A DNA stretch of 64,000 bases. Origin: Escherichia phage P896. The DNA is taken from the sequence record OL451225.1; one strand, given 5' to 3'. Positions 1-64,000 of this stretch are shown piece after piece. The position numbers and the translations under genes were made by a program. The first letter of the stretch is position 1. Every line of letters starts with the position of its first letter. The notes below the pieces were generated by a model. The model had not been told where the DNA came from, did not search any database, and saw only the letters and a program-made list of their open reading frames with translations.

Positions 1-191
1 GACGGACCAGCAAAAATAGTCAAACCTGACTGCATACCACCATCTAGTGCACCGCTGATTGCAATGTTCAGCATCGGGATTTTTGTACGAACTACATCTT
101 TACCATTAAAGAACTTGGACTTGGTAAGAGTCGCGGTCATTTTGGATGTAGAAGCTTTAATCAAACGGGATTTCAAATCTGCAATAGACAT
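1..191 (-). CDS. uvsX: UvsX recombinase (RecA-like), N-terminal fragment; gene continues beyond the window start
   Basis: Minus-strand translation from ATG at 191 reads MSIADLKSRLIKASTSK...SKFFNGKDVVRTKIPMLNIAISGALDGGMQSGL, matching the recalled T4 UvsX N-terminus. Absent from the ORF track because there is no stop inside the window. Confidence 0.7.
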   Translation of the reverse strand, partial: MSIADLKSRLIKASTSKMTATLTKSKFFNGKDVVRTKIPMLNIAISGALDGGMQSGLTIFAGP

Positions 192-276
192 TCATTTTTT
201 CCATAGGCACCATCATATTTTTCTCACAGGTTTAAGATATGATAATTATATCACTGTATTTTTAGAGCAATTAATG

Positions 277-780
277 TTAGTTAATACCTTGGCGTGCTTT
301 CTCTTTAGCTACACATTTATTAATATAGCTCAGACGGTTTTGAGCAGAACGCTGATACATATCGCGGTACTCATTAGCTTTTGGAGAACCCGTCTCCGCT
401 GCCTGATAAGCTTCTGCGCGCATGATGTTTATCTGCATATTGATATATGACATGCAGACCTGCGAAATCTGGTTAACAGTATCCAGGTCATTTTGTCGCT
501 TGGTTTCTGCTTCCAGCTTGGCAATGATTTCGTCATGCTTCGCAGCTTGCTCGCGTTTGTACTCAATTTCTTGTTGAGCATATTTCGCGCAGTTGTTTCC
601 ACATTGATTGTTGTCGCGTTTGTAGATAAGTCCAGTACCACCTTTGAAATCAAAGGAACCATTATGCACCTGACGGTCTGCAGCAATTCGCGCTTTACCA
701 ATCTCGTTGGCATTAACAACATCACCCTGGTAAGCACAACCAGATAGCAGCATAACAGCTGCGATAGCTAACTTTTTCAT
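277..780 (-). CDS. predicted lipoprotein, 167 aa (signal peptide with LSGC lipobox)
   Basis: ORF 277..807 trimmed to the internal ATG giving MKKLAIAAVMLLSGC. Sits where T4 carries beta-gt and gene 42. Confidence 0.55.
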   Translation of the reverse strand: MKKLAIAAVMLLSGCAYQGDVVNANEIGKARIAADRQVHNGSFDFKGGTGLIYKRDNNQCGNNCAKYAQQEIEYKREQAAKHDEIIAKLEAETKRQNDLDTVNQISQVCMSYINMQINIMRAEAYQAAETGSPKANEYRDMYQRSAQNRLSYINKCVAKEKARQGIN

Positions 781-930
781 TGTATTTTCCTCAATTAAAA
801 CATTCATAGCGGGCTTGGAGCCCCAAAAATACCCAACCCAAAATTAAAGTTGGAATCATATGTGGAGTCATTATTGCCCAGTAGATTGACATACTAAAAA
901 ATGCAATCAGTACAATAATTGTAATTATCT

Positions 931-1173
931 TCATTTTGCTTCCTTGATGATAATTACTTGTGCATTTGATTTACGTTCAGCAACGAGTGCCCAGATAAAT
1001 GCAATAAACCATCCGACCATTGTCCAACCTAACAGGAGGTTAACAAAGAAGATTCCGCAATTACTTTTGGTTCCACGCAGTAGCGCGATAATCCACGGCA
1101 GAAAATATACCAGTGCAGCCAGGAAGAAAGAACCAGCCCCAAGAACAACAGTACCCGCAATTAATGCTTCCAT
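931..1173 (-). CDS. imm: small two-helix membrane protein, Imm-like (superinfection immunity) by position
   Basis: ORF 931..1245 starts on GTG; trimmed to ATG at 1173 preceded by GAGGA. 80 aa with two hydrophobic helices, immediately downstream of gene 43 as imm is in T4. Confidence 0.5.
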   Translation of the reverse strand: MEALIAGTVVLGAGSFFLAALVYFLPWIIALLRGTKSNCGIFFVNLLLGWTMVGWFIAFIWALVAERKSNAQVIIIKEAK

Positions 1174-1189
1174 TTTAATATCCTCAAGT

Positions 1190-1245
1190 TTGTAATCAGT
1201 AGTTGATGGAACAATCATACGGCAATCCTTTGCCGTTGTAAACAC
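1190..1245 (-). promoter_or_regulatory. sigma70-type early promoter cassette (minus-strand -35 GTTTACA, 17-bp spacer, -10 TATGAT) with CGGCAA/TTGCCG inverted repeat in the spacer
   Basis: Read directly on the minus strand upstream of the imm-like start; same architecture recurs across the window. Confidence 0.5.
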
Positions 1246-3960
1246 TTAAAAATCAAACATATCAAAAAGAGTTGCTTTCTTTTCGTAATCAACCTTTGCA
1301 GCTTCGGAGAAACCTGTTAATGGCTTAACAAAAGTCTTCTGGAACAGTGTGTTGTAGTCCATCCACTGCAGAACCTGGTCACGGATTTCAATCGGGAGTT
1401 CAATCCCAGATGGCCATGCAATCACGGTTTCACCAAACGGGTTGCCGACTTTGAGCGGAAGTACATACACCTTTTCCCCTTCCATGATTTGCGGAACAGT
1501 CTTCAGACCTTTAGTTGCACGCATATATGCAAGCACACCTTTGATATGAGCCGGACACTTAAATCCAGGGAAACCGCCTTCATTATATTTCTGGATGTTG
1601 TTAACCGATGATACACCTGCGATGGTCATGTAGTTAAGCTCATTAAATTCCTTATTGAATTCCTTGAAGTATGTCTGCAGAGATTCTTCACCTTCTTGCA
1701 GCATACGGCGGATACATTCTTTCAGAGCTTTCTGACATGCCTTTGGAGTACTCGACTTTTGAGTTTCCAGACCCATGATTTTCAGTTTCGGAACAGCATA
1801 TCGTGTGCCTTCCATATCGTACACGTTCAACGCATAACGCTTCTTCGCTGTCCAGAATCCACCAACACCCTTCGAACCCAGTGGAGGACATGCAATCGCC
1901 TCACGGTCCATAAACATAAGGTGCTGTTTGTTGTTCATGTATTCAGCCAGCTCACGGAAAGCTTTATCGATTGCCGGTTCCAGACGGTCTTTCGCAAACT
2001 TGTCCATGAAGTCAACCAGGTGGTTTGTATCGCGGAATTTAGATTCACCACCAACCTTTTTAATCAGGTTATCGCACTGGATATAAATGGAGTCAGTGTC
2101 ACCATAGAATACGTAGGTTTCGCCGCTTGTCCCACAGACACTATCGAAGTATTCGTTAACTTTACGCTCAATCCACTGCAATGCAAGTTGTCCGAAAGAT
2201 GTAATCGCGGTTGCATTTCGCAGGTCAAAGTAACGGAACCATATATTGCCCAGAGCGCCATAACAACTGTTGATAAGCAGTTTACGGTTAATCTGTGCGG
2301 TCATGCCTGCAACTTCTTCCATCTGCGCTTTGTACAGCATACCATTTAGGACTGTTTGATTCAGACCATGCAGGGCCGTTTTCATATTGTCATCAAAGTC
2401 ATGACGATAATCAACTTCAGGCTCGGTTGTACCAGTTCCTGGATTACGCAGAGCTTCCTTAATCAGTTCACCATTACGTTGAGCCGCAAGCATATAGCCT
2501 TTGTGTTCTTTACGCTGATTAAACACCTTGGTGACTTCTGTCGGAATAATACCCGCAACATCTTTAAAATACATCATACCATTTGGAGCACAACTAAATG
2601 TATCAGATGGACGGTCAGCAGTTCCTGCAATGTATTCGTACATCGGCGCTGGCGCAAATGACCCGGCAATCGTTTCTGGACTGATGTTAATCTGTCGGAT
2701 AATGCTTGGATACAGAGATGTTAAGTCACAGCTCATTACATATTTGTATGCGTTCGGAATCGGTTCCTTAACAAATGCACCAGGGAACGATTGGCGAACA
2801 TGTGATTTGGTTTCCGGAATGACTTTGTTTTGAGTCTTCAGGCTGTTAAAGATAATCGCATCCCAAGTTTTGATTGGGCTGAATACAGACTGAATCTGCA
2901 TTTTTGCATAATAACCCATTGACTGGCTCAGGTTAATAAACTGCCGCTTACGGTCAATCTGCACAACACGATAAACGTCGATGATGTTATAAGAAATATA
3001 CCGCTGGTGATTTGATTCACGCAGTTTAGAAATCGGGCCATCATACGGGAGTTTACCAACACCCAGTTCAGATTCCGCAACATAATCCAACGAATAAGAC
3101 GGTTGGTTTGTGAAGCTGAACTTTTTATACAGGTCCAGATAATCCAGAACAGAGATACCCAGAATCTGAATGATTTCTTGTTCTTCACCAAAGCCGTTGT
3201 TAATGACTTTAACTTTTGTACGACGATGTGGGCTCAGACGTTTTGCCGTAGCTTCACCAAATACATTTTTAAGGCGGTTGTAGATATATGGAATATCAAA
3301 CTTCTCGATGTTCCAACCAGTTAACATAACCGGAGTTTTCTCGTTCCAGAATACCAAATACTGCTGGAGCATTTCTTCTTCTGAATCGAAAGCCATATAA
3401 ACAATTTTTTCCAGGATTTCTTCCGGGACTTCATCACCACCATCTTCCTGCAGCTTAGCAGCAATATCAATAGACCATTGCTCCACAGTGGCGTATGGTG
3501 AGCCCAAAAGGTCAAAGACATAGAATTTATCGTCTACCGAATCATAGTGCGTCAGGGCGTCAATAGGGTGACGTGCTTCAGACGGCTCAGGGAACCCATC
3601 AGGAGATGTCACCTCGATATCGAAGTTAGCCACACGGATTTTACTTGAATCGTATTTGATTTCGTGCGGGTAACGGTCGGACAAGTATGCGAGTTTAAAG
3701 TCGTCCATGCCCATGGCTTCGAGGCCCATGTCATTCATTCGCTTCATCCACTGGGATGCATCACGCATGGAATCGAATTCTTTTTTCACACAACCTTTAT
3801 TATAGATGTCTGTATACTTTGCAGCTTGGTCTTCACGGGCGTGCATAAACAAGCATGGAGCATAAGGGATTTCACGAACACGTTCATGACCATTCTTGTC
3901 AATATATCGTTCGTGTAGGTTGTCACCGATTTGTTCGATAGTTAAATAAAATTCTTGCAT
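1246..3960 (-). CDS. 43: DNA polymerase (family B), gp43
   Basis: 904-aa ORF with N-terminus MQEFYLTIEQIGDNLHERYID close to recalled T4 gp43; exonuclease and polymerase motifs (YGDTDS) present; ATG start with AAGGAAA RBS. Confidence 0.97.
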   Translation of the reverse strand: MQEFYLTIEQIGDNLHERYIDKNGHERVREIPYAPCLFMHAREDQAAKYTDIYNKGCVKKEFDSMRDASQWMKRMNDMGLEAMGMDDFKLAYLSDRYPHEIKYDSSKIRVANFDIEVTSPDGFPEPSEARHPIDALTHYDSVDDKFYVFDLLGSPYATVEQWSIDIAAKLQEDGGDEVPEEILEKIVYMAFDSEEEMLQQYLVFWNEKTPVMLTGWNIEKFDIPYIYNRLKNVFGEATAKRLSPHRRTKVKVINNGFGEEQEIIQILGISVLDYLDLYKKFSFTNQPSYSLDYVAESELGVGKLPYDGPISKLRESNHQRYISYNIIDVYRVVQIDRKRQFINLSQSMGYYAKMQIQSVFSPIKTWDAIIFNSLKTQNKVIPETKSHVRQSFPGAFVKEPIPNAYKYVMSCDLTSLYPSIIRQINISPETIAGSFAPAPMYEYIAGTADRPSDTFSCAPNGMMYFKDVAGIIPTEVTKVFNQRKEHKGYMLAAQRNGELIKEALRNPGTGTTEPEVDYRHDFDDNMKTALHGLNQTVLNGMLYKAQMEEVAGMTAQINRKLLINSCYGALGNIWFRYFDLRNATAITSFGQLALQWIERKVNEYFDSVCGTSGETYVFYGDTDSIYIQCDNLIKKVGGESKFRDTNHLVDFMDKFAKDRLEPAIDKAFRELAEYMNNKQHLMFMDREAIACPPLGSKGVGGFWTAKKRYALNVYDMEGTRYAVPKLKIMGLETQKSSTPKACQKALKECIRRMLQEGEESLQTYFKEFNKEFNELNYMTIAGVSSVNNIQKYNEGGFPGFKCPAHIKGVLAYMRATKGLKTVPQIMEGEKVYVLPLKVGNPFGETVIAWPSGIELPIEIRDQVLQWMDYNTLFQKTFVKPLTGFSEAAKVDYEKKATLFDMFDF

Positions 3961-4010
3961 TTGGTTTCCTTTATAGTCGAGTGATTGACTTTTGTTTTAT
4001 GACTTGACGC

Positions 4011-4031
4011 TATTATACTACAAAAGGGACC
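4011..4031 (-). terminator. stem-loop GGGAC-UUCG-GUCCC followed by U-rich tract, between regA and gene 43
   Basis: Hairpin with tetraloop and TTTTG run read on the minus strand; about 50 nt upstream of the gene 43 RBS. Confidence 0.5.
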
Positions 4032-4050
4032 GAAGTCCCTTTGCTTTAAA

Positions 4051-4419
4051 TCAATTACCAATTGTATATTTGGCTACGAGCTTCCAGTCGTCTTTTTGTT
4101 TGAAGGAGATAACACGGAAGTTATTTGTTACTGCGAACAATTCATTATGCTCTTCTTCTTTGATAGCGATTAAGCCCCAGTCTTCAAGCAGTTGAGCAAT
4201 GGAATCACGGCGCTGATAGTCTTCGCCATCAATATCCACCTGACGACCATCCATGCGCAGCATTTCTTTGAAGTGAACAATATAATAACGACCTTGCTTT
4301 TGGAGGATGTGGCAGCTCTGGTACAGCACACGGTCTTTATTATTTGCGATGCCCATACGGGTCAGAGTTTCTTTAACTTTCAGGAAGTCTTCAGGTTGCT
4401 TTAATGTAATTTCAATCAT
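4051..4419 (-). CDS. regA: RegA translational repressor of early genes
   Basis: 122 aa, same length and position (between 62 and 43) as T4 RegA. Confidence 0.85.
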   Translation of the reverse strand: MIEITLKQPEDFLKVKETLTRMGIANNKDRVLYQSCHILQKQGRYYIVHFKEMLRMDGRQVDIDGEDYQRRDSIAQLLEDWGLIAIKEEEHNELFAVTNNFRVISFKQKDDWKLVAKYTIGN

Positions 4420-4420
4420 T

Positions 4421-4999
4421 TTACCATTCCAATATTTGTTTTTTAATTTCTTTTTGTTCTTTCACATTACTGGTAACGGTCTTTAAGAATTCATCCGTTA
4501 CCAGACCTTTTGTCTTTTTCAAAACATCTTTAAGACTACCTTTGACTTTCAATGTTTCCATATACATCAAAGCATCATCTGCATTAATTGTATAATATTT
4601 CATTAAAAGCTTGAGCACAAGCTGAACGCTGACTACATCCGGTTCAGACTTGGCCCATTTGCCATAACGCTTGCCTTGCGGAACCGCATGCAGCAAATAA
4701 TTATAATGCTGCTGGTCTGTTAACCCGGAACCGATTAAGTTCATCACGTTCACCTGCATGATGCAATCAACATGTTGACTCAATGCGTTATCCAGCCAGA
4801 ATTTATTGTAGTTTTCCGATTGAATCAGGTTCCGTGGTTTTTTGCTAACGGTTATGTCGTTAAGAATCGCGAACAATTCATTTTCTGCTTTCTCTTTGTA
4901 TGAATCGGACAATTCCTGAATTTTGTTAAAGTCGCGTGATTTCCACGCAACCTCATGTTCGTTTAATTGAACGTCATCATCAAAGAGACTTACAGCCAT
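4421..4999 (-). CDS. 62: clamp loader small subunit gp62
   Basis: 192 aa; N-terminus and synteny with gp44 match T4 gp62. Confidence 0.88.
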   Translation of the reverse strand: MAVSLFDDDVQLNEHEVAWKSRDFNKIQELSDSYKEKAENELFAILNDITVSKKPRNLIQSENYNKFWLDNALSQHVDCIMQVNVMNLIGSGLTDQQHYNYLLHAVPQGKRYGKWAKSEPDVVSVQLVLKLLMKYYTINADDALMYMETLKVKGSLKDVLKKTKGLVTDEFLKTVTSNVKEQKEIKKQILEW

Positions 5000-5949
5000 T
5001 TCATTTCCCCAGCCAGTTGAGCAAACAAATAAGTCAAGTGAACTTCGGTATTGGCCGCAATGCCATGGTACTGATTATTCTCACCTACAATCTCATACAT
5101 GCGGATGATACTTGCACCAGTCAGTTTGCCATACATTTCATCAGCCAGCTTTGCGATGAAGCTTGAATAATCATTTGCATGCTTAGGAGCCAGGCCACGG
5201 AGAACTTTAAAGTTACGGTCCTTAAGGGCATCAATCACATCATCAATTGGTGTGCGATTGTTTGTCACGATACTCAGAATACCAGAATCGATAACACCCT
5301 TTGCCGAGTAACGGTCAAGCTCGTTAATTGTCTTACGCAGGTCCGGGAAGTTATGCTTAACCAGAGCAGCAACAACTTTCAGGTCTTCGATTTCAACGCC
5401 TTCATTTTTACATACCGCAACTGCACGATGAATCATCTCTTTCATCATGGTAGTCTGGTCAGCCGGAGTTGCTTCACCGAACTTAATGACGCGACAACGA
5501 GACTGCAACGGAGTAATGATGCCATCAATATTGTTCGCGGTCATAATGATTGAACAGTTGCTCGAATAAGCTTCCATAAAGCTACGGAGGTGCCGTTGTG
5601 ATTCAGCCAGACCTGCACGGTCGAACTCATCGATAACGATTACCTTGCGGCGACCTTCGATTGATTTGGATGATGCAAAGCGAGTCAATTCATTACGCAC
5701 AAAGTCAATTCGACAATCGGAGCCGTTAACAAACAGCATATCAGAATTCGTATCTGCGCACATAGCTTTTGCAACTGTTGTCTTACCAGTACCAGGGGAA
5801 CTACTGACCAGAATCAAGTTAGGAATCAAACCTTTTTTAACAATCGCCTCTAATGTTTCTTTATCATGAGCCGGGAGAATACACTCTGATAATGTACCTG
5901 GGCGGTATTTTTGTTCCCACATGAATTCTTTGTCATTAACCGTTAACAT
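4990..5949 (-). CDS. 44: clamp loader ATPase subunit gp44 (AAA+)
   Basis: 319 aa; Walker A SSPGTGKTT and DEFD Walker B; position between 45 and 62. Confidence 0.95.
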   Translation of the reverse strand: MLTVNDKEFMWEQKYRPGTLSECILPAHDKETLEAIVKKGLIPNLILVSSSPGTGKTTVAKAMCADTNSDMLFVNGSDCRIDFVRNELTRFASSKSIEGRRKVIVIDEFDRAGLAESQRHLRSFMEAYSSNCSIIMTANNIDGIITPLQSRCRVIKFGEATPADQTTMMKEMIHRAVAVCKNEGVEIEDLKVVAALVKHNFPDLRKTINELDRYSAKGVIDSGILSIVTNNRTPIDDVIDALKDRNFKVLRGLAPKHANDYSSFIAKLADEMYGKLTGASIIRMYEIVGENNQYHGIAANTEVHLTYLFAQLAGEMKWL

Positions 5950-6005
5950 ATATTTTCCTCATATTAGTTTCTACTTTGTACTCCATGGGGTCAAAGCCCC
6001 ATTTA

Positions 6006-6701
6006 TTAATCTTGGAATTCGTGGCTAGAGCCTTGTTCCATTGCAATCACATAGCTTGCTTGTGTGCCTTCAAACTTCGTAGCAAATTTATCATCTTTCG
6101 CCCAAAGCATAACACGGTAATCAGCCGGAATCATTTTCATGTTCAGTTTGTTAATGATAAATTTGAACGCTGCATCGCCTTCATAATCACCACACACCAG
6201 GGAATACAATGGACGCGTTAATTCTTTATCTTCGAGCTGGTTATAACCATGGATAACAATCTTACCGTCTTTGTTGGTGATTGCAAAAGTATCCAGAGAC
6301 AAACCACCAGCCACACGCAGAAGCTGCTGCAGGTCACTACCTTTCAGGTCGAAGATAACCTTAGCTACCGGGAAAGGAATCTTCTTAGCAGGGAACACGA
6401 TAGTGCTCGGGTCAGCTGCAGGCCAGTGAATCGTTGAACGTTGGTCTTTGATAATGATATTCGATGCATCTTCAGCCAGGGATACTTCAGCTTGGTCAGT
6501 TACCAGGCCCAGAATACTTAAGAAGCCGTTCAGGTCATAAATTGCAGCTTCAAAGTCAATTGTATCATTGATTTCAGATTCACCATATGACGCTCCAGTT
6601 ACAGAACGAGTCAGGATGGTATTACCCGGCTTAAGCATAATGCCAGAGTAAATGGAAGTGAAGTTTTTCAGAACTGCGATAGTGTCTTTAGAGAATTTCA
6701 T
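6006..6701 (-). CDS. 45: sliding clamp gp45
   Basis: 231 aa; N-terminus MKFSKDTIAVLKNF close to recalled T4 gp45 MKLSKDTTALLKNF. Confidence 0.95.
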   Translation of the reverse strand: MKFSKDTIAVLKNFTSIYSGIMLKPGNTILTRSVTGASYGESEINDTIDFEAAIYDLNGFLSILGLVTDQAEVSLAEDASNIIIKDQRSTIHWPAADPSTIVFPAKKIPFPVAKVIFDLKGSDLQQLLRVAGGLSLDTFAITNKDGKIVIHGYNQLEDKELTRPLYSLVCGDYEGDAAFKFIINKLNMKMIPADYRVMLWAKDDKFATKFEGTQASYVIAMEQGSSHEFQD

Positions 6702-6731
6702 TTAATTACCTTTTATTCAAATCAAAATTAA

Positions 6732-7139
6732 TTAAGCAACAACTGCCATTTGTTTGCGGATAGCTTCTGGAAGAGATTCAATATACTCTGGAAGTTGCGC
6801 AGCAATAATAGAACCAGCTTGCACCAGATGGTCGTCAGAGTTAACACAATAATCATCTTCAAGACGTTCGGAACCGTCGCGGTCGATAACCAGTTTAGCA
6901 CCAGCAGCCAGTGAATCGTTGTAGTGATTGCGCATCAGTTCAATCCACTTATCAGATACATCAGTATCAATCACACCATACAACATGAATTTAACTTCTT
7001 GAGGAAGTGATTTCAAACGGGTGGCAGATGCTTCATCACATGCCAGGACCCAGGATTTGCGGACGCGGTTTTGGTTATGTGGGTTGGCGTCGGTGCGGAT
7101 GGTTTTAACTTGGATATCTTTAGCAGTTACGTTGTTCAT
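6732..7139 (-). CDS. rpbA: RNA polymerase binding protein RpbA (by position)
   Basis: ORF 6732..7163 begins on TTG; trimmed to ATG at 7139 preceded by AGAGAGAAT; lies between 46 and 45 as in T4. Confidence 0.55.
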   Translation of the reverse strand: MNNVTAKDIQVKTIRTDANPHNQNRVRKSWVLACDEASATRLKSLPQEVKFMLYGVIDTDVSDKWIELMRNHYNDSLAAGAKLVIDRDGSERLEDDYCVNSDDHLVQAGSIIAAQLPEYIESLPEAIRKQMAVVA

Positions 7140-7163
7140 AATATTCTCTCTATTCATTATCAA

Positions 7164-7355
7164 TTAATCAAAGTATTCATATGCAAACCAGGCTTTGTGT
7201 CTGTTCGCGATTATTTTAACATATTCTTCACCGAAAGCGTTTTGTAAGTCACGTTCAGTAACAAGGTGTTCATCTTTCGAAAAGGTATTAACTAACACAT
7301 ACCGTTTAATTTCAGGGACAGCCAGTAAATGCTGCCCGGTTAAGAAGTCAGCCAT
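7164..7355 (-). CDS. hypothetical protein, 63 aa
   Basis: ORF 7164..7415 begins on TTG; trimmed to ATG at 7355 with AGAGG RBS. Confidence 0.4.
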   Translation of the reverse strand: MADFLTGQHLLAVPEIKRYVLVNTFSKDEHLVTERDLQNAFGEEYVKIIANRHKAWFAYEYFD

Positions 7356-7389
7356 AATAGCCTCTATTATAACATCCTTGTTTAAAGCA

Positions 7390-9072
7390 TTATTCCATAA
7401 CAGTGAATCGACCAACTTTTTTCATCTGGAGATGTTGCCCGTATGCTTCCGGGTCATGGTCTCGGTGACTGATAATAAAGATGTTGGTGTCTTCCAATTT
7501 GTTCAGGATGGTAGCAATTGCTTTAACCCCCTCTACATCAGTAGCTGAATCGAAAACTTCGTCCAGAATCAAGGTGTTAATATTAACACCAGATACTTTC
7601 GCAGCAATATCACGCCATGTAAACAGCAATGCAATATCGATACGAGCTTTTTCACCTTGGCTAAATGATGCATAGCTGAAGTCTTCACGTCCACGAGATT
7701 TAATCGTTTCGTTGAACTCTTCATCTAACGTAAAACTATAATCAGCTTCCATAACTTTAAGGTAAGCGTTTATCTGCTTATTAAAGATAGGAATATATTT
7801 CTTAATAATAGCACCTTTGATACCGGAATCTTTCAACATATCCGTTAGGATACCACGTTGATATTTTTCCATCACAAGGTCGGATTTCTGTTTGACTATT
7901 TTATCAAGCTGGTCTTGAAGCATTTTAATGTCTGCCGCATGGTCAATGAATTCTGACTTAGCTTGCTCGATTAATGCTTTAACCTTTTTAGCTTTTTCGA
8001 CAGTCTGGACTAAGGTTTGTTTCTTAGTTTGAATGTCTTGAGCTATTGTACGTTGTTTTTGTCTTGCAGCAGAATACGCATCAAATTGCTCCTGAACAGC
8101 GTTCTGGCGAGCTTTATGGTTATCAGCTGATACATTACATTCTTCAATCTTTGACTCAATCCTGGCGACAATGGGGTCTCCTGGATGCAACTGACTGGCA
8201 CAAGTCTGACAACAACCACCTTTCTCGTACAGACCAACAACCTTTCGGTAATCGTCTATCTTCGACTTAATCAGGAATGATTCCTGCTTTAACTTCGTGA
8301 GTTCATGCTCAGGGTCTTCTCCCAAGATTATCTCGGTCAGTCTTGTCGTTGCTTCTTCGATAGTCGTTTTGATTCCACGTGCTTCCGTAGCAAGTTCATC
8401 ATACATCGTTTGTAGCCGCAACAGATTATCACCTGATAATTTTCTTTGACGGTCTTCGTTGTCCTGATAGATTTTAATCTGTTGAACAATACCATCATGC
8501 TGCACATCCATCACCTGGATTTGACTATTGACTTCGCGGATAAGAGATTTGTTCAGCTTATCCATATCGGCCAGTACAGAAACCTCTAAAAGGTCTTCGA
8601 CAAGTTTTCTTCTTGCAGGAGTGGATAGGCCCATAAAAGGGGTATATCCAGCTGTGCCGAGTACGACAATCTGTTTGAAGCTTGCATAGGACATTCCGAT
8701 AAGCTGTTCAAATTCCGCTTGGAAGTCTTTACTGCTGGCAGATTCATCAAGACGTTTACCGCCACAAGAGATTTCAAAAACATTGGGTTTTTGCCCGCGT
8801 TTGATATAGTATTCTTTTCCATCATATTCCATCCACAATTCAACGAGCATATCTTTTTTGTTGCTCGAGTTAATCAACTGGCCTTTCTTTACATCACGGA
8901 AAGGCTTACCGAACATAGCAAAGGTAACCGCTTCAAGGAACGTAGATTTACCCGCGCCATTCTTACCGGTGACCAGAGTTTTTTGGACTTTATCCAGTTC
9001 AACAGTAATCGGTTGAGCACCAACCGACATAATATTTTTATAGATAACTTTCTTAAGCTTAAAAGTCTTCAT
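7390..9072 (-). CDS. 46: recombination endonuclease subunit gp46 (SbcC/Rad50-like ATPase)
   Basis: Walker A GKNGAGKST near N-terminus, long coiled-coil middle, C-terminal signature/Walker B; start set at MKTFKL (T4 gp46 begins MKNFKL). Confidence 0.93.
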   Translation of the reverse strand: MKTFKLKKVIYKNIMSVGAQPITVELDKVQKTLVTGKNGAGKSTFLEAVTFAMFGKPFRDVKKGQLINSSNKKDMLVELWMEYDGKEYYIKRGQKPNVFEISCGGKRLDESASSKDFQAEFEQLIGMSYASFKQIVVLGTAGYTPFMGLSTPARRKLVEDLLEVSVLADMDKLNKSLIREVNSQIQVMDVQHDGIVQQIKIYQDNEDRQRKLSGDNLLRLQTMYDELATEARGIKTTIEEATTRLTEIILGEDPEHELTKLKQESFLIKSKIDDYRKVVGLYEKGGCCQTCASQLHPGDPIVARIESKIEECNVSADNHKARQNAVQEQFDAYSAARQKQRTIAQDIQTKKQTLVQTVEKAKKVKALIEQAKSEFIDHAADIKMLQDQLDKIVKQKSDLVMEKYQRGILTDMLKDSGIKGAIIKKYIPIFNKQINAYLKVMEADYSFTLDEEFNETIKSRGREDFSYASFSQGEKARIDIALLFTWRDIAAKVSGVNINTLILDEVFDSATDVEGVKAIATILNKLEDTNIFIISHRDHDPEAYGQHLQMKKVGRFTVME

Positions 9073-9322
9073 CGTAATAAGCATCCTTGATACATGATTC
9101 AGCCATATGGATTAATGCCTCTGGAGTATCATCTTCCATTACATTAAAGCTAAATTCCACGGCCCAATCGGTGACTACATAGACTTTGATAAGTTGACCA
9201 GTTTCCCGGTCAGTGATAGCTTCAAACCAATACTTAATAGTATTCGGTTGATTATCGTCGTCAACCACATCACATTCGCGGATATGCTCAAGTCCCGCTT
9301 CATTAAAATCATAAAGTCTCAT
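9059..9322 (-). CDS. hypothetical acidic protein, 87 aa, between genes 47 and 46
   Basis: ATG start; start overlaps gene 47 stop and end overlaps gene 46 start (coupled). Confidence 0.5.
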   Translation of the reverse strand: MRLYDFNEAGLEHIRECDVVDDDNQPNTIKYWFEAITDRETGQLIKVYVVTDWAVEFSFNVMEDDTPEALIHMAESCIKDAYYDEDF

Positions 9323-10338
9323 TGTTGCACCTCAAGATATAATTTGTTGGCCAATGCTTTGAGAGCTTTTGATTCTTTCTCATTGGCGTCAGGTAATGCA
9401 TCGATATATTCTGCCATCATATCTGTTAAGCGTTTTATGTCTAACTCTTCATCAGAGTCTGACGTATCAACACTGTTATCAACCTTATTGACAACACGCA
9501 ATTCATGCACACGCTTTTCTAATTCAGATTCGAACTTGGTCAGGTCTTTATCGACTTTTTCTACAATAACACGGACTGATAAGTCTTTGAAGTCGTCGTA
9601 GTTAATAGTTTCGTTTGGATAGAAAATCTTCCGATGCCAGGTGGTTTCATTCGGAATAAATTTCATCTCTTCGGTTTCGGTATCAAATTCCCAGAACCCG
9701 CGCGGGTCGTTCTCATCACCTGCTGTTAATGTCCATGGTGTCCCGATGTACTTAACGTTTGCGGCTTCTGAAATGGTATGAAAGTGACCAGACCAAACTT
9801 GCTTGTACTTCTTAAGGAAATCAGGCTCAAGTCCGTGGGATTTCAATCCTTTATAGAAATAAAACCCGGTTAATTCCCAGTGACCGATGCAATATTCAGC
9901 CCCAGAAGTTTTGATGTGTTGATGAATGTCAGTTGCGTTCTCGTCACACATCCATGGAATCATATCAATCTGATAACCGTCAAAATCAACAGTCGTTGGC
10001 TTATCGTAGATTTTAACATGGTCATACTTATTCAGGAGTTCAGTGATAGCATTGGGATGAATCTTATTCTTCAGATTCATGTCATGGTTCCCGACTATCG
10101 TGTGCATAGTAATTCCTGCTTCACGAAGGAGTTCCATAATCTCACGGCTGAATTCCATCGTCTTATGCGTTACGGCCTTACGGACGTCAAAAATATCACC
10201 ATATTGAATCCAGACTTTAATCCCATTCGCTTTGGAATATGCAATCGCCTGTAAAATACCATCGCGTTGAATGTTTTGAGCCCATGGGTCGTCAGCTTTG
10301 ACACCCAAGTGCCAATCACCTAAATTTAAAATTTTCAT
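9319..10338 (-). CDS. 47: recombination endonuclease subunit gp47 (SbcD/Mre11-like phosphoesterase)
   Basis: Trimmed from TTG at 10365 to MKILNLGDWHLGVK (T4 gp47 start); calcineurin-like phosphoesterase motifs GDxxD, GNHD. Confidence 0.93.
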   Translation of the reverse strand: MKILNLGDWHLGVKADDPWAQNIQRDGILQAIAYSKANGIKVWIQYGDIFDVRKAVTHKTMEFSREIMELLREAGITMHTIVGNHDMNLKNKIHPNAITELLNKYDHVKIYDKPTTVDFDGYQIDMIPWMCDENATDIHQHIKTSGAEYCIGHWELTGFYFYKGLKSHGLEPDFLKKYKQVWSGHFHTISEAANVKYIGTPWTLTAGDENDPRGFWEFDTETEEMKFIPNETTWHRKIFYPNETINYDDFKDLSVRVIVEKVDKDLTKFESELEKRVHELRVVNKVDNSVDTSDSDEELDIKRLTDMMAEYIDALPDANEKESKALKALANKLYLEVQQ

Positions 10339-10478
10339 AAGCCAAGCACCGTTATCGCAATGCAAAATAAAATTATTGAAATGAACCCGTCAGGAGTGGA
10401 AAAGAATCCTATCCAACAAGCTCGTGTGAATGTATAGAATGCCATGAATAGCACGACATATCCTAAAAATAATTCCAT
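10335..10478 (-). CDS. small hydrophobic membrane peptide, 47 aa
   Basis: Not in ORF track (below 60 aa). ATG with GAGGAG RBS; stop overlaps gene 47 start (ATGA). Confidence 0.4.
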   Translation of the reverse strand: MELFLGYVVLFMAFYTFTRACWIGFFSTPDGFISIILFCIAITVLGL

Positions 10479-10525
10479 ATGTTCTCCTCAGTTGGTTCAT
10501 TTTATCATCCCGAATATAAAGCAAA

Positions 10526-10547
10526 AAGGAAGCACTAGGCTTCCTTT
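10526..10547 (-). terminator. hairpin GGAAGC-n4-GCUUCC followed by UUUUUGCUUU
   Basis: Inverted repeat plus T-run read on the minus strand. Confidence 0.45.
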
Positions 10548-10708
10548 CCAATTAATACACCATACAGAGGTTCATGAGAAGACCTGAACTTGATAGGCTT
10601 ATAGGTAATAGTACCTTCATTTTCTGCTTTAATACGAGCGGCTTCAAATTGAAGTATCATCTCATTTTTGTCAGATTTAATCTTATCAAAATCCGTCGAA
10701 TTCGTCAT
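10535..10708 (-). CDS. possible small ORF, 57 aa
   Basis: ATG 8 nt after GAGG; below the ORF-track cutoff; weak support. Confidence 0.25.
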   Translation of the reverse strand: MTNSTDFDKIKSDKNEMILQFEAARIKAENEGTITYKPIKFRSSHEPLYGVLIGKEA

Positions 10709-10766
10709 TCATATGACCTCTTAAACTTTTTCGTATTCGTCGTTCATTAGCCTGCTGTCCATGTTA

Positions 10767-10973
10767 TCATCGTTGCCACCATTTCTTAAGTTGATGTGAG
10801 TCTACCCAAACTTTGGATGTCGGCTCAATTTTAACAATACCTTTTGGAACACCATAAGGGCCAAGGAGCTTACATTCGGTTTCGGACTGCTTGATACAGA
10901 TATTACCGTATGAGCGAAGTCTGAAAGCGGCTCCAATAAGAAGCCGTTTAAAAGGTTTATTTACTAATGCCAT
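10767..10973 (-). CDS. hypothetical protein, 68 aa
   Basis: ORF track; ATG start; lies where T4 has alpha-gt. Confidence 0.45.
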   Translation of the reverse strand: MALVNKPFKRLLIGAAFRLRSYGNICIKQSETECKLLGPYGVPKGIVKIEPTSKVWVDSHQLKKWWQR

Positions 10974-11268
10974 TTACGATTTCCCAAATTTGTTTGCGAG
11001 TAGAATCCCACATCAACTTAATCAGGTCTTCCGTAACGGGTTGGCGGTAAATCCCACGCAGTTTAACTAAAGCGTATTTGTATGCTTCAAAATTGTTTTC
11101 CAGCACTGCGCCTTGAGCATGCTTATTCAGTCGTGCAATTTCACGAGCATTCTTTTTCAGAATCTTCGCTGCTTGGCTGGTTGCTTCAAGTGCGTTCGCT
11201 TCTTCGAGACGTTCCTGTGCTTCTTCAATCTGCTTATCGGTCAGTTGAGAAATATCTGGAGCTTGCAT
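10957..11268 (-). CDS. hypothetical protein, 103 aa, helical
   Basis: ORF track. Confidence 0.5.
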   Translation of the reverse strand: MQAPDISQLTDKQIEEAQERLEEANALEATSQAAKILKKNAREIARLNKHAQGAVLENNFEAYKYALVKLRGIYRQPVTEDLIKLMWDSTRKQIWEIVNGISK

Positions 11269-11269
11269 A

Positions 11270-11503
11270 TTAATCCTTGGGAGTTAACTCAATTGTAAAA
11301 TATAGATTAGCATTATCCACATGATAACGGTAATCAACGTTATTATCCGGTGAAGTAAATTCCAGATTCCGGACGTTTAAAGGGTCGATATCAATTGGAA
11401 GACCTTTTATGTCTCGCAGATAAAGTTTAATGAAATATGGGAGCGCCGTAAAGTCTTCCTCGATTTTATCTAAAAAATCGGTAATATCAAATTGATGTTC
11501 CAT
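11270..11503 (-). CDS. hypothetical protein, 77 aa
   Basis: ORF 11270..11521 begins on GTG; trimmed to first ATG. Confidence 0.4.
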
Positions 11504-12044
11504 ATAAAAAATCCAAATCACCCTCTTTATCTTTGGCGCTCTTATCAGACCCTGGCGCTTTAACTAAGGAGGATTCGTACTGTGTCATTTTGTCGTAGAT
11601 GTCCTGGATAAATGTTTCATCAGCCAGAGCCACCATATCGTCATCACGTGAATCGTATACGTTATGGACGAAGTAGCTATATTTCTTTGCCATTTCTTTA
11701 CGTTCTTTTTTGATACGCTGAACGAAAGCATTGAAGCAAGCCATTGTTATGTAAGCATGTGGATTATCGTATTTTGTTTCGTCGAAGTTGTGAAGACCTT
11801 TTATTGCGGCCTCAATTCCGTCCGCTATCATTTCTTGCTTCCAGGATTGGGTATATCCGGAGAAGTTGAAACGTTTGCTAAGACCTTCGGCTATAAGCAT
11901 AATCGCCAGACCAATAACATCGTTCTGGCGAATAATTTTGTTCGGGTCAGTGTTCGCATTCAGCTTCTGTTTCCACTCCGAAATAGCTTTCAAAAGCTCT
12001 TTATTATTTACATAGTTATTCTTGGTTAATTTAATTTCGTTCAT
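11487..12044 (-). CDS. 55: late-transcription sigma factor gp55
   Basis: 185 aa; internal segments ([39 protein letters not shown]) match recalled T4 gp55 almost exactly. Confidence 0.93.
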
Positions 12045-12092
12045 ATCGCCTCACTTAGTATATGAATATTATATCATCCTTTATACAAAGCA

Positions 12093-12359
12093 TTAGCGAA
12101 GTAAACAGTAAGCCTGGAAGACCTTCTCCATAATTGCCTTAAATTCATGGATGTCAATATAAGGGATAACCTCGGCATCACTAATGAATTCCATCAGACG
12201 GTCATGCTCGTTGCGGTATTGTCCTTCATTCAACATGCCGATATGGGACTCCCACGAGCCATACCCTTCTACGTGTGGGAAGAATGTTATTTTCATGAAT
12301 TCATCCACCCAAAACGTTCCCAGGTCCTGGATGGATATCATTGTATGATTGATGTGCAT
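12093..12359 (-). CDS. hypothetical protein, 88 aa
   Basis: ORF track; ATG start. Confidence 0.5.
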   Translation of the reverse strand: MHINHTMISIQDLGTFWVDEFMKITFFPHVEGYGSWESHIGMLNEGQYRNEHDRLMEFISDAEVIPYIDIHEFKAIMEKVFQAYCLLR

Positions 12360-12625
12360 CAGTACACCAATTGAGCAGCTTCTAAAACATCATCAAGCTT
12401 ATCAAACTGGTCAATATAATCAATCCCACCAACTTCATCTTTAGCATACAACCAATATTGGTGGAATTCATATTCAATAATAAAGTGGTCACCTTCAATC
12501 TGGAGAACCCCATCACCATTAAATTGAACTGCATAACCCGTAAAGCGGACATCATTCAGGAGTTCTTCTTTCATAGTAATCATTTCCAAGTTTTTATCGT
12601 AATTAGAGAGTTTTATTTTAATCAT
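12359..12625 (-). CDS. hypothetical protein, 88 aa
   Basis: ORF track; stop/start overlap with the downstream gene. Confidence 0.5.
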   Translation of the reverse strand: MIKIKLSNYDKNLEMITMKEELLNDVRFTGYAVQFNGDGVLQIEGDHFIIEYEFHQYWLYAKDEVGGIDYIDQFDKLDDVLEAAQLVY

Positions 12626-12881
12626 TTAAGTAGTCCAGGAATTCGTCTAATGTCATGCCTTCCGCCCAAGCTTCCCAAGCATCGATTTTAGTGTACTTGG
12701 TTTTAGTACACATAGGATAGATTCTGAATTCATATCCCATTGCAATGAAATAATTTAAAGTCCTTTGTAAATAGTATCCTTGGCTAATTTTATGAGCTCG
12801 GCGAATTCCATTAGCATACGTATGTTTGTAAGATACTATCACCGCAACACCTTCAGGTAATTCAATAGCAGGACACATCAT
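12618..12881 (-). CDS. hypothetical protein, 87 aa
   Basis: ORF track. Confidence 0.5.
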   Translation of the reverse strand: MMCPAIELPEGVAVIVSYKHTYANGIRRAHKISQGYYLQRTLNYFIAMGYEFRIYPMCTKTKYTKIDAWEAWAEGMTLDEFLDYLND

Positions 12882-13204
12882 TTCGCACCCTTAATAATTT
12901 TCAGGTCAACAAAACCTTTCTTACGCTGGGAATTCATGCGCTTGATGGCTTTGTCAGAAACTTCTTTGTTTTCACGTGGAAGCGGCAGACCAAACGCTAC
13001 TACATCAAATTCATTCAGGATATACTGGACAAGGCTTTCACGAATACGCGCTTTACCCATTGTCTGACCTTCTGCAATAATTAGCTTCTGTACATCGCCT
13101 TCCCACTGGTCCAGAATTTCAGGGGTAACGAAACCAGATTTCATCAGAGTGTTGACTTTAGCAAACGCGAAATTAGCGATGGTGTTAGTGATAGATGCAG
13201 TCAT
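12878..13204 (-). CDS. hypothetical protein, 108 aa
   Basis: ORF track; ATG start. Confidence 0.5.
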   Translation of the reverse strand: MTASITNTIANFAFAKVNTLMKSGFVTPEILDQWEGDVQKLIIAEGQTMGKARIRESLVQYILNEFDVVAFGLPLPRENKEVSDKAIKRMNSQRKKGFVDLKIIKGAK

Positions 13205-13239
13205 GATATATTCCTCAGTCTCATTAAATTAAAATTTTA

Positions 13240-13276
13240 TTATCCTGGGGTCATTATACCATGACCCCGTTGGTTT
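13240..13276 (-). promoter_or_regulatory. stem-loop GGGGTCAT/ATGACCCC with a TATAAT hexamer in the loop (promoter-cassette-like; no clear -35)
   Basis: Inverted repeat and hexamer read on the minus strand; function uncertain. Confidence 0.3.
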
Positions 13277-13474
13277 TTATTGCGCTTTAGCCGCTTTCCA
13301 GCCTTCATACATCATTGCGGCTGATATTAATATCGCTCCTGAACAACTTGAATACTTGTGATTCCAAAACCAGTTTAGAAAAACTTCGTCATCGATACCT
13401 TGAGCTATCATATTTTCAAAGAACTGACGACGAGCTTCAGCAATTCGCTGTGATAATTTAGATTCAGGGTTCAT
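13277..13474 (-). CDS. hypothetical protein, 65 aa
   Basis: ORF track; ATG start. Confidence 0.45.
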   Translation of the reverse strand: MNPESKLSQRIAEARRQFFENMIAQGIDDEVFLNWFWNHKYSSCSGAILISAAMMYEGWKAAKAQ

Positions 13475-13606
13475 TTAAATTTTCCAGTTACCGTTTTCAT
13501 CAATAAATTCAATCCAGTCATTTACTGACCACTTGGTTGTATCGCCTTTTGGAGCAGAATTTAAAGCGTATAATCCTTGTTTAAAAAGCATTCGTTTGAT
13601 ATTCAT
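13475..13606 (-). CDS. possible small protein, 43 aa
   Basis: ORF 13475..13699 trimmed to ATG at 13606 with GAGGAAAAC RBS to remove overlap with the upstream gene. Confidence 0.3.
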   Translation of the reverse strand: MNIKRMLFKQGLYALNSAPKGDTTKWSVNDWIEFIDENGNWKI

Positions 13607-13613
13607 GTTTTCC

Positions 13614-13907
13614 TCAGCTGTAACGATAGCACTCGTTTGATTTACGTTTTGCAACACGGTGAGAAGTATTATAATCAAAATCATCCTCAACGTATACATC
13701 TTTTTTCAACTGACGAACTTCTTTACGCAGTTGACGATTCATCTCATTCTTGACTTCTGAATCAACGCCACGCATACGCTTCCATTTGTCTGAACGGAAG
13801 ATATTTTCTTCAACTTGTTCCTGACTTACACCATCAGGCGCTCGGCGACGCCCTGAATAATAAAAATCTTTTACAGACAATTCTTTGCGACGAATAGTTT
13901 TACCCAT
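13614..13907 (-). CDS. hypothetical basic protein, 97 aa
   Basis: ORF track; ATG start. Confidence 0.5.
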   Translation of the reverse strand: MGKTIRRKELSVKDFYYSGRRRAPDGVSQEQVEENIFRSDKWKRMRGVDSEVKNEMNRQLRKEVRQLKKDVYVEDDFDYNTSHRVAKRKSNECYRYS

Positions 13908-13909
13908 AG

Positions 13910-14164
13910 TTACCTCAGCAGTTTGTATCCAATAAGCTTTTTAATGTACTGGATATCTTTGACATCCAAATCCAACTTAAGGTCTTTCAGACGGTCGACC
14001 AGGGTCAAAAAGGTTACATGTTTCCAATTCTTCACTGGGCAACAATAAGTCTTAGGACCATTTGCAATTTCAATATTTTTATCTGTGACGGTGATAAAAA
14101 TCAAACGTTCATCATCAAGATTAAGGGTGGCGACATTTTTCATTGAATGTAATTTCAGGCTCAT
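13910..14164 (-). CDS. hypothetical protein, 84 aa
   Basis: ORF track; ATG start. Confidence 0.5.
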   Translation of the reverse strand: MSLKLHSMKNVATLNLDDERLIFITVTDKNIEIANGPKTYCCPVKNWKHVTFLTLVDRLKDLKLDLDVKDIQYIKKLIGYKLLR

Positions 14165-14343
14165 AATTTAGGTCCTTTTGCAACTGTATTGAACAAGCTA
14201 CGGTCACACACCATCAACGGAGCATCAGGCCATTTCAAAGGACGATACCATACATCTTGGTCCGTCACTTTGGTTACTTGCACAGGATAGCCATTTACTG
14301 AATAATACTGGTCGGCTTTAATTTCTTTATCTTCAATAACCAT
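14161..14343 (-). CDS. hypothetical protein, 60 aa
   Basis: ORF 14161..14421 trimmed to ATG at 14343 (GAGGAAAAC RBS); the removed N-terminal residues are translation of the promoter cassette. Confidence 0.4.
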   Translation of the reverse strand: MVIEDKEIKADQYYSVNGYPVQVTKVTDQDVWYRPLKWPDAPLMVCDRSLFNTVAKGPKL

Positions 14344-14350
14344 TTTGTTT

Positions 14351-14410
14351 TCCTCATCAGTAGTTGATGGGATAATGATACACCGTTCAAAGGGGCTTGT
14401 ACACCCCTTT
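14351..14410 (-). promoter_or_regulatory. early promoter cassette (-35 GTGTACA inside a GGGG/CCCC hairpin, -10 TATCAT, conserved leader ATTATCCCATCAACTACTGA)
   Basis: Read on the minus strand; member of the GATGGGATA class of repeats. Confidence 0.5.
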
Positions 14411-14728
14411 TTAATCTTCAATTAAGTCCTGGTCATACCCCAGGGATATCAGTTTTGTTTTAAAGGCAGGAATATTTGTCATTTTTTCATCATTGACAAA
14501 AATCACTGGGTAACGAATGTTAAGGGTAGGATATCCAGCACGCTTAGCCAAAGACACGATTAATGGCCTGTCATAAGCGATTTCAGAGCCTTGTTTGTTA
14601 AGGACTGAATAGAATGTATAAGGAAGGTTTAAGGAGCCCAGAAGGCTCCTGACGTGCATACAACCTGGGCATCGACCGACTTCTTCGGGGATACCATAGA
14701 TTTCAATCTTAGTCGAGTTTTGGTCCAC
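14411..14728 (-). CDS. nrdH: glutaredoxin-like protein NrdH (CPGC active site)
   Basis: 105 aa thioredoxin-fold protein with CPGC upstream of nrdG/nrdD as in T4; start is GTG with AAGGAG RBS. Confidence 0.65.
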   Translation of the reverse strand: MDQNSTKIEIYGIPEEVGRCPGCMHVRSLLGSLNLPYTFYSVLNKQGSEIAYDRPLIVSLAKRAGYPTLNIRYPVIFVNDEKMTNIPAFKTKLISLGYDQDLIED

Positions 14729-15008
14729 AGGAAATCACTCCTTGGTAGTTCCAGGTTTTAATAACTTCTTCATCGCTGGCAGTTGCGTACGGGACATAAA
14801 CCTGAATAAGGAAACCCGTGTCATCGAAAGAGAAATAAACCGTCGGTTTGATTCCATGAATCTCAGACAATGCATAGATGTCTTTAAGGTCTTCTTCCTT
14901 ACCGACAAAGAATTCCGGGTCCAGGTCACAGTCGTGGAAGTACCATTCATCACCGAACTTGTCCCATGCGGTCCAATTAGTAGCTACATATTCTTCAAAA
15001 CGTTTCAT
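14709..15008 (-). CDS. hypothetical protein, 99 aa
   Basis: ORF track; ATG start. Confidence 0.5.
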   Translation of the reverse strand: MKRFEEYVATNWTAWDKFGDEWYFHDCDLDPEFFVGKEEDLKDIYALSEIHGIKPTVYFSFDDTGFLIQVYVPYATASDEEVIKTWNYQGVISCGPKLD

Positions 15009-15220
15009 TCTTTCACCTTCAGCATTTTTGCAATGGTACTATGAATAGTCTGGATTCTTTTGTTGAATTCAGAGCTTTCGAGGCCAGGATTGGTGCTTAA
15101 CCAACCGATAATAACAAACAGCAAACCAAACGGGATAGCCAGAATAAGCAGACAAACGATGAACAAAACAAGCGTTATGTTTGCCAGAATATCTGCTGTA
15201 GCATTACGAAATTTATTCAT
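15005..15220 (-). CDS. small membrane protein, 71 aa
   Basis: ORF 15005..15244 begins on TTG; trimmed to ATG at 15220 with AAGGGT RBS; two hydrophobic segments. Confidence 0.45.
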   Translation of the reverse strand: MNKFRNATADILANITLVLFIVCLLILAIPFGLLFVIIGWLSTNPGLESSEFNKRIQTIHSTIAKMLKVKE

Positions 15221-15334
15221 ATTTACCCTTAATTGATTAACCAAGCATTGATAAACACTAAACTATACTGCGAATAAAATTCTGGACCAAAACGAAAAAT
15301 CATATCATTTATAGTATCCATAATGTAATTCAAT

Positions 15335-15805
15335 TTAATCATGTTTCCACACCCCATCGGTATTTGACCAAAGTCGCTGATTATCCGACCCTCGCCACAG
15401 TTTTTTGGTCGGAAGATTTTTCTCATACTTCCCATCAATAATAACATCAACATATTTAAGCATTTCTAGTTGTTTAATATCTTCAAACTTATATCCTGTC
15501 CACATCCAAATGCTTTTATTGGGATAAAGATTTTTAATAGTTTGAACCACAGAGTGAATAACATCTCGGTTATCAGGATAGAGAGGGTCTCCTCCGGTTA
15601 TAGTTAATCCTTCTATATAATCATTATTCAAACATTCAATTAATTGTTCTAGTGTTTTACCAGTAAATGGAACACCATTTCTAGCATTCCATGTTGATTT
15701 ATTATAACACCCTTCGCATTTATGCAAACAACCTGTAACGAAAAGAACGACCCTGCATCCAGGGCCATTCACAAAATCGCAAGGATAAAATCTATCATAA
15801 TTCAT
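15335..15805 (-). CDS. nrdG: anaerobic ribonucleotide reductase activating protein NrdG (radical SAM)
   Basis: 156 aa with Cys cluster CLHKCEGC; directly downstream of nrdD. Confidence 0.9.
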   Translation of the reverse strand: MNYDRFYPCDFVNGPGCRVVLFVTGCLHKCEGCYNKSTWNARNGVPFTGKTLEQLIECLNNDYIEGLTITGGDPLYPDNRDVIHSVVQTIKNLYPNKSIWMWTGYKFEDIKQLEMLKYVDVIIDGKYEKNLPTKKLWRGSDNQRLWSNTDGVWKHD

Positions 15806-17619
15806 TGGTGTTTAACCCTATGCATGATTTCTTTATTTTTGCCGAGATTAAATCCGCGTTCGTTCGGATTTCCCAAATAACCACAAGTTCTTCTTATTGT
15901 GTTCATCTTTTTAGGGTCAGTTTCTCCACAAATAGAACAAACAAATCCGTTTTCAGTAGGAGTCATTTCATGGGTACTTCCACATGTAAAACATTTATCT
16001 ACTGGCATATTAACACCAAAATAATCTAAATGTTGTGCAGCATAATCCCACACAGCCTCAAGACCTTTTAGGTTATTTTTCATATCAGGAAGTTCAACAT
16101 AAGAAATGTGACCGCCTGTCGCAATGAAATGATACGGTGCTTCGCGAGAAATCTTTTCAAACGGAGTAATATTTTCTTCTACTGAAACATGGAAACTATT
16201 AGTGTACCAGCCTTTATCAGTAACATCTTTTACACTTCCATATTTTTCAGTATCAAGTTTACAGAAGCGATAGCACAGGTTTTCAGCAGGAGTAGAATAC
16301 AAGCTAAAAGCAAAACCGGTTCTTTCGGTCCACTGCTTAAGACGAGCATTCATTTTAGTTAAAATTTCTTGCCCAATATCACGACCGACAAGAATATTCA
16401 ATTCGTGAATACCAATGTATCCCAAAGACACTGAACTTCTACCGTTTTTAAATAACTCAATTATATCATCATCGGGTTTAAGACGAACCCCGAATGCACC
16501 TTCTTGGTAAAGAATAGGAGCAACAGTCGCTTTAACTCCTTTTAAGGAATTAATTCTACACATCAAAGCTTCAAAACACAAATCCATTCGCTCATTGAAC
16601 AATTCAGTAAATTTCTGTTCATTGAACTGTGTTCCAATATAAGAATCTAACGCAATACGAGGAAGATTCAGTGTTACAACGCCAAGATTATTACGCCCAT
16701 CAAGAATTTCATTACCAGCCGAATCTTTCCATACGCTCAAGAAACTACGGCAACCCATCGGAGAAACAGGAACTGAAGAACCGGTAATAGCTTTATTATT
16801 CTTAACCGAAATAATGTCAGGATACATTCTTTTGCTTGCACACTCTAAAGCAAGCTGCTTAATATCATAGTTCGGGTCGTCTTTATAAAGATTAACACCT
16901 TCTTCAACGAACATAACAAGTTTAGGGAAAATAGGAGTTATCCCATCACGACCAAGACCTTTAATACGATTTTTCAGAATTGCTTTCTGAATCATTCGTT
17001 CGGTCCAGTCAGTTCCGGTACCAAATGTAATTGTCACAAAAGGAGTCTGACCATTTGAGCTAAAGAGAGTATTTACTTCATATTCATAAGCTTGGAATGC
17101 GTCGTATACGTCTTTTTCTGTTTTAGATTGTGCATAATTCAACGCATCAGTGATTTGCCATTTTTCCGCGTCCTCAATATGTTTCGCATAGGTACGTTTA
17201 ACATAAGGAGAAAGTACTTTATCTACATTCGCAAAAGTCGTTCCGCCATATTGATGGGAAGCAACCTGTGCAGTAATTTGTGCCATAATTGCAGTAGCAA
17301 CACTGATTGATTTAGGAGTTTCAATCTGTGCATTACCGAGCTTAAACCCGTTCTCAAGCATTCCTTTTAAATCTACTAAACAGCAATTAGTAAATGGAAG
17401 AGCAGGGGAATAATCAATATCATGGAAATGAATAATTCCACTTTCATGTGCTTTCATAATAAAAGACGCGACCATATTTTTGGCAATGTGTTTAGATACA
17501 ATACCAGCCATAAGGTCCCGTTGAGTTGGAAAAACACGAGAATCTTTATTAGCATTCTCGTTTAAAAGGTCTTTATTAGTTTTATGAATCAATCCTTCAA
17601 TTTCGTTTTCAATTGTCAT
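15802..17619 (-). CDS. nrdD: anaerobic ribonucleoside-triphosphate reductase NrdD (uninterrupted, no intron)
   Basis: 605 aa, same length as T4 NrdD; C-terminal glycyl-radical region and Cys-x2-Cys zinc site present. Confidence 0.95.
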   Translation of the reverse strand: MTIENEIEGLIHKTNKDLLNENANKDSRVFPTQRDLMAGIVSKHIAKNMVASFIMKAHESGIIHFHDIDYSPALPFTNCCLVDLKGMLENGFKLGNAQIETPKSISVATAIMAQITAQVASHQYGGTTFANVDKVLSPYVKRTYAKHIEDAEKWQITDALNYAQSKTEKDVYDAFQAYEYEVNTLFSSNGQTPFVTITFGTGTDWTERMIQKAILKNRIKGLGRDGITPIFPKLVMFVEEGVNLYKDDPNYDIKQLALECASKRMYPDIISVKNNKAITGSSVPVSPMGCRSFLSVWKDSAGNEILDGRNNLGVVTLNLPRIALDSYIGTQFNEQKFTELFNERMDLCFEALMCRINSLKGVKATVAPILYQEGAFGVRLKPDDDIIELFKNGRSSVSLGYIGIHELNILVGRDIGQEILTKMNARLKQWTERTGFAFSLYSTPAENLCYRFCKLDTEKYGSVKDVTDKGWYTNSFHVSVEENITPFEKISREAPYHFIATGGHISYVELPDMKNNLKGLEAVWDYAAQHLDYFGVNMPVDKCFTCGSTHEMTPTENGFVCSICGETDPKKMNTIRRTCGYLGNPNERGFNLGKNKEIMHRVKHQ

Positions 17620-18089
17620 TTTAAACTCTTTCTAAGCTGCTTCTTAAATGAAGCCATTAATTGTGTTTTTGTGTCAGATTCATTATAATTCATACCGTTC
17701 AAAAGCATTTCCCGAATCATTTCTTCTTTCCCCAGGCGACCGAACTCTTTGGCTTTGTCTGCCACAAAATTAGGGTGAATATTGTTTTCGGTATAATCAG
17801 ATTTCAGATAGACAAGCAAACTCTCTAACCATTCCAGGTAGTCAACATCGCGACCTTTTAGACCCGAACGGCTGAACTTATGCTTCATTTGTCCTTCTGT
17901 TCCATTGCACAGATTGCATAGTAACCCGCGAACCTTACCGGCTTTTGGTCCGTTCAATTCGTGGTCATGGTCAAGATGGTTGGCCTGAACATCAGAGTCC
18001 AAATCACGGTGGCAAATTGGACACTTACCAGCTTGTGCATCATAAAGTTTTTGTTTTTCTTCTTTGTATAATTTGCCAGTCAACAACAT
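17616..18089 (-). CDS. 49: recombination endonuclease VII (gp49, Holliday junction resolvase)
   Basis: 157 aa, zinc-binding CPICH...HDHE...CNLCN motifs; position after nrdD as in T4. Confidence 0.9.
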   Translation of the reverse strand: MLLTGKLYKEEKQKLYDAQAGKCPICHRDLDSDVQANHLDHDHELNGPKAGKVRGLLCNLCNGTEGQMKHKFSRSGLKGRDVDYLEWLESLLVYLKSDYTENNIHPNFVADKAKEFGRLGKEEMIREMLLNGMNYNESDTKTQLMASFKKQLRKSLK

Positions 18090-18124
18090 AATAAACCCTT
18101 ACCATTATTAGATAAGGGTATTTA

Positions 18125-18310
18125 TTATTTTTCAAATGTGCTATAGAACGAACGATGCAACCGTTTAAATTGACGAATCATCTTTTTGGTAGGACGAGTA
18201 TACAATCCTACACAGGTGGCCATAAACTGGTCAGTAGGACTTCCTTTGATAAGAAGTTTCCAGACCTTGTCACCGTTTAACTTTTCGGTATAGACTAATT
18301 TAGTTTTCAT
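18125..18310 (-). CDS. hypothetical protein, 61 aa
   Basis: ORF track. Confidence 0.4.
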   Translation of the reverse strand: MKTKLVYTEKLNGDKVWKLLIKGSPTDQFMATCVGLYTRPTKKMIRQFKRLHRSFYSTFEK

Positions 18311-18579
18311 TAAACAATCCTAAAACAAGGATAATGGCAGTCAACGTTACCATTATCAATTATCATATACTCAGTGATACAGGTCCATGACCCTTCAATT
18401 TCTATGGTATCAAAAAGGTATTCATCTGTTTCAACAACGTCCCAAACATTACATTCAACGTCAGGGTCAAAACGTTGTCTTAACGCATGGATAACATCAC
18501 CATTTTTAAATCCTGCGTCTTGAAGCTCTTTCATAAAACCTGATTGAGCAGCATGAATATTAACAATTTCTAAAAACAT
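18310..18579 (-). CDS. hypothetical protein, 89 aa
   Basis: ORF track; ATG start. Confidence 0.5.
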   Translation of the reverse strand: MFLEIVNIHAAQSGFMKELQDAGFKNGDVIHALRQRFDPDVECNVWDVVETDEYLFDTIEIEGSWTCITEYMIIDNGNVDCHYPCFRIV

Positions 18580-18752
18580 TAAAAGACCTCATCAGAAAAG
18601 CGGAGTTGAGCTTCAAGCCAATGAATGTAGTCAGCTGCAGCAAAAATTAAAGCAGATTCTTCATCAGGTAACTTACGGGAATCCGACAATTCGTAAAGTG
18701 AATGTTCAATCAGACGGCCTTTATGACGGCCAACTTCAATTTTGGTACTCAT
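18579..18752 (-). CDS. possible small protein, 57 aa
   Basis: Below ORF-track cutoff; ATG start; stop overlaps the downstream start (TAATG). Confidence 0.35.
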   Translation of the reverse strand: MSTKIEVGRHKGRLIEHSLYELSDSRKLPDEESALIFAAADYIHWLEAQLRFSDEVF

Positions 18753-18869
18753 ATCCAAACTCCATATCGATTAAATCATTGTTTGAAGGTTCATTATAAT
18801 CTATTTCGGAATCGTTGTAAACCGGTTCCTCTGGCTCGACGGTTTCCCATCGAGCGGTATACCATGGTT

Positions 18870-19190
18870 TTATAGCGTAATCCATTCTCGGATAGTTTGG
18901 GTTACGACACGTTCTTGGAGCTTAACCAGTTCAACAGTCGGGACCATATGGTCCCAGTCGGTATGATAAGAGCCGGTACGAGTTTCGTTTACAGCCACAT
19001 GCACATTATGTTTTTTGCTGAAATAAATTGCCTGGCGATATTGGTATTTGCCGGTTTGTGTCCATTCGCCTAATTCAACCGGAACCAGGTAGTCCGAAAA
19101 TTCAAACTCGTATGATTCAGTAAACGCATCATGGTCTTCAATGATTTCGCTTAAAACAGCATCAACATCTAATTCATTTTCAATAGTCAT
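18870..19190 (-). CDS. hypothetical protein, 106 aa
   Basis: ORF track; ATG start. Confidence 0.5.
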   Translation of the reverse strand: MTIENELDVDAVLSEIIEDHDAFTESYEFEFSDYLVPVELGEWTQTGKYQYRQAIYFSKKHNVHVAVNETRTGSYHTDWDHMVPTVELVKLQERVVTQTIREWITL

Positions 19191-19495
19191 TGGTCACTCC
19201 AATAGCTTGATACTTCAAAATCAGGCTCGCCGTTTTCCCAGTACCAAGGACCAACCGGATGCCAATCGCCATGCTTATCTTCTTCATATTCTTCAGATTC
19301 AAGCCCAACGTATTGCCATTGGACTTCATAAGCAGTGCCGCCGATTACAACAGTGTTCTCACCATACGGGTGAGCCACAGCAAAGTCAATACCTTCTGCT
19401 TTAGCCAACCAAACCATATATTCGTATAGTTTATATTCCAGGTCATCTTCGGTACCATCACCTAGAAAAATGGTTTGTTCGTTTAATTCAATCAT
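19187..19495 (-). CDS. hypothetical acidic protein, 102 aa
   Basis: ORF track; ATG start. Confidence 0.5.
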   Translation of the reverse strand: MIELNEQTIFLGDGTEDDLEYKLYEYMVWLAKAEGIDFAVAHPYGENTVVIGGTAYEVQWQYVGLESEEYEEDKHGDWHPVGPWYWENGEPDFEVSSYWSDQ

Positions 19496-19680
19496 AATTC
19501 CACCATAAATTCAAATAGCTGGTCACGTACACAAGTATCAGTCCAACCCCATTCGTTGGCTTCTTCTTTTAACCAATCCGGGAGATTTGCCAATACGGTT
19601 TCTTTACTAGGCGCGGGAGTATCAAACTCTCTCGTCAACTCTCTTGCGCAGGTTTTATAGGCCATATCAAATTCAGTCAT
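19492..19680 (-). CDS. hypothetical protein, 62 aa
   Basis: ORF track; ATG start. Confidence 0.45.
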   Translation of the reverse strand: MTEFDMAYKTCARELTREFDTPAPSKETVLANLPDWLKEEANEWGWTDTCVRDQLFEFMVEL

Positions 19681-19838
19681 TTAAAGTTCCAGAATGAAGC
19701 ACCAACCAGAAATAAAGGCCAACAAATCATAGACGTCAGCCACCAACAAAAGTCACCTGAATCATCTAATTTAGCTAGGGTCTTAGCATAACCAATACCG
19801 ATGATAAGATACAAAACAACCAACATTAATTCAATCAT
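19677..19838 (-). CDS. small membrane peptide, 53 aa
   Basis: Below ORF-track cutoff; both ends overlap neighbours by ATGA (coupled between nrdC and the next gene). Confidence 0.4.
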   Translation of the reverse strand: MIELMLVVLYLIIGIGYAKTLAKLDDSGDFCWWLTSMICWPLFLVGASFWNFK

Positions 19839-20098
19839 TTGAAATACGCTCGCAGTTGGTCAAAGCCACCAATATGACTTCCATCAGGGGCAAATACCTG
19901 TGGCAAGGTCAAACCAATTTGAGATTCACGACCAAGTGCCGCCAGGAGTTGAGCAATCTTCTCATCATCAAACACACCTTTTTCTGGCATAACGTTGATG
20001 AACTCGTAAGGTTGTTTTTTAACATCCAAAAAACGTTTTGCATTATCGCAGAATACACAGCGATGAATAGATGAATCATAACCATATACTTTAAACAT
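19835..20098 (-). CDS. nrdC: glutaredoxin/thioredoxin NrdC
   Basis: 87 aa; MFKVYGYDSSIHRCVFCDNAKRFL and C-terminal GLTLPQVFAPDGSHIGGFDQLRAYFK match recalled T4 NrdC closely. Confidence 0.88.
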   Translation of the reverse strand: MFKVYGYDSSIHRCVFCDNAKRFLDVKKQPYEFINVMPEKGVFDDEKIAQLLAALGRESQIGLTLPQVFAPDGSHIGGFDQLRAYFK

Positions 20099-20099
20099 A

Positions 20100-20342
20100 T
20101 TATTCCTTAATTCCTAATACTTGTTTGAAGGTCTCAGTATAATCGGGGTATTGACCGGTTTGTTCTTTATGTTTGACCATAATACCATAAACTTCTGAAC
20201 GCATATTATTATATGAACGAGTTAAAGCAGATTTCAATACTGAATAACTATCCGGAAGTTTACCGTGTTCTTTATAATAGGCCAGAGTTAATTCACGGAC
20301 CGCCTTATCAGCAGTCTCAAGATATTCTTTACGCTTTGCCAT
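20100..20342 (-). CDS. hypothetical protein, 80 aa
   Basis: ORF 20100..20357 begins on TTG; trimmed to ATG at 20342. Confidence 0.45.
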
Positions 20343-20622
20343 TTTCTTCTCGCTCAAATTTGTGTTTGCAATGTCTGCATTTATAACGAAGATTACTAGT
20401 CTGCCAATGGACTAACTGGACCTGTTCAGTTCCACATTCTGGACAGTTTGGAACGCTCTTAGAAGCACGTTCCCGGCGGCGAACCATAGCCATTACCATA
20501 TCCCAATCAGGAACCTGACTATAATCATCAGTCCAGTTTATAAGACCTTTATTAACCCCCGCTGCGGGGGTCCATTCTGGAAATGCAGTTTCTGCAATAT
20601 CTTCAGCTAAACGTTGTTTCAT
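20329..20622 (-). CDS. small zinc-ribbon protein (CPxCG...RYKCxHCxHKF)
   Basis: 97 aa with two Cys pairs resembling the Zn-ribbon of IS1595/InsA-type transposase N-termini; no transposase catalytic domain follows. Confidence 0.5.
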
Positions 20623-21608
20623 TTCAGCAGCTCCAGAGCTTGTTCCAGTTTATCCAGACGATTGGTTGATTCTTCCCAAAGTCGCTTGGCTTTAGTATAG
20701 TCTTCAGTTGCCTTTTTATTAACAGCAAGAGCTTTATTATACGCCATTTCCAGAGCAATAATTTCAGGCGCTTTTTGTTTCACTGGCTCATTGTTCAGAT
20801 TATCAATCAGGTCTTCAAGGGTGGTTTCTTGTGGTGCATTCATAATTTCCTCACTTTTCTTTTTATGGATTTCTGTAACAGTTGGTTGCTTTGCACATTT
20901 AACTTCGCGTAATGTCACCACAATTTTCCAACCTTTCCAACCATGAGTACTGGTGATAGGGTCTACTTTAATTTTTTCAACAGTGCGCATATAGTTAAGG
21001 GCACACACCAGCTGATGAGTAAGCGTACAGGCAACATCAAGATACTTTTTGACATTTTCTGGAGTAGCCACCGGCGTAAAGAACTCATGCTTAACTGTAA
21101 TAATTACCTGGTTTTCACCAGACTCTTTAACCTTTATCATGTGCTCAGCCAAATGGGAGATAGTGCGAAAATCACCGCCCATCAATTTTGTCGCTGATTT
21201 TATGATAGACATTTTATTATCTCTGAATTCACGAGCCCAGCAATGTGCGAATTCAGAAACAGTATAGCCTTGTTTATCAAGGTAGTATTTTTCAACATCG
21301 CCAAACCAATGATACCCAATTGTACCTTTACCGCGGTTGGATTCAACACCAAACTTATGAAGAAGGTCTTTATTAACCAGGTACGCCAGGACTCTGGAAC
21401 CTTTAAAAGTTTTCTTGATATCATCATTACCGGCACGACTCGCAATAGTTGCAATGTCTTTCTTGAAGCGACCAGATGCAACAATCGTCGAATCAATCTG
21501 ATTTAACCAATAATTGATAATTAAAAGGATAGCCGATTCGCCTGTCAATGGTTTTACTTTTGTGTCGATAGTTGCGTTAAAGGCCTGGATATATTCGTTA
21601 CGTGTCAT
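20619..21608 (-). CDS. hypothetical protein, 329 aa
   Basis: ORF track; ATG start; translationally coupled to the zinc-ribbon gene; no recognisable motif. Confidence 0.6.
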   Translation of the reverse strand: MTRNEYIQAFNATIDTKVKPLTGESAILLIINYWLNQIDSTIVASGRFKKDIATIASRAGNDDIKKTFKGSRVLAYLVNKDLLHKFGVESNRGKGTIGYHWFGDVEKYYLDKQGYTVSEFAHCWAREFRDNKMSIIKSATKLMGGDFRTISHLAEHMIKVKESGENQVIITVKHEFFTPVATPENVKKYLDVACTLTHQLVCALNYMRTVEKIKVDPITSTHGWKGWKIVVTLREVKCAKQPTVTEIHKKKSEEIMNAPQETTLEDLIDNLNNEPVKQKAPEIIALEMAYNKALAVNKKATEDYTKAKRLWEESTNRLDKLEQALELLK

Positions 21609-21629
21609 AGTGTTCTCCTCATAAAGTAG

Positions 21630-21670
21630 GAATTCATTATACTCCCTCCATCCTTGGAAGTAAACATTAT
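21630..21670 (-). promoter_or_regulatory. early promoter (-35 GTTTAC, 18-bp spacer, -10 TATAAT)
   Basis: Hexamers read on the minus strand just upstream of the 329-aa gene. Confidence 0.55.
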
Positions 21671-22572
21671 TTTAATGCTAAAATCGCCGCCTGCAATTTA
21701 TTGCGTTGTGTTTCCATGTTCTTGATGCGATTCAGAACATCCTGGATACCCTTTTTCTCATCTTCAATCAGACCATTTAAGCGGTTGACTGATTCCTGGA
21801 TAGCATCAGCATGATGTTTCTCAATAGGCTTCATTGATGGGTTAAAGATTCCAAGAGAGCTAGCCGGTTTGACTTTCCATTGGTACATATTTTTAACGTC
21901 CAGCGGTGAAATAGGCTGTGTTTTATATTGACCTGCAAATGCTGGACCATATGATGCGGATGATGCGATAGGGGTACGTTCTGTCATTTCTGGTTCCTTT
22001 TTCTCCTGATAAGGAGCGTAAGACAAAAGATATTCTTTAGTCAATTTAATATCAATGGTTATAGTTTTAAGGAATTTTTCCGTTTGGTGGATATAATTTG
22101 TATCTTCTTCAAACGTGTATGCTTCAACAGCATGGCGCATATAAAACAGCGCAATACCCATAACCTCTTTAAAGGTATCACAAAGAGCAACATCACCCTT
22201 GGTGGTTGGCTTGAACTTAATCTGCACACCATCATTCTTGATATTGATAATCAAGTTACTGGAGGTAAAATTATAGTTCTTGATGTTAACTGGAGCTTTA
22301 CGAATACGAAGTCCAGCTGCCAGGATTTCCTTGATACTCTTACGAACTGTGACACCAAACAAAAACGCAGGGCGGCGGCAGTAATCATTCAGAGAGTTAA
22401 TTCTTACAATACGTTGACCATACCCCTGGGTGGCAGAACCAGATTTGATTTTGCCAAAGTTAACCAGAGAATTCATCGCAATAAGACGGGTTGCACGTCC
22501 TTCACGCTGTTCAAATCGAGAATATTCTTTACGTGTTTTAATGTTCATATCAGAGTCCAAATAATTTTTCAT
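21667..22572 (-). CDS. hypothetical protein, about 300 aa
   Basis: ORF track; start uncertain (ATG at 22572 or 22548, neither with a strong RBS). Confidence 0.55.
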   Translation of the reverse strand: MKNYLDSDMNIKTRKEYSRFEQREGRATRLIAMNSLVNFGKIKSGSATQGYGQRIVRINSLNDYCRRPAFLFGVTVRKSIKEILAAGLRIRKAPVNIKNYNFTSSNLIINIKNDGVQIKFKPTTKGDVALCDTFKEVMGIALFYMRHAVEAYTFEEDTNYIHQTEKFLKTITIDIKLTKEYLLSYAPYQEKKEPEMTERTPIASSASYGPAFAGQYKTQPISPLDVKNMYQWKVKPASSLGIFNPSMKPIEKHHADAIQESVNRLNGLIEDEKKGIQDVLNRIKNMETQRNKLQAAILALK

Positions 22573-22765
22573 AGAGTTTAGCGATAGGCCACAGAATTAG
22601 CATACATAACCAGGCAAAGCAAAATACTGGCCATACAAATGTAATGAATACCGCATCATAGCTTGATTCAATTTTAACCGGGTTCCATGCGCCTGTTTTA
22701 TGCGCAATCAAAGCAGTAATAAATCCTATCACAAGATAAGCAAGAATAAAACCAATAATTTCCAT
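22550..22765 (-). CDS. small membrane protein, 71 aa
   Basis: ORF track; ATG start; two hydrophobic helices. Confidence 0.45.
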   Translation of the reverse strand: MEIIGFILAYLVIGFITALIAHKTGAWNPVKIESSYDAVFITFVWPVFCFAWLCMLILWPIAKLYEKLFGL

Positions 22766-22767
22766 AA

Positions 22768-23613
22768 TTAATCCTTAAGAAGATTTAGGATATCGATATA
22801 TTTCTGACGTTCAGCCTTGGCTTTAGCATTCAGACCGGAGAGTCGGAAAATCTCATCATCTTGTTGTTGAATTGTAACATTCAAGCAAGTAAGCAAATTG
22901 CTAAAATACTCAATCTGGGCTTGATGCTTCTCATTGCTTCGCACTGGAACAGGTTCCATTTTAGGAGCTTGTTCTGAAGAGTCTTCAGCCAGGTCTTTAA
23001 TTTTATAAAGTTTAATACGCTGACCTGCTCCAGTTTCGGCATCACCAAAACTAAGAACACCATGCTGTTCTAATTCAGACAAGGCCAATCGGAGATGGAA
23101 CTTCCAGTTGTCATATTGACAACCACTGTAATGGGAAATGGTATACTCATTTTCATTTCTGGGGTGGTTAACAATACTAAAGATAATCCAATCACCCGAA
23201 CCATTGGTTTTAAAGGTCATTTGTTTATCTTGACCTTTTGCAAGGCGAGCACCTAGTGCTAGTAAACGTCGTTGGTTGGCATGAAGGTCTTTAACCACTT
23301 CATCAAACGTCATGGTGTTAATCGCACGACCATAAAGGTCGTAGCCTTTGTTATATTTTTTAAGAATAATTTTGGCATTAGCACGAGACAACATACCTGT
23401 TTTACGAAGAGTTTTCATGACTCGGTCTTCTAACGTAAACGAACCTTTAGTCTTGTCAAAGATTTTAGTGAAGTCATTTTTAACAGTACAAACATTGAAC
23501 TTGTCCCACATCATATATAGAACCTTTTCAACCACTTCTTTAGAACTCGGGATACGACCAAATTTAATAACTTTTTTAACTTCAGAACGAATTTCATTAA
23601 TTGCTTGTGACAT
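22768..23613 (-). CDS. hypothetical protein, 281 aa
   Basis: ORF track; ATG with GAGGAAA RBS. Confidence 0.6.
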   Translation of the reverse strand: MSQAINEIRSEVKKVIKFGRIPSSKEVVEKVLYMMWDKFNVCTVKNDFTKIFDKTKGSFTLEDRVMKTLRKTGMLSRANAKIILKKYNKGYDLYGRAINTMTFDEVVKDLHANQRRLLALGARLAKGQDKQMTFKTNGSGDWIIFSIVNHPRNENEYTISHYSGCQYDNWKFHLRLALSELEQHGVLSFGDAETGAGQRIKLYKIKDLAEDSSEQAPKMEPVPVRSNEKHQAQIEYFSNLLTCLNVTIQQQDDEIFRLSGLNAKAKAERQKYIDILNLLKD

Positions 23614-23676
23614 AATAATTTCCTCAATAGATTAATCAAAGGTCAGAACCATTATACCATCCTTGGTATAAAGCGT

Positions 23677-24201
23677 TTATGCGAGAACCGTCTTTAAACG
23701 CTCTTCAAACTTCTGAAGGAGTACCTGGCGCTCTGCTCTTTGTTTGGTATAGGTTTCAATACGCTCTGAAGTGAGATTGTATTGTTCATTAACTGATTCC
23801 CTCATGAATTCAGGAATCTCTTTACACGCCTTGATTTCATTGAACTTATCAAGCACCGCTTGTTGTTCAGCAATCAGACCATCATAATATTGGATATCTG
23901 ATTTGATGTTTTGTACATCAGATTCAGTAGGCATATTTTTCTTCGCTCTTGTCGCTTGATATTCTGCATTAGTCTCTCTTGACCAGAACAAAGAGCGGTT
24001 TTTGTTGGTGTTTTTATACACATCAACAATACCAACTGAATCAACAGTCACAATCCAGTTCCAGGCGTTTTTATAAGTCTGACCACCTGATACTGTAATC
24101 TCACCTGCACAAGCAACATCATTAAAGAACTTGCTTTGCGCTTCTGATTTAAAATTACCATTATTGTAATTAATCAGATTAAAGATTGATTTTGCGTCCA
24201 T
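23677..24201 (-). CDS. hypothetical protein, 174 aa
   Basis: ORF track; ATG with GGAGAATAAA RBS. Confidence 0.55.
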   Translation of the reverse strand: MDAKSIFNLINYNNGNFKSEAQSKFFNDVACAGEITVSGGQTYKNAWNWIVTVDSVGIVDVYKNTNKNRSLFWSRETNAEYQATRAKKNMPTESDVQNIKSDIQYYDGLIAEQQAVLDKFNEIKACKEIPEFMRESVNEQYNLTSERIETYTKQRAERQVLLQKFEERLKTVLA

Positions 24202-24211
24202 TTTATTCTCC

Positions 24212-24268
24212 AGTATTTGGTAACTCAGTATGGGAACATTATACGTCTATCCCCATACTATGTACACA
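24212..24268 (-). promoter_or_regulatory. early promoter cassette, CAGTATGG class (inverted repeat AGTATGGG/CCCATACT around the -10)
   Basis: Repeat read directly; upstream of gene 23677..24201. Confidence 0.5.
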
Positions 24269-24269
24269 T

Positions 24270-24572
24270 TTAATTAAAAGTTCTTTCAGTATTTTCACCA
24301 CTGAACCAGACGCTCTTAACGGCTTGCTGGGCACGATGAAGCTGCTCTGCCATATAAACACCAAGGGCCTCGGCTTTACGTGTCCTGTGAGCTTCTGCGG
24401 CGACCATTTGCAGCTTATCCATCATGATAAGAGCTTTACATTTCTCCTTCAGAGCATATCGCTTCTTCTCTTCTGGAGTTTTGACCATTCCTCTTAACTT
24501 GTGCATTTTCAGCTTAAAATGGTCAGCAGATTTCAGACATGCATCAATCATGTCAAGTTCATACTTCTTCAT
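24270..24572 (-). CDS. hypothetical protein, 100 aa
   Basis: ORF track; ATG with GAGGAA RBS. Confidence 0.5.
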   Translation of the reverse strand: MKKYELDMIDACLKSADHFKLKMHKLRGMVKTPEEKKRYALKEKCKALIMMDKLQMVAAEAHRTRKAEALGVYMAEQLHRAQQAVKSVWFSGENTERTFN

Positions 24573-24578
24573 AATTCC

Positions 24579-24785
24579 TCACTTGCGACGACGTTTTGGT
24601 AATGGTTTAGGGAAGAACATTGCTTTACCTGCAGGGGTCAAAGTCACACGCAAAGCATTACCAATACCAAGGGATGCTTTAACCAGACCTTTGGCTTTTA
24701 ACTCACCAAATGCTTGACGTTGTTCAGGGTCACGAGTGTTAACCATCAGACCTTTTTCACCAGCAGCTTTGATTAATTCTAACAT
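24579..24785 (-). CDS. hypothetical basic protein, 68 aa
   Basis: ORF track; ATG with GGAGAATAAA RBS; C-terminal KRRRK tail. Confidence 0.45.
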   Translation of the reverse strand: MLELIKAAGEKGLMVNTRDPEQRQAFGELKAKGLVKASLGIGNALRVTLTPAGKAMFFPKPLPKRRRK

Positions 24786-24794
24786 TTTATTCTC

Positions 24795-24860
24795 CGTTTG
24801 TTTATTTGGTAACTCAGTATGGAATCATTATGCCTCATGACCATCTGGTTGTACATTACT
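24795..24860 (-). promoter_or_regulatory. early promoter cassette, CAGTATGG class
   Basis: Conserved TTGGTAACTCAGTATGGAATCATTATGC block on the plus strand; follows the terminator of the nucleotidyltransferase gene. Confidence 0.5.
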
Positions 24861-24892
24861 TTTTAAAATAAAAAAGGACCCCGAAGGGTCCT
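24861..24892 (-). terminator. intrinsic terminator GGACCC-UUCG-GGGUCC plus UUUUUUAUUUU
   Basis: Perfect 6-bp stem with UUCG loop and T-run on the minus strand, immediately after the stop of gene 24899..25909. Confidence 0.7.
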
Positions 24893-24898
24893 TAGAAT

Positions 24899-25909
24899 TT
24901 AACGATAATAGGAATTATGGTTGTCAAGATATACCTCTTCAACAAACTTGTCCCAGAACTTCATGTCCACCTTCGCAGGCATACCGTTCTTAGCAGCCTG
25001 AATGGCCAGGACTTCAACTTCATCGACGGTATTTTCCAACAGGCCTTGGACTACTTTAAAAGGCATATCACCAGCTTTTATTGCTTTAATAACAGAAGCA
25101 TTTTTAAGCGGATAAACCAAATCGCCGGTTTGATAGATTTCCTTCAACTGGTATCCAGCACGATAAGCATGGCTCAGAGCTTTCCAGTCAATACCTTCAT
25201 TGGCTTCTGCCTTACGAGCACGTTCACCATATTCGGCATCGAGCTTATTCAGAGATTGCTTGAGCTCGATTAAAGACAGGGTGGTTTGGTACTTACGTCC
25301 AAGAACAGTATAGAACGTTTGAGGACCTGTTTTCTCGTGGTTATGGAATACCCATTCACAGAACTCATTTTCAGGGAGTCTGTGTTTGATATCTTCTACC
25401 TTAGTGCGACGTTGCTTAGTCGAACCGTCTTCTTGATAATCGACCCACTGTTCAGGAATCTGGTTAACGATTGTCAGTACACCACGCAGTGCAGCCAATC
25501 GAGAACCTTTAACACCATATTTGGAAGCTTGCTTACGGACATACCCCAAATAGGCTTTCATGTTAGTTGTATAGAACCGCGAACGGTTATCCTGAATAAA
25601 CTTCCATACATCTGGTAAATCGGATTTGACAACCAGGTCAGCCGGTGTGTGAATCATGTCCAGGGCAACGGTTTCGCCATCGGCTGCCAGTTTAAAGAAA
25701 TATTTCAGACTATAAAGTTCATGGTCAACATCATCTTTTGTATTTTTGGTAGCCGTGTTATTCGTGTTCAGGTTTGTATGGTTCATCGCGGTTCCGAGCA
25801 GGATATCTCGCGGATGAGGAACGAAGATTTCTTTAAAATCAACATCAGATTCCGGAGTACTTGTTCCATAAAGGTGGGAGCCAAAATATCCCTTCATAAC
25901 AGTTCTCAT
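24899..25909 (-). CDS. Pol-beta-superfamily nucleotidyltransferase, 336 aa
   Basis: N-terminal GS-x10-DVD (YFGSHLYGTSTPESDVDF), the minimal nucleotidyltransferase motif; ATG with GAGGA RBS. Confidence 0.6.
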   Translation of the reverse strand: MRTVMKGYFGSHLYGTSTPESDVDFKEIFVPHPRDILLGTAMNHTNLNTNNTATKNTKDDVDHELYSLKYFFKLAADGETVALDMIHTPADLVVKSDLPDVWKFIQDNRSRFYTTNMKAYLGYVRKQASKYGVKGSRLAALRGVLTIVNQIPEQWVDYQEDGSTKQRRTKVEDIKHRLPENEFCEWVFHNHEKTGPQTFYTVLGRKYQTTLSLIELKQSLNKLDAEYGERARKAEANEGIDWKALSHAYRAGYQLKEIYQTGDLVYPLKNASVIKAIKAGDMPFKVVQGLLENTVDEVEVLAIQAAKNGMPAKVDMKFWDKFVEEVYLDNHNSYYR

Positions 25910-26358
25910 TTTTTGTCCTCGAAGTGGATTACCGGACAGACCTTAGATTTACGAGCTTTAATGTACTGGATAACAATGTTTTCTTTAATTTCCTTTCCTT
26001 CACGTTTAGCTTTAATTAGTTGCCATTCCTTTTCTTCTTTACGTAAATCATACCAGGCCCATAAACTCATTATACAATACACAATACCAACGGCTACCGC
26101 TAGAATAAGGGCCAGTGTAACCAGTCCTAAAATAAAACCTAAACTTAAACCAACAGGAGTACTCAATACAAAGAAATGCTCTAATACACCAGCACCTGCA
26201 ACAGTTAAGCCGAAAATAGTACTACCTGCAAGCACAGAACACATAAAGCACGCCCAAACCATTTTCCAGAAGTATGCGCATAATGAGCGCGGACGCGAAT
26301 AACTGGCATAAAAACGGTCGTGTAGTTTAACGTGCCAAGAGTTTGTATTGATAATCAT
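25906..26358 (-). CDS. membrane protein, 150 aa, coupled to the nucleotidyltransferase gene
   Basis: Two to three hydrophobic helices then a charged C-terminal tail; stop overlaps the nucleotidyltransferase start by 4 nt; AAGGAAAA RBS. Confidence 0.55.
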   Translation of the reverse strand: MIINTNSWHVKLHDRFYASYSRPRSLCAYFWKMVWACFMCSVLAGSTIFGLTVAGAGVLEHFFVLSTPVGLSLGFILGLVTLALILAVAVGIVYCIMSLWAWYDLRKEEKEWQLIKAKREGKEIKENIVIQYIKARKSKVCPVIHFEDKK

Positions 26359-26368
26359 AATATTTTCC

Positions 26369-26929
26369 TTAAGAGTTCATAGTTGGGATAACAGAGTTCA
26401 GATAAGAGACTAAAACTTTTAGCTCGTCTTTAGTAAATACAACTTCACTTTCACCGTCATGTCTTTGGACAATGGACAACAAGTCACGGCCGTTATGTTG
26501 ATGCACAGTCAGTTCAGTATTATAATCTAATTCCTCTTCATCGCCTTCAAACGTTTCGCTAGAGCGAATCAGTGCGTCTTGACCAGGGACTTTCCATTCA
26601 ACTTCTGGCTTGCATTCTTCCTGGAACAGTTTGAAAATACAATCAAAGAATTTATCAGAATCGCTGATGCTCAGACATTCAATACCATTTTCTAAATTAA
26701 ACCCGTTTTCGTTTTTATAGATATAGGCATACATATCATCATTGATATCAACAGGAGCACTAGCACGACCATTAAGATAATCGTGTCTATCCAAAACCAT
26801 TAAATCATAAAGCGGTTTAATATCAGCGATAGTCAGTACGATTTTATCGTCTTCTTGACAAAGCTCAATTGCGTTATTAACTACTTCAGCGGTCAGTTCG
26901 CCAAACAATTCAGTTGTTTCAATAATCAT
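26369..26929 (-). CDS. hypothetical acidic protein, 186 aa
   Basis: ORF track; ATG start. Confidence 0.55.
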   Translation of the reverse strand: MIIETTELFGELTAEVVNNAIELCQEDDKIVLTIADIKPLYDLMVLDRHDYLNGRASAPVDINDDMYAYIYKNENGFNLENGIECLSISDSDKFFDCIFKLFQEECKPEVEWKVPGQDALIRSSETFEGDEEELDYNTELTVHQHNGRDLLSIVQRHDGESEVVFTKDELKVLVSYLNSVIPTMNS

Positions 26930-26939
26930 TTTCTGTTCC

Positions 26940-27155
26940 TCAACGGTTATGTTTTAAAATACTATAAAGAGCTTCTACTTGGCTTGCATCCAGGTAAATA
27001 ACATCATCATCTTGCTCAATGGAAATCCCACCAGTATTACCTTTAACAAAATTACATTCGCACACTTCAACTGGACGGTATACGTCACCAACTGGATGCT
27101 CAGGCTCCAGAACAATCACACCATTTTCAGAATTACCACTTGGGTCATATAACAT
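26940..27155 (-). CDS. hypothetical protein, 71 aa
   Basis: ORF 26940..27230 begins on TTG; trimmed to ATG at 27155 with GAGGAAA RBS. Confidence 0.4.
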   Translation of the reverse strand: MLYDPSGNSENGVIVLEPEHPVGDVYRPVEVCECNFVKGNTGGISIEQDDDVIYLDASQVEALYSILKHNR

Positions 27156-27246
27156 TACAGTTTCCTCGCTAACCATGAAAAGAATAAACCAATTAAAACA
27201 GGCCCTACAGCCATTGTTAACCAAGCCCAAGGTTCAAGATAGTAAA

Positions 27247-27504
27247 TCATCTCATGCTCCTATGCCAACAGTTTCTTGGCTCACGTTTAAAAATTTCATC
27301 ATGCATTGATTGACAACCAACACAATATATCACGCCTTTAATCGCTTGTCTCCGCGCTTCAGGAATTTTTTCGTCGCAGTCAAAACAGAATTCAGCAGAC
27401 TCCCTTTCAACTGCAACTTGTGCTCTCGCATGGGTGATAGCGGCCTGTACAACCGCTTCCATCTCTAACTGTTCAGCACCATCTTTTGCAAATCCAACAG
27501 CCAT
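27247..27504 (-). CDS. TraR/DksA-family C4 zinc-finger protein, 85 aa
   Basis: CFDCDEKIPEARRQAIKGVIYCVGCQ matches the TraR/DksA C4 signature (C-x2-C-x3-IPxxR-x9-C-x2-C). Confidence 0.6.
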   Translation of the reverse strand: MAVGFAKDGAEQLEMEAVVQAAITHARAQVAVERESAEFCFDCDEKIPEARRQAIKGVIYCVGCQSMHDEIFKREPRNCWHRSMR

Positions 27505-27686
27505 TATTCTTTCAACCCATTCAGATAAGCAATTAATTCTTCTTTAGAGCTCTTTAAATCGCGCTCACATACTTCTACCCCAGAATATGAATAACCTTCG
27601 CAATGTTCAACAGCTAGTTCATAAGAGTTGATTTCAACATCACGAGCAAGTTTAAGGATTTTTTCAATCTGTTCAATAGTTAACAT
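27504..27686 (-). CDS. hypothetical protein, 60 aa
   Basis: ORF track; ATG start. Confidence 0.4.
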   Translation of the reverse strand: MLTIEQIEKILKLARDVEINSYELAVEHCEGYSYSGVEVCERDLKSSKEELIAYLNGLKE

Positions 27687-27690
27687 AATG

Positions 27691-27927
27691 TCACCAGTAT
27701 TTGTTAATGTTAGAAATCAATTCTTGGACTTGTGTGTTTTTCAGCTTGCACCCGCAACTTTTTAATGTTTCTTTAAAAAGCTCAACATCTTTAAGTTGTT
27801 CCTTTTCTAGGCGGATTCTATATCCTCTGTAATCAGCAAATATGCTTCTGTCATCAAATATCTTAATTTCAAGAATATGATTATTGGTTTCATATTCCAA
27901 TGAAACCATGGTATTTGTAAGTTTCAT
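27691..27927 (-). CDS. hypothetical protein, 78 aa
   Basis: ORF track; ATG start. Confidence 0.45.
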   Translation of the reverse strand: MKLTNTMVSLEYETNNHILEIKIFDDRSIFADYRGYRIRLEKEQLKDVELFKETLKSCGCKLKNTQVQELISNINKYW

Positions 27928-28130
27928 TATTCCACCACATATGATAATGAGAAAATTGCTGATGAAAGATGGGTAGCATCTTCTTCACACAGTTCAAATG
28001 GAGCTTTCTGTAAGAGTTCAACCACTTCTTCATCAGTGACACTGTCCATAAAGATTGCATAATCATTAAGATAGATAACAACCTCATCACCAGTATTAAC
28101 TGCATCAATCTTGATATTTTTAATTCTCAT
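27927..28130 (-). CDS. hypothetical acidic protein, 67 aa
   Basis: ORF track; ATG start. Confidence 0.45.
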   Translation of the reverse strand: MRIKNIKIDAVNTGDEVVIYLNDYAIFMDSVTDEEVVELLQKAPFELCEEDATHLSSAIFSLSYVVE

Positions 28131-28140
28131 TGTGTTCTCC

Positions 28141-28195
28141 TCAGTAGTTGATGGGATAATAGTACACCCTTTTTATGGTGATGTAAACCCCTAAA
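28141..28195 (-). promoter_or_regulatory. early promoter cassette (-35 GTTTACA, 17-bp spacer, -10 TACTAT, leader ATTATCCCATCAACTACTGAGGAGA)
   Basis: Read on the minus strand upstream of gene 27927..28130. Confidence 0.55.
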
Positions 28196-28202
28196 TGAAA
28201 AA

Positions 28203-28228
28203 AGGTCCACCCGAAGGCAGACCTTTTG
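28203..28228 (-). terminator. hairpin with UUCG loop followed by UUUUUUCAUUU
   Basis: Imperfect 8-bp stem (two G-U pairs) plus T-run directly after the stop of gene 28231..28614. Confidence 0.5.
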
Positions 28229-28230
28229 AA

Positions 28231-28614
28231 TTACTCTAGTGTTAACAGATACTTAGTCTGAAAGAAAACTCCAACGATATCGTCCAGAGTCGATTGAATA
28301 GCCTTGGGTACAACTTTATAGACTCTTTCCGAGCTTTTAATCATTTCATCTAAAAACAAAATTGTATCTTTCGGCAAGTCCGAGGCGGACGGTAATGCAG
28401 CTTTGTATTGTTTCCCGCTGTAACCTAACCATTGCTCACTGAACTGGTCGAGTGGACCTTGGATTTCTGTGAAGTAGAAATCATAAGCTTTATGGCGGGC
28501 GTAACTTTTGGTTTCAAGATGGGCGGACTTAAAATAAGCCAAAGAGACTAACAACCACCCAATATATGAATCCACCTCAGACCCACGACCCGTTACGAAA
28601 TCATCAAATTTCAT
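28231..28614 (-). CDS. hypothetical protein, 127 aa
   Basis: ORF track; ATG start. Confidence 0.5.
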   Translation of the reverse strand: MKFDDFVTGRGSEVDSYIGWLLVSLAYFKSAHLETKSYARHKAYDFYFTEIQGPLDQFSEQWLGYSGKQYKAALPSASDLPKDTILFLDEMIKSSERVYKVVPKAIQSTLDDIVGVFFQTKYLLTLE

Positions 28615-28897
28615 CTTCCAATTTTACCTTCATTAATTTAGCGTACTCTCTCGCCGCAGCTTTACCATCGCTTTTGCAGGTAATTTCAGTTTCGCATTGG
28701 CTTTTGTTGTTCCATTCAGTCTTGATAAACGCCCAGAACTGTTCGGATTGGTGCACGCTTGGTTCTTTGAATTGCGAATAAATCTTCATCGCACTATCTG
28801 CATATTGGGTAAACTTCCCCTCTGTTGCAGAGGACAGATTTGGGCCTAAACAACCCAGGAGTATTAGACTTAATGAAAGTCCTCGAATAAGGTCCAT
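28604..28897 (-). CDS. rI: lysis-inhibition regulator RI-like periplasmic protein
   Basis: 97 aa with signal-anchor; SEQFWAFIKTEW, conserved Cys pair and YAKLMKVKLEDE resemble recalled T4 RI; position upstream of tk as in T4. Confidence 0.55.
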   Translation of the reverse strand: MDLIRGLSLSLILLGCLGPNLSSATEGKFTQYADSAMKIYSQFKEPSVHQSEQFWAFIKTEWNNKSQCETEITCKSDGKAAAREYAKLMKVKLEDEI

Positions 28898-28969
28898 AAG
28901 GACTCCTATTGTTGGTCATGATTACGCTTTGCAGCCTTAACATAGCGGAATACTAGTTAGTAACTGTAT

Positions 28970-29245
28970 TTATAGACGTTTAAAATTAAAGCAATACTCT
29001 GAAAATAAACTTGCAAAATTACGTTCAACCCAGACCCGTTGTTTTGGACTGGTAATCGTTGACAAATAGTATGCTTGTTGCAGGCTTATTCCGTTTTTAT
29101 TGGGGCACTCTTTGTTGAACGAGTGATAGGTACTTGCAACGATTTCGACTTCGCGCTCATACCTTTCCTGGTCCTGTTGCATAGGAACAAAAACCAAAAC
29201 CAGGAATATCAAAATAGAGATATACGTCCAAACCTTGTATACCAT
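28970..29245 (-). CDS. small membrane protein, 91 aa
   Basis: ORF track; N-terminal hydrophobic helix. Confidence 0.45.
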   Translation of the reverse strand: MVYKVWTYISILIFLVLVFVPMQQDQERYEREVEIVASTYHSFNKECPNKNGISLQQAYYLSTITSPKQRVWVERNFASLFSEYCFNFKRL

Positions 29246-29252
29246 GCGAACC

Positions 29253-29825
29253 TCAGCTTGTTAATTCGAGCCAATGTTTTCTGCACAAAGATACGTACGA
29301 TTCATTCCCACCGACCAATACTTGCTCGCCGTCCTTTACAGCAGCACCGTCGATTACTCGAGCGGTCATGGTTGCTTTCCGGCCGCAATGACAGACGCCC
29401 TTTAATTCAACCAGTTTATCCGAAATAGCCAGAAGTCTGGCCGAACCGGGAAATAATTGACCCCGAAAATCTGTTCTTAACCCGTAACACATAACGGGGA
29501 TATTGTAATTATCAACCACTTGAGCTAACTGGTCAATTTGCTCTGGTAACAAAAATTGAGCTTCATCGACCAGGACACAATGGATATCCTTTTGAGACTC
29601 GGCCCATTTATAGAATTCAAACAGGTTCATGTCGGCCGTTACCAGGTTTGCTTCCTGGCTAATACCAATGCGTGATTTAATTTCAGATTCCGAGTCCCGA
29701 TTATCAATAACAGGTTTTAGCAAAAGCACACTCATTCCACGCTCTTTATAGGAATAAGCTGCAGTCAGCAATGAAGCTGTTTTGCCTGCATTCATTGCTG
29801 CGTAATGATAAATTAAACTCGCCAT
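29253..29825 (-). CDS. tk: thymidine kinase
   Basis: 190 aa; P-loop MNAGKTASLL, VDEAQF, C-terminal zinc ribbon CxCG; matches recalled T4 Tk. Confidence 0.93.
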   Translation of the reverse strand: MASLIYHYAAMNAGKTASLLTAAYSYKERGMSVLLLKPVIDNRDSESEIKSRIGISQEANLVTADMNLFEFYKWAESQKDIHCVLVDEAQFLLPEQIDQLAQVVDNYNIPVMCYGLRTDFRGQLFPGSARLLAISDKLVELKGVCHCGRKATMTARVIDGAAVKDGEQVLVGGNESYVSLCRKHWLELTS

Positions 29826-29834
29826 GTCACCTTC

Positions 29835-30020
29835 TTATTCTGTAATACTTTCCAGATAATTTTCTAAATCGTCTGAAGCCTTATTAAGGGCTTCTAGCGC
29901 TTTATAATAGTCTTCACGGGAGTAATATTCTGTATGAAGTTCTTCGTCGTATTCGCTTTTAGCATCAACAACAGTTTCAATCATATCCAGAATTTTATTT
30001 TTCTGTTCTTTAGTAATCAT
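29835..30020 (-). CDS. hypothetical acidic protein, 61 aa
   Basis: ORF track. Confidence 0.4.
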   Translation of the reverse strand: MITKEQKNKILDMIETVVDAKSEYDEELHTEYYSREDYYKALEALNKASDDLENYLESITE

Positions 30021-30028
30021 AATATACC

Positions 30029-30214
30029 TTAAAGAGTATTCACATAAGCAATTAATTCGTTTTCTTTCTCATCAAACCGATTAGCAAATTCTTCCAGATG
30101 TTCGGCATCTATCGGGCCGTATTCATCATAAAAGGCGTTTGCTTCTGTATGCTCATCCAAAAGCTCATGGATAAGCTCAAATAATCTACTTTTCTGACTA
30201 ATGCTTAAACTCAT
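30029..30214 (-). CDS. hypothetical acidic protein, 61 aa
   Basis: ORF track. Confidence 0.4.
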   Translation of the reverse strand: MSLSISQKSRLFELIHELLDEHTEANAFYDEYGPIDAEHLEEFANRFDEKENELIAYVNTL

Positions 30215-30438
30215 TTCGGTTCCCCATATCGTACAAATTTAGGATGTTCGCAATCACCAGAATGAAAACCTTCACCCTTATGATTAGAACATCCTTTATT
30301 AGAACAGTACCACCAGTAATCATATTCGCAATTCATTTCATCGTTGCATAAAGCTGCGATTACTGGCCATTCACATTTTTCACATTTGGCCGTTTTAAGA
30401 ATTCGGGCTTGGCTCATAACCATTGCACCTTTAAGCAA
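30211..30438 (-). CDS. Cys-rich small protein, 75 aa
   Basis: ORF track; about ten Cys including CxxC pairs. Confidence 0.45.
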   Translation of the reverse strand: MLKGAMVMSQARILKTAKCEKCEWPVIAALCNDEMNCEYDYWWYCSNKGCSNHKGEGFHSGDCEHPKFVRYGEPK

Positions 30439-30626
30439 TATTCTTCTACGTGCTGTTTACGTTTATTTTTATCTATAAAAGTATATTCAACATATTCACC
30501 GATATACCATTTATCAGTGTTGTGCTGACTTTTTATAGGACATTTGGTTACTCGAGTTTCGGTCCAGCGTCGAATAATTTCCGCTTTGTTTTTAGGGTCA
30601 AACGGATGTGGGTAATGTGCTTTCAT
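30414..30626 (-). CDS. hypothetical protein, 70 aa
   Basis: ORF track. Confidence 0.4.
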   Translation of the reverse strand: MKAHYPHPFDPKNKAEIIRRWTETRVTKCPIKSQHNTDKWYIGEYVEYTFIDKNKRKQHVEEYCLKVQWL

Positions 30627-31077
30627 AATCCACCACTATTAAATCAATGTCAGGAGTAAACATATCAATTAATTGAGATACCTTATCCCAATCACCACCA
30701 GCAATACCACAACCAATACGAGGAATATAAATTACCGGTTTAAACAAAAGGGTTTCTGCTTGTAGATTTAATTCTATCATACAATTTACTAAAGCGCCAT
30801 AATCAAGATTAGGGCCTGGCTCGTATTGCGTATACAAGTTATAGCACATGCCAAAACCTGTCGGCTTATGTTTAAAAACAATAGACATATCGCCTAATTT
30901 ATCGCGAGAACCATATTCAGTAGTGGTTTTATCTATTTCTAAAACTTTTGGATAAGCCTTCGCCAACTGTCCAGCTACGCCAGAACCCATTGTGTGAAAG
31001 CAGTTACAACCATGTGCAATAATATTGCCTTGAAGAAAGAGGGCGACGATATCGCCCTTAATATACTGGGTAATCAT
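30598..31077 (-). CDS. macro-domain protein (ADP-ribose binding or processing), 159 aa
   Basis: GDIVALFLQGNIIAHGCNCFHTMGSGVAGQLAKA and later IPRIGCGIAGGDW match the two glycine-rich ADP-ribose-binding loops of macro domains. Confidence 0.65.
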   Translation of the reverse strand: MITQYIKGDIVALFLQGNIIAHGCNCFHTMGSGVAGQLAKAYPKVLEIDKTTTEYGSRDKLGDMSIVFKHKPTGFGMCYNLYTQYEPGPNLDYGALVNCMIELNLQAETLLFKPVIYIPRIGCGIAGGDWDKVSQLIDMFTPDIDLIVVDYESTLPTSV

Positions 31078-31433
31078 TTAGAGTTCAATCCTCTATTATA
31101 TGAATCCACTAACCTGTCAACCATACTGGTGCAGGCCGCCTTATATTTTGCACTTGACAGAATGCAATCCATTTCAAATAATTTCTTTTCATATTTGTTG
31201 GATAATACATTCTTTTTCAAAAGCGTATGTTCAACATCATTTTGACCATCTTTATAGGCTGCGGTGAGCTTGGCACTGAACCGGATTACACAATCCACAT
31301 TGCTTGATGCGCAATAATCTTTAGCCGTCCTCGTTGCATATTCTACGATGCTGTTGTTGTCGTCGCTCTGTACTGAAGCTATTCCTCCCGTGCTGAATAC
31401 TAACCCTATGGCTAAAGTGATAACTCTTACCAT
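31074..31433 (-). CDS. secreted protein, 119 aa (signal peptide)
   Basis: N-terminal MVRVITLAIGLVFSTGGIASVQS signal peptide; four Cys. Confidence 0.5.
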   Translation of the reverse strand: MVRVITLAIGLVFSTGGIASVQSDDNNSIVEYATRTAKDYCASSNVDCVIRFSAKLTAAYKDGQNDVEHTLLKKNVLSNKYEKKLFEMDCILSSAKYKAACTSMVDRLVDSYNRGLNSK

Positions 31434-31435
31434 TT

Positions 31436-31978
31436 TTAATCCACCGTTTTTAATAGGCCTCGTGATTTTAAGTAGTTAGCTTTTTCTAGGACCTGTGAAG
31501 CATACTTATTACCAGCTTTCACATTCCACCCTGCGTTATATGATGATAGTGTTTTCCTTATATCCCCCTTATGAATATTTAACCAATATGAAAGCTCAAT
31601 ATAAGCCCAGCGTGCACTGTTCTCTCTCTTGCTTATCATCTTGATTATTTCTTTATCTGTCATTGTCCACCCAACCTGTTTCACGCGTTCGCGCACGGTT
31701 GGAAGATAATTTTGGAATATACCATATGCATGATGCTTATCTTTATTTAATCCAGTATTAACCCCAGCAGAACTTTCCTGCCAGGTTAAACCAGCCATGA
31801 TATATCCCAAACCATTATGTTGGTGCGGATTTTCTTTGTACTTGCCATTTTTCTGGAACTGTTCTCCAAACGCATAAGCATATTGGAGGTTCTCCATTTG
31901 TTCATTACTGAAAGTAGGCTCTACGCTATGGGCAGACATACTAACTGTCAATAGTAAGGTGGCGATTACTTTTTTCAT
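31436..31978 (-). CDS. exported SLT-like lytic transglycosylase, 180 aa
   Basis: Signal peptide then WQESSAG...AYGIFQ (catalytic Glu-Ser plus GLMQ-like motif); at the position of T4 vs.1, next to regB. Confidence 0.5.
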   Translation of the reverse strand: MKKVIATLLLTVSMSAHSVEPTFSNEQMENLQYAYAFGEQFQKNGKYKENPHQHNGLGYIMAGLTWQESSAGVNTGLNKDKHHAYGIFQNYLPTVRERVKQVGWTMTDKEIIKMISKRENSARWAYIELSYWLNIHKGDIRKTLSSYNAGWNVKAGNKYASQVLEKANYLKSRGLLKTVD

Positions 31979-31988
31979 GAATTCCCCA

Positions 31989-32447
31989 TTAGATATAAAT
32001 CACTTTTGTGCTAATTTTTCCTTCCAGACGATTAGAGTTAACAAACGCCATACGACAACACATGGTCGGAGACTTCCCAGGAAGAGCTGGGTTAACTGTC
32101 ATTCCTAACCATAGGTTCTTGTCTGTGATTTCCAGACGAAGTGGACGATAGTTCACATTCGGGTCAATTTGTGCTTCAACTTCCGGGAGTGGTTTCATCT
32201 CCAGGAATTCAACGATTTCTTTTACATGTGGTGTGATTTTTCCAAACAAATCAAAAACATATTGTTCATCAATTTCACGTTGGATTGCACGGTCCAACAG
32301 GTGTGGACTGTACTTAATGAAGAATGCCTCAAGGCCTGCTTCTTTACAAGCCTTGTTGATAGCATTATTAATTTTGAGGAACTCCGTTTCAAAAATGCGA
32401 CGAAGTTTATTGCGGCGAATGTAAACACTTGAATCGATAGTAGTCAT
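31989..32447 (-). CDS. regB: RegB site-specific endoribonuclease (by synteny, length and recalled sequence)
   Basis: ORF 31989..32504 trimmed to ATG at 32447 (AAAGGAGATAATC RBS) gives 152 aa, about the recalled T4 RegB length; lies between the SLT-like gene and the vs-like genes. Confidence 0.5.
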   Translation of the reverse strand: MTTIDSSVYIRRNKLRRIFETEFLKINNAINKACKEAGLEAFFIKYSPHLLDRAIQREIDEQYVFDLFGKITPHVKEIVEFLEMKPLPEVEAQIDPNVNYRPLRLEITDKNLWLGMTVNPALPGKSPTMCCRMAFVNSNRLEGKISTKVIYI

Positions 32448-32503
32448 GATTATCTCCTTTTGTTTGATGGGATAATCATAACTCATTTCAATCTGCTTGT
32501 ACA
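32448..32503 (-). promoter_or_regulatory. early promoter cassette, GATGGGATA class
   Basis: Conserved GTTTGATGGGATAATCATA block plus GTACA -35-like element upstream of regB. Confidence 0.45.
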
Positions 32504-33083
<580 letters not shown>

Positions 33084-33087
<4 letters not shown>

Positions 33088-33317
33088 TTCACTTCCTCGC
33101 CAGTTGCGATATCATATTCTACTAAACGAAGGCCTTCAGTCCAACCTTGCACGGAGATATAGGTAGACGGGTAAATCATTTCTTTACCATTCCACCGACC
33201 GCCATCCCAGACTTCCAGAAAGTCTTGTTCACCTGGTCCATTAAACCATTCAACAAATCTTTTCAGAGCTTCATCAGAGCCTTCAATTGTCAATTTAGAC
33301 ATATTTTTTCCAATCAC
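33084..33317 (-). CDS. hypothetical protein, 77 aa
   Basis: ORF track. Confidence 0.45.
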
Positions 33318-33594
33318 TAATTAATCGCACATCCTGGTCATAGGTCAGGAGGCTACGAGTGATAATACCCTTACACGGTCCAGAAATAAATTCCAGAGTA
33401 AAGTAAGGAACCAACTTCATCAAGCGAATACTCGGAGCAGTGCAACGAAATCTGGACCCAATAAAAGGCCCAGACAAAAACACATACTCAAAGAAATTTG
33501 CTTTATTAAAGATTTCAAAATTCTTTACGAAATCTTCTGACCTAACCTTTGGAATAAAATAGATTTGGTCAAAAAGCTCTTCATGGGTCATCAT
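33295..33594 (-). CDS. hypothetical protein, 99 aa
   Basis: ORF track. Confidence 0.45.
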   Translation of the reverse strand: MMTHEELFDQIYFIPKVRSEDFVKNFEIFNKANFFEYVFLSGPFIGSRFRCTAPSIRLMKLVPYFTLEFISGPCKGIITRSLLTYDQDVRLISDWKKYV

Positions 33595-34118
33595 TGCATT
33601 CCTATCACAAAGAACAGTGGCAAAGGCTTATCACCTTGACACATAAATTTATTCATCATTACCTGATAAGCTTCATAGAACTTATCCATTGCAGGGAGGC
33701 GAATAGGTTCTTCAATAATGATTAAAAGACGCGTAAAACGCAATCCACGGTACTTATGGAAATTATCTTCATCAAGGAAACTGCGTACAGTATCATAGAC
33801 AACGAATCCAGGTCGTTCAACATTAAGATGTGGTTGGGCCTTAGAAACCTGTTTTATTACATTACAAATTTCTCGTGAGCGATGTGAAGAACTCGACATA
33901 ACAATCACATCATTACCTTTAGAAACCCAATCAGCTGCGAACTGTGCAATGGCACTTGTTTTACCTGTTTGTCTTCCACCGTCAAGTCTCAGAGTGCCAA
34001 ACTCTTGCATTCTTGAAGCGGGTTCATACCAGGTGTATTGGTCTGAATCTAATCGTTCAATGGCGCGTTCAGCGAAGGCGTGCATTAAGGTTAGATAAAT
34101 GGGAGTTAAAAATTTCAT
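33591..34118 (-). CDS. small P-loop protein, 175 aa (Walker A GGRQTGKTS)
   Basis: ORF track; Walker-A-like GxxxxGKT motif near residue 47. Confidence 0.5.
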   Translation of the reverse strand: MKFLTPIYLTLMHAFAERAIERLDSDQYTWYEPASRMQEFGTLRLDGGRQTGKTSAIAQFAADWVSKGNDVIVMSSSSHRSREICNVIKQVSKAQPHLNVERPGFVVYDTVRSFLDEDNFHKYRGLRFTRLLIIIEEPIRLPAMDKFYEAYQVMMNKFMCQGDKPLPLFFVIGMQ

Positions 34119-34278
34119 AATTGTCTCTTAGTTGTGGGGCCATTCCTTGGCACATAATTCGTCCATGTATCCGTATGTAAACCCTTTACCGCACTTGGGC
34201 TCGACCTTATTACAGGTAGGGAAAGGCCCATCACTCAGAGGACACGAAGTTCATGAGGAGAGGGTCGGCTTGCCTTTA

Positions 34279-34578
34279 TTAGAAAGAACCAGAACCTTTA
34301 ATTGTGTTCTGGCGACCTTTATTTTCCAATTCAGAATGGTCAATTTCATATGCTTGTGCCACGCCAAAAGCCTTTTTAACTTTAGCTAAAGAACCTTTAG
34401 ATGTAACAATATTAAAAGTATTACCTTTGGTAAAATCAACCAAATCCACTTGTACACCTTGTTTACCGAGGCTTGCGACAATAGCATCAACATATTGTTG
34501 GTCTAAATTGCCCTGGACTCCAATTTGGAATGCTTTAGGAGCTTTGGCTTCAGTAATAAATTCTTGATAAGTTTTCAT
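34279..34578 (-). CDS. internal-protein-like head protein with N-terminal capsid-targeting-like sequence MKTYQEFITE
   Basis: 99 aa starting MKTYQEFITEA; matches the recalled T4 internal protein targeting sequence (MKTYQEFIAE). Confidence 0.6.
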   Translation of the reverse strand: MKTYQEFITEAKAPKAFQIGVQGNLDQQYVDAIVASLGKQGVQVDLVDFTKGNTFNIVTSKGSLAKVKKAFGVAQAYEIDHSELENKGRQNTIKGSGSF

Positions 34579-34632
34579 TTTATTCTCTCTAAGTTGATGG
34601 GATAATTATGCACTATCCCATCAAAAAGTAAA
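34579..34632 (-). promoter_or_regulatory. early promoter cassette (-35 GTTTAC, 17-bp spacer, -10 CATAAT bracketed by GATGGGATA/TATCCCATC)
   Basis: Read on the minus strand upstream of the internal-protein-like gene. Confidence 0.55.
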
Positions 34633-34635
34633 CAG

Positions 34636-34899
34636 TTATGCTTTACCGCCAGAAACAATACCAAAGGTCTCAAAGTCCCATTCAATATCGTCAACATCAA
34701 CTTTCTTACCAGCAACCACGAATGCGATTTCGCGACGTTTTGCATAGGTGACAATTTCTTTACCATCGCCGCCAAAGAAAGAATAACCATTGCGCTTCAT
34801 GGTGCCAAAGTCTTCAGCATCACCAGCGAATGCGCGGACTTTAAAGGAACCAGCAGGAGCTTTGGCAGATTCAGTAATAAATTCTTGATAAGTTTTCAT
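34636..34899 (-). CDS. internal-protein-like head protein (MKTYQEFITE start)
   Basis: ORF 34636..34938 trimmed to the internal ATG that yields MKTYQEFITESAKAP; 87 aa. Confidence 0.55.
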   Translation of the reverse strand: MKTYQEFITESAKAPAGSFKVRAFAGDAEDFGTMKRNGYSFFGGDGKEIVTYAKRREIAFVVAGKKVDVDDIEWDFETFGIVSGGKA

Positions 34900-34947
34900 T
34901 TTATATTCCATTGTTTGGTTGATAAAATCATTATACAACCTTTTTAG

Positions 34948-35364
34948 TTAAGCGTACACAGCTTTCCCATAGTATTTGTACCAGGTAGGCTTTTGAGAAA
35001 TTTTCTCATTCAGTCTGGCTTGACTGATTTCAATTGACCAGATTGATGGTTGATAATCATTCTTCCATTCATCAGGAATATCATTTAAATCTTGGGTAGA
35101 AATATCTTTTATGTTAAACCCTCGCTTTAAACATTCCGCAATAAGTTCTTGATGACGGTTTTTAAGGAACAAAAGCTTATCATAAAAGAAGGTGACATGA
35201 CCAGTCCCTAAAAGAAAAGATGATGGGATTTTAAAGTCAGAAACCTTTTTACCATTTTGCACATGCTTACGAACAGCACCAAACACGCGAGGAAGTTCAC
35301 GATATTCGGCCATAAGATGTTGGTCAGCAAGTTCAGATACCAGGGTCAAATTAATGCGAGTCAT
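34948..35364 (-). CDS. denV: endonuclease V (pyrimidine dimer DNA glycosylase) DenV
   Basis: Trimmed to [31 protein letters not shown]..., near-identical to recalled T4 DenV; 138 aa as in T4. Confidence 0.92.
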
Positions 35365-35423
35365 GTTTGTTCTCCTATGTTTGTAGGAGAACATTATATC
35401 ACACGTATCGTGGAAGTAAACTG
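35365..35423 (-). promoter_or_regulatory. promoter-like element with -10 TATAAT followed by hairpin GTTCTCCTA/TAGGAGAAC that contains the denV RBS
   Basis: Read on the minus strand. Confidence 0.4.
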
Positions 35424-35726
35424 TTATTTACCTTTAATTGCTTTAGCTGCTTCGATAGCCGCTTGCTGAAGGTCATCCATAGACATGCCGAACTTAGAAG
35501 CAAAGTTATCAATTTTCTTTTCGACAGAATTCAAAGGCTTGGCCTGTTTACCTTCGTTAGCGCCAGGGAGAGCTAGAATACGCTCTTTGTCAATATAAAG
35601 GCTTACAAGTTTCTTACGGTCTTTATCTGGTAAATCATGAAATGAATGGGCCTTTTTATTTACAGCGGCTTCTAATTTACCTGCACTTACGCGCGCTTCG
35701 GTGATAAATTCTTTATACGTTTTCAT
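35424..35726 (-). CDS. internal-protein-like head protein ([10 protein letters not shown] start)
   Basis: 100 aa; N-terminal capsid-targeting-like sequence; between denV and e, where T4 has ipII/ipIII. Confidence 0.6.
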
Positions 35727-35734
35727 ATTTTACC

Positions 35735-36226
35735 TTATTTGTATGCGCTAAAAGTTCCGGTACGGAACGTTTCTATAACTCGTTTGGCTCGGTTCGGAGT
35801 CTGGACTTTATACCATCTCGAGTCGGCCAGTTCTTTGGCGGCGGCTTCCCACGATTTGGCCTTCAACAATCGCATACCCTTAGGAAAACCAGCAACACCA
35901 GCAACACCCATCTGGAATACCATATTAATGAGTGCACAACGACGAACTTCATCTAGCACATCATAAACAGGTTTTAAGACAGGGTGTCTCAAGATTCCGG
36001 CTTTAGCTTTTTCGACCGAACGGTTAAACAATGTTTCAGCTTCGTGCTGGGTTATGCGACCATTACAGACGCGACCCATGAGCTTGTCGAGCTCGGCACG
36101 AGCAACATCTTTTGATGGGTTCTTAGTTATCAGTTGCCCGATACCAATGGTCCAAAAGCCTTCGGTATCTTTATACAAATCCAACTTACAACCTTCATCT
36201 ATGCGTAACATTTCGAATATATTCAT
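35735..36226 (-). CDS. e: lysozyme (endolysin), gene e
   Basis: 163 aa; [12 protein letters not shown]...KDTEG.WTIGIG...[12 protein letters not shown]...RWY...TPNRAKRVI matches recalled T4 lysozyme. Confidence 0.95.
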
Positions 36227-36252
36227 AATACCCCCTTATATAGGGGTATTTA

Positions 36253-36705
36253 TTATCCGAAAATTTGAGTCATTACCTTGTACATCGATTTACCCATCAC
36301 GTATTGCCATTGGCTCGGTTTAATCAGAGCAAATGCATCAAACTCTGGGACTGTACTGCCATCCGGAAAGGTATGATAGGCAGAGCATTTACTGTGTCTG
36401 AATTGTTCATGCTCGACAGGAACCGTATACAAAAACAGGTGAAGGTTTTTGTTATCTGAATAACGGAACTCACCGAGGTCTTTTAAGAATGCCGGGTCGT
36501 ATTGGGTAAACCCAGTTTCTTCTTCGGTTTCACGAATAGCCGCTTCAATTGGGGATTCATCAGCTTCAACATGACCCTTAGGGATGTCCCATTTGTGTGC
36601 AGGCATACCTGGTTTACGAGAACCGGTCACACGACCCATGAATAACTCTTTATCTTCGGTCATGAAAATAATGCCAGCAGATAATTCCTTCACTTTCTTA
36701 CTCAT
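36253..36705 (-). CDS. nudE: Nudix hydrolase NudE
   Basis: ORF 36253..36780 begins on GTG; trimmed to ATG at 36705 gives 150 aa, close to the recalled T4 NudE length; Nudix box GHVEADESPIEAAIRETEEETG. Confidence 0.75.
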   Translation of the reverse strand: MSKKVKELSAGIIFMTEDKELFMGRVTGSRKPGMPAHKWDIPKGHVEADESPIEAAIRETEEETGFTQYDPAFLKDLGEFRYSDNKNLHLFLYTVPVEHEQFRHSKCSAYHTFPDGSTVPEFDAFALIKPSQWQYVMGKSMYKVMTQIFG

Positions 36706-36934
36706 CGTCACGTTCCCAAGATTTTTTAAAGATTTCGGCCATAATAATTTCAACGCGTGTTTCTGTTGATGGGCTTTCACTATCAGTTATTTGCACCATA
36801 TAGTCAGAAATCGGGCAGAACATATCCAAGTCAGTTTCTAAATCATCTTTGATTTTCTCTTCTGATGTACCTGTATCATAGGAATACAGATAAGAATCAC
36901 ATGACTCGGATTTAATATAAATTGCAATACTCAT
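36698..36934 (-). CDS. hypothetical acidic protein, 78 aa
   Basis: ORF track; ATG with GAGGAA RBS. Confidence 0.45.
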   Translation of the reverse strand: MSIAIYIKSESCDSYLYSYDTGTSEEKIKDDLETDLDMFCPISDYMVQITDSESPSTETRVEIIMAEIFKKSWERDDE

Positions 36935-37515
36935 TTACGGCATTCCTCAATAAAAGAGTTTAATGTATTTTTCTTGGCGATATCATCATATACCTTTTTA
37001 ACTTTAGAAATACGAAAAGGTACTTCAATAGCCATAGTCCATAAAAATGATGCAATAAGTCCAACAGCAGCAGAAGAAATGCACGCGCCCATTACAGCCA
37101 CAGGTGCTTCATTTTTACCCGTCAAGAAAAACCACAGGATTGGTAAAAATAAGATTCCAGCCCAGGCATAAAACCTGGAACAAATTAACTTATCAAATTC
37201 ATCTTTCCAGGTACGAAATCCATATTTCTTGCTATAAGAAATTAATGGGTCGGGTGTCTGTTCTTTGAGTGGTTCCGGTTGATACCCATTAACAATATAT
37301 CCCATTTTATATTCCTTAATTAAAAGCTCTTTCACATGACGATTGCATCGCGACCAATCAACATTTTCCACCTTGATTCCTTCATCACCATCGTCAAGGT
37401 TCGCCCAATATTTTTTGGTAATCATAAATTCATCTCTTGATACAATTATACCTGCATTTTCTGCCCGACGGATGAAGTTTACATCAACACCCATACAACC
37501 AGGTTCATACAGCAT
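36931..37515 (-). CDS. membrane protein, 194 aa, C-terminal FIEECRK tail
   Basis: ORF track; two hydrophobic helices near the C-terminus; tail motif shared with three genes at 41765..43011. Confidence 0.55.
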   Translation of the reverse strand: MLYEPGCMGVDVNFIRRAENAGIIVSRDEFMITKKYWANLDDGDEGIKVENVDWSRCNRHVKELLIKEYKMGYIVNGYQPEPLKEQTPDPLISYSKKYGFRTWKDEFDKLICSRFYAWAGILFLPILWFFLTGKNEAPVAVMGACISSAAVGLIASFLWTMAIEVPFRISKVKKVYDDIAKKNTLNSFIEECRK

Positions 37516-38201
37516 TACCAGCCCTCCATAGGAAATTCCAGATATACTTGAGCATTAACGCGGATTTCATTGGTGATTTTATTAACGCGGTCAGTTTTAC
37601 GAGATACGCGACCAAACCAGCGCCAACCATTACCAACCGTTTTTGTTCCAGTATGCCAGGTCTGCCAGTTGAATTCACACAACGTGCGGTCAGGAGCTTC
37701 TTGAACTAAAAGTTCACCCGCCTTGATTTTTTCCAGAACTTCCTGATGCCACTGGCGATAGATAAGTTCGCCATCAGGAATCTGACTGAATTCTGAAGTT
37801 CCCAGAGCAAAATGAGTAGGGCAAACAGAAGCGTTAACCAGACCCAGGATGTGTTCAGAATGGTAACGAGGGTTATCATAATCAGGTTGTCCTGCTGTAA
37901 TAAAATGTTGTCCTGCTGGAATATCTGGACGTGGTACATCATCATGGTGATACCCAGGGATAGCAGGATACCAACCAGGCATCAACATATGGACGCGAGA
38001 GTCAAATACAACCTGGTCAGTGTTCCAATCATCCGGCAGGTTCATGATGAAGCTGCGAGTAATAGGACCGCCATTATCAAAAGCGAAGGCTAACGAGCTG
38101 TTGAAGAACATAGTTTCGTTTTTGATTTTATCGTTAGAAATTTTACCAGCAAATTGACCAACTTCACGCATTTGACTATTAAAAGTTTTTGAGCTATTCA
38201 T
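37515..38201 (-). CDS. hypothetical protein, 228 aa
   Basis: ORF 37515..38339 trimmed to ATG at 38201 (GAGGAAAAT RBS); His/Asp-rich segment HHDDVPRPD. Confidence 0.55.
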   Translation of the reverse strand: MNSSKTFNSQMREVGQFAGKISNDKIKNETMFFNSSLAFAFDNGGPITRSFIMNLPDDWNTDQVVFDSRVHMLMPGWYPAIPGYHHDDVPRPDIPAGQHFITAGQPDYDNPRYHSEHILGLVNASVCPTHFALGTSEFSQIPDGELIYRQWHQEVLEKIKAGELLVQEAPDRTLCEFNWQTWHTGTKTVGNGWRWFGRVSRKTDRVNKITNEIRVNAQVYLEFPMEGW

Positions 38202-38211
38202 GATATTTTCC

Positions 38212-38448
38212 TCAGTATTCTTCATCATATTCAAAGTCTTCATCAAACTCGGGTTCCAGAGAAATTTCTTCTTCCGGGTGGAATTCACAAGGGAAGTATT
38301 CCACTTCACCACAATCGGCGTCATAGGACTGGAAATCAATTTGGATTACGGTTTCGGATACAACAATAACTTCAGCAACCAAGTCACCTGCAATTTCCAT
38401 TCCAACTTTAACATCTTTAGCTTTGATAGTATTCATTTTATTCTCCAA
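38212..38448 (-). CDS. hypothetical strongly acidic protein, 78 aa
   Basis: ORF track; C-terminal EEEISLEPEFDEDFEYDEEY. Confidence 0.5.
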   Translation of the reverse strand: MENKMNTIKAKDVKVGMEIAGDLVAEVIVVSETVIQIDFQSYDADCGEVEYFPCEFHPEEEISLEPEFDEDFEYDEEY

Positions 38449-38449
38449 T

Positions 38450-38502
38450 TTGGTAACTCAGTATGGAATCATTATGCACTGACTCCATACTGATGTACAC
38501 AC
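38450..38502 (-). promoter_or_regulatory. early promoter cassette (-35 GTGTACA, 17-bp spacer, -10 CATAAT, inverted repeat CAGTATGGA/TCCATACTG bracketing the -10)
   Basis: Read on the minus strand; clearest copy of the CAGTATGG class. Confidence 0.6.
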
Positions 38503-39462
38503 TTATTTTGTGAAAGGACGAATTAAATGTTGGTTAGCCTTAAAGCGTTTAACATAGTCTTCGCGACCCAGGGTGTTGTACATATTAACCACTTCCTGGT
38601 AATGTTCCCAGGCATACTCGCGGAACCATCCAGAAGTAATGGAGGTACAGACTTTTTCCAGCGCAATATGGAAGCTCACAGATGGAGAGATATTGAACTC
38701 ATTAGGAACCTGCGAACGCTCCAGAGCGAGCACACATGCTTCTTCATAAACCCCTGCCAGTTTAATAATCTCAGGGAGTGCTTCAAATTTTTCACGCGAG
38801 GTCATGACTTCTGAATCATCCTTCATATAAAACTTATATGCAGGCTTATCAGCAAGCGCCACAGCCTCGTGGATGGAGTCATGGTCAAGGGTGTAGATTG
38901 TATCATTAAAGAAAGTTTTCTTGCCCACGTCTAGTTTAGGGTGACTGTATGACAGTGTTTCTGCCTGACGCTGCAGCATGATTTTCTGCAGTTCATCATT
39001 AAGAACAATACCCTTATTGCGAAGGTAATTAATATGACTCATGGTCTTCAGGAAGAATGGATTGTTCTTCAGGTAACGATGAGACAATTTAATCGCCAGA
39101 CAAATATCAGGCGTCGCCCAATAGAAACCTGTAAGACGGTCTTTCTTAATATGATTTTCAGCGTATTTCAAGAGACGATAACTTGAGGTGAAATCTTCGT
39201 CTTGAAGCTCACCAGTAATTTCTCGTACGTTGGTCAGGGCACGGACAATATAAGCTTCAAAATAGGTTTCTTTGCCATTGTACATACATTTAAAAGCTTG
39301 GACATCAGGGTTATCCACAGGAACATGAGCACCGAACATACGTGCTTTAAAGTGGTTCCAAGAACCCTGGTCAGCGATAAAGTCCCAATCAGAGTTTTCA
39401 ATTTTCTGACTTTCAATCAGACCAGCGTTATGTAATGCACGAGAACCAATAACTAACATCAT
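38503..39462 (-). CDS. hypothetical protein, 319 aa
   Basis: ORF track; ATG with GAGGAAAAT RBS; no firm motif. Confidence 0.6.
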   Translation of the reverse strand: MMLVIGSRALHNAGLIESQKIENSDWDFIADQGSWNHFKARMFGAHVPVDNPDVQAFKCMYNGKETYFEAYIVRALTNVREITGELQDEDFTSSYRLLKYAENHIKKDRLTGFYWATPDICLAIKLSHRYLKNNPFFLKTMSHINYLRNKGIVLNDELQKIMLQRQAETLSYSHPKLDVGKKTFFNDTIYTLDHDSIHEAVALADKPAYKFYMKDDSEVMTSREKFEALPEIIKLAGVYEEACVLALERSQVPNEFNISPSVSFHIALEKVCTSITSGWFREYAWEHYQEVVNMYNTLGREDYVKRFKANQHLIRPFTK

Positions 39463-39475
39463 AATATTTTCCTCA

Positions 39476-39643
39476 TTAGTAAAGACGAGTTACTTCATAT
39501 TTTCCAAGTGCCGATTTTTTCGCTTCAATTCGTGAGGCAGCAAGATTGGCGGCCTCTAGTGAAGAAAATTGAACCACTTGAGAAGTATTCTGTCTTACTC
39601 CACCTTGCGGGTGAGTGACAAAAACAATAAGAACATTATACAT
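39476..39643 (-). CDS. possible small protein, 55 aa
   Basis: Below ORF-track cutoff; ATG with GAGGAAAAT RBS filling the gap between two genes. Confidence 0.35.
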   Translation of the reverse strand: MYNVLIVFVTHPQGGVRQNTSQVVQFSSLEAANLAASRIEAKKSALGKYEVTRLY

Positions 39644-39653
39644 AATATTTTCC

Positions 39654-39854
39654 TCAAATAATACCGTATGCGTAAATATCTCTTTTAATGCAGGAAACTA
39701 CTTCTTCCAGAGAATCACAAACACGTTCTGTGACGCCTGCGTAATCACCACTGATGGTTACTTTAATGCCATCAGAAACTTCCTGGAGATTAACCTCCAG
39801 TTGGTTGACTTTGGCTTCGTTCAGAACTTTGATTAATTCGTTTGCGATAGACAT
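39654..39854 (-). CDS. hypothetical protein, 66 aa
   Basis: ORF track. Confidence 0.45.
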   Translation of the reverse strand: MSIANELIKVLNEAKVNQLEVNLQEVSDGIKVTISGDYAGVTERVCDSLEEVVSCIKRDIYAYGII

Positions 39855-39918
39855 TTTTATTCTCCTGTTCTGATAACGTGATTGTCATCAGTTGATAGGA
39901 GTATAGTAACACAGTTTT

Positions 39919-40263
39919 TTAGACTTGTATACTGCTTCTACAATATTCTAAAAATAATTTATCGTTGTCTACCGTATCCCAACGACGCCAAGATGGATTC
40001 CAGACCAGAGCGTTGTCACCGCAATCATTGAGCTTAAAATGGTCGTAGTACATAGCTATATGTCTGGTTTCGTCACCAGAGAACCCCAGTATAGGCTCAC
40101 CGTGAGTATGATACATATGATGATGCATTGAGAGGTCGCATTTGTAAAACATCTCACGTTTACCACGAACGAACAAGAAGGCTTGCCCATTCATATAGAA
40201 TTCTTTATCTGTTTTCAAAAGATATTTGAATACCGAATCTTTATGCATAATTCCTCCTACCAC
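39919..40263 (-). CDS. hypothetical His-rich protein, 114 aa
   Basis: ORF track; MHHHMYHTHGE segment. Confidence 0.5.
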   Translation of the reverse strand: MVGGIMHKDSVFKYLLKTDKEFYMNGQAFLFVRGKREMFYKCDLSMHHHMYHTHGEPILGFSGDETRHIAMYYDHFKLNDCGDNALVWNPSWRRWDTVDNDKLFLEYCRSSIQV

Positions 40264-40278
40264 ATCCTTGTGATTAAA

Positions 40279-40506
40279 TTATTTTCCTAACGAAATGCGA
40301 GTAGGTTTTTTACCGAAATATTCTTCATAGGAACCATCTAAACGACCCGCTTTAGACCGACAATACGAATCATACTTTTTGTAATAAGCCAACTCGGTAT
40401 TGTAACGTGGATGTCTATCAGCCATAATAATACTTAACGGCCAACCTTTGGCGTAATCACGAAGACCATTTATTTTACGAATATATCTTTTCTTTAATTT
40501 TAACAT
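40279..40506 (-). CDS. hypothetical basic protein, 75 aa
   Basis: ORF track. Confidence 0.45.
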   Translation of the reverse strand: MLKLKKRYIRKINGLRDYAKGWPLSIIMADRHPRYNTELAYYKKYDSYCRSKAGRLDGSYEEYFGKKPTRISLGK

Positions 40507-40733
40507 GAACTTGGGTACCAGATTTTACCATCGGCACTAGCAACGAAGGTGCGACCAGCTTCTTCCCCATAACAAGAGCTGTTCAACCAGTCTTCAAGAC
40601 GGACTTCGCCGTCATAATCATCAAGCTCAACACCAAAATCTTGAGCAGAAGCCATATCTTTTACTTTCTTATACAGTGCAGCCAGTTCAAGGGCGGCTTT
40701 TTCTAATTCAGCACGTTCAACAGCAGTAGTCAT
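40500..40733 (-). CDS. small acidic protein, member 1 of a W-x-SS-x-x-C C-terminal paralog array (ends KIWYPSSC)
   Basis: ORF track; N-terminal helix and C-terminal Cys as last residue. Confidence 0.5.
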   Translation of the reverse strand: MTTAVERAELEKAALELAALYKKVKDMASAQDFGVELDDYDGEVRLEDWLNSSCYGEEAGRTFVASADGKIWYPSSC

Positions 40734-40742
40734 TTTATCACC

Positions 40743-40970
40743 TTAGCAAGACATAGAGGAGTTAAACCAGAAACCTTTACCATCTGGGATACCGTAATCA
40801 CCACGAATCCAGTCATACTCTTCGTATTCTGGACAACCCGCAGGAATATATCGTTGAAGACTGTCAGCATACACATGAAAGTATTCACCAGTTTTATCGG
40901 CCAGTTGTTCACCTTCACAGATTAGTGCACGGATTTGGTCTTCAATTTCTTTAACAGTTTTAGCAGTCAT
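40743..40970 (-). CDS. small acidic protein, member 2 of the paralog array (ends GFWFNSSMSC)
   Basis: ORF track. Confidence 0.5.
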   Translation of the reverse strand: MTAKTVKEIEDQIRALICEGEQLADKTGEYFHVYADSLQRYIPAGCPEYEEYDWIRGDYGIPDGKGFWFNSSMSC

Positions 40971-40979
40971 TTTATTTCC

Positions 40980-41177
40980 TTAGCATTCATAAGAGGAGGA
41001 CACCCAGGAGCCACCCGTAATTGTAATACAGCCATTGTAAATCGTGATATGACGGTCCAGATGGTTTTCACCTTCGATATAGATATCAGCTTCTTCACGC
41101 TCTTCTTTACAAATCTGGATAACGTTTTCAATAGCTGCCGCGGCAGTACGGATTGCACAATCTAGTTCACGAGACAT
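40980..41177 (-). CDS. small acidic protein, member 3 of the paralog array (ends GGSWVSSSYEC)
   Basis: ORF track. Confidence 0.5.
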   Translation of the reverse strand: MSRELDCAIRTAAAAIENVIQICKEEREEADIYIEGENHLDRHITIYNGCITITGGSWVSSSYEC

Positions 41178-41186
41178 AATAATTCC

Positions 41187-41468
41187 TTAACATTCAGCAG
41201 AAGAGGACACCCAACCACCATTTTCCAGGTCAGTTGTATAGTCATGAGTATTAACAATAGCCCATTCAGGATGACCATGTTCTTCCCAATGAGCAAGGTC
41301 AGCTTTCAGGGCACCAGGAGAATAATAGTCACCGCCCATACCGCGAGCAGGGTATATATTAAAATGAGTCTCATATTTGTCTGCAATTTCCTCGGCACGA
41401 CGAATAGCTTTATGGATGTCATTTACTGCGTTAGCCAGTTCTTTATTTTTACGGTAATCATTCATCAT
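41187..41468 (-). CDS. small acidic protein, member 4 of the paralog array (ends GGWVSSSAEC)
   Basis: ORF track. Confidence 0.5.
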   Translation of the reverse strand: MMNDYRKNKELANAVNDIHKAIRRAEEIADKYETHFNIYPARGMGGDYYSPGALKADLAHWEEHGHPEWAIVNTHDYTTDLENGGWVSSSAEC

Positions 41469-41477
41469 AACGTTTCC

Positions 41478-41768
41478 TTAGCACATTGCCGAAGAGGAGA
41501 CCCAAGCACCAACTGTAACGACACCGTTTTCAACTTCACCGCCGTTGTTTTCAATTTCATTTTTAAACCACTGGGAGCATTCATAACCGACAGGATAATA
41601 TGTACGGCCCGAACCATAATCACCGGTACCAAATTGGATACCATATTCATCTGCGATTTCTTCACAGTGTTTTTCAATTTCAGAGGTCTTATTTAGAAGA
41701 GAATAGATAGCTTTTTCTGCAGATTTCTCATCATAATACTTGGGGATAGCAATTTCAATTTTATTCAT
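41478..41768 (-). CDS. small acidic protein, member 5 of the paralog array (ends GAWVSSSAMC)
   Basis: ORF track. Confidence 0.5.
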   Translation of the reverse strand: MNKIEIAIPKYYDEKSAEKAIYSLLNKTSEIEKHCEEIADEYGIQFGTGDYGSGRTYYPVGYECSQWFKNEIENNGGEVENGVVTVGAWVSSSAMC

Positions 41769-42118
41769 GATTTACATTCCTTAATAAAGGTTTCAAGTTC
41801 ATTGCGTTTTGTTTTGTCTAGGAACTTATTATACTCAGCCATTGCTGAAGCATATCTCTTCCGACTAGGAGCATTCACGGCATTTGTGTGACAGATATCA
41901 TACACAACAGGGATAAAATAAGACACAACAGCCGGAGCGATTATCATAAAGAAGCCCATCTCAATAGGCATCACTCCCTCGATTGCAGCCATAACCGTGG
42001 TCATTACCAGGCCAACCAGGCCGCCAAGCATGGCGGTGACAATCCCTAATAATAAATTGGCACCAATATCATATTCAGCCAATTGATAAACATGTGATGC
42101 AAGACTAGGCCGTTCCAT
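41765..42118 (-). CDS. membrane protein, 117 aa, C-terminal FIKECKS tail
   Basis: ORF 41765..42211 trimmed to ATG at 42118 (AAGGAGG RBS); three hydrophobic helices. Confidence 0.5.
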   Translation of the reverse strand: MERPSLASHVYQLAEYDIGANLLLGIVTAMLGGLVGLVMTTVMAAIEGVMPIEMGFFMIIAPAVVSYFIPVVYDICHTNAVNAPSRKRYASAMAEYNKFLDKTKRNELETFIKECKS

Positions 42119-42464
42119 TACGAACCTCCTTAATAAATTCTTCGGCGCATTTAATTTTGTGCTCTTCTTGTAGGGAAACACATTTTTGTTCCCACTCTTT
42201 AACTCGTCCACGATATCCTTTATTCATATGATTTTGATGCCACACATTTATCAATACCATACACAGGACTGTAATAAAAGGAGCTGCAATTACTAGCGTC
42301 CAGGCGACTCCAACACTAATGATATTCATATCCCCACAAAGCACCATCATTATAACCCCAACGATGCACATGGACAAAGCTCCAAATGGAGGCATAAGGT
42401 CTTTATCAATCTTGTCTGCGTATACAAATTTTTCTGGTTTACTTGGCAGATATAACGTTCGCAT
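42105..42464 (-). CDS. membrane protein, 119 aa, C-terminal FIKEVRN tail
   Basis: ORF 42105..42500 trimmed to ATG at 42464 (AAAGGGG RBS); two hydrophobic helices. Confidence 0.5.
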   Translation of the reverse strand: MRTLYLPSKPEKFVYADKIDKDLMPPFGALSMCIVGVIMMVLCGDMNIISVGVAWTLVIAAPFITVLCMVLINVWHQNHMNKGYRGRVKEWEQKCVSLQEEHKIKCAEEFIKEVRNGTA

Positions 42465-43011
42465 TTTTAACCCCTTTAGCATATTCACGACATTCAGCAA
42501 TAAAACGATTAAGCTTACGTTTCCGTTTACGACTCTCTAATGTGTACTCAGCCGCCAAATCAAGAAGCTCATCTTTATCATAATTTTTAATATCAGTATA
42601 AGTTGGGCGGCGGTCAACCATTCCAAAGTGGTCACCATTTTCCAACATCAAATAACACACCAAATGGTCATCATCGTTCGCATTAATAAGTTGCCTATAA
42701 TCATCTGGGTCATTTAACGCATACACGGAATAACTCAGCCCACCGAATTCCACTCGTTGAATACCTAGATTTACATCAATAATTTCCAAGGCATCTGCAA
42801 AAGAAAGGTCTTCAGCTAAAGCAAAAATAAAAGGCAATTTTGTAGTATCACCGCGGCTAGTTGTTCTTCTTAAGAAATCATTGGAATAACCCAAGTCACC
42901 GCGGATTCTATAAAGAACTGTGTTAGTTTCAGTGGCAAGACCACTACCGCCAAACCAGTCTACATTTGATAGAAGGTCAGTATATAAGCTCATAATTTTC
43001 TCCTCTCCCAA
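42439..43011 (-). CDS. hypothetical protein, 190 aa, C-terminal RFIAECRE motif
   Basis: ORF track; soluble; shares the tail motif with the adjacent membrane proteins. Confidence 0.55.
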   Translation of the reverse strand: MGEEKIMSLYTDLLSNVDWFGGSGLATETNTVLYRIRGDLGYSNDFLRRTTSRGDTTKLPFIFALAEDLSFADALEIIDVNLGIQRVEFGGLSYSVYALNDPDDYRQLINANDDDHLVCYLMLENGDHFGMVDRRPTYTDIKNYDKDELLDLAAEYTLESRKRKRKLNRFIAECREYAKGVKNANVISAK

Positions 43012-43036
43012 TTAGGGGGCAAAGCCCCCTTTTATC

Positions 43037-43630
43037 TTACTTAAGTGAATTGATGTATTCTTCAATGTCAGCGGACGTGGTATCCACACCAACCTGTGGA
43101 CCTTTGAAGGTTTCAACACGCATCAGAGTGTCTTCAATATCAATCTTGGTCAATGCAGCGATTTCAACAACATCATCTGCGGTTGCAATACCTAGGGCAG
43201 ACACCTTACGGGTTTCGCGGATGTATTCCAGTTTAACAGCTAGTTCCTGACGAGAGTCATCCAGCTCTTTAACTTTCAATTTAATTTCATTACGCATTTC
43301 AACATAATCATCTGCCTTCTTACGAAGTTGTTTAGCAGTGCGACGATACAGGAGACCCAGTTTAGCATGGACCTGGACATCAGCACCATCAGCAATCAGT
43401 TTTCGGATTTCACGCTCTTTTGAAGCGGCAAGCTGGTCTTTTTCATTCGCTAACTCGCGGATGCGTTTTTCTTCATTAACAGACTTAACATGGGCAGTCT
43501 GGAGCTCAGTAATCTTATCAATCAGGGTAGAAGCTGCTTTAGTATACTGGTCTTCAATAGACAGGTTTTGCGCCATTGCAGTACCCAGTTTGGAGCGGAT
43601 GAATTCAACAATTTTCTTTAAAGTATTCAT
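43037..43630 (-). CDS. coiled-coil protein, 197 aa (PspA-like architecture, low confidence)
   Basis: ORF track; long heptad-rich helices; similarity to PspA is architectural only. Confidence 0.5.
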
Positions 43631-43660
43631 GGTATTTCCTTCAGATGGTTAAAGTTTTAT

Positions 43661-43705
43661 TATCCAGGGAACATACTATCATGTTCCCAGAGGTATGTAA
43701 ACATT
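43661..43705 (-). promoter_or_regulatory. early promoter (-35 GTTTACA) with GGGAACAT/ATGTTCCC inverted repeat around a TAGTAT -10
   Basis: Read on the minus strand upstream of the coiled-coil gene. Confidence 0.45.
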
Positions 43706-44104
43706 TTATTTCATTTTTGCGAGGCAGATTTCATTGGCTTCCCATTGAGCTTGCTTAATAATAGCTTTGGATACAGGAACCTTTTGACCATAAGTTTTTG
43801 ACGTTGAGAGAACAATATATTTGTTTGCCTCATTATGCCAACCCCATGATTTTTCACCATGAGTACCTTTAACTACAGCTGACACCTCAACAGAACAACC
43901 ATCAGCGCCAATCTTGGTATCAACAATCCATTCATTTCGCTTAATTGCTTCTTCCAATGCTGCCGCTTCCGCCATCCAGTGCGTTTCAGGGTCTATTTGT
44001 TCAATCTCACGAGTTAACGCAGCTCCCAGGTCTTTTGCATATTTTTGTTGCTCTGGGGTTAATGAGTCATATAACTTTTTCATTTCTTTATCTTCAATAT
44101 TCAT
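43706..44104 (-). CDS. hypothetical protein, 132 aa
   Basis: ORF 43706..44134 trimmed to ATG at 44104 (GAGGAAAAT RBS); a GGGGC-GAAA-GCCCC hairpin lies just upstream of the RBS. Confidence 0.5.
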   Translation of the reverse strand: MNIEDKEMKKLYDSLTPEQQKYAKDLGAALTREIEQIDPETHWMAEAAALEEAIKRNEWIVDTKIGADGCSVEVSAVVKGTHGEKSWGWHNEANKYIVLSTSKTYGQKVPVSKAIIKQAQWEANEICLAKMK

Positions 44105-44138
44105 AATATTTTCCTCAGGGGGCTTTCGCCCCAATCAT

Positions 44139-44444
44139 TTAGATTTTGTTTTCCTGCACACCATAATAAAGTTCATCAGACACAATATCCAGGATGCGGC
44201 GAACATATTCATCATGGTATTGGCAGTCAAAATCAAATGCAACAGTAGTTTCCGCTTCACGAGTGAATTTAACTTGCACATTCAGGTGATTAACAACGTT
44301 AGTTAATTTATCAGTAAAGAACTCTTTTGCTACCGCCTGTTGGACTTGCACTTTGAACTTGGTGTTACGAATCATATTTTCAGCAGATGCGAAATTACCA
44401 GTTTTATCAAAGTCAACAAGCGCCAGGTTGATGATGAATTTCAT
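44139..44444 (-). CDS. hypothetical protein, 101 aa
   Basis: ORF track; ATG with GGAGAATAAA RBS. Confidence 0.5.
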   Translation of the reverse strand: MKFIINLALVDFDKTGNFASAENMIRNTKFKVQVQQAVAKEFFTDKLTNVVNHLNVQVKFTREAETTVAFDFDCQYHDEYVRRILDIVSDELYYGVQENKI

Positions 44445-44525
44445 TTTATTCTCCAGTGTTTTATTTGGTAACTCAGTATGGAATCATTATGCCTTAAAGC
44501 AGGGGGCTTGTATACCCCTTTTTAA
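44445..44525 (-). promoter_or_regulatory. early promoter cassette, CAGTATGG class, with GGGG/CCCC hairpin over the -35
   Basis: Conserved TTATTTGGTAACTCAGTATGGAATCATTATGC block. Confidence 0.5.
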
Positions 44526-44969
44526 TTAAATTTCAAATTCTTTGCGGAAGTTGGAAGCATAAGACTGAACTGATGCTTTGTTGAATCCAAACTCACGCAC
44601 AATCATATCAATAACAGCTCTGCGAGCAGCACCATTAGACATATTAACAGTTTTGAACATATCATAGCATAAATCTTTGTTGCTCATACCGGAGCGTTTA
44701 GGTGCCTTACGTTCAGCTTTTGGTTCAGCTTTAGGAGTAGGTTTAACTTCTGGTTTAACCTGTCCATCATTCAGACCTTTAAAAATTTTACCTGCCAGAG
44801 TTGCCAGTTTAGCAGCTTCGCCACGAGTGATACCAAATACTGCCGGGTTAAATGAAATACCTTCAGCTGTCAGACGTTTGAAGAACATACGTGCTGCGGA
44901 TTGTGCTTCAGCTTCAGAAGAGTTGTTTAATGCCAGTTTAACATACTTAACCAGTTTTGAAGTTTTCAT
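44526..44969 (-). CDS. hypothetical two-domain protein, 147 aa (Pro/Lys-rich linker)
   Basis: ORF track; C-terminal 35 aa (NGAARRAVIDMIVREFGFNKASVQSYASNFRKEF) shared with gene 45422..45847. Confidence 0.5.
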   Translation of the reverse strand: MKTSKLVKYVKLALNNSSEAEAQSAARMFFKRLTAEGISFNPAVFGITRGEAAKLATLAGKIFKGLNDGQVKPEVKPTPKAEPKAERKAPKRSGMSNKDLCYDMFKTVNMSNGAARRAVIDMIVREFGFNKASVQSYASNFRKEFEI

Positions 44970-45042
44970 TTTATTATCCCGTTTGTTTATTTGTTAACTC
45001 AGTATGGAATCATTATGCCTTAGTTAAATTCCAAAGTACATA
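44970..45042 (-). promoter_or_regulatory. early promoter cassette, CAGTATGG class
   Basis: Conserved GTTAACTCAGTATGGAATCATTATGC block upstream of gene 44526..44969. Confidence 0.45.
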
Positions 45043-45339
45043 TTAATTTTCAGAAGTTGGGAAATAAACTTCAAAGTCATACATGTTTACTACTGCAGAC
45101 GCGATTGCTTGGTACTGCATACCCAAGAAAGTTTTCTTGTTCTTACGCCACAAGTTAACCATTTCTGTTTTGATGCATGCCAGGGAGTAGTTGGATGCAG
45201 GATACTGTTTGATGATTGCAACAACTTCTTCAGAAGCAGTTTCGCACAATTCATTCAGTTGAGCTTCAATTTTAGCAGAAATGATTGCTTTGTTTTCTTC
45301 TTGAGCTTGGGTAGCGTGCCATGCAGGTGCGTTGAACAT
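45043..45339 (-). CDS. hypothetical protein, 98 aa
   Basis: ORF track; ATG with GGAGAATAAA RBS. Confidence 0.5.
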   Translation of the reverse strand: MFNAPAWHATQAQEENKAIISAKIEAQLNELCETASEEVVAIIKQYPASNYSLACIKTEMVNLWRKNKKTFLGMQYQAIASAVVNMYDFEVYFPTSEN

Positions 45340-45421
45340 TTTATTCTCCAGTGTTTTATTTGTTAACTCAGTATGGGATAATTATACACTATCCCACCTG
45401 GAAGTAAAACACTTTTCTCAA
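45340..45421 (-). promoter_or_regulatory. early promoter cassette (-10 TATAAT bracketed by ATGGGATA/TATCCCAC)
   Basis: Read on the minus strand. Confidence 0.5.
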
Positions 45422-45847
45422 TTATTTTTGAGCTTTGCGGAAGTTGGATGCATATGACTGAACAACAGTCTTTTTGATATCATGGGTGGTAACCAGAACA
45501 TCAATCAGAGCGCGACGAGCTGCATTATCATTCATATCAATTTCTGCAAATGCCTGGAAGCAAATGTCACGAGCGTTACCAGATTTGGACTGGATTTTTT
45601 CTTCTTTAACTTCTTCAATTGGGAATTCAATCATTTCAGCTTGGATTAATTCAATGATAGATTCTTTTGACTGTTTGGTGTTTACCTTCAGTTCAGAATT
45701 AAGGGACTTGGCGATGGCAACAATCTGGGTTGAAGTCAGATGAATAAGTGCATCTTCACGAATGCAGATTTCACATACTTCGTCAGCAACCATTTTGTTA
45801 GTGATGCGGGTAACAGAGAATGCAGAGGTCAGGGTCAGGAAGTTCAT
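45422..45847 (-). CDS. hypothetical protein, 141 aa, paralogous C-terminal domain
   Basis: ORF track; C-terminal NDNAARRALIDVLV...VVQSYASNFRK shared with gene 44526..44969. Confidence 0.5.
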   Translation of the reverse strand: MNFLTLTSAFSVTRITNKMVADEVCEICIREDALIHLTSTQIVAIAKSLNSELKVNTKQSKESIIELIQAEMIEFPIEEVKEEKIQSKSGNARDICFQAFAEIDMNDNAARRALIDVLVTTHDIKKTVVQSYASNFRKAQK

Positions 45848-45945
45848 TTTATTTCTCCAAAGTTTTGTTTTGATTCAGTGTGTAACTCAGTATGGAATCA
45901 TTATGCACCCGGTCAATCCGGATGTACACTACTTTTTGAAGAAAA
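45848..45945 (-). promoter_or_regulatory. early promoter cassette (-35 GTGTACA, 17-bp spacer with CCGG inverted repeat, -10 CATAAT, CAGTATGG leader)
   Basis: Read on the minus strand. Confidence 0.5.
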
Positions 45946-45970
45946 TTTCAAATTTATTCGGGGTATAAAA

Positions 45971-45994
45971 AAACCCCAACCTTTCGGAAGGGGC
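45971..45994 (-). terminator. hairpin CCCCUUCC-GAAA-GGUUGGGG (GNRA loop, two U-U mismatches) followed by UUUUUUUAUA
   Basis: Read on the minus strand after the stop of gene 46033..46416. Confidence 0.45.
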
Positions 45995-46032
45995 CATACC
46001 TTGTCGGGGTTCCACCTGCAAGGCAAGTGTTC

Positions 46033-46416
46033 TTATCCGCGAGCAAAGGCCATTGCAGCGCGTTCGTTGGCACGGTCAGTGATGTTCAAGAATTTATCAC
46101 GAGCGATTTCGATTGGAGCACCAACCCAGTCAGCGGCACCATTACCTGGAGACTGTTTAGGACGAACCATATAAGTTGAAACTTTGGAACCAGCTAGTTT
46201 AGCACCAGGTGCTGCTGCGTTTTTAACATCTTTAGCTTTGATGCCAAACCCAGTTACGATACCCCAAGAAACGCCATTAACTGGTTTCTTGAACATAACA
46301 CGGTCACCAATTGAAACACCGGCTTTTTCTGGAGCCACTAAAGAAAATTTGCCAGCTTCAGTCAGTACGGATTCGGTGATGGTATTGCGATTTAAAAATT
46401 CTGCATATGTAAGCAT
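46033..46416 (-). CDS. hypothetical protein, 127 aa
   Basis: ORF track; ATG with GGAAAAA RBS. Confidence 0.5.
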   Translation of the reverse strand: MLTYAEFLNRNTITESVLTEAGKFSLVAPEKAGVSIGDRVMFKKPVNGVSWGIVTGFGIKAKDVKNAAAPGAKLAGSKVSTYMVRPKQSPGNGAADWVGAPIEIARDKFLNITDRANERAAMAFARG

Positions 46417-46458
46417 TTTGTTTTTCCATTATTAGGGTTGTTGTTAATATTTATATTC

Positions 46459-46521
46459 CATAGTACCGGATGCACCATCCGCTCGGATTTCTCATACTAC
46501 CGGACGCACCGTCCGCTCTGG
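46459..46521 (-). ncRNA. candidate structured RNA or regulatory element: two tandem 28-bp repeats each forming a 6-bp hairpin with a compensatory base-pair change
   Basis: CGGATGcacCATCCG and CGGACGcacCGTCCG differ by a T-A to C-G covarying pair; lies in a 237-bp ORF-free gap downstream of the tRNAs. Confidence 0.3.
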
Positions 46522-46653
46522 AAAAACTCCGTAAAAGGGTGCGCCGTTTCTGCTGTGATATAAGGGGACATCAACAAATCGTAAAGATTTATTAATGCCA
46601 GTCCTTAAACAGGGAACATCAGTCCGACGACTTACCGGTAGCGACCCGGTTTC

Positions 46654-46893
46654 TCATTCAATTGTAATAGCTAATTTGACTTTAACAACCTTATAATTGG
46701 AATCAAGGTCATTGAATTCCATAAAATTTGTTGCTAATCTGCGAGTCGGGAAACTTAGATATTTATTATGCTCAGGTGGAGCAGTTAATGCAAACCATGG
46801 GACTTGTTTATCATTTTCATCAAACTCATCAAAGCTATAAACCAGCTCGTTGCTGGTTATATCCATAACTGCATATGATTCACTAATAACCAT
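46654..46893 (-). CDS. hypothetical protein, 79 aa
   Basis: ORF 46654..46938 begins on TTG and would overlap tRNA-Arg; trimmed to ATG at 46893 with GAGGATATT RBS. Confidence 0.45.
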   Translation of the reverse strand: MVISESYAVMDITSNELVYSFDEFDENDKQVPWFALTAPPEHNKYLSFPTRRLATNFMEFNDLDSNYKVVKVKLAITIE

Positions 46894-46908
46894 AATATCC
46901 TCAGTAAT

Positions 46909-46985
46909 TGGTCGGGGTGGTGGGATTCTAACCCACAACCTACGGTTTAGAAGACCGTTGCTCTATACAATTAAGCTACACCCCG
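46909..46985 (-). tRNA. tRNA-Arg (anticodon UCU), CCA encoded
   Basis: Minus strand folds as a cloverleaf: acceptor CGGGGUG/CACCCCG, anticodon loop CUUCUAA, T-loop GGUUAGAAUCC, 3' ACCA. Confidence 0.75.
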
Positions 46986-47061
46986 GGTGGCCCCATCCGG
47001 ACTTGAACCGGAAACCTGCCAGTTATGAGCCGGATGCTCTAACCAATTGAGCTACAGGGCC
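46986..47061 (-). tRNA. tRNA with CAU anticodon (Ile2-type or Met), directly abutting tRNA-Arg
   Basis: GGCCCUGUAGCUCAAUUGGUUAGAGC D-arm, anticodon loop CUCAUAA, T-arm UCCGGUUCAAGUCCGGA; acceptor has two G-U pairs and the anticodon stem one mismatch. Confidence 0.6.
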
Positions 47062-47066
47062 TAAAA

Positions 47067-47342
47067 TTAAATTACAAATCCAGCGGGAGCATTATCATCT
47101 TTAGCCATATGCTGAATTGTATGATAAGTCATTTCTTCTGGTGCAACCAGATAAGCCGCCGTATTAACCAACGGGATTAATTTGACTTTATTGAATGTTG
47201 AACAACCAATTGACATAAAGGTTTCGCCTGTTGGATGCTGAATTTCGCCAAATTGACACTCATACGAAATAGAGCAACGTTTGGTAGTGGTTGTCTTTGT
47301 TTTAGGGTCATAAAAAGCTAATTTTAATACTAACATAAACAC
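47067..47342 (-). CDS. hypothetical protein, 91 aa
   Basis: ORF track; start codon not verified. Confidence 0.4.
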   Translation of the reverse strand: MFMLVLKLAFYDPKTKTTTTKRCSISYECQFGEIQHPTGETFMSIGCSTFNKVKLIPLVNTAAYLVAPEEMTYHTIQHMAKDDNAPAGFVI

Positions 47343-47457
47343 CTCAAGTAAAATTAAGTAAAGTAAGTTTGATTAATAGCACATGCTATTATGAAAGGTT
47401 CTTTGAGGGAAGAACCTTTGGTAATAGAGGGTACTTATTAATAATAACGCGTTTTTG

Positions 47458-47934
47458 TTAAAGCATATCAAGCGCTTTAACAGATGGGATTCGGATTTCT
47501 TCTTCGATTATATATAGCTTAACATAAGAAATTACACGCATGAAATCGCCATCATATTCGCAAGCCATACCAAGGAGCTCAGTAAGGGATTCATTCAGGT
47601 AGTATGCTTCTTCATCATCATTCAGCAATGCATCTAAATCTTCTACACCCAGAACCTTACTTAAAAATTCATGGGTTAACTGGCCAGATTTTACGCCAGA
47701 TGCAATGTGGGCAATAACCAAGTGTTTAACCACATCCCATTCTGAATTACCACATTTATTGCGGTTGTTACAATGTGAACCATGGAAAAGTTCCAGGATA
47801 TATTTGTACTGTTGGATTTCTTGTTCTTCTACGCCAAATACCGTTTGGGTTTTATAGTTGTCACCATCATTTTCCCAGGTTTCAATTTCAATCACATAAC
47901 CTTTAGGGATGGTCTGACCAAATTTAATATTCAT
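47458..47934 (-). CDS. hypothetical protein, 158 aa
   Basis: ORF track. Confidence 0.5.
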   Translation of the reverse strand: MNIKFGQTIPKGYVIEIETWENDGDNYKTQTVFGVEEQEIQQYKYILELFHGSHCNNRNKCGNSEWDVVKHLVIAHIASGVKSGQLTHEFLSKVLGVEDLDALLNDDEEAYYLNESLTELLGMACEYDGDFMRVISYVKLYIIEEEIRIPSVKALDML

Positions 47935-47936
47935 AA

Positions 47937-48317
47937 TCAGCCCTCATCAACAATAGTATGTGTATTGGCATTAACAATCTGCCACCAGTCAAAACGGTTG
48001 GAACCATAACAAGACTTCTTCTCGTTTTCTTTAATGATATCACGCAGTTCATCTTCAGTCGCAGCTTTTGCAATTAAGTCAGCATAACCGCCACGAGGAT
48101 AATAGTTATCACCAGCAAAGAGCAAAAAGTTTGTTTTGATATTCTTGAATTCTTCAAGAGTAATAACTGTTCCACCAGGTTGAACAATATCTACATAACT
48201 ATACCCTAATTTTTGAGCTTCATCTACCGCTTCAAGCAGGGTGTCATGTGCCCACCCAATTTGACAATCTGGTTTTTCAGATGGATTTGCCTGATAATCC
48301 GCATACACTTTATACAT
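47937..48317 (-). CDS. hypothetical protein, 126 aa
   Basis: ORF 47937..48365 trimmed to ATG at 48317 with AAGGTGAG RBS. Confidence 0.5.
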   Translation of the reverse strand: MYKVYADYQANPSEKPDCQIGWAHDTLLEAVDEAQKLGYSYVDIVQPGGTVITLEEFKNIKTNFLLFAGDNYYPRGGYADLIAKAATEDELRDIIKENEKKSCYGSNRFDWWQIVNANTHTIVDEG

Positions 48318-48318
48318 T

Positions 48319-48504
48319 TTACTCACCTTTAGAGATTTTATCCATAACGAAAGAGATTGAACCAATTAAAAATGCAACTACTAAAGAGATTATATTCTCA
48401 GAAGTTGAAAGCATATTCAACATAAAGCCAGCAAACATGCTAAAACCAAAAGCGGTAACAGCAACAAAGGCAGTAACATTTCTAATTAATTCGCAACGTT
48501 TCAT
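48319..48504 (-). CDS. small membrane protein, 61 aa
   Basis: ORF 48319..48537 trimmed to ATG at 48504 (GAGGAGAATAAA RBS); the removed residues MIIPSTTEENK are translation of the promoter cassette. Confidence 0.45.
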   Translation of the reverse strand: MKRCELIRNVTAFVAVTAFGFSMFAGFMLNMLSTSENIISLVVAFLIGSISFVMDKISKGE

Positions 48505-48561
48505 TTTATTCTCCTCAGTAGTTGATGGGATAATCATACTACAGTTATCCCATCACGTACA
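48505..48561 (-). promoter_or_regulatory. early promoter cassette, GATGGGATA class (inverted repeat GATGGGATAA/TTATCCCATC)
   Basis: Read directly. Confidence 0.5.
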
Positions 48562-48840
48562 CTAAATTTTTGTATATTGTCCAGCTTTAACTTTTTTCAG
48601 TTCACGAGGGCTTACCGCGTAAGTGAATGGAGCATTCCAGGAAGAACTGACTTTGTAACCTTTAGTCAACATCATTGCTGAAACTTTCTTGTTATCAGGA
48701 CCGTTTTCGCCTTTAACAAGAAACAACTCAAATGCGCCCCCATCAACCGGTTTGGCCTTAACCATCAGATGTCCTTTCAGGTCTTCCAGCATATCCGGGT
48801 GACTAATTGATTCGTTAATAAATTCTTGATAAGTTTTCAT
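48562..48840 (-). CDS. internal-protein-like head protein (MKTYQEFINE start)
   Basis: 92 aa with N-terminal capsid-targeting-like sequence. Confidence 0.55.
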   Translation of the reverse strand: MKTYQEFINESISHPDMLEDLKGHLMVKAKPVDGGAFELFLVKGENGPDNKKVSAMMLTKGYKVSSSWNAPFTYAVSPRELKKVKAGQYTKI

Positions 48841-48895
48841 TAGTAGCTCCAGTAGTTGATGGGATAATTATACTGCAACTATCCCATCGTGTACA
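48841..48895 (-). promoter_or_regulatory. early promoter cassette (-35 GTACAC, 16-bp spacer, -10 TATAAT bracketed by GATGGGATA/TATCCCATC)
   Basis: Read on the minus strand. Confidence 0.55.
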
Positions 48896-49195
48896 TTACA
48901 TTTTTGAACCACGAATTACACCATAAGCGGCGAAGTCGTCAGAAATATCTTTAGGTGAGTTCTTACCAGTTTCAATGAAGGCAATGCTTGACTTCTGACT
49001 AAAAGAGGTAATTTTGTTATAGTTGGAGTCAAGGAAGGTATAACCATTTTTGCGTAGCTGGTCAAAGTCTTCAGCGTCGCCTTTGCCTTTGAAGTCAACC
49101 CATTTGTAGGTGTTTTTCTTCTGAAGACCCAGAGGCCAGGTTTTTGCTTCTGCCAGGTAATTGTTTTCTACCAAAAATTCATGAAAAGTTTGCAT
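48896..49195 (-). CDS. internal-protein-like protein (MQTFHEFLVE start)
   Basis: 99 aa; divergent targeting-like N-terminus. Confidence 0.5.
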   Translation of the reverse strand: MQTFHEFLVENNYLAEAKTWPLGLQKKNTYKWVDFKGKGDAEDFDQLRKNGYTFLDSNYNKITSFSQKSSIAFIETGKNSPKDISDDFAAYGVIRGSKM

Positions 49196-49203
49196 TTGAA
49201 ATC

Positions 49204-49476
49204 CTATTTTAGATAAATTGCATATTTTTTATAACCAGCTGTCTCATGACGGAGACCCTTGTCATTGGCAAAACGCTCAATGTTATTAATTTGGTTCTGG
49301 TCAAGTTCTGAAATGTCAAACGCGAAAAAGTTGCGTTTGTTACCAATTGTTATATGGTCAGTCAAGTCAATGCTATACAGGTGATTGATATTGTCAATCA
49401 TAGCTTTGACTGCTTTACTAATTTTTACTTCTTCATTCAGTTGGGACTCGTTGAAAAGTTCATTGAAAGTTTTCAT
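49204..49476 (-). CDS. internal-protein-like protein (MKTFNELFNE start)
   Basis: 90 aa; divergent targeting-like N-terminus. Confidence 0.5.
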   Translation of the reverse strand: MKTFNELFNESQLNEEVKISKAVKAMIDNINHLYSIDLTDHITIGNKRNFFAFDISELDQNQINNIERFANDKGLRHETAGYKKYAIYLK

Positions 49477-49484
49477 AAGAAACC

Positions 49485-49817
49485 TTATTTATATAGTTTT
49501 GCCAGTTCTTTACGTCCGCGAGCAGACATAATAAATTGTTCATCGCCAATTTTAAAATAAGCCATACCACCGTCAACAGCGATACCAATTTCTTTAGTAC
49601 CTTCTTTGCCTTTCCACTTGCCACCAGATTTCAGAACAGCTTCAACTGCAGCTTTGGAATATTTGGACGTTTGAAAACGTTCATTACCAATCTGAAAGAA
49701 AACACCATCTGCATTTTTGGTTAAACCAAATTTCAGAGAGCCTTCACTATCATCAATTGATTTGGTCTCATTGATGGCGGATTCGGCTAAAAACTCGTTG
49801 TAAGTTTTGATGTTCAT
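49485..49817 (-). CDS. internal-protein-like protein (MNIKTYNEFLAE start)
   Basis: ORF 49485..49850 trimmed to ATG at 49817 with GGAG RBS; 110 aa. Confidence 0.5.
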   Translation of the reverse strand: MNIKTYNEFLAESAINETKSIDDSEGSLKFGLTKNADGVFFQIGNERFQTSKYSKAAVEAVLKSGGKWKGKEGTKEIGIAVDGGMAYFKIGDEQFIMSARGRKELAKLYK

Positions 49818-49877
49818 ATTAACTCCGTTTGTTCGTTGGTGTAGGAACATAATACTGCGCCTACACTCATTTGTACA
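49818..49877 (-). promoter_or_regulatory. early promoter (-35 GTGTACA, 17-bp spacer, -10 TATTAT inside GTGTAGG/CCTACAC inverted repeat)
   Basis: Read on the minus strand. Confidence 0.5.
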
Positions 49878-50562
<685 letters not shown>

Positions 50563-50563
<1 letters not shown>

Positions 50564-51240
50564 TATATTACCTTATTAATTTTATCAAAAAGTTCATCGA
50601 GTGTGCCATCGTTTTTAATAACAATGTCACTAGCTAGTGGTGGAAGTCCAGCTTCCGTAATGTGTGTATCAGTAGAATGATTTGCTTCATCGCGTTCTAC
50701 AAAGATTATTGTAGCACCCATCGCCCGAAGCGAATCAAGTTCGTTCTTTTGGCGAACATCTGGGACAACGTAATATTTATATCCAGAATAGAGGTTGTCA
50801 AGATAGTCGCATGCAAAAGTTTTAATCCAAAACATGCTGTCGAACTCTGTACAAACGATGTCAGTTCCAAGGGTCTGCATGAAACGTCTAACTGTCCAGG
50901 GCTCAACATTATTTAGTGTGTGAAATTCAATAATTTTACGAACCATATCTGGATTCGGAAGGTCAAGATTATATTGTTGTTTCAACCATTCAAGAGCATC
51001 AACCAGAAGAATATAAGCTTCGGTGTTGTTCATTATCAAGGTTTTTTCACGGTCATAACCTTGCCCGTCAAAATTTTCCAGGGTCAAATTGTGTGGCAGG
51101 TCTTGACGAATCCACGCTTTATAAAGCGCTTCTTTAATCGGACCAGCAAGCTGCCACTTTGTTCCATTTTGACTAATAACATAATCAGCAGTCGTATCTT
51201 TACCGCTGCGTTTTTTACCCACAATCGCAATTAATTTCAT
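50563..51240 (-). CDS. 1: deoxynucleoside monophosphate kinase gp1
   Basis: 225 aa; P-loop IVGKKRSGKDT; position before genes 3-2-4. Confidence 0.88.
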
Positions 51241-51836
51241 ACGTTTCTCATAGATGGATGCATTGACTTAGACCTGATTTCCTGTTGCATTGCTGCATTA
51301 CTATCAATCTGTGGTCTACCTTCTATTATTATACCATCAATTTCTACAGCAAAAGACTTAAAGTTAAAAGTTGCTGTTGCATTGATAGCCGGGTCAGAAT
51401 CTTCTTTATACGAATACTGAATCTCTGACAGGTCGGACGGCCATGCTCCATAGTAATGGATTGACATGACAATTTTGTCCTTGTTGTTATCTAAGATATG
51501 AAGCGTGACCGCTTCGGGACGACCCTTCGGATGCCATGCTTTTGATTCGTGTGTGATGTAGTTGTTGAGCGAGAGCATCCATTTATAGATGTCAAGCCAT
51601 GCTCTTAGGTCTTTGTCACACAGAAAGTTAACAATCAGGGGGTCGAATTCTATTGTACTACCAGGAAGACTGGAGCGATTTATACCTTGTGTTCCCCCAG
51701 GGACATCCGTTACAGGAATGTGAACTCCAGGGAGGGTAACGTCTTGAACGTTTAGTTTAAAGGTCTGTGTGAGGTTTGAATCGCTTACCTCTAATATAAA
51801 GTTAGTCGTGTTAGTTTGATTATATAAACCTGACAT
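51237..51836 (-). CDS. 3: tail sheath stabiliser / tail completion protein gp3
   Basis: ORF 51237..51998 trimmed to ATG at 51836 (AAGGTG RBS) to remove the 77-nt overlap with gene 2. Confidence 0.7.
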   Translation of the reverse strand: MSGLYNQTNTTNFILEVSDSNLTQTFKLNVQDVTLPGVHIPVTDVPGGTQGINRSSLPGSTIEFDPLIVNFLCDKDLRAWLDIYKWMLSLNNYITHESKAWHPKGRPEAVTLHILDNNKDKIVMSIHYYGAWPSDLSEIQYSYKEDSDPAINATATFNFKSFAVEIDGIIIEGRPQIDSNAAMQQEIRSKSMHPSMRNV

Positions 51837-51921
51837 AATGCACCTTGTTTGCTTTAAAACAATCAGTGTTATAATGGTTCTAGACCTTTTGTCCTTACAA
51901 ATAACACTGACCGATAATAGA

Positions 51922-52755
51922 TTATGAATTTCTCCATACTTTCTGGGAAGAGAATCTTTTGCCTTTCGACATAAATTGTTGCAATGGAAGCATAACAACG
52001 TTTGCCCAGTCGCTGGGCTTGATTTCAGTAATAGTACCTTTTATATTGCCAGGTATATATGCTTTAATCATCTGGTCAGCCCCTTTAAATCCCTTCACCT
52101 TTGACCAATCAATTTTCAGATGAGTCTTGTTCGTAATCGTAGGAGTATTAGCATATTGCTTAAGAAGTTCCTCAAGGAATTCTTGACGTGCCTTTGGTGG
52201 AATATAGTGCAAGTTCAAACCATACATCAAATTGTGCTTACCTAGTCCAAGATAAATGATTAACGGGTATTTGTCCCAGTACGGAAGAGTATCCTTATGC
52301 TTTGCATCATAGATATAAGCATAAATCTTACCTGGTTGAGGTTTAGCCGTTACGTGGCCACGAACTGATTTCTTAATTGTCTCGGCGAACCATCTGGCAG
52401 ATTTGGTGTTGCTTGCAGCACCTTCGTTAGCAATCTTATCTCTTATGCTCTTCCTAAAACTATTCACCATTATCAGCTGGCGTTCAGCCTTCGTAAGTTT
52501 ACCAGCAGGTTTCTTTTTGAGCTTGGATACTTTATAAGCAGTCTGAATTCTCGAATGGTATCTTGACATGCTTTTGGTAAAGGTCGAATAGTTGATTCCT
52601 TTCTCTTCAGCAAACTTCTTCGAGGTCATTCCCTTTTCTTTTGCTGTATAAAATTCAACCCCTATCTCAACCCATTGTTGTTCGGATTTACTGGGTTTCG
52701 GACCCGGTTTATCTGCAGATTCATTGATAAATGTAAAAATACTCATCCTTTCCAT
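51922..52755 (-). CDS. 2: DNA end protector protein gp2
   Basis: 277 aa, basic; position between genes 4 and 3; start could be 52755 or 52746. Confidence 0.8.
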
Positions 52756-53192
52756 CCTAATTTTTTCAGTGAGTTTTCAGTGATTATCCTGAACGTTATA
52801 CCCATCTTATCAGCTGTAGCTTGCGCAGCTTTCCATTTGTCAGAGTTAACGCTCCAGGTGTACATCTCATTAATAAATCTCTTTTTACTCGCAGTGGTAT
52901 TATTGGCCGGTTTGGTTGGGGGTCTTGTTTCTTTTAATGGCTTAACTTCGAAAAAGAACTGTTGCCCCGTATCGAACTTAACCCAGAAATCCATATAATA
53001 TCTGCGTTTTTTCCCTTCAGCGTTGCAGAAGTATGGAATAATCACAGTCTCAGAACCCCATTGAACAACGTTCGGATGGTTGTCGAGCCATCTCATCAGC
53101 CACGCCTCCCAGCTTGACCGGTATTGTATTTTCTTCCAGTCGCCCTTATATTTTTCTATATTAGTGGGCTTGAATTTCCCGGAGTATGCCAT
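52743..53192 (-). CDS. 4: head completion protein gp4
   Basis: 149 aa; ATG with AGGAGG RBS; late promoter TATAAATA 30 nt upstream. Confidence 0.85.
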
Positions 53193-53218
53193 ATAGCCTC
53201 CTAATAAATATTGATATA

Positions 53219-53228
53219 CTTATTTATA
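53219..53228 (-). promoter_or_regulatory. T4-type late promoter TATAAATA for gene 4 (minus strand), inside the palindrome ATTTATAAAT
   Basis: Exact TATAAATA on the minus strand; the plus strand reads TATAAATG toward gene 53. Confidence 0.6.
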
Positions 53229-53240
53229 AATGGAGGCTTT

Positions 53241-53843
53241 ATGCTTTTTTCATTTTTTAACCCAATTGATTATGATGCGAAAACAATCAGAAAAAACTCG
53301 GCATCATTGACGAAAGAAGACGTCTTAAGCATTCCAATGACTGACATCTTCAGAAACTACCGCGCTTATTTCGATAAGGTCGCTGCTAATTATACACCCA
53401 AAACCTATTACATCGCAGGAGCTCCGAGACCTGAAGAACTTGCATATCAGCTCTATGGGAACACGCAACTCTATTGGGTTCTCCTGATGATTAATGACAT
53501 CTATGACCCTTATTATGGTTGGCTCGGCTCTCAGGAATCATCCTATCAGGCATCTATTCAGAAATATTCGAATGTCGGTGGTAACCAGGTCCTTTATCAT
53601 GTGAATGAAGATGGTGAGAAGTTCTGGAACCTTGTATCTTATCCTGATAATCCATACACCTGGTACGATAAAGGTGACCGCAACAGATTATATCCGCAAT
53701 ACGAAGGCCCATTGGCTGCAGTGGATATCTATGAAGATGCTATCCGTAAAAATGAATACAAACGCGAAATAAAAATAATTGACCCAGAAGATATTGAGTC
53801 ATTTATTTCCGCATTAATCCGTGAAATGGAAAAGGCACTCTAA
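53241..53843 (+). CDS. 53: baseplate wedge protein gp53
   Basis: ORF 53211..53843 trimmed to ATG at 53241 with GGAGG RBS; 200 aa; divergent from gene 4. Confidence 0.85.
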   Translation: MLFSFFNPIDYDAKTIRKNSASLTKEDVLSIPMTDIFRNYRAYFDKVAANYTPKTYYIAGAPRPEELAYQLYGNTQLYWVLLMINDIYDPYYGWLGSQESSYQASIQKYSNVGGNQVLYHVNEDGEKFWNLVSYPDNPYTWYDKGDRNRLYPQYEGPLAAVDIYEDAIRKNEYKREIKIIDPEDIESFISALIREMEKAL

Positions 53844-54478
53844 TGTTTTATTATGTATATAAAATAACCAATAATATTAACGGCAAATTTTATATCGGGG
53901 CGCATAGTACATCAAATATGGATGATGGATATATGGGCTCAGGTAAATTAATTAAACGTGCCATACTAAAATATGGCATTGAAAATTTCAAAAAAGAAAT
54001 ATTAAAATTTGTTGATTCCAAACAAGAAATGTATGAACTTGAAAAGGAACTTGTTGTTCTTAATGAAAACTCATACAATTTAAAACCAGGCGGCTCCGGT
54101 GGATTTTTAAAACATGATAACTTTAAAGGTCGAAAACATAGCCAGAAAACTAAAGATATTATGAGTGCAAATAACTCAGGTAAAAATAATCCCATGTATG
54201 GAAAAAAGCGAGACCAGCATGGAGTAAATGCACCAAATTATGGCAAAAAATGTTCAGAAGAGAAAAAGAAGATTCTTTCTGATAAGCTTAAAAAGCATTT
54301 TGAAAATGAGCAGACAATAACTAAGAACATGGGGTTTATACCAACGTCGGTTGAAACCCGTTATGTATCTCGACATATTAAAAAGTTAGGATTTGATTTT
54401 TACCAATTCAATCGAAATATATGTGAGCATAATATTTCCATAGTTAAAAATATTTTAAAACAGAGGAAGGCTTTATGA
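53843..54478 (+). CDS. GIY-YIG homing endonuclease (Seg-like)
   Basis: N-terminal YVYKITNNINGKFYIGAHS...GYMGSG (GIY-YIG motif) and C-terminal NUMOD3-like repeats (GRKHSQKTKDIMS, GKKCSEEKKKILS); AT-rich; start overlaps gp53 stop (TAATG), stop overlaps gp5 start (ATGA). Confidence 0.8.
   Translation: MFYYVYKITNNINGKFYIGAHSTSNMDDGYMGSGKLIKRAILKYGIENFKKEILKFVDSKQEMYELEKELVVLNENSYNLKPGGSGGFLKHDNFKGRKHSQKTKDIMSANNSGKNNPMYGKKRDQHGVNAPNYGKKCSEEKKKILSDKLKKHFENEQTITKNMGFIPTSVETRYVSRHIKKLGFDFYQFNRNICEHNISIVKNILKQRKAL
53843..54478 (+). mobile_element. free-standing homing endonuclease gene inserted between baseplate genes 53 and 5
   Basis: T4 has no gene between 53 and 5; GIY-YIG ORF fills the junction exactly. 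Confidence 0.6.
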
Positions 54479-56217
54479 TTAATATGTCAGATAATGTAAG
54501 TTGGTTCGTCGGGGTTGTCGAAGACCGAATGGACCCACTTCAGCAAGGTCGTGTGCGTGTTCGTGTATGGGGTATGCATCCATATGAGAAAGCACAAGGG
54601 CCTGTTAAAGGTATCAGAACCGAAGACCTTCCTTGGATGTCTGTATTGATGCCGACATCATCTGCATCAGTTTCTGGGATTCAAACGGCCATGACTGGTA
54701 TGGTCCCGGGTACTCAAGTATATGGTCACTTTTTAGACAAGTGGAAGCTCAACGGTCTTGTTATTGGTACGTATGGTTCAGCCTCAAGACAAAAAGCAAA
54801 TCCTAACGAAGGTTTCTCTGACCCCACAGGGCAATACCCACTTTATGTTGGTAATGATGCTGCAGCGCTTAACCGTGGCGGTGAAGTCGGTTATGATGCA
54901 ACTTCGAACGTAATTCAGGATGCGAACCTTGACCTTGGTATTAACCCCGATGGTCTTGATTTGAGTCAGGTTAAACCGGATGATAATCCTAATTTCACAA
55001 TTGAAAATATGCTCCACCGTGATGAAGGTCTTCGTTTGAAAGTATATTGGGACACCGAAGGATATCCAACTATAGGTATAGGGCACTTAATTGCACCACA
55101 ACCTATTAGAGATATGAATCAGATAAACAAAATATTATCTAATCAAATAGGTCGTGAAGTTAAAGGTAACCCTGGTGCAATATCAATGGACGAGGCTTCT
55201 AAGTTATTCCAAGAAGACCTTAAAAAAGTTCAAAATGATATAGGTAGGCATAGTGTTGTGGGTCCGGTTTACAATAAAGAAAACCGTTCGAGACAAATGG
55301 CTCTTGAAAACATGGCTTTCCAAATGGGATTAGGTGGATTGGCTAAATTCCGTGGAATGCTTAGCGCAATGTTAGTAGGTGATTATAAAAAGGCATTTGA
55401 GGAAGCACGTAATTCAGTATGGTTTAACCAAACTAAAGGACGTGCATCAAGGGTATCAATGATTATCCTTACCGGTAATATGGAATCATATGGTATTATG
55501 GCCCCCAAAGAAAGAGCGTTTAAAGGGCGTTCATATAGGATGATTCAAACCTTTACAGCCCCTGTAAATTCAGACCCTGCTGACCCGTGGACTCCAGAAG
55601 ATACAAGGATTCTGTTTAAAGAGCCAGAATCAAGTTACAAGGGCGAATATCCTTACGTGCAGACAATGCAAACCGAAGGCGGGCATGTACAGGAATTCGA
55701 TAATACCCCTGGGCAAGAACGTTATCGACTGATTCATCCGACCGGTTCCTATGAGGAAGTTGCACCAGATGGTCGTAAGACTTCGAAGACAGTGGCTGAT
55801 GGTTATTATATGACCCAGGGCGATTCGAGTACTTACGTTGGTGGTAATAATAAAGTCAACGTTGGTGGTGATGAAACCTATTATAATATGGCTAACGTTC
55901 GACGTCAGACTGATGGAAACGAAAGTATTCATATCAGAGGGAATGAAACCAAAACTATCGAAGGCGATGGTACAATTATCGTCAAAGGTAATGTAAGTAT
56001 TCTTGTCGAAGGTAATGCTGAAATAACTGTTAAAGGTGATGCAAAAACTCTTGTCGAAGGTAACCATGATTATACGGTAAATGGTAATGTCAAATGGTCC
56101 GTTAATGGAAATGTTGATATGACTGTGGCTGGCAACTGGTCCGAAACAATGTCAACAATGAGTTCAATTGCATCTGGTCAATATACTATCGATGGTTCGA
56201 GGATTGACATTGGCTAA
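54475..56217 (+). CDS. 5: baseplate hub and tail lysozyme gp5
   Basis: 580 aa; N-terminal OB domain, central T4-lysozyme-like domain (LHRDEGLRLKVYWDTEGYPTIGIGHLIA), C-terminal beta-helix repeats. Confidence 0.95.
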   Translation: MINMSDNVSWFVGVVEDRMDPLQQGRVRVRVWGMHPYEKAQGPVKGIRTEDLPWMSVLMPTSSASVSGIQTAMTGMVPGTQVYGHFLDKWKLNGLVIGTYGSASRQKANPNEGFSDPTGQYPLYVGNDAAALNRGGEVGYDATSNVIQDANLDLGINPDGLDLSQVKPDDNPNFTIENMLHRDEGLRLKVYWDTEGYPTIGIGHLIAPQPIRDMNQINKILSNQIGREVKGNPGAISMDEASKLFQEDLKKVQNDIGRHSVVGPVYNKENRSRQMALENMAFQMGLGGLAKFRGMLSAMLVGDYKKAFEEARNSVWFNQTKGRASRVSMIILTGNMESYGIMAPKERAFKGRSYRMIQTFTAPVNSDPADPWTPEDTRILFKEPESSYKGEYPYVQTMQTEGGHVQEFDNTPGQERYRLIHPTGSYEEVAPDGRKTSKTVADGYYMTQGDSSTYVGGNNKVNVGGDETYYNMANVRRQTDGNESIHIRGNETKTIEGDGTIIVKGNVSILVEGNAEITVKGDAKTLVEGNHDYTVNGNVKWSVNGNVDMTVAGNWSETMSTMSSIASGQYTIDGSRIDIG

Positions 56218-56251
56218 TATACTTCCAATGAGCACTGACTTAGGAGACTCC

Positions 56252-56749
56252 ATGGAAGGAGCTTCAATCGATGTTACGTTTACAGCTCAATTAGAAACAA
56301 ACGAAACATTAGTCGAAATAAATATAACTGAATATGAGGCCACCCCTGGCGTTAATGTTGAGGGTAATCATCTTTATGGTGTTTATGAATCCGTGTTCGG
56401 ATTTGCAGATGATGCGCTTAAATACCGACTTAACGATGAATTCAAAACTGCCGGTTCATGGGAAGACCTTCCTACCGATAAGAGTACTCAATTGTATCTC
56501 TGGAGGGCCCCAGCGAGCCTCCAGAAGGTCTTTTCATACACGGTAACCCTAACCTATGACTTTCAAGAAGAGAGCTCTGGTGGAGACACAGGGAGCTCTG
56601 GTGGCAGTAATAGCCATGCAGGTAATGAGACCGACCCACCTCCTGCTCCAGTAAGAAAGACAATGACAAAAGTTTACACAAAAACTATCGTCGGTAACTG
56701 GTCAAGGTGGGCAGATAAATTACGTTCATACGTATACGCGAGGGATTAA
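56252..56749 (+). CDS. hypothetical protein at the gene 5.1 position, 165 aa
   Basis: ORF 56168..56749 trimmed to ATG at 56252 with AGGAG RBS. Confidence 0.55.
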
Positions 56750-57042
56750 TGGCTGGATTAAGTTTCAATCAATGTGTTACAGCAGGTCACGAAGCATGGC
56801 CACCGACTGTAATCAATGCAACTCAAGGTAAAGTATTCACCGGGGGAATTCCTGTATTAGTTGCCGGAGACCCTATTACCGAGCATACCGAAATTAAAAA
56901 ACCATATGAAACCCACGGCGGAGTAACACAACCGAGAACTCCAAAGGTATTCGTTACCGGTAAGAAAGCTGTTCAAATGGCAGACCCGATTTCATGTGGT
57001 GATACTGTGGCTCAAGCCTCATCAAAAGTCTTTATAAAATAG
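56749..57042 (+). CDS. 5.4: PAAR-repeat spike-tip protein gp5.4
   Basis: 97 aa PAAR-like protein between gp5 and gp6. Confidence 0.8.
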
Positions 57043-57050
57043 GAAATAAA

Positions 57051-59009
57051 ATGGCTACTCCTACGAATTACCAATTAACAAGAACCGTTAACGCTATCCC
57101 AAAAGTATTTGTGGGAGCTACGTTTGAAGAAATTAAAAAGAACATCATTGACTGGCTATCAAGCCAGGATGAATTTAAGGATTATGATTTCGTAGGTTCG
57201 CGAATGAATATCCTGATTGATATGCTTGCATATAATACATTGTATATGCAACAGTTTGCTAACACGGCAGTTTATGAATCATTTATCGGAACTGCAAACC
57301 TAAGGTCTTCGGTTGTTCAGGCTGCACAGGATAATGGTTATCTTCCATCTTCACGTTCGGCCGCAAAGACTTCGGTTATGTTAACATGTTCTCACGCTCT
57401 CCAACCATCGAATATTGAAATCCCGCGCGGGACTAAGTTCCTGGCTTATGCTCGTGATACATCAGCTGACCCCTATATGTTTGTCACAACGGATAATGTA
57501 ATCGCGGTAAAAGACATTAACAACCAATATCTGCCGATTGTATCCCTTGCGCAAGGTCGCATTATTCGTACTGAACTTTTGTATGACCCGAAACAACCTA
57601 TTCTTATTCGTGACCCGGATATTGACCGAAAAGAAGTTAAGCTTTTTGTGAACGGTATCGAGTGGACTGACTGGACAAACAAATCAATGGTTCATGCTGG
57701 CTCAACGTCCACCATTTTCTATATGCGTGAAACTGTTGATGGTAATACCGAATTCTTCTTCGGTGAAGGCGAATCGACCAAATCTGTTGCTGGTGGCGTA
57801 TTGGAAGCCAACTATATTGGTGGATTGAAACCCGTACAGGATTCAACAATTGTTATCGAATATCTTCGCACATCAGGGGCTGATGCAAATGGTGCAGTTG
57901 ATTTCAGCTATGCAGACTCCTTGACTTATATCACTGTTGACAAGATTACCGAAAACTACAATAACGATAAAGATTACGTTGGAGCTGATGGCGGTGGTGA
58001 CCCGGAAGATATTGAACGAATCCGTGAACTGGCTGTAGTTAAACGTGAAGCGCAGATGCGTGCTGTCACCGGGACCGATTATGATACCTTCGTATCAGAA
58101 AGATTCGGCTCAATCGTACAAGCCGTACAGACGTTTACGGACGCAAATAAACCTGGATATGCGTTTATATCAGTTAAACCTAAATCGGGCTTGTATCTCA
58201 CCGCAGTGCAGCGTGAGGACATCAAAAACTACCTTAGTGAGTTCAACGTATCGACAATTACACCATCAGTTATTTCTCCTGATTATTTGTTCCTTAAACA
58301 CAATATCAAAGTGTCTTATGCGCTGAATAAATTACAGGAATCTGAACAGTGGTTGCAAGCACAAATCATTAACCAGATTGACCGCTATTATATTGATGAA
58401 GTTGAATTGTTTAACCACAGTTTTGCTAAATCGAAAATGCTCACTTATGTGGATAATACTGACCATAGTATTTTGGGTTCGTCTGCAACGGTGACAATGG
58501 TTCGCGAAGTCTTGAACTTCTTTAAGACTCCAGAATCCGGCATTAAATATTATAATCAATATACTAATAGGTCGGTGGAATCAAGCGAATTCGAATTCGT
58601 TCCAACAAACCAAAGCGATACCGTTACCTCCTATAACGTCCGTATTGTAGCGACTGACCGCAACTCATCTGGTGATGGTAAAATGGTCATTGGCCCGTTC
58701 CGTCCAGGTGATGTTCAGCTTAATGCGAATATTCAACCTTATACAGGTAATGACTTTAATAAGATGGCTGCGCCTGCTGACCAGACTCAATACTTTGTAA
58801 TCGGTGAAATCGATTATTGGTCTGATTATATCTTCTGGGATATCGCCGCGATTGGTTTGACTTCGGACCGTTTTGAAGTGCAAACAATCGAACTATATGC
58901 GGGTCCAGACCAGGACAACATCTATACAAAAGACGGTTCGCTTATCGTATTCGAAAATGACCTTCGTCCACATTATACGACTATTAATTTAGAACCAATT
59001 ACATTATAA
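57051..59009 (+). CDS. 6: baseplate wedge protein gp6
   Basis: 652 aa (T4 gp6 about 660), position before gene 7. Confidence 0.9.
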   Translation: MATPTNYQLTRTVNAIPKVFVGATFEEIKKNIIDWLSSQDEFKDYDFVGSRMNILIDMLAYNTLYMQQFANTAVYESFIGTANLRSSVVQAAQDNGYLPSSRSAAKTSVMLTCSHALQPSNIEIPRGTKFLAYARDTSADPYMFVTTDNVIAVKDINNQYLPIVSLAQGRIIRTELLYDPKQPILIRDPDIDRKEVKLFVNGIEWTDWTNKSMVHAGSTSTIFYMRETVDGNTEFFFGEGESTKSVAGGVLEANYIGGLKPVQDSTIVIEYLRTSGADANGAVDFSYADSLTYITVDKITENYNNDKDYVGADGGGDPEDIERIRELAVVKREAQMRAVTGTDYDTFVSERFGSIVQAVQTFTDANKPGYAFISVKPKSGLYLTAVQREDIKNYLSEFNVSTITPSVISPDYLFLKHNIKVSYALNKLQESEQWLQAQIINQIDRYYIDEVELFNHSFAKSKMLTYVDNTDHSILGSSATVTMVREVLNFFKTPESGIKYYNQYTNRSVESSEFEFVPTNQSDTVTSYNVRIVATDRNSSGDGKMVIGPFRPGDVQLNANIQPYTGNDFNKMAAPADQTQYFVIGEIDYWSDYIFWDIAAIGLTSDRFEVQTIELYAGPDQDNIYTKDGSLIVFENDLRPHYTTINLEPITL

Positions 59010-59025
59010 GCCTCTTCGGAGGCTT
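59008..59025 (+). other. RNA hairpin AAGCCUC-UUCG-GAGGCUU between genes 6 and 7 (no U-tract)
   Basis: 7-bp perfect stem with UUCG tetraloop overlapping the gene 6 stop and preceding the gene 7 RBS. Confidence 0.5.
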
Positions 59026-59037
59026 TAAGGAATCTTA

Positions 59038-62000
59038 ATGACTGTTAAAGCCCCTTCTGTTACTAGCTTGCGGATTGATAAACTATCTGCCAACCAGGTT
59101 AGTATTAAATGGGATGATGTAGGCTCCAACTTTTACTATTTTGTGGAGATTGCACAAATCACAGAAAATGGAGTACGCATCCCAACTAGAGATTTAATTT
59201 GGCGCGACCTTGGTTATACCGCAGACAATGAATGGTTCGAGCAGGAATATATTCGTCCGTTGACAAGTTATCAGATGCGTGTGTCTGTTGCGGCAATGGG
59301 CTTCGAACGGTCTGATTGGGAATATACCGAGGAATTTGAAACCTTTGCAACGAACGCATATACTTTTGAACATATGCGTGAATTTAGTTTGGCCAATAAA
59401 TTCATTGAAGAAAAATTCACCAATAACAATCAGAGCTATATCAACTTTAACAATGATGCTATTATGGCTTCATTGATGTCCGAAGACTTTACATGGACTT
59501 CTGCTTATTCTCATTTGTCTTCAATTTCGAACTATGTTTTGCAAGAAGACCAATATCATGAAATCCAGGGACCGATTCAAGCAGTTTGTGTTGACCAAAA
59601 CCGCACGATGCTTGCTGAACTCGGTGGCGTGCTTTATCTGTTCGAACGCTTTCAGCCGATGGTTAAAGTCTCCAATGACAAAGGTCAGAACTGGTATTAC
59701 ATAAGACTCTTTAATGAGCGTATCGGTAACCCTGTGTCAAGAACTGTATATTACCAGACCGATACCACAACTTATGTTCTGGGGTATGACCGCATATTCT
59801 ATGGCCGTCAATCAAGCGACATAAGATGGTCTGCAGATGATGTTCGATTCAGTTCTGAAGATATTACATTTGCTAAAGTCGGTTCAGATATTAACCTTGG
59901 ATTTGATATTGAAATCTTCGGGAACTATGCAAGACTTCCTGCCTATATTTCACAAATAGCTGAAGCTATCACGGTTTCAGATGATTTCATTTATGTTGCG
60001 GCTCGTGGTCGTGTGTATAAAGCAAAAACCTCTGATGCACCGATTGATACAACTCCAGGGTCTCCGACCTTCGGTGAAAAACTATTTGAAACTGGCTACA
60101 GTACAATTACGACGAACCCTAAAGCAGTTTGTTATAAAATGGATTCAGTCCAAGGTCATACGTTTGCATTAATTACGGGTGAAGTTAAAGAAGAAAGACA
60201 AGACCCAACTAAACCTGAAAATGTTGTTGACTCTCTGGATAAAGGTGTTTATAAATTAGACCCTGATACTGATACATGGACGAGAGTTTTTGGTAATACA
60301 GAAGAAGAACGTCGTCGAATCGAACATGGCTATGCGAGCATGTCAACTGATGGCATCGAAGTGTTCTTTAGCTCCAGTAACTTCAAATATTCGGTTGAGC
60401 CTGATACTGAACTACCTCTTAAATATCCTGATGAAGTTAATGAAGCAGTCAAATACGTTTACGATGAGCAATGGATACATGATAAGCATTACCTGATGAT
60501 GAGCTTCAGAGCTGGCGAAGATTCTGGCTTCGAAGAGTTCAAACCAGGCCGTATGACTTACTATGCAGAGCCGTTCTTTAACTGGTCAAGACGTGACGAT
60601 ACTCGTTGTTGGATTACGACTTCAGACCGAGCAATGGTCGTCTATAATGATGTTCTTTATCAATATATCATCGATACATTTGGTGGAACTTCCCCGGAAC
60701 GTATCGTGCATGAATATTGGAACAAAGGTCGAGTAACGATTACTGCACCTAACATTGAATTCAATGGCTTTAAAAAATATGCATCCGGGATTATGCTTCA
60801 TAAAAATACCGGGGAATTAATTGGCTATTTTGAATTTGACTATCGCGTGCGTGATGAAGTGCGTATCATCTGGAAGCCAAAAGAAATTATGCTTATGGCT
60901 GAACTACAAAACCAGGAACATGATATTCCGTGGACTCCGGAAAATGAGAATAAGGAAAAAGACCCGGACTTGCAACCACTGTTAACGAAGATGGTTCCGG
61001 ATAGTTATCTTTTACAGGATAGTAAATTTGAAAAATTCTGTGAATACTATTTGCAGTTCATCAGTGATGGCTCCGGTACATACTATAACAACCTTTTGAA
61101 TCTTATTCGCAACCAATATCCGCGCGAGGAAGATGCATGGGAATATCTCTGGAGCGAAATGTACAAACGCAACATTTACCTCTCCAAGGAAAAACGTGAC
61201 GAAGCTGTTCGATTCTTCCAGGCCCGACAGTCTGATTTTTGGGCAACAAAAGGCACAGAAGCGTCTTATAAATTCCTGTTCAAATTGCTGTATAATGAAG
61301 ATGTTGAAATTGACATCGAATCCAAGAACGGAACCGAGTATGATATTGTAGTTGAATCTGATAATATCAGTGAAGACATTGTAGGCCAAACCATTTATAC
61401 CGCAACTGGTCGCAGTAATGTGACTTATATGGAGCGCGATTATAAAGATGGTAAATTAAGATGGCGTATTACTATTCATAACCTCCTGGGACGTTTTATT
61501 GTTGGACAAGAAATTAAATCAGAAAGAACCTCATTCGAGGGGATGATTGTACAAGGTGTTCGTGGTAAAGAGTTGTTGAGTAACAACATCGATTATATTA
61601 ATCGTAATCGCTCTTATTACGTAATGACAATTAAGTCAAACCTTCCGACCTCCCGTTATCGTAATGACGTTTTGAGATTCGTTCACCCGGTTGGATTTGG
61701 ATTCATCGGTATCACGTTGCTGACAATGTTTGTTAACGTTGGTTTGACTCTTAAACACACCGAGACAATCATTAATAAATTAAGTAACTATAGATGGTCT
61801 TCTGGTATTCCATCAGAATGGAATGACCGAGTTGCAGTGATTGGTGTTGATGGTACTATTGAGAAAAACCCTACCACAGGTGAAGCAATATATAACATCG
61901 CTCCTAATGCTGGCCAACCATTCCCATTACCAGCCGATTATGATGCCGAGAACGATTTCTCTATGTTCTATGGATTGTTACCGTCACAACGTCGTGGAAA

Positions 62001-62133
62001 ATATAGTCCACTGTTTGACCAGTCAGCTGTTACATTCTCGAACTGGAGAGCATTAGTTGACCAACGTCTTAAAGATGATATTGGTAATCCAAGAGACCCG
62101 GTTAATCCTACACAGGTAAATGTAAATGAATAA
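59038..62133 (+). CDS. 7: baseplate wedge protein gp7
   Basis: 1031 aa (T4 gp7 1032 aa); position between 6 and 8. Confidence 0.92.
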   Translation: MTVKAPSVTSLRIDKLSANQVSIKWDDVGSNFYYFVEIAQITENGVRIPTRDLIWRDLGYTADNEWFEQEYIRPLTSYQMRVSVAAMGFERSDWEYTEEFETFATNAYTFEHMREFSLANKFIEEKFTNNNQSYINFNNDAIMASLMSEDFTWTSAYSHLSSISNYVLQEDQYHEIQGPIQAVCVDQNRTMLAELGGVLYLFERFQPMVKVSNDKGQNWYYIRLFNERIGNPVSRTVYYQTDTTTYVLGYDRIFYGRQSSDIRWSADDVRFSSEDITFAKVGSDINLGFDIEIFGNYARLPAYISQIAEAITVSDDFIYVAARGRVYKAKTSDAPIDTTPGSPTFGEKLFETGYSTITTNPKAVCYKMDSVQGHTFALITGEVKEERQDPTKPENVVDSLDKGVYKLDPDTDTWTRVFGNTEEERRRIEHGYASMSTDGIEVFFSSSNFKYSVEPDTELPLKYPDEVNEAVKYVYDEQWIHDKHYLMMSFRAGEDSGFEEFKPGRMTYYAEPFFNWSRRDDTRCWITTSDRAMVVYNDVLYQYIIDTFGGTSPERIVHEYWNKGRVTITAPNIEFNGFKKYASGIMLHKNTGELIGYFEFDYRVRDEVRIIWKPKEIMLMAELQNQEHDIPWTPENENKEKDPDLQPLLTKMVPDSYLLQDSKFEKFCEYYLQFISDGSGTYYNNLLNLIRNQYPREEDAWEYLWSEMYKRNIYLSKEKRDEAVRFFQARQSDFWATKGTEASYKFLFKLLYNEDVEIDIESKNGTEYDIVVESDNISEDIVGQTIYTATGRSNVTYMERDYKDGKLRWRITIHNLLGRFIVGQEIKSERTSFEGMIVQGVRGKELLSNNIDYINRNRSYYVMTIKSNLPTSRYRNDVLRFVHPVGFGFIGITLLTMFVNVGLTLKHTETIINKLSNYRWSSGIPSEWNDRVAVIGVDGTIEKNPTTGEAIYNIAPNAGQPFPLPADYDAENDFSMFYGLLPSQRRGKYSPLFDQSAVTFSNWRALVDQRLKDDIGNPRDPVNPTQVNVNE

Positions 62134-63130
62134 CTCTACCGTAGTTTACCGTTCGATTGTTACATCAAAATTCAGAACGGAAAAAATGTATAACTTCTAC
62201 AGCGTCATCGGAGATGGCGCCACTGAAAATACAATGTATGTCACGTTCGGTCGTGCAGAACCATGGGCTGCAAACGAGAACGACCCGGGCTTTGCTCCAC
62301 CTTATCCGGTTGATGATGCTCAAGGTGTTGAAGATGTTTGGACTAATATGATGGGCGCAGTCAAGGTGTATAAATCCATGCTTGACTGCGTGGTTCCTCG
62401 TAAGGATTGGGGTGATGTTCGTTATCCTAACCCGCTGAACTTTCAGATTGGCGAAATCGTCGTAAGTAATACCGCACCATATAACCGAACTGATGTTGGT
62501 AAAGGTTGGATGGTTTATCGTTGTGTGGATGTTCCTGAATCTGGGACCTGTTCGATTTATTCCATCACTAATAAGCAAGAATGTCTTAAGCTTGGTGGTA
62601 AATGGACTTCAGACTATGCTTCCAGCCGTGCACCATCAGGGACTGGTGATACTGAAGGACGTGTTGATATGGGTGATGGTTATCTCTGGGAATATCTCTA
62701 TGAGATTCCACCTGACGTATCCATTAACCGTTGTACAAACGAATATATCGTTGTCCCATGGCCAGAAGAAATTGCAGAAGACCCAGAACGCTGGGGATAC
62801 AAAGATAACCTGACATGGCAGCAAGATGATTATGGTTTAATCTATCGTATCAAAGGAAATACAATTCGATTCAAGGCTTTCATGGATTCGATTTATTTCC
62901 CTCAGTTCAGTCTTCCAGGTAACAAAGGTTTTAGACAGATTTCAATTGTCGCTAACCCTCTGGAAATCAAAGCTGCACCTAATGACCCGAATATCAAAGC
63001 AACAAAAGAATATTACGATGCTATTGATTTGAGTCGACATTCTGGTGAAATGATTTACATGGAAAACAGACCACCTGTTTATCGTGCGATGGACCAAACC
63101 GAAGAAGTAAATATTATTTTTGAATTCTAA
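62126..63130 (+). CDS. 8: baseplate wedge protein gp8
   Basis: 334 aa (same as T4 gp8); start overlaps gene 7 stop. Confidence 0.92.
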   Translation: MNNSTVVYRSIVTSKFRTEKMYNFYSVIGDGATENTMYVTFGRAEPWAANENDPGFAPPYPVDDAQGVEDVWTNMMGAVKVYKSMLDCVVPRKDWGDVRYPNPLNFQIGEIVVSNTAPYNRTDVGKGWMVYRCVDVPESGTCSIYSITNKQECLKLGGKWTSDYASSRAPSGTGDTEGRVDMGDGYLWEYLYEIPPDVSINRCTNEYIVVPWPEEIAEDPERWGYKDNLTWQQDDYGLIYRIKGNTIRFKAFMDSIYFPQFSLPGNKGFRQISIVANPLEIKAAPNDPNIKATKEYYDAIDLSRHSGEMIYMENRPPVYRAMDQTEEVNIIFEF

Positions 63131-63133
63131 CTA

Positions 63134-63161
63134 GGGACCTTCGGGTCCCTTTTTTATTTTA
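63134..63161 (+). terminator. intrinsic terminator GGGACC-UUCG-GGUCCC plus UUUUUUAUUUU after gene 8
   Basis: Perfect 6-bp stem, UUCG loop, T-run on the plus strand. Confidence 0.7.
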
Positions 63162-63167
63162 TAAATA
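63160..63167 (+). promoter_or_regulatory. T4-type late promoter TATAAATA for gene 9
   Basis: Exact TATAAATA 28 nt upstream of the gene 9 ATG, immediately after the gene 8 terminator. Confidence 0.65.
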
Positions 63168-63194
63168 TAGCTATATCAATAATGAGGCTTACCT

Positions 63195-64000
63195 ATGATT
63201 AATCAAACCCCAAAACTTTTAATAGATGTCGGCGAAATTGGTAACGCCAGCACCGGCGATATCTTATATGATGGTGGTCGTAAAATTAACGAAGATTTTA
63301 ATAACGTCTATAATACCTTTGGTGACCAACGTCTTTATTCAATCGATAATGGCCAGAACTCTCAGGTCTTGCACGCTACAGGTTATTATCAAAAAGCAAC
63401 AAACATAATCGAATGGAACACTCCTGTTGCGCTTGGTTCTCTTCGTGATGTCGATACCTCCAAGGGTGTTGTTACTGCCAGGATTGCCCGCGGTAAAATG
63501 GGTGAAGGTATTATCTTCATTAACTCTAACGGGACTTTATCACCAACTCAATCTCTGGAAATCGAACTTCAAGGCACAGATACTTTCGTTTCGGCTCCGA
63601 CCAACAAAATTCGCTTCACAAGCCCTTATACAAAGATTACTCTTTGGTGTATCGATGACGCAAACGGCGTTGGCACCTGGGATTATTCAATCGAAAATAT
63701 GTTTGGTGTAAAACATATTCCTTTAGACCGAACTTATAATATTGGTCTGAACGCAAGAGATATTCCGATTGCATTGCGCGGTGATTTCAAAACAATGAAA
63801 CTTTTGTTAACCGCTATATCGACCGATGAAACTAAATACAAAGCATCAGAGGTCATGCTCTTTGTAGACACTCAAGCTAACCAAGTGTATAGCACAGAAT
63901 ACGGTGTATTGCGTCGTGGTCACGTGAATGACGATGATGAGTTATATACCATTAACTTTAAAATAGGCGCTGACAACTTCGTTACGGCGACCGTAAGCGC
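63195..64000 (+). CDS. 9: baseplate wedge / tail-fibre socket protein gp9, N-terminal 268 codons (runs off the window end)
   Basis: Translation MINQTPKLLIDVGEIGNASTGDILYDGGRKINEDFNNVYNTFGDQR... matches recalled T4 gp9 (MFIQEPKKLIDTGEIGNASTGDILFDGGNKINSDFNAIYNAFGDQR); absent from the ORF track because no stop lies in the window. Confidence 0.88.
   Translation, partial: MINQTPKLLIDVGEIGNASTGDILYDGGRKINEDFNNVYNTFGDQRLYSIDNGQNSQVLHATGYYQKATNIIEWNTPVALGSLRDVDTSKGVVTARIARGKMGEGIIFINSNGTLSPTQSLEIELQGTDTFVSAPTNKIRFTSPYTKITLWCIDDANGVGTWDYSIENMFGVKHIPLDRTYNIGLNARDIPIALRGDFKTMKLLLTAISTDETKYKASEVMLFVDTQANQVYSTEYGVLRRGHVNDDDELYTINFKIGADNFVTATVS

Follow-up and report, generated by a model that had tools for sequence, protein, structure and literature searches.

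The nrdC to rI interval of Escherichia phage P896 as a Gaprivervirus version of the T4 nrdC.1-mobD.5 accessory region

Between nrdC and rI.-1 the genome of phage T4 (NC_000866, 48393-58722) carries 19 annotated genes in 10.3 kb, five of them coding for proteins of more than 270 aa, and as nrdC.1-6 and nrdC.11-mobD.3 can be deleted, the region is dispensable in T4 (PMC9825161). Some of its genes have been linked to defence systems of the host: T4 nrdC.5 overcomes the sirtuin defence Dsr1, with plating restored on Dsr1 hosts (PMC9391042), and T4 nrdC.1 was reported to be a genuine inhibitor of Septu (preprint 10.1101/2025.11.20.689424). T6 Gp49.2 inhibits OLD. T4 NrdC.11 was placed by the authors of a preprint in PF10127, the RlaP family of RNA 3'-nucleotidyltransferases (PMC12776372). 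For the PeSL (promoter-early stem-loop) cassettes of T4-type phages the promoter consensus TTTACW-N17-TAYWAT was given (PMC4122927), and the promoter of T4 mobD.5 has been mapped (PMC1702504).

In the present study positions 20100-28130 of a window of 64,000 nucleotides from Escherichia phage P896 (OL451225.1) were analysed. A first-pass annotation had regarded this block, 8.0 kb long compared with 10.3 kb at the same position in T4, as novel genes unmatched in T4, standing where T4 has a handful of small nrdC-linked ORFs. The T4 gene count given above contradicts the latter statement, and the block itself is an already known, ordinary accessory and anti-defence region of T4 type. With a probability of roughly 0.8 we read it as the form that the T4 nrdC.1-mobD.5 accessory (‘hyperplastic’) region takes in Gaprivervirus, serving as an accessory island for purposes of counter-defence and takeover of the host and not for housekeeping.

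Gene content and relatives of the block

The position between nrdC and rI, as proposed earlier, was confirmed for both flanks, with rI.-1 intervening:

18870-19190: gp49.2 ortholog, neighbour of the block, 75% to T4
19835-20098: nrdC, flank of the block, 84% to T4
28231-28614: rI.-1, between block and rI
28604-28897: rI, other flank, Pfam Antiholin

Inside, 17 genes lie on the minus strand with about 95% coding density, among them all previously listed ORFs (zinc ribbon and 329 aa, 301, 281, 174, 186 aa). Every ORF of the block matched a PHROG family at E <= 5e-21 and hence these are real genes, not chance ORFs:

20100-20342, minus: nrdC.1 ortholog, 80 aa from ATG; 79% to T4 NrdC.1 over 80 aa, E 7e-44; phrog_2052
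20329-20622, minus: nrdC.2 ortholog, four-cysteine zinc ribbon (CxxC-x18-CxxC), 97 aa; 62% to T4 NrdC.2
20619-21608, minus: nrdC.4 ortholog, 329 aa; 47% to T4 NrdC.4, E 5e-106
21667-22572, minus: nrdC.5 ortholog, DUF7235, 301 aa; PF23882 E 1.9e-115, full length; 28% to T4, E 2e-26
22550-22765, minus: 71-aa membrane protein, no T4 counterpart; phrog_7899
22768-23613, minus: nrdC.6 ortholog, 281 aa; 46% to T4 NrdC.6
23677-24201, minus: nrdC.8 ortholog, 174 aa; 67% to T4 NrdC.8, E 3e-89
24270-24572, minus: nrdC.9 ortholog, DUF7203, 100 aa; PF23833 E 1e-18; 37.5% to T4 NrdC.9 over 56 aa
24579-24785, minus: 68-aa ORF, no T4 counterpart; phrog_6001 E 4.5e-40
24899-25909, minus: nrdC.11 ortholog, RlaP-family (Pol-beta superfamily) nucleotidyltransferase, 336 aa; 81% to T4 NrdC.11
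25906-26358, minus: 150-aa membrane protein with three TM segments, at the T4 mobD position; phrog_944
26369-26929, minus: mobD.1 ortholog, 186 aa; 33% to T4 MobD.1
26940-27155, minus: DUF7189 protein, 71 aa from ATG, no T4 counterpart; PF23819 E 8e-32
27247-27504, minus: YbiI-like DksA/TraR-family C4 zinc finger, 85 aa, no T4 counterpart; PF01258 36.3 bits, cutoff 24.9
27504-27686, minus: mobD.3 ortholog, DUF7438, 60 aa; 63% to T4 MobD.3; PF24219
27691-27927, minus: 78-aa ORF, no T4 counterpart; phrog_10363 E 4e-52
27927-28130, minus: mobD.5 ortholog, 67 aa; 54% to T4 MobD.5, E 2e-17

Three starts allow more than one choice: an 85-aa nrdC.1 from TTG at 20357 is less likely than the form listed; nrdC.5 more likely begins at Met9 (22548), which gives 293 aa instead of 301; and a 96-aa DUF7189 protein from TTG at 27230 is unlikely, PF23819 covering residues 26-96 of that ORF and VR7 annotating 71 aa.

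Eleven genes (nrdC.1,.2,.4,.5,.6,.8,.9,.11, mobD.1,.3 and.5) were identified by blastp as collinear T4 orthologs with 28-81% identity, contrary to the earlier statement that none could be matched. The homologies found were to accessory genes, and the confident housekeeping homology that would have spoken against a counter-defence or host-takeover role did not appear. For the remaining six ORFs (71, 68, 150, 71/96, 85 and 78 aa) blastp found no T4 homolog; all six occur in VR7, VR20, SP18 or JS98. The DNA of the 71-aa membrane gene is 100% identical to SP18 and a JS98-type phage and about 75% to VR7-type phages; the 68-aa ORF, present at 6 of 37 loci, corresponds to a hypothetical protein in the annotations of RB69 and VR7, and the 78-aa ORF was found at 10 of 37 loci.

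MobD.1 showed both the N- and C-terminal Pfam domains named ‘y05I-like putative transcription factor’ (PF24449 E 6e-37, PF24448 E 1.6e-19). The finger at 27247-27504, rightly recognised from the beginning as TraR/DksA-like, aligned over its full length with E. coli YbiI (2KGO; E 1.2e-9) and with TraR at E 8e-5, and retained its four cysteines in all 19 homologs; it would probably bind host RNA polymerase.

Paralogs and coupled genes

The 329-aa NrdC.4 and 301-aa NrdC.5 are, judged from their profiles, paralogs within one phage-restricted superfamily (NrdC.3/4/5), to which the 281-aa NrdC.6 probably belongs as a remoter relative. NrdC.4 of the block is 25% identical to T4 NrdC.3 (E 2e-6), T4 NrdC.5 matches PF23882 (DUF7235) at E 5e-126, and hhalign joined family C4 to C5 (probability 97.7%, E 2.5e-12, 290 columns), C3 to C4 (97.8%) and C3 to C5 (95.1%). 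The direct C5 to C6 alignment was weak (E 0.003). Iterative HMM searches seeded from C4, C5 or C6 reached the same approximately 80 proteins (the C3/C4/C5 set) and the control families C8 and C10 stayed closed, although the profiles behind the membership of NrdC.6 can drift via coiled-coil segments. NrdC.8 fell outside the superfamily in both the iterative searches and hhalign. Structure prediction was poor for NrdC.5 (pLDDT 57.6), and fold searches returned nothing informative.

Copy number varies by genus, from one in Klebsiella-type relatives to three in the block and four in T4. NrdC.4, NrdC.5 and NrdC.6 are 28-47% identical to T4, compared with 81-84% for NrdC.11 and NrdC, and are present at 15-19 of 37 loci, compared with 35-37 of 37 for NrdC.2 and NrdC.11; such fast divergence and patchy distribution was read as the signature of an arms race. 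Paralogs of NrdC.3-6 are often pseudogenised.

The nrdC.2 gene is translationally coupled to the last superfamily paralog. The ATGA overlap of the nrdC.4 stop with the nrdC.2 start bears out the coupling seen in the first-pass annotation, and the 4-nt overlap of nrdC.2 with the last paralog gene upstream recurs at 25 of 30 loci. Pfam zinc-ribbon matches of NrdC.2 were weak; its CxxC...CxxC pattern was retained in 35 of 35 homologs. Made by coupling with the last paralog, the ribbon may serve as its partner.

NrdC.11 scored 44.5 bits against PF10127 (cutoff 23 bits), its catalytic residues G10, S11, D22, D24 and D84 are invariant among 27 homologs, and its gene was found at 37 of 37 loci. Structure prediction did not fold the catalytic core. 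The stop of the 150-aa membrane gene overlaps the nrdC.11 start by 4 nt, and the two genes are neighbours only in coliphage-type genera. By the biochemistry of its family, NrdC.11 would extend damaged RNA 3' ends by one or two nucleotides and complement phage tRNA repair.

Promoter cassettes and allele exchange

Several genes had been credited with promoter cassettes and terminators of their own, and two strong terminators, each followed by an early-promoter-like site, as well as promoter-like sites in all five intergenic gaps were indeed present:

21636-21664, minus: early-promoter-like site TTTACT-17-TATAAT, upstream of nrdC.4
23614-23676, minus: cassette resembling a middle promoter, CGCTTTA-12-TATAAT, in the gap upstream of nrdC.6
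24238-24266, minus: promoter-like site, upstream of nrdC.8
24827-24893, minus: PeSL-type composite, terminator (24893-24874) and early-promoter-like site (24855-24827), at an indel hot spot
28159-28227, minus: PeSL-type composite at the block start, terminator (28227-28200; 12-bp stem, TTCG loop) and early promoter TTTACA-17-TACTAT matching the PeSL consensus

Consensus promoter matches in total (34, compared with 27.1 +/- 5.7 in shuffles) were not significantly in excess; the informative feature is their placement in gaps and not their total count. Cassette sequences are repeated: the nrdC.6 spacer recurs in the nrdC.4 promoter, and the -10 element and 5'UTR of the nrdC.8 promoter at 24803-24836 (34-nt repeat, 88% identical). 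The 17 compact genes would be read from these repeated early and middle cassettes, the two composites bounding the block.

Where alleles have diverged, conservation of the intergenic cassettes is still 90-100%, in the gap upstream of nrdC.4 even with neighbouring genes too diverged for blastn. The cassettes coincide with allele swaps in a mosaic pattern and with the indel hot spot 24786-24898, just inside which (24869) the 97% DNA similarity of SP18 to the block stops. This slot is empty in the block and VR20, and holds one ORF in phage 212 and two in VR7, VR25, SP18 and VR26; JS98-type phages and T4 have nrdC.10 there. The conserved cassettes may act as homologous joints where related phages swap alleles and small ORFs.

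Alternative readings and comparison with known systems

A block of novel genes peculiar to P896 in place of a few small T4 ORFs is very improbable: the six ORFs without T4 homolog and several large proteins without Pfam family would fit it, but not the 10.3 kb of T4 genes with eleven collinear orthologs, nor the occurrence of all six among relatives, nor a whole block 96.6% identical to phage 212. Just as improbable is a cargo of the mobile homing endonuclease mobD, suggested by the names mobD.1-5 and by the mobD HNH endonuclease adjoining nrdC.11 in T4 and VR26, since the block has neither mobD nor an endonuclease domain, mobD.x genes occur in many phages without mobD, and neither endonuclease ORF nor target-site duplication was seen flanking the block. 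Thioredoxin-related or nucleotide-metabolism genes, as in many GenBank annotations, can practically be dismissed. Related records do name up to nine matched genes ‘thioredoxin’, including NrdC.11, but only NrdC matches the Glutaredoxin family and none of the 17 block proteins matched thioredoxin, glutaredoxin or ribonucleotide reductase families in Pfam; the label was propagated from nrdC.x locus names.

It is unlikely, though less so, that the block is mainly a kit for host takeover and phage physiology (transcription modulation, RNA repair, membrane), in which NrdC.3-6 are regulators or scaffolds and the Dsr1 effect is indirect. The transcription factor domains of MobD.1, the YbiI/TraR-like finger and an RlaP nucleotidyltransferase in all genera sampled, looking general rather than host-specific, point that way. 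Against this, two T4 orthologs were found specifically by plating loss or gain on defence-carrying hosts, and the paralogs diverge fast, are patchy, often pseudogenised and deletable in T4.

The accessory-island reading is preferred, and the earlier guess of counter-defence or host takeover is partly supported, namely for the part of the block reached through published T4 orthologs (nrdC.5 against Dsr1, nrdC.1 against Septu) and the deletable region, with functional clues for 8 of 17 genes. As shown for the T4 gene, the nrdC.5 ortholog would neutralise the SIR2 NADase of Dsr1, most likely by direct binding, and the nrdC.1 ortholog would likewise inhibit Septu; nrdC.4 and probably nrdC.6, as diverged nrdC.5 paralogs, may target other host factors.

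With T4 NrdC.5, the anti-Dsr1 factor (Srikant, Guegler and Laub 2022), the block protein shares full-length DUF7235, the position between nrdC.6 and nrdC.4 and a C-terminal helix ending in KLxxAxxALK; at only 28% identity to the assayed protein, its activity may not be conserved. NrdC.11 has the Pol-beta nucleotidyltransferase signature of RlaP (PF10127; Pseudomonas PfRlaP and PaRlaP) with a Pfam match above the gathering score, but matches only the N-terminal half of the profile and falls into sequence cluster 5 instead of 1a; no RNA ligase adjoins it in the block, where translational coupling ties it to a membrane protein. The zinc finger shares four cysteines and the IPEARR motif with E. 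coli YbiI and F-plasmid TraR (DksA/TraR C4), but has no DxxDxA motif, which in TraR lies in the N-terminal helix and is needed for TraR-like action.

The PeSL cassettes known from T4-type phages (Arbiol et al. 2010; Comeau et al. 2014) likewise have a TTTACW-N17-TAYWAT promoter behind a stem-loop terminator, lie in a hyperplastic region and border ORFs that vary between close relatives; only two composites of the block are complete, the remaining gaps having promoters without terminator, and mosaicism suggests recombination at the cassettes. The T4 region agrees in flanks (nrdC; rI.-1, rI, tk), strand, gene order and kind of early promoters, but alone has nrdC.3, nrdC.7, nrdC.10, mobD, mobD.2/2a and mobD.4, the block alone the 71-aa and 150-aa TM proteins, the 68-aa and 78-aa ORFs, DUF7189 and the YbiI-like finger. 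Contrary to the supposed novelty, the sequenced Gapriverviruses (VR20, VR7, VR25, VR26, SP18 and Escherichia phage 212) have the same block gene for gene: VR20 in identical order, VR7 with 87% DNA identity and genes annotated nrdC.1 to mobD.5, phage 212 with 96.6% DNA identity across 100% of the block. They differ in one or two additional small ORFs at 24786-24898, in the mobD.3 allele (that of the block is only 74-82% identical to every relative compared) and in the allele mix. The block is a mosaic here, its nrdC.6 and 71-aa TM gene belonging to the SP18/JS98 type, its nrdC.4 and nrdC.5 to the VR7/SP18 type.

Gene content of the block and its counterparts in T4

The interval 20100-28130 of the window contains 17 ORFs, all on the minus strand; genes take up about 95% of its 8,031 bp (7,629 nt in sum, with overlaps counted twice), with adjacent genes that mostly abut or share 1-4 nt. 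A PHROGs family match was obtained for all 17 ORFs (E <= 5e-21), which are therefore regarded as real genes and not as chance ORFs. The block is bordered by nrdC (19835-20098; 84% identical to T4 NrdC) on one side and on the other by rI (28604-28897; Pfam Antiholin, 32% to T4 RI), with an ortholog of rI.-1 (28231-28614; 56% to T4) between block and rI; the Tk protein of the window is 71% identical to T4 Tk. Position between nrdC and rI.-1/rI/tk and coding on a single strand are those of the T4-type accessory region. An Rfam search of 19500-29500 found no RNA family.

The first-pass annotation, made from the sequence alone, had listed between nrdC and rI a zinc ribbon with a 329-aa protein, a TraR/DksA-like zinc finger, a nucleotidyltransferase and its overlapping partner, and further proteins of 301, 281, 174 and 186 aa, and all of these were found where it had placed them, the rI.-1 ortholog being an addition to its flanks. 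The observation as such is thus real, but its framing as novel genes lacking a T4 counterpart was mistaken. T4 had been credited with a handful of small nrdC-linked ORFs; its genome (NC_000866) has 19 annotated genes in 10.3 kb from nrdC to rI.-1, where the block genes nrdC.1 to nrdC.11, mobD and mobD.1 to mobD.5 are located and five genes encode proteins of more than 270 aa. When every ORF of the window was compared by blastp with the T4 block proteins, 11 of the 17 proved to be collinear orthologs following the T4 gene order (E from 3e-8 to 0).

Orthologs of T4 block proteins in the window (coordinates, strand, identity to T4)
20100-20342, minus: NrdC.1 ortholog, 79% over 80 aa; abuts nrdC
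20329-20622, minus: NrdC.2 ortholog (zinc ribbon), 62%
20619-21608, minus: NrdC.4 ortholog (329 aa), 47%
21667-22572, minus: NrdC.5 ortholog (301 aa), 28%, E 2e-26
22768-23613, minus: NrdC.6 ortholog (281 aa), 46%
23677-24201, minus: NrdC.8 ortholog (174 aa), 67%
24270-24572, minus: NrdC.9 ortholog, 37.5% over 56 aa, E 3e-8
24899-25909, minus: NrdC.11 ortholog (336 aa), 81%
26369-26929, minus: MobD.1 ortholog (186 aa), 33%
27504-27686, minus: MobD.3 ortholog, 63%
27927-28130, minus: MobD.5 ortholog, 54%

Six ORFs had no T4 counterpart by blastp (a 71-aa membrane protein, a 68-aa ORF, a 150-aa membrane protein, a DUF7189 protein, a 78-aa ORF and the zinc finger), and each of them is also present in sequenced relatives. 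The 68-aa protein (24579-24785, minus strand) has a basic C-terminal tail, KPLPKRRRK, and by eye resembles a small winged-helix DNA-binding protein, a likeness with no supporting family match. Nor is anything in the block unique to the window, which comes from a Gaprivervirus-like phage: over its full length the block DNA is 96.6% identical to Escherichia phage 212, it is 87% identical to VR7, whose genes already carry the names nrdC.1 to mobD.5, and the gene order is that of VR20. The block is the ordinary nrdC-mobD accessory region of T4-type phages, sequenced before and characterised in part. Product names in related GenBank records were copied from locus names, with 'thioredoxin' given to many nrdC.x genes, that of the NrdC.11 nucleotidyltransferase among them, and RefSeq T4 labels 49.2 as 'ribonucleotide reductase' and mobD.4 as 'molybdopterin-guanine dinucleotide biosynthesis protein MobD'.

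Orthologs of anti-defence genes and the NrdC.3-NrdC.6 proteins

Two genes of the block are orthologs of recently identified anti-defence genes. The NrdC.5 protein of the window matched DUF7235 (PF23882) with 386 bits against a cutoff of 30 bits (E 2e-115; residues 1-301 on profile positions 1-307), full-length like T4 NrdC.5 (420.6 bits, E 5e-126). Infection of cells that have Dsr1, the sirtuin defence from E. coli ECOR17, is restored by T4 nrdC.5, an early gene described as uncharacterised (PMC9391042), and Dsr1 has been reported to sense the phage major capsid protein via a sensor domain that Avs7 has too (PMC13581612). The rescue was demonstrated for T4 nrdC.5 only; the protein of the window is 28% identical to it. 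NrdC.1, adjoining nrdC, is a close full-length relative of T4 NrdC.1, for which a transposon-sequencing preprint reports bona fide inhibition of a Septu system (10.1101/2025.11.20.689424). OLD was unaffected by T6 NrdC.1 and is inhibited by T6 Gp49.2 (PMC13096335); orthologs of gp49.2 (18870-19190, minus strand, 75% to T4) and gp49.3 (19187-19495, minus strand, 77% to T4) lie just outside the block, and reported anti-defence genes are thus present on both sides of nrdC. For part of the block the earlier suggestion of host-takeover or counter-defence functions was of the right type, but the evidence for it lies in the very T4 orthologs that were thought to be absent. A genome-reduced T4 lacking nrdC.1-6 and nrdC.11-mobD.3 stays viable (PMC9825161), dispensability being reported for T4 only, and in a study of DRT1 nrdC.8 appears solely as a down-regulated transcript, with no function given.

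From family alignments built on 37 related loci a superfamily was defined in this analysis. Profile-profile comparison (hhalign), extending over most of the protein length, linked NrdC.3 with NrdC.4 (probability 97.8%), NrdC.4 with NrdC.5 (97.7%, E 2.5e-12, 290 columns) and NrdC.3 with NrdC.5 (95.1%). Iterative HMM searches begun from NrdC.4, NrdC.5 or NrdC.6 under a strict inclusion threshold converged on one set of about 80 proteins, and control searches from NrdC.8 or NrdC.10 stayed closed; both of these were rejected as members by iterative HMM as well as by profile comparison. The cross-family alignments span the N-terminal domain in addition to the C-terminal helix, and the link is therefore not one of coiled-coil composition alone. 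A shared C-terminal motif as the sole connection was likewise rejected, C-terminal HMMs being weak and full-length profiles required. On these profiles NrdC.3, NrdC.4 and NrdC.5 are mutually related and can be treated as paralogs; NrdC.6 is a probable but not certain member, because the evidence for it comes from the iterative HMM searches only and direct hhalign comparison was poor.

By an exhaustive HMMER search the DUF7235 profile had seven representatives among 1.84 billion proteins, with no bacterial homolog that could hint at a function, and as judged from these searches the superfamily is confined to T4-like phages. T4 has four copies, the window three, as do JS98- and RB69-like phages, and Klebsiella-, Enterobacter- and Salmonella-type relatives have one. 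A 4-nt overlap joins the last copy to the start of nrdC.2 in 25 of 30 loci, and the four cysteines are kept in all 35 NrdC.2 homologs, so that the coupling of a zinc ribbon to the 329-aa protein, pointed out in the first-pass annotation, is a conserved module. The paralogs evolve fast, with 28-47% identity to T4 versus 81-84% for NrdC.11 and NrdC. Split members were seen in SP18 NrdC.5 (locus L038, 7568-8472), in a T4-like contig (200 + 158 aa) and in a Klebsiella-type contig (149 + 182 aa), which suggests frequent inactivation. Reference T4 NrdC.6 (locus L002, 4567-5394) has a shorter and different C-terminus compared with the close T4-like contigs L009, L011 and L034, and this looks like a frameshift removing the conserved C-terminal helix.

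Modelling of the NrdC.5 ortholog by AlphaFold2 on a 30-sequence alignment gave a pLDDT of 57.6, at which the general layout alone can be read: an alpha/beta domain joined through a disordered linker to a long C-terminal helix. A PDB sequence search for NrdC.4 yielded no hit or chance hits only. Tentatively, and with the odds rather against it, NrdC.3 to NrdC.6 may be imagined as diversifying, phage-restricted inhibitors of immune sensors, with a single copy in T4-like phages of the Klebsiella and Enterobacter types, expanded to three or four in tandem in coliphages, each tuned to a different host defence protein as NrdC.5 is to Dsr1, sharing a C-terminal coiled coil, acting with the co-translated NrdC.2 and having alleles swapped via conserved promoter cassettes. 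The paralog family and its zinc-ribbon partner were the sole elements for which no description was found, and they constitute a testable lead, not a discovery.

NrdC.11 and the DksA/TraR-family zinc finger

Of all the genes in the block, nrdC.11 is conserved most widely, being present in 37 of 37 loci and in 1,513 phage records. Its product matched Pfam RlaP (PF10127) with 44.5 bits against a cutoff of 23 bits, over profile positions 25-142 of 249 only. Across 27 homologs (65-96% identity) G10, S11, D22, D24 and D84 do not vary; at the level of motif they are the Pol-beta nucleotidyltransferase signature (G[SG]...DxD and a third acidic residue). Bacterial RlaP enzymes from Pseudomonas add one or two nucleotides (NMP) to RNA 3'-OH ends and help to restore damaged tRNA, and T4 NrdC.11 was placed in the same Pfam family (2025 preprint, PMC12776372). 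By analogy, NrdC.11 of the window would perform RlaP chemistry and complement the phage tRNA repair enzymes. None of the 17 block proteins has a ligase or kinase-phosphatase domain, the gene's neighbours being a transmembrane (TM) protein and a small ORF. The structure of PfRlaP is solved; the AlphaFold2 model of NrdC.11 (pLDDT 70.5) has an unfolded catalytic core, with pLDDT of about 30 in the N-terminal core, and found no PDB match by Foldseek (nothing below E 0.2); PDB sequence searches for NrdC.11 and MobD.1 returned none or chance hits only. Structure prediction was limited by shallow alignments, and fold searches were uninformative. A second round of homolog searching, for which a family alignment was used, brought in only three further clusters.

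The 'nucleotidyltransferase pair' proposed earlier exists in the window with its overlapping partner gene, but as a universal module it was rejected, the 150-aa TM partner being adjacent only in coliphage-type genera. In place of that gene (25906-26358) T4 has the mobD homing endonuclease (L002, 8930-9709). VR26 carries a mobD HNH homing endonuclease between the 150-aa membrane-protein gene and nrdC.11, and T4-like contigs without mobD (e.g. L005) keep a 27-32% identical membrane protein there.

The 85-aa zinc finger matched PF01258 (36.3 bits against 24.9; C4 finger), its four cysteines being kept in 19 of 19 homologs, and its alignment to E. coli YbiI (2KGO, E 1.2e-9) covers the whole protein, the match to TraR being weaker. 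In TraR homologs, access to the active site of RNA polymerase depends on a DxxDxA motif of the N-terminal helix (PMC9239242). This motif is not present, the N-terminus MAVGFAKDGAEQLEME reading D-x-x-E-x-L, and since YbiI is also the best match the protein was filed as YbiI-like. Binding to RNA polymerase is plausible but unproven.

Mosaicism, promoter cassettes and the nature of the region

Gene content varies among relatives while the flanks are conserved (presence matrix and gene-order strings, 37-39 loci), and nucleotide identity to relatives is mosaic, gene by gene. For nrdC.6 and the 71-aa gene, identity is 97-100% with SP18 and 94-100% with one JS98-type phage, but 73-79% with VR7-type phages; as regards the JS98 type, nrdC.4 and nrdC.5 show the opposite pattern. 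The mobD.3 allele (27504-27686, minus strand) has 74-82% DNA identity to all 12 relatives compared, with neighbouring genes at 96-100% to some, and its source lineage is absent from the fetched loci. Intergenic promoter segments are 90-100% identical even where the flanking genes are too diverged for alignment.

Promoter cassettes and terminators were found, as had been claimed: an early-promoter-like site follows each of the two strong terminators (28227-28200 and 24893-24874), and the remaining three intergenic gaps have a promoter-like site each.

Composite cassettes of the promoter-early stem-loop (PeSL) type
28227-28159, minus: exact match to TTTACW-N17-TAYWAT
24893-24827, minus: TGTACA-17-CATAAT, partial consensus match

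Repeats of 83-88% identity (24214-24247/24803-24836 and 21598-21621/28120-28143) comprise promoter -10/5'UTR and ribosome-binding segments, and several Shine-Dalgarno sequences contain GGAG, the target motif of the RegB endoribonuclease. The slot 24786-24898 is an indel hot spot, empty in the window and VR20 and filled by one ORF in phage 212, by two in VR7, VR25, SP18 and VR26, and by nrdC.10 in JS98-type phages and T4; similarity to SP18 breaks at 24869.

The block is best read as a dispensable island of counter-defence and host-takeover genes, expressed early and prone to recombination. Such a region is standard in T4-like genomes and finding it is no discovery, but practical value remains: besides the two orthologs of anti-defence genes and a conserved enzyme of RNA-repair type, there are two large proteins paralogous to a known anti-defence protein, as a third probably is, which yields a short ranked list of anti-defence candidates, and the paralog array with its zinc-ribbon partner offers a concrete hypothesis for one of the bigger blocks of T4 'dark matter' still left. 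The mosaicism and the indels seen at the cassettes agree with what has been described for PeSL cassettes of hyperplastic regions (PMC2839356, PMC4122927).

What the first reader, a model, noticed from the sequence alone, without database searches (positions are those of the whole stretch)
24899..26358. Translationally coupled nucleotidyltransferase plus membrane-protein gene pair in a hyperplastic early region
The 336-aa protein carries the minimal Pol-beta nucleotidyltransferase motif G-S-x10-D-V-D at its N-terminus (YFGSHLYGTSTPESDVDF). Its start overlaps the stop of a 150-aa protein with two to three transmembrane helices. The pair has its own promoter-proximal position and a strong UUCG terminator (24861..24892), so it is a discrete two-gene unit. 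A nucleotidyltransferase paired with a membrane protein is the layout of minimal nucleotide-signalling and abortive-infection modules, and also of nucleotide-modifying anti-defence enzymes. Nothing at this position in T4 is recalled to look like this.
Basis: partly seen in the sequence, partly recalled or inferred. Interest (0 to 1): 0.7.

Follow-up and report, generated by a model that had tools for sequence, protein, structure and literature searches.

The report
T4 NrdC.11 nucleotidyltransferase plus neighbouring membrane gene
The 336-aa protein is the orthologue of phage T4 NrdC.11, an RlaP-family enzyme predicted to add nucleotides to broken RNA ends, and the membrane gene in front of it is a frequent but dispensable neighbour, so this is an annotated T4-type gene pair and not a new signalling or suicide module.

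Summary
Both ORFs, the G-S-x10-D-x-D motif, the ATGA stop/start overlap and the UUCG terminator are real. The interpretation mostly fails.

- **The enzyme is known.** The 336-aa protein passes Pfam's cut-off for PF10127 (RlaP). It is 82% identical to T4/RB3 NrdC.11 and 100% identical to a phage P896 protein. So T4 does have this gene, at this position.
- **Likely function.** Two Pseudomonas RlaPs add one or two NMPs to RNA 3'-OH ends and prefer nicked tRNA. The literature predicts that phage RlaPs restore nucleotides trimmed by RloC-type anticodon nucleases before ligation. This is untested for NrdC.11.
- **The 150-aa partner.** It belongs to a widespread, uncharacterised phage family (phrog_944) modelled as a two-helix membrane hairpin.
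- **The pairing is loose.** Of 44 NTase loci, 38 carry the membrane gene upstream: 13 abut the NTase gene and 25 lie 0.5–1.8 kb away. T4/RB3 carry the homing endonuclease gene mobD in its place. Ten membrane-seeded loci from other phages, plus one bacterial contig, have no RlaP nearby.
- **Not a discrete unit.** Stop/start overlaps of 1 or 4 nt occur in 26% of neighbouring gene pairs here, and no private promoter is visible.
- **One lead.** In Pakpunavirus the membrane gene sits inside an RNA-repair cassette.

There is no CD-NTase, CBASS or defence-system signal. Interest is low.

The parts
24874..24893 (-). Intrinsic-terminator-like hairpin (8-bp G+C-rich stem, UUCG loop) followed by a T run. 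It closes the transcription unit just after the NTase gene.
   Evidence: Terminator scan. RNA fold -14.2 kcal/mol, z = -2.55 against shuffles.
24899..25909 (-). 336-aa nucleotidyltransferase, the orthologue of T4 NrdC.11 and a member of the RlaP family (PF10127). Conserved residues include G10 S11, D22 x D24, D60, D62, D84, and C-terminal Y123 Q127 Y131 R230 D241 K243 H247 R250.
   Evidence: Pfam RlaP, E 2e-11, 44.5 bits against a cut-off of 23. phrog_388, E 9e-130. 82% identity to RB3/T4 nrdC.11. 100% identity to a phage P896 protein. Conservation across 146 divergent cluster representatives.
25906..25920 (-). Junction between the two genes: GAGGA Shine-Dalgarno (25920-25916), a 6-nt spacer, and the ATGA start/stop overlap (25909-25906). 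The same junction is where mobD is inserted in a close relative.
   Evidence: Sequence. Junction alignment with L004, which carries mobD here.
25906..26358 (-). 150-aa inner-membrane protein of family phrog_944. It has an N-terminal 'NSWH' and 'LCxYFW' motif, a two-helix transmembrane hairpin, a charged linker and a C-terminal 'KARKxKxCPxIxF' motif. Function is uncharacterised.
   Evidence: phrog_944, E 1.3e-54. No Pfam, NCBIfam or PADLOC family above threshold. Invariant C27, Y29, C141 and at least 90% conserved S7 W8 H9 L26 W31 A135 K139 P142 in 66 sequences. AlphaFold model, pLDDT 76.
26369..26929 (-). Context: MobD.1/y05I homologue, the upstream cistron. It ends 10 nt before the membrane gene.
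   Evidence: Pfam T4_y05I_N, E 6e-37, and T4_y05I_C, E 2e-19. The VR20 annotation reads 'similar to T4 MobD.1'.
28159..28227 (-). Context: upstream terminator-like hairpin (28200-28227, also with a UUCG loop) followed by a sigma-70-like TTTACA-17-TACTAT (28187-28159). This is the likely start of the unit that ends at 24874.
   Evidence: Consensus scans only. The number of promoter matches in the region is not above chance.

Best explanation
The two ORFs are neighbouring genes in the nrdC-tk variable region of a T4-like phage of the Gaprivervirus/Dhakavirus type, close to phage P896.

The 336-aa gene is the orthologue of T4 nrdC.11, a Pol-beta-fold nucleotidyltransferase of the RlaP family (PF10127). 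By homology with the two characterised Pseudomonas RlaPs, it binds NTP-Mg2+ through the G-S...D-x-D...D residues and adds one or two NMPs to the 3'-OH of broken RNA.

Its most likely role is in the phage's tRNA repair pathway. It would put back nucleotides that host anticodon nucleases of the RloC type excise after cutting. The phage polynucleotide kinase and RNA ligase 1, encoded elsewhere in the genome, could then reseal a functional tRNA. That would make it a counter-defence enzyme.

The 150-aa gene encodes a two-helix membrane hairpin with both conserved termini on the cytoplasmic side. Its family is widespread in large lytic phages and its function is unknown.

The juxtaposition and ATGA overlap reflect compact phage gene packing in one lineage, not an obligate two-component system.

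Shown here: orthology, family membership, an intact catalytic motif, and variable linkage. Inferred: enzymatic activity, RNA substrate, biological role, membrane topology.
For: Family and orthology:
- Pfam RlaP above its gathering score; phrog_388 nucleotidyltransferase, E 9e-130.
- 82% identity to RB3/T4 nrdC.11 at the syntenic site. The closest annotated genome, VR20, already labels it 'nucleotidyltransferase, similar to T4 NrdC.11'.
- 3087 cluster representatives match at E <= 1e-3. G10, S11, D22, D24, D60, D62 and D84 are 94-100% conserved among 146 of them.

Literature:
- bioRxiv 10.64898/2025.12.29.696909 shows that PfRlaP and PaRlaP add 1-2 NMPs to RNA 3'-OH ends and prefer the nicked-tRNA mimic. 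It places T4 NrdC.11 in PF10127 cluster 5, function unknown.
- PMC7824862 predicts that phage RlaPs restore nucleotides removed by RloC before ligation.
- The relative VR20 encodes rnlA elsewhere in its genome.

Against an obligate pair:
- 38 of 44 IMG/VR NTase loci have the membrane gene upstream, but only 13 abut the NTase gene. The other 25 are separated by 533-1836 nt of other genes.
- T4 and RB3 have mobD in its place. L004 has mobD (80% identical to RB3 MobD) inserted exactly between the two genes.
- VH7D and L036-L040 have the NTase without the membrane gene.
- ICP1, Va1, CC2, Pakpunavirus and several metagenomic phages have the membrane gene without an RlaP.
- 30 of 115 same-strand neighbour pairs in the window overlap by 1 or 4 nt.
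Against: - No experiment exists on NrdC.11 itself. It sits in a different PF10127 sequence cluster from the characterised enzymes.
- The Pfam match covers only residues 8-134.
- The AlphaFold model of the N-terminal domain failed (pLDDT below 50 for residues 1-65). The catalytic fold therefore rests on sequence motifs, not on structure.
- No RNA ligase or kinase gene is adjacent in this window; rnlA lies elsewhere in the relative's genome.
- T4 lacking nrdC.11 through mobD.3 is viable in the laboratory (PMC9825161). That fits an accessory counter-defence role but does not prove one.
- The neighbourhood of the membrane gene and the NTase survives rearrangement in Acinetobacter phages. A functional link is therefore not excluded.
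Confidence: 0.6

Rival explanations
1. Functional partnership. The membrane protein is a dedicated partner of phage RNA-repair enzymes. It would tether or regulate the RlaP enzyme, and in other phages the ligase and kinase, at the inner membrane.
For: - The membrane gene lies within 3 kb upstream of the NTase in 38 of 44 Straboviridae loci.
- The linkage survives a change of gene order. In Acj133 and L053 the order is NTase, then one or two small genes, then the membrane gene, with a second paralogue upstream. In Acj61 two tandem paralogues and a small gene precede the NTase.
- In the unrelated Pakpunavirus MAG1 the family member gp150 lies between a Metallophos_2 phosphoesterase and an Rnl1-type RNA ligase (PF09511) plus an AAA_33 P-loop kinase. 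That is a heal-and-seal RNA-repair cassette.
- Start/stop overlap with the NTase gene occurs in three lineages, at 91-97%, 82% and 68% NTase identity to the window protein.
Against: - T4 and RB3 keep an NTase that is 82% identical to the window protein without the membrane gene.
- mobD splits the pair in L004.
- Ten membrane-seeded loci (ICP1, Va1, CC2, MAG1, CoeS_P1, L054, L055/56, L057, L058) and one bacterial contig show no RlaP within 3.5-5 kb, and only MAG1 shows RNA-repair genes.
- Synteny within Straboviridae is largely inherited, so it counts as about one event.
- Between the window and Tequatrovirus the membrane protein is about 30% identical while the NTase is 82% identical, so there is no sign of tight co-evolution.
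Confidence: 0.15
2. One reading: a minimal nucleotide-signalling or abortive-infection module, CBASS-like, in which the NTase makes a nucleotide signal that activates the membrane protein as a pore-forming effector.
For: Only the layout: an NTase gene next to a small transmembrane-protein gene, with translational coupling.
Against: - No PADLOC hit for either protein.
- No CD-NTase or SMODS family hit. The matching family is RlaP, whose characterised members extend RNA by 1-2 nt.
- The gene order is effector-like gene first.
- Many lytic phages carry one gene without the other.
- The membrane protein has no recognisable nucleotide-sensing domain such as SAVED or STING.
Confidence: 0.02
3. The NTase nucleotidylylates a non-RNA target. 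It might AMPylate and neutralise a host defence protein, as MntA does to HEPN toxins, or act like the predicted NTase anti-Gabija protein Gad2.
For: - The motif region gives weak hits to MntA (NCBIfam, E 0.041) and NTP_transf_2 (E 0.066).
- One metagenomic phage (L054) has a Gad2-family gene two genes upstream of a membrane-family member.
Against: - Those hits are far below family cut-offs and cover only the universal G-S...D-x-D motif.
- Profile comparison of NrdC.11 with the Gad2-family protein found no relationship.
- The only family passed at threshold is RlaP, for which RNA was the only E. coli macromolecule labelled (abstract).
Confidence: 0.12

Closest known systems
Phage T4 NrdC.11 (NP_049709; 'uncharacterized 38.9 kDa protein in nrdC-mobD intergenic region')
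   Same: It has the same length (336 aa) and 82% identity. It sits at the same genomic position, downstream of mobD.1 and upstream of nrdC.9/10, on the same strand, and is followed by the same kind of genes.
   Different: In T4 and RB3 the gene immediately upstream is the HNH homing endonuclease mobD, whose end overlaps the nrdC.11 start. Here it is the 150-aa membrane gene. This window also lacks nrdC.10 and has a 68-aa ORF (phrog_6001) in that place.
RlaP (PF10127) nucleotidyltransferases PfRlaP and PaRlaP of Pseudomonas (bioRxiv 10.64898/2025.12.29.696909)
   Same: It belongs to the same Pfam family above threshold. It has the same G-S / D-x-D / Asp catalytic signature, an N-terminal NTase domain followed by a helical C-terminal part, and a predicted role in RNA repair.
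   Different: It falls in a different sequence cluster, 5 against 1a. It is not encoded next to RtcB, RtcA or any RNA ligase. The Pfam model matches only residues 8-134. The AlphaFold model shows a confident beta-rich insert at about residues 154-208. Activity is untested.
T4 Pnk / Rnl1 tRNA heal-and-seal pathway against PrrC
   Same: It belongs to the same biological conflict, phage repair of host-cleaved tRNA. The proposed step would fit between end healing and ligation.
   Different: The NTase step is a prediction only. Its genes are unlinked from pseT and rnlA; rnlA lies elsewhere in the VR20 genome.
CBASS CD-NTase plus transmembrane effector operons
   Same: Only a superficial layout: a Pol-beta-superfamily NTase gene next to a small transmembrane-protein gene.
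   Different: There is no CD-NTase family or PADLOC match. The element is a lytic phage, not a host defence island. The pairing is dispensable in both directions.
phrog_944 phage membrane proteins (for example RB32ORF096c, VR7ORF102c, Pakpunavirus MAG1 gp150, ICP1 ORF169)
   Same: The 150-aa protein is a full-length member with the family's conserved termini.
   Different: No member has a known function. Whether the gene abuts the NTase gene depends on the lineage.

Membership tests
RlaP / PF10127 | Match to the Pfam model above its gathering score | tested here: met
   44.5 bits against a cut-off of 23, E 2e-11, residues 8-134 on model positions 25-142 of 249. PF10127 is also precomputed for all 120 listed homologues.
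RlaP / PF10127 | Pol-beta catalytic signature: G-S, D-x-D and a third conserved acidic residue | tested here: met
   G10 100%, S11 99%, D22 100%, D24 100%, D60 97%, D62 94%, D84 96% in 146 divergent representatives. Which of D60, D62 or D84 is the third ligand was not resolved.
RlaP / PF10127 | N-terminal NTase domain plus C-terminal helical domain forming a cleft (PfRlaP crystal structure) | tested here: inconclusive
RlaP / PF10127 | Gene neighbourhood with an RNA ligase (the origin of the family name) | tested here: not met
   No ligase lies within the unit. rnlA lies elsewhere in the genome of the relative VR20. Association with a ligase is frequent in the family but not required for membership.
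RlaP / PF10127 | Adds 1-2 NMPs to RNA 3'-OH ends | not testable with these tools
   Shown only for PfRlaP and PaRlaP.
T4 NrdC.11 orthologous group | High full-length identity and conserved position between the mobD.1 side and the nrdC.9/10 side | tested here: met
   82% identity over 336 aa to RB3 and T4-type phages. MobD.1/y05I lies upstream and an NrdC.9 homologue (DUF7203) downstream.
CBASS / CD-NTase signalling module | CD-NTase-family enzyme recognised by defence-system profiles | tested here: not met
   No PADLOC hit at E <= 1. No CD-NTase or SMODS family among the Pfam hits at E <= 1.
CBASS / CD-NTase signalling module | Obligate co-occurrence of the NTase with its effector | tested here: not met
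   The NTase occurs without the membrane gene in T4, RB3, VH7D, L009 and L036-40. The membrane gene occurs without the NTase in ten membrane-seeded loci.
MNT-HEPN type VII toxin-antitoxin (MntA) | Match to the MntA / NTP_transf_2 models above cut-off, and an adjacent HEPN toxin gene | tested here: not met
   MntA 13.8 bits against a cut-off of 60. NTP_transf_2 14 bits against 21. Both matches cover only the motif at residues 8-26. No HEPN gene is adjacent.
phrog_944 membrane protein family | Full-length profile match plus the conserved N-terminal S-W-H / L-C-x-Y and C-terminal K-x-C-P motifs flanking a hydrophobic hairpin | tested here: met
   E 1.3e-54. Conserved columns. Model with helices 26-62 and 68-119.
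Holins | Match to a holin family, and a place in a lysis cassette | tested here: not met
   Phage_holin_3_6 E 0.31, 11.6 bits against 28.4. The gene lies in an early-type region with no endolysin or spanin gene adjacent.

The most novel reading that the evidence does not exclude
The phrog_944 membrane hairpin protein is a dedicated accessory of phage RNA-repair machinery. It accompanies the RlaP NTase across Straboviridae, even after gene-order changes. In Pakpunavirus it sits inside a phosphoesterase / Rnl1 ligase / P-loop kinase cassette. Its conserved cytoplasmic Cys/His termini could dock or regulate these enzymes at the inner membrane. That would point to a membrane-localised step of tRNA repair in the conflict with host or colicin-type ribotoxins.
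Probability: 0.12. Interest if true: 0.55.

Novelty: already known. Interest (0 to 1): 0.22.

Why it matters
The finding does not reveal a new system. The enzyme is T4 NrdC.11, already assigned to the RlaP family and already proposed in the literature as a repair enzyme that counters nucleotide-trimming anticodon nucleases.

What remains open is experimental. No phage RlaP has been tested, and T4 offers a direct way to ask whether this step completes the classical Pnk/Rnl1 counter-defence.

A smaller lead is the uncharacterised membrane family. It recurs next to RNA-repair genes in two unrelated phage groups.

The exercise also shows that an NTase gene next to a transmembrane-protein gene with an ATGA overlap is not diagnostic in T4-like genomes, where a quarter of neighbouring genes overlap in the same way.

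Tried and rejected
- **PDB sequence searches.** The protein alone and a 27-sequence profile found no homologue.
- **PADLOC and NCBIfam.** Nothing useful.
- **Locus search with the diverse membrane alignment.** It failed because no stretch was conserved enough.
- **Word-indexed search with the window membrane protein.** It found only close relatives. A second search with distant members was needed.
- **Unknown neighbours tested as hidden RlaP relatives.** The 323-aa protein next to a membrane-family member in L057 and the Gad2-family protein in L054 showed no similarity. ICP1 ORF165 is unrelated to the Gad2-like protein.
- **Promoter searches upstream of the pair.** Late and MotA-type middle-promoter patterns were not found.
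- **Rejected Pfam hit.** The 'Oleosin' hit of the membrane protein (22 bits, below the cut-off of 25) is hydrophobic-hairpin similarity only.
Full report
**1. The observation**

The window holds a 336-aa ORF at 24899..25909 and a 150-aa ORF at 25906..26358, both on the minus strand. The start of the first overlaps the stop of the second as ATGA. A GAGGA Shine-Dalgarno sequence lies six bases upstream of that ATG.

The 336-aa protein begins MRTVMKGYFGSHLYGTSTPESDVDF.

A hairpin GGACCC-UUCG-GGGUCC followed by a T run lies at 24874-24893 (-). The terminator scan finds it. It folds at -14.2 kcal/mol, z = -2.55 against shuffles.

One part of the observation does not hold up: that the pair has its own promoter.
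- The upstream gene (26369..26929) ends 10 nt before the membrane gene's ATG.
- No late or MotA-type middle-promoter pattern occurs in 26359-26929.
- The count of sigma-70-like matches in the region, 19, is about what shuffles give, 16.6.
- The next terminator-like site upstream on this strand is at 28200-28227, followed by TTTACA-17-TACTAT at 28187-28159.

The pair therefore looks like the last two cistrons of a unit of about eight genes.

The overlap is also not special. In a crude gene set for this window, 30 of 115 same-strand neighbour pairs overlap by exactly 1 or 4 nt, and 48 overlap in some way.

**2. The 336-aa protein**

It matches Pfam PF10127 (RlaP, 'RNA repair pathway DNA polymerase beta family') at 44.5 bits, against a gathering score of 23. 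It matches PHROG 388 'nucleotidyltransferase' at E 9e-130.

tblastn finds it in 1513 phage records. It is 82% identical over its full length to the Tequatrovirus gene annotated nrdC.11.
- In RB3 and T4 that gene lies between mobD and nrdC.10.
- In the closest annotated relative, Gaprivervirus VR20, the two genes are already labelled 'nucleotidyltransferase, similar to T4 NrdC.11' and 'membrane protein'. MobD.1 lies upstream and NrdC.9 downstream.
- The protein is 100% identical to a protein of Escherichia phage P896.

An exhaustive HMMER search found 3087 cluster representatives at E <= 1e-3 and 791 at E <= 1e-30. In an alignment of 146 of them, listed at 35-54% identity to the query, the following are 94-100% conserved: G10, S11, D22, D24, D60, D62 and D84. 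A set of C-terminal residues is at least 90% conserved as well, among them Y123, Q127, Y131, R230, D241, K243, H247 and R250. The enzyme looks catalytically competent.

**3. What the family does**

A 2025 preprint (10.64898/2025.12.29.696909) characterised two Pseudomonas RlaPs encoded between rtcB and rtcA.
- RNA was the only E. coli macromolecule labelled (abstract).
- The enzymes add one or two NMPs to RNA 3'-OH ends.
- They prefer the 5' half of a nicked-tRNA mimic.
- The crystal structure shows an N-terminal NTase domain and a C-terminal helical domain around a cleft.

The same paper places 'T4NrdC.11' in cluster 5 of the PF10127 similarity network and calls its function unknown.

Iyer et al. 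(PMC7824862) state that RlaP is the most prevalent such NTase in jumbo phages. They report that its distribution mirrors that of RNA ligases. They predict that it restores nucleotides removed by nucleases such as RloC before ligation.

VR20 encodes rnlA elsewhere in its genome, far from nrdC.11. T4 tolerates loss of nrdC.11 through mobD.3 in the laboratory (PMC9825161).

My best explanation follows. The protein is an accessory RNA 3'-end nucleotidyltransferase that serves the phage's tRNA repair pathway. The activity and role are inferred from homology, not shown.

**4. Structure attempts**

Only close homologues were permitted as alignment input. The AlphaFold model has mean pLDDT 68, and residues 1-65 are unmodelled. 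The rest is confident: helices plus a beta-rich insert at about residues 154-208.

**5. The 150-aa protein**

It matches PHROG 944 'membrane protein' at E 1.3e-54. It has no Pfam, NCBIfam or PADLOC family above threshold.

An alignment of 66 diverse members shows invariant C27, Y29 and C141. At least 90% conserved are S7, W8, H9, L26, W31, A135, K139 and P142. The conserved parts are therefore the two termini, and the hydrophobic middle is free to vary.

The AlphaFold model (pLDDT 76) has two long helices, 26-62 and 68-119. It also has short helices at 8-17 and 128-140, and terminal strands at 2-4 and 145-147. I read this as a two-helix membrane hairpin whose N- and C-terminal segments lie together. 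Given the lysine- and arginine-rich linker, they probably sit on the cytoplasmic side. This topology is an inference.

Structural neighbours among viral models are all uncharacterised phage proteins.

**6. Is the pair a module?**

Among 44 IMG/VR loci found with the NTase, a profile search finds the membrane gene upstream on the same strand in 38.
- In 13 its stop abuts or overlaps the NTase start. These loci fall in three identity groups, at 91-97%, 82% and 68% NTase identity to the window protein.
- In 25, other genes spanning 533-1836 nt lie between the two.
- In 6 it is absent.

T4 and RB3 carry the homing endonuclease gene mobD in its place. In L004, whose NTase is 92% identical to the window protein, a mobD 80% identical to that of RB3 is inserted exactly at the junction, between an intact membrane gene and the NTase gene. 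The Schizotequatrovirus VH7D has the NTase without the membrane gene.

The converse also holds. The membrane family occurs with no RlaP within 3.5-5 kb in these places:
- Pakpunavirus
- Vibrio phages Va1, ICP1 and CoeS_P1
- Aeromonas phage CC2
- several metagenomic phages
- one bacterial contig

Between the window and Tequatrovirus the NTase is 82% identical and the membrane protein about 30%. Neither gene needs the other to persist.

**7. What still argues for a link**

In the Acinetobacter phages the order differs but proximity is kept.
- In Acj133 and L053 the NTase gene is followed by one or two small genes and then a membrane-family gene. A second membrane paralogue lies upstream.
- In Acj61 two tandem paralogues and a small gene precede the NTase gene.

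In the unrelated Pakpunavirus MAG1 the family member gp150 has the same terminal motifs. It lies between a Metallophos_2 phosphoesterase and an Rnl1-type RNA ligase (PF09511) followed by an AAA_33 P-loop kinase. That is the composition of a heal-and-seal RNA-repair cassette.

This amounts to two roughly independent associations with RNA-repair enzymes, set against many contexts without one. I give a functional partnership about 0.15.

**8. Rejected readings**

A CBASS-like signalling or abortive-infection module is not supported. There is no CD-NTase or defence-profile match. The matched family acts on RNA ends. The pairing is dispensable in both directions.

An MNT-type protein-AMPylating antitoxin, or a Gad2-like role, rests only on sub-threshold motif hits and one neighbouring Gad2-family gene in a metagenomic phage.

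**9. Verdict**

The feature is real but ordinary. It is the T4 nrdC.11 orthologue, already annotated and already assigned to the RlaP family, together with a common uncharacterised membrane gene. In this lineage that gene happens to abut the NTase gene, at a site that mobD occupies in T4.

Novelty: already known. Interest: low, about 0.2. The residual value lies in the untested phage RlaP function and in the weak recurrent association of phrog_944 with RNA-repair genes.

Noticed in passing
window 25906-25920; L004:2185-3050; L001:3238-4017: The junction between the membrane gene and the NTase gene is the insertion point of the homing endonuclease gene mobD. L004 has mobD (80% identical to RB3 MobD) exactly between the two genes, with both intact. 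T4 and RB3 have mobD but have lost the membrane gene. The window is an 'empty site'. A 2010 review lists the MobD target as unknown, so this junction is a candidate homing site.
   Followed up: partly
L046:1944-5764 (Pseudomonas phage MAG1, Pakpunavirus): An apparent RNA-repair cassette. It runs: annotated HD-type phosphohydrolase, Metallophos_2 phosphoesterase, a 78-aa ORF, an HTH protein, a phrog_944 membrane protein, an Rnl1-type RNA ligase (PF09511), and an AAA_33 P-loop kinase. An ATP-dependent DNA ligase gene lies upstream, and prs and a nicotinamide phosphoribosyltransferase gene lie downstream.
   Followed up: partly
GenBank phage records listed: Many NrdC.11 orthologues, including the 100% identical P896 protein, are annotated as 'thioredoxin'. 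One is annotated as 'HNH homing endonuclease' and one as 'ArsR family regulator'. The 'thioredoxin' label probably spread from the locus name nrdC.11. These are misannotations of an RlaP nucleotidyltransferase.
   Followed up: no
L050:3223-3504 and L051:5359-5640 (Acinetobacter phages 133 and Acj61): A conserved protein of about 93 aa with a hydrophobic C-terminal tail lies directly downstream of the NTase gene in both phages. In Acj133 it overlaps the NTase stop. These phages also carry two paralogues of the phrog_944 membrane protein.
   Followed up: no
window 24899-25909, protein residues about 154-208: The AlphaFold model places a confident beta-rich insert (pLDDT 80-90) between the helical segments. 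It coincides with the least conserved stretch of the family alignment and lies outside the Pfam RlaP match. It may be a lineage-specific RNA-binding element.
   Followed up: no
window 24579-24785: A 68-aa ORF (phrog_6001, unknown function) lies downstream of the NTase gene, where T4 has the 325-aa nrdC.10. This lineage lacks nrdC.10 at this position. A promoter-like TGTACA-17-CATAAT (24855-24827) follows the terminator.
   Followed up: no
window 28200-28227: A second terminator-like hairpin with a UUCG tetraloop and a 12-bp stem lies on the minus strand about 3.3 kb upstream. UUCG-loop terminators seem to punctuate this early region.
   Followed up: no
window 46909-47061: Two adjacent tRNA genes on the minus strand: tRNA-Arg (TCT) and tRNA-Met (CAT).
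   Followed up: no
L054:3395-5465; L062:480-4435: In a metagenomic phage a 472-aa protein with a precomputed Pfam Gad2 hit lies two genes upstream of a phrog_944 member. Gad2 is an anti-Gabija protein predicted to be a nucleotidyltransferase. Vibrio phage vB_CoeS_P1 has a 56% identical homologue about 2 kb upstream of its phrog_944 member. No similarity to NrdC.11 was detectable.
   Followed up: partly
window 25649-26302 (+): A 217-aa GTG-initiated ORF runs antisense across the junction of the two genes. It has no support as a gene and is most likely an artefact of the coding strand's composition.
   Followed up: no

What the first reader, a model, noticed from the sequence alone, without database searches (positions are those of the whole stretch)
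27247..27504. TraR/DksA-type zinc-finger protein: candidate modulator of host RNA polymerase
The motif CFDCDEKIPEARRQAIKGVIYCVGCQ is the C4 zinc finger of TraR/DksA proteins, which act through the RNA polymerase secondary channel. A phage copy could redirect host transcription early in infection.
Basis: partly seen in the sequence, partly recalled or inferred. Interest (0 to 1): 0.45.

Follow-up and report, generated by a model that had tools for sequence, protein, structure and literature searches.

The report
Phage TraR/YbiI-type zinc-finger protein gene
This is a real 85-residue early gene of a T4-like coliphage whose product is a small DksA/TraR-family zinc-finger protein, most like E. coli YbiI, that probably binds the host RNA polymerase; the family assignment is already in public records, and its role is untested.

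Summary
Window 27247-27504 (minus strand) is a complete 85-aa ORF containing CFDCDEKIPEARRQAIKGVIYCVGCQ. It passes Pfam's threshold for zf-dskA_traR (PF01258, 36.3 bits against 24.9). Its predicted fold matches E. coli YbiI and TraR bound to RNA polymerase.

The window is a T4-like Gaprivervirus (about 95% identical to phage P479). The gene lies in the mobD-rI-tk early region, fourth cistron behind a T4-type early promoter.

The protein is closer to YbiI than to TraR. It keeps TraR's IPEARR polymerase-contact motif. It keeps the second Asp and the Ala of the DxxDxA tip motif at about the same distance from the zinc finger. The first Asp is replaced by Phe, and there are two extra N-terminal residues. 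It also has an invariant C-terminal tail, RNCWHRSMR, that TraR lacks.

The most likely mechanism is a ppGpp-independent, TraR-like binder of the host RNA polymerase secondary channel, made early in infection. This is inferred and not shown.

An identical protein is already annotated 'TraR family zinc finger protein'. [quoted passage not shown] The finding is ordinary and of low interest. The only open points are the non-canonical tip and the conserved tail.

The parts
27247..27504 (-). Complete CDS of an 85-aa DksA/TraR-family C4 zinc-finger protein of the YbiI-like branch. Its ATG overlaps the TAA stop of the upstream gene (TAATG).
27469..27504 (-). N-terminal tip, residues 1-12 (MAVGFAKDGAEQ), invariant in most of the phage clade. 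F5-x-x-D8-x-A10 occupies the place of TraR D3-x-x-D6-x-A8. Predicted to enter the polymerase secondary channel.
   Evidence: motif defined in PMC9239242
27313..27387 (-). C4 zinc ribbon, residues 40-64: CxxC-N17-CxxC (C40, C43, C61, C64).
27349..27366 (-). IPEARR, residues 47-52, identical to TraR 44-49. In TraR these are the contacts to the beta' rim helices (R48) and beta'Si3 (E46, R49).
   Evidence: TraR data
27250..27291 (-). C-terminal tail, residues 72-85 (FKREPRNCWHRSMR), invariant in the phage clade, absent from TraR, and related to the YbiI tail NRRGSKDSQLR. Its last codons also carry the AGGAG ribosome-binding site (27257-27261) and the ATG (27248-27250) of the downstream 31-aa ORF.
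28159..28188 (-). T4-type early promoter, GTTTAC-N14-ggtgTActaT, at the head of the operon (mobD.5, a 78-aa ORF, DUF7438/mobD.3, then this gene).
   Evidence: consensus as quoted in the annotation of phage SA79RD
28200..28227 (-). Intrinsic terminator-like hairpin (12 pairs followed by a T run) that closes the upstream rI / rI.-1 unit just before the early promoter.
   Evidence: a terminator is annotated at the same place in Merlin and SA79RD

Best explanation
The gene encodes a small, single-helix member of the DksA/TraR zinc-finger family, of the YbiI-like branch. It is carried as an accessory early gene by a T4-like (Gaprivervirus) coliphage. The proposed mechanism has four steps. (1) The gene is transcribed within the first minutes of infection from a T4-type early promoter, as the fourth, translationally coupled cistron of a small-gene operon. 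(2) The protein folds into an N-terminal helix, a C4 zinc ribbon and a short C-terminal helix. [quoted passage not shown] (4) Without needing ppGpp, it shifts the kinetics of initiation so that promoters with short-lived open complexes (rRNA and ribosomal-protein promoters) are inhibited. That would free polymerase and resources for the phage, as shown for lambda Orf73. Steps 1 and 2 rest on sequence and computed structure. Steps 3 and 4 are inferred by homology. The first Asp of DxxDxA is replaced by Phe and there are two extra N-terminal residues, so the inhibitory activity may be weaker or different from that of TraR. The invariant basic tail probably adds a contact that TraR lacks.
For: - Family and fold: Pfam PF01258 above threshold; the best NCBIfam matches are PRK11019 (YbiI type) and TIGR02419 (phage/plasmid TraR); PHROG 54.
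- AF2 model (pLDDT 72.5): helix 9-30, zinc ribbon, helix 62-71. Foldseek top hits are YbiI 2KGO (3e-5), TraR in its RNA polymerase complex 5W1S_M / 6N57_M (TM 0.47-0.56), then DksA.
- IPEARR is identical to TraR 44-49, and I47, P48, R51, R52 and G57 are invariant across all 33 aligned sequences, TraR and YbiI included; E49 is invariant across the 38 phage-clade and bacterial YbiI-type homologues (E. coli YbiI itself has Q). These TraR residues are the mapped rim-helix and Si3 contacts.
- D8-x-A10 lies 30 residues before the first Cys; TraR D6-x-A8 lies 29 before it, and YbiI D8-x-A10 also 29.
- X. bovienii Gp34, which lacks D3, still binds RNA polymerase and complements a dksA-null strain, with lower activity.
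- E. coli YbiI rescued dksA-null auxotrophy when overexpressed, reported as data not shown (PMC2613031).
- Early promoter and terminator: with matching annotations in relatives.
- Purifying selection: 42 clusters at 90% identity share the protein, with synonymous changes in the tail.
Against: - The DxxDxA motif is not complete. Both Asp residues are needed for full activity in TraR and lambda Orf73, and N-terminal extensions were associated with lower activity.
- Scores fall below the curated NCBIfam cut-offs for the TraR subfamily (52.9 against 59.7), the TraR equivalog (30.3 against 108) and the YbiI equivalog (76.4 against 96).
- The authors who tested YbiI thought it more likely to act in iron metabolism.
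- T4-like phages already shut off host transcription by other means (Alc, ADP-ribosylation; established knowledge). T4 itself lacks the gene, and Mosigvirus carries only a decayed remnant, so the gene is dispensable.
- No experiment on any member of this clade was found.
Confidence: 0.6

Rival explanations
1. It binds the secondary channel but acts as a passive plug or competitor, not as a TraR-like allosteric regulator. By occupying the channel it would keep host DksA/ppGpp, GreA and GreB off the polymerase. Phage transcription would then be insulated from the host stringent response, or transcript cleavage and elongation would be altered.
For: The binding motif IPEARR is intact, but the effector tip lacks the first Asp and carries Gly-Phe instead. 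In DksA the tip aspartates are needed for function but not for binding. Rnk is a precedent for a channel binder that only competes.
Against: The Asp and Ala that are kept (D8, A10) are nearly invariant, which suggests that the tip is functional. Gp34 lacks D3 and still regulates. YbiI reportedly complements a dksA-null strain, which a pure blocker should not do.
Confidence: 0.17
2. It is a YbiI-like protein with a target other than RNA polymerase, for example a metal-linked or iron-linked role like that suggested for E. coli ybiI. Alternatively it is an adaptor whose conserved C-terminal tail docks another phage or host protein.
For: It is closest to YbiI. YbiI's function is unknown and was thought to be iron-related. 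The tail RNCWHRSMR is the most conserved part and has no counterpart in TraR. VP882 TraR works in a complex with a partner, QisA. His25, Cys79 and His81 appear together in the phage clade.
Against: The mapped TraR contact residues for RNA polymerase are conserved exactly. No neighbouring gene is conserved between the T4-like genera and the jumbo phages that share the protein, so there is no syntenic partner. The iron link for YbiI rests only on gene neighbourhood.
Confidence: 0.15
3. It is a non-functional or decaying passenger ORF in a hyperplastic region of the genome.
For: The gene is absent from T4. It is reduced to a 54-aa fusion remnant in Mosigvirus and related contigs. It lies among small accessory ORFs.
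Against: The full-length protein is conserved across several Straboviridae genera and in Asteriusvirus jumbo phages, with invariant functional motifs and synonymous substitutions.
Confidence: 0.03

Closest known systems
E. coli YbiI (PRK11019; NMR structure 2KGO)
   Same: It is the best sequence and fold match. The two share the N-terminus MAxG(F/W)AxDxA, with D-x-A about 29-30 residues before the first Cys, and the IP(E/Q)ARR motif. Both carry a basic C-terminal tail ending in S-x-(L/M)-R.
   Different: Identity is only about 35%, and the score is below the equivalog cut-off (76.4 against 96). The tail is RNCWHRSMR instead of NRRGSKDSQLR, and the protein is 85 aa against 88. It is phage-encoded and behind an early promoter. 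YbiI's own function is unknown.
F-plasmid TraR (PDB 5W1S, 6N57)
   Same: Both have a single N-terminal helix, a C4 zinc ribbon and a C-terminal helix. IPEARR is identical. The second Asp and the Ala of the tip motif are at the equivalent distance from the zinc finger.
   Different: The first Asp (D3) is replaced by Phe5, and there are two extra N-terminal residues. A 12-residue conserved tail extends beyond the TraR C-terminus. Identity is about 25%. Scores are below the cut-offs of TIGR02419 and PRK13715.
Phage TraR homologues with shown activity: lambda Orf73, P2 Orf82, VP882 Orf61, VHML Orf8, X. bovienii Gp34 (PMC9239242)
   Same: All are small phage-encoded family members expressed from early or lytic operons. 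All are proposed to divert host transcription without ppGpp. Gp34 likewise lacks D3, and Orf82 lacks A8.
   Different: Those come from temperate phages or prophages, while this one is from a strictly lytic T4-like phage. None of the three whose sequences were available here (TraR, lambda Orf73, P2 Orf82) has the YbiI-type tip or tail. No member of this clade has been tested.
DksA
   Same: Same zinc-finger superfamily and same presumed binding site on the polymerase.
   Different: This protein has no coiled-coil domain and no ppGpp-binding region, and it is 85 aa against 151. The NF033459 match is 13 bits.

Membership tests
Pfam PF01258 zf-dskA_traR (DksA/TraR C4 zinc finger superfamily) | Profile score at or above the gathering threshold | tested here: met
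   36.3 bits against 24.9, E 5.8e-9, residues 38-66
Pfam PF01258 zf-dskA_traR (DksA/TraR C4 zinc finger superfamily) | Four Cys arranged as CxxC-N17-CxxC | tested here: met
   C40, C43, C61 and C64 are invariant in 38 homologues
TraR-like regulators (as defined in PMC9239242) | Length near 73 aa, with a single N-terminal helix, a globular zinc domain and a C-terminal helix | tested here: met
   85 aa; AF2 gives H9-30, zinc ribbon and H62-71; Foldseek hits TraR chains at TM 0.47-0.56
TraR-like regulators (as defined in PMC9239242) | DxxDxA motif at the N-terminal tip | tested here: not met
   The protein has F5-A-K-D8-G-A10, so only the second Asp and the Ala are kept, at 30 against 29 residues from the first Cys. 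In the 148 further cluster representatives examined, 63 have (F/W/Y)xxDxA and 25 have DxxDxA.
TraR-like regulators (as defined in PMC9239242) | Equivalents of R48 (rim helices), R49 and E46 (beta'Si3) | tested here: met
   E49, R51 and R52 lie within IPEARR, which is identical to TraR; both Arg are invariant across the alignments
TraR-like regulators (as defined in PMC9239242) | C-terminal helix that contacts beta Si1 | tested here: inconclusive
   A helix 62-71 is predicted, but its sequence is unlike TraR 58-73 and it is followed by an extra tail. The contact itself cannot be tested here.
TraR-like regulators (as defined in PMC9239242) | Binds RNA polymerase, inhibits rrnB P1 without ppGpp, and complements a dksA-null strain | not testable with these tools
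   Needs biochemistry and genetics. The only indirect support is the 'data not shown' report for YbiI.
NCBIfam TIGR02419 C4_traR_proteo (phage/conjugal plasmid TraR subfamily) | Score at or above the curated cut-off | tested here: not met
   52.9 against 59.7 bits
NCBIfam PRK11019 (YbiI equivalog) | Score at or above the curated cut-off | tested here: not met
   76.4 against 96 bits. It is the best-scoring model but below the cut-off.
YbiI-like branch (defined here by alignment) | N-terminus MAxG(F/W)AxDxA, plus a basic C-terminal tail ending S-x-(L/M)-R | tested here: met
   MAVGFAKDGA and ...RNCWHRSMR; intermediates such as P0069 (...NRKVWHRSMR) link the two tail types
DksA | N-terminal coiled coil and ppGpp-site residues; equivalog score | tested here: not met
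   13.2 bits against 105; the protein has only one helix before the zinc finger

The most novel reading that the evidence does not exclude
The YbiI-type proteins, including this phage clade, could be a functionally distinct class of secondary-channel factors. The aromatic-Gly tip (G4-F5 in place of the first Asp) and the invariant basic tail (RNCWHRSMR) would give an effect on RNA polymerase different from that of TraR or DksA. The tail might reach the beta lobe, sigma region 1.1 or DNA; it might recruit a partner; or, with His25, Cys79 and His81, it might form a second metal site. If so, lytic T4-like and jumbo phages would carry a previously uncharacterised way of controlling host polymerase, and the role of E. 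coli YbiI would become testable.
Probability: 0.15. Interest if true: 0.55.

Novelty: already known. Interest (0 to 1): 0.2.

Why it matters
If the protein does act on E. coli RNA polymerase, strictly lytic T4-like and jumbo phages would use the same ppGpp-independent route already shown for lambda, P2 and F-plasmid factors, in addition to the classical T4 takeover proteins. It would also give a handle on E. coli YbiI, whose function is unknown. As it stands, the gene is a routine, already annotated accessory gene. Only the half-canonical tip and the strictly conserved tail go beyond what public annotation already says.

Tried and rejected
- **Conserved partner gene.** VP882 TraR works with QisA, so I ran tblastn with the seven neighbouring proteins against the loci of Merlin, PBECO4, Hallingskeid, SA79RD and T4. 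None travels with the TraR-like gene across genera, so a two-gene module was rejected.
- **Tail conservation as a by-product.** I considered whether the tail is conserved only because it overlaps the ribosome-binding site and start of the downstream ORF. This was rejected: PBECO4 has no overlapping downstream gene (its stop is TAA), it uses TCT instead of AGC for Ser83, and several other codons differ synonymously.
- **Second copy.** A search of the window for another DksA/TraR-type gene found none.
- **Internal promoters.** No middle (MotA-box) or late promoter lies directly upstream of the gene. The nearest late motif, TATAAATA, is at 28967-28974, before rI.
- **Literature.** The first search for 'YbiI' returned only ytterbium chemistry. 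Narrower searches found only the 2009 remark on YbiI and nothing experimental on T4-like DksA-like proteins.
- **Structure job.** It was rerun on alignment A2.
- **Plus-strand ORFs.** ORFs of 52 and 96 aa overlap the gene on the plus strand. I treated them as mechanical ORFs only: no family search was run on them, and they run against the orientation of all neighbouring genes.

Full report
**Observation.** The ORF listing shows a complete ORF at 27247..27504 on the minus strand: ATG start, 85 aa, stop included (sequence). The coordinates are exact. The strand is that of every neighbouring gene.

**Family.**
- Pfam PF01258 (zf-dskA_traR) matches at E 5.8e-9, 36.3 bits against a gathering score of 24.9.
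- In NCBIfam the best model is PRK11019, the YbiI-type 'DksA/TraR family C4-type zinc finger protein' (76.4 bits, cut-off 96). Next come TIGR02419 'phage/conjugal plasmid C-4 type zinc finger protein, TraR family' (52.9, cut-off 59.7), the TraR equivalog (30.3, cut-off 108) and DksA (13 bits). So the protein is below every narrow cut-off.
- PHROG 54 'DksA-like zinc-finger protein' matches at 2e-20.
- Among solved structures the best sequence hits are YbiI (2KGO, 1.2e-9) and TraR in its RNA polymerase complexes (5W1S, 6N57; about 1e-4).
- An AlphaFold2 model built on 38 homologues has mean pLDDT 72.5. It shows helix 9-30, a zinc ribbon, a short helix 49-54 and helix 62-71. Residues 1-6 have pLDDT below 50 and the last 15 residues average about 50-60.
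- Foldseek against the PDB ranks YbiI first (3e-5), then TraR chains from RNA polymerase complexes (TM 0.47-0.56), then DksA.

**Genomic setting.**
- The 3-kb neighbourhood is 95% identical to Escherichia phage P479 and 93% to Shigella phage SP18, a Gaprivervirus of the Tevenvirinae.
- On the minus strand the order is tk, an rI.1-like ORF, rI, rI.-1 (DUF5856), a terminator-like hairpin (28227..28200), then a T4-type early promoter, GTTTAC-N14-ggtgTActaT (28188..28159). After that come mobD.5, a 78-aa ORF, DUF7438 (T4 mobD.3), this gene, a 31-aa hydrophobic ORF, DUF7189, mobD.1, a membrane protein and nrdC.11.
- The early-promoter consensus is the one quoted in the annotation of phage SA79RD, which places an early promoter and a terminator at the same position. 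Merlin has a terminator annotated there too.
- The gene's ATG overlaps the upstream stop (TAATG), which suggests translational coupling.
- No late or MotA-type promoter lies directly upstream of the gene.

**Distribution.**
- The identical protein is in public databases as a cluster of 48 sequences. JGI names it 'phage/conjugal plasmid C-4 type zinc finger TraR family', and phage UPEC01 annotates it 'TraR family zinc finger protein'.
- tblastn finds relatives in 775 phage records: Klebsiella, Escherichia, Acinetobacter, Erwinia, Aeromonas and other large lytic phages. Full-length copies with 60-66% identity occur in jumbo phages of about 350 kb, such as PBECO4 (Asteriusvirus).
- T4 has no such gene at the syntenic mobD-rI locus.
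[quoted passage not shown] The Moon protein (P0007) is 76% identical to this one.
- Mosigvirus phages keep only a 54-aa remnant, the C-terminal half fused to another N-terminus. This remnant is PHROG 25948.

**Anatomy compared with characterised relatives.** Gopalkrishnan et al. 2022 (PMC9239242) define three functional elements of TraR:
- an N-terminal helix with DxxDxA that reaches the active site;
- a C4 zinc domain with R48 (beta' rim helices) and R49 (beta'Si3);
- a C-terminal helix that contacts beta Si1.

Chen et al. 2019 add E46, R49 and K50 at the Si3 interface, and P43 and P45 for binding.

In the protein studied here, IPEARR (47-52) is identical to TraR 44-49. I47, P48, R51, R52 and G57 are invariant across all 33 aligned sequences, TraR and YbiI included. 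E49 is invariant across the 38 phage-clade and bacterial YbiI-type homologues, although E. coli YbiI itself has Q there.

At the tip the protein has M-A-V-G-F5-A-K-D8-G-A10. D8-x-A10 lies 30 residues before the first Cys, against 29 for TraR D6-x-A8 and 29 for YbiI D8-x-A10. So the second Asp and the Ala are kept in place. The first Asp is replaced by Phe (Trp in YbiI), and two further residues precede it.

This (F/W/Y)xxDxA tip is the commoner form among the nearest relatives: 63 of the 148 further representatives of 50%-identity clusters examined, against 25 with DxxDxA.

The published data bear on this directly. D3N and D6N each weaken lambda Orf73. However, X. bovienii Gp34 lacks D3 and P2 Orf82 lacks A8, and both still bind RNA polymerase as well as TraR and complement a dksA-null strain when induced, with lower activity. 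An N-terminal extension was suggested to lower the activity of VHML Orf8. For YbiI itself, Blankschien et al. 2009 reported, as data not shown, that it rescues dksA-null auxotrophy at high expression, although they favoured a role in iron metabolism.

**The tail.** Residues 72-85 (FKRxPRNCWHRSMR) are invariant across T4-like genera and Asteriusvirus, although the rest of the protein drops to 60-65% identity. Codons differ synonymously: AGA/CGT/CGA, AAC/AAT, TGT/TGC, CAT/CAC, AGG/AGA and AGC/TCT. PBECO4 has no overlapping downstream gene. The conservation is therefore at the protein level and is not a by-product of the AGGAG-N7-ATG of the downstream ORF. Bacterial YbiI-type proteins end in NRRGSKDSQLR, and intermediates exist (P0069...NRKVWHRSMR), so the tail is a feature of the YbiI branch. 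TraR, lambda Orf73 and P2 Orf82 have no such tail. Its function is unknown. No neighbouring gene is co-conserved with the protein across genera.

**Mechanism.** The best-supported reading (confidence 0.6) is an early-expressed, ppGpp-independent binder of the host RNA polymerase secondary channel that acts like TraR and lambda Orf73, possibly with weaker or modified activity because of the non-canonical tip. The gene, its conservation, the fold and the promoter motif are shown here. Binding to the polymerase and any effect on promoters are inferred. The rivals are:
- a passive channel plug that excludes DksA and the Gre factors (0.17);
- a YbiI-like function unrelated to RNA polymerase, or an adaptor role through the tail (0.15);
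- a decaying passenger ORF (0.03).

**Novelty and score.** The family assignment is already in GenBank, JGI and PHROG annotation and in a 2015 genome paper, and TraR-like factors of phages are an established kind. No experimental work on the T4-like clade was found. I rate it 'already known', interest 0.2. The most novel reading not excluded by the evidence is that the YbiI-type tip and tail define a distinct class of polymerase effector. I give that a probability of about 0.15 and an interest of about 0.55 if true.

Noticed in passing
L006 (Escherichia phage vB_EcoM_SA79RD, Mosigvirus) 1459-1623; also proteins P0048, P0050, P0058, P0060, P0063: A 49-64-aa ORF keeps only the C-terminal half of the zinc-finger protein (...VIYCVGCQSMHDEIFKREPRNCWHRSMR). 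It is fused to an unrelated N-terminus that resembles the start of the downstream DUF7189 gene. It looks like a deletion remnant that has been given its own family, PHROG 25948.
   Followed up: partly
window 27250-27291 (-), with residue His25 at 27430-27432: His25, Cys79 and His81 are conserved together in the phage clade, where bacterial YbiI proteins have Arg, Ser and Asp. This could be a second metal site, or it could be coincidence.
   Followed up: no
window 26369-26929 (-): The mobD.1 homologue in the same operon matches the Pfam families T4_y05I_N and T4_y05I_C, 'y05I-like putative transcription factor' (E 6e-37 and 2e-19).
   Followed up: no
window 27155-27250 (-) and 26940-27230 (-): A 31-aa hydrophobic ORF (MIYYLEPWAWLTMAVGPVLIGLFFSWLARKL) starts with an ATGA overlap at the stop of the zinc-finger gene, behind an AGGAG site. 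It is 97% conserved in SA79RD. The 96-aa TTG-start ORF that overlaps it is probably too long: the DUF7189 match begins at residue 26 (MLYDPSG...), which agrees with the 216-nt annotation in relatives.
   Followed up: partly
window 28967-28974 (-): A T4 late-promoter motif, TATAAATA, lies about 70 nt upstream of the rI start (rI is 28604-28897). It overlaps the first codons of the 91-aa ORF at 28970-29245.
   Followed up: no
window 28231-28614 (-): The rI.-1 / mobD.6 homologue is labelled 'starvation-inducible transcriptional regulator' in RefSeq relatives, but in Pfam it matches only DUF5856. The name may be over-annotation.
   Followed up: no
window 46909-47061 (-): Two adjacent tRNA genes, tRNA-Arg(TCT) and tRNA-Met(CAT). 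This is a much smaller tRNA set than T4's.
   Followed up: no
window 24899-25909 (-): The nrdC.11 homologue matches Pfam RlaP, an RNA-repair-pathway nucleotidyltransferase of the DNA polymerase beta family (E 2e-11).
   Followed up: no
protein P0033 (145 aa, from a 989-bp metagenomic contig): A homologue reads through the usual stop after ...RNCWHRSMR into 60 further residues. This is probably a sequencing or assembly artefact, or a lost stop codon.
   Followed up: no
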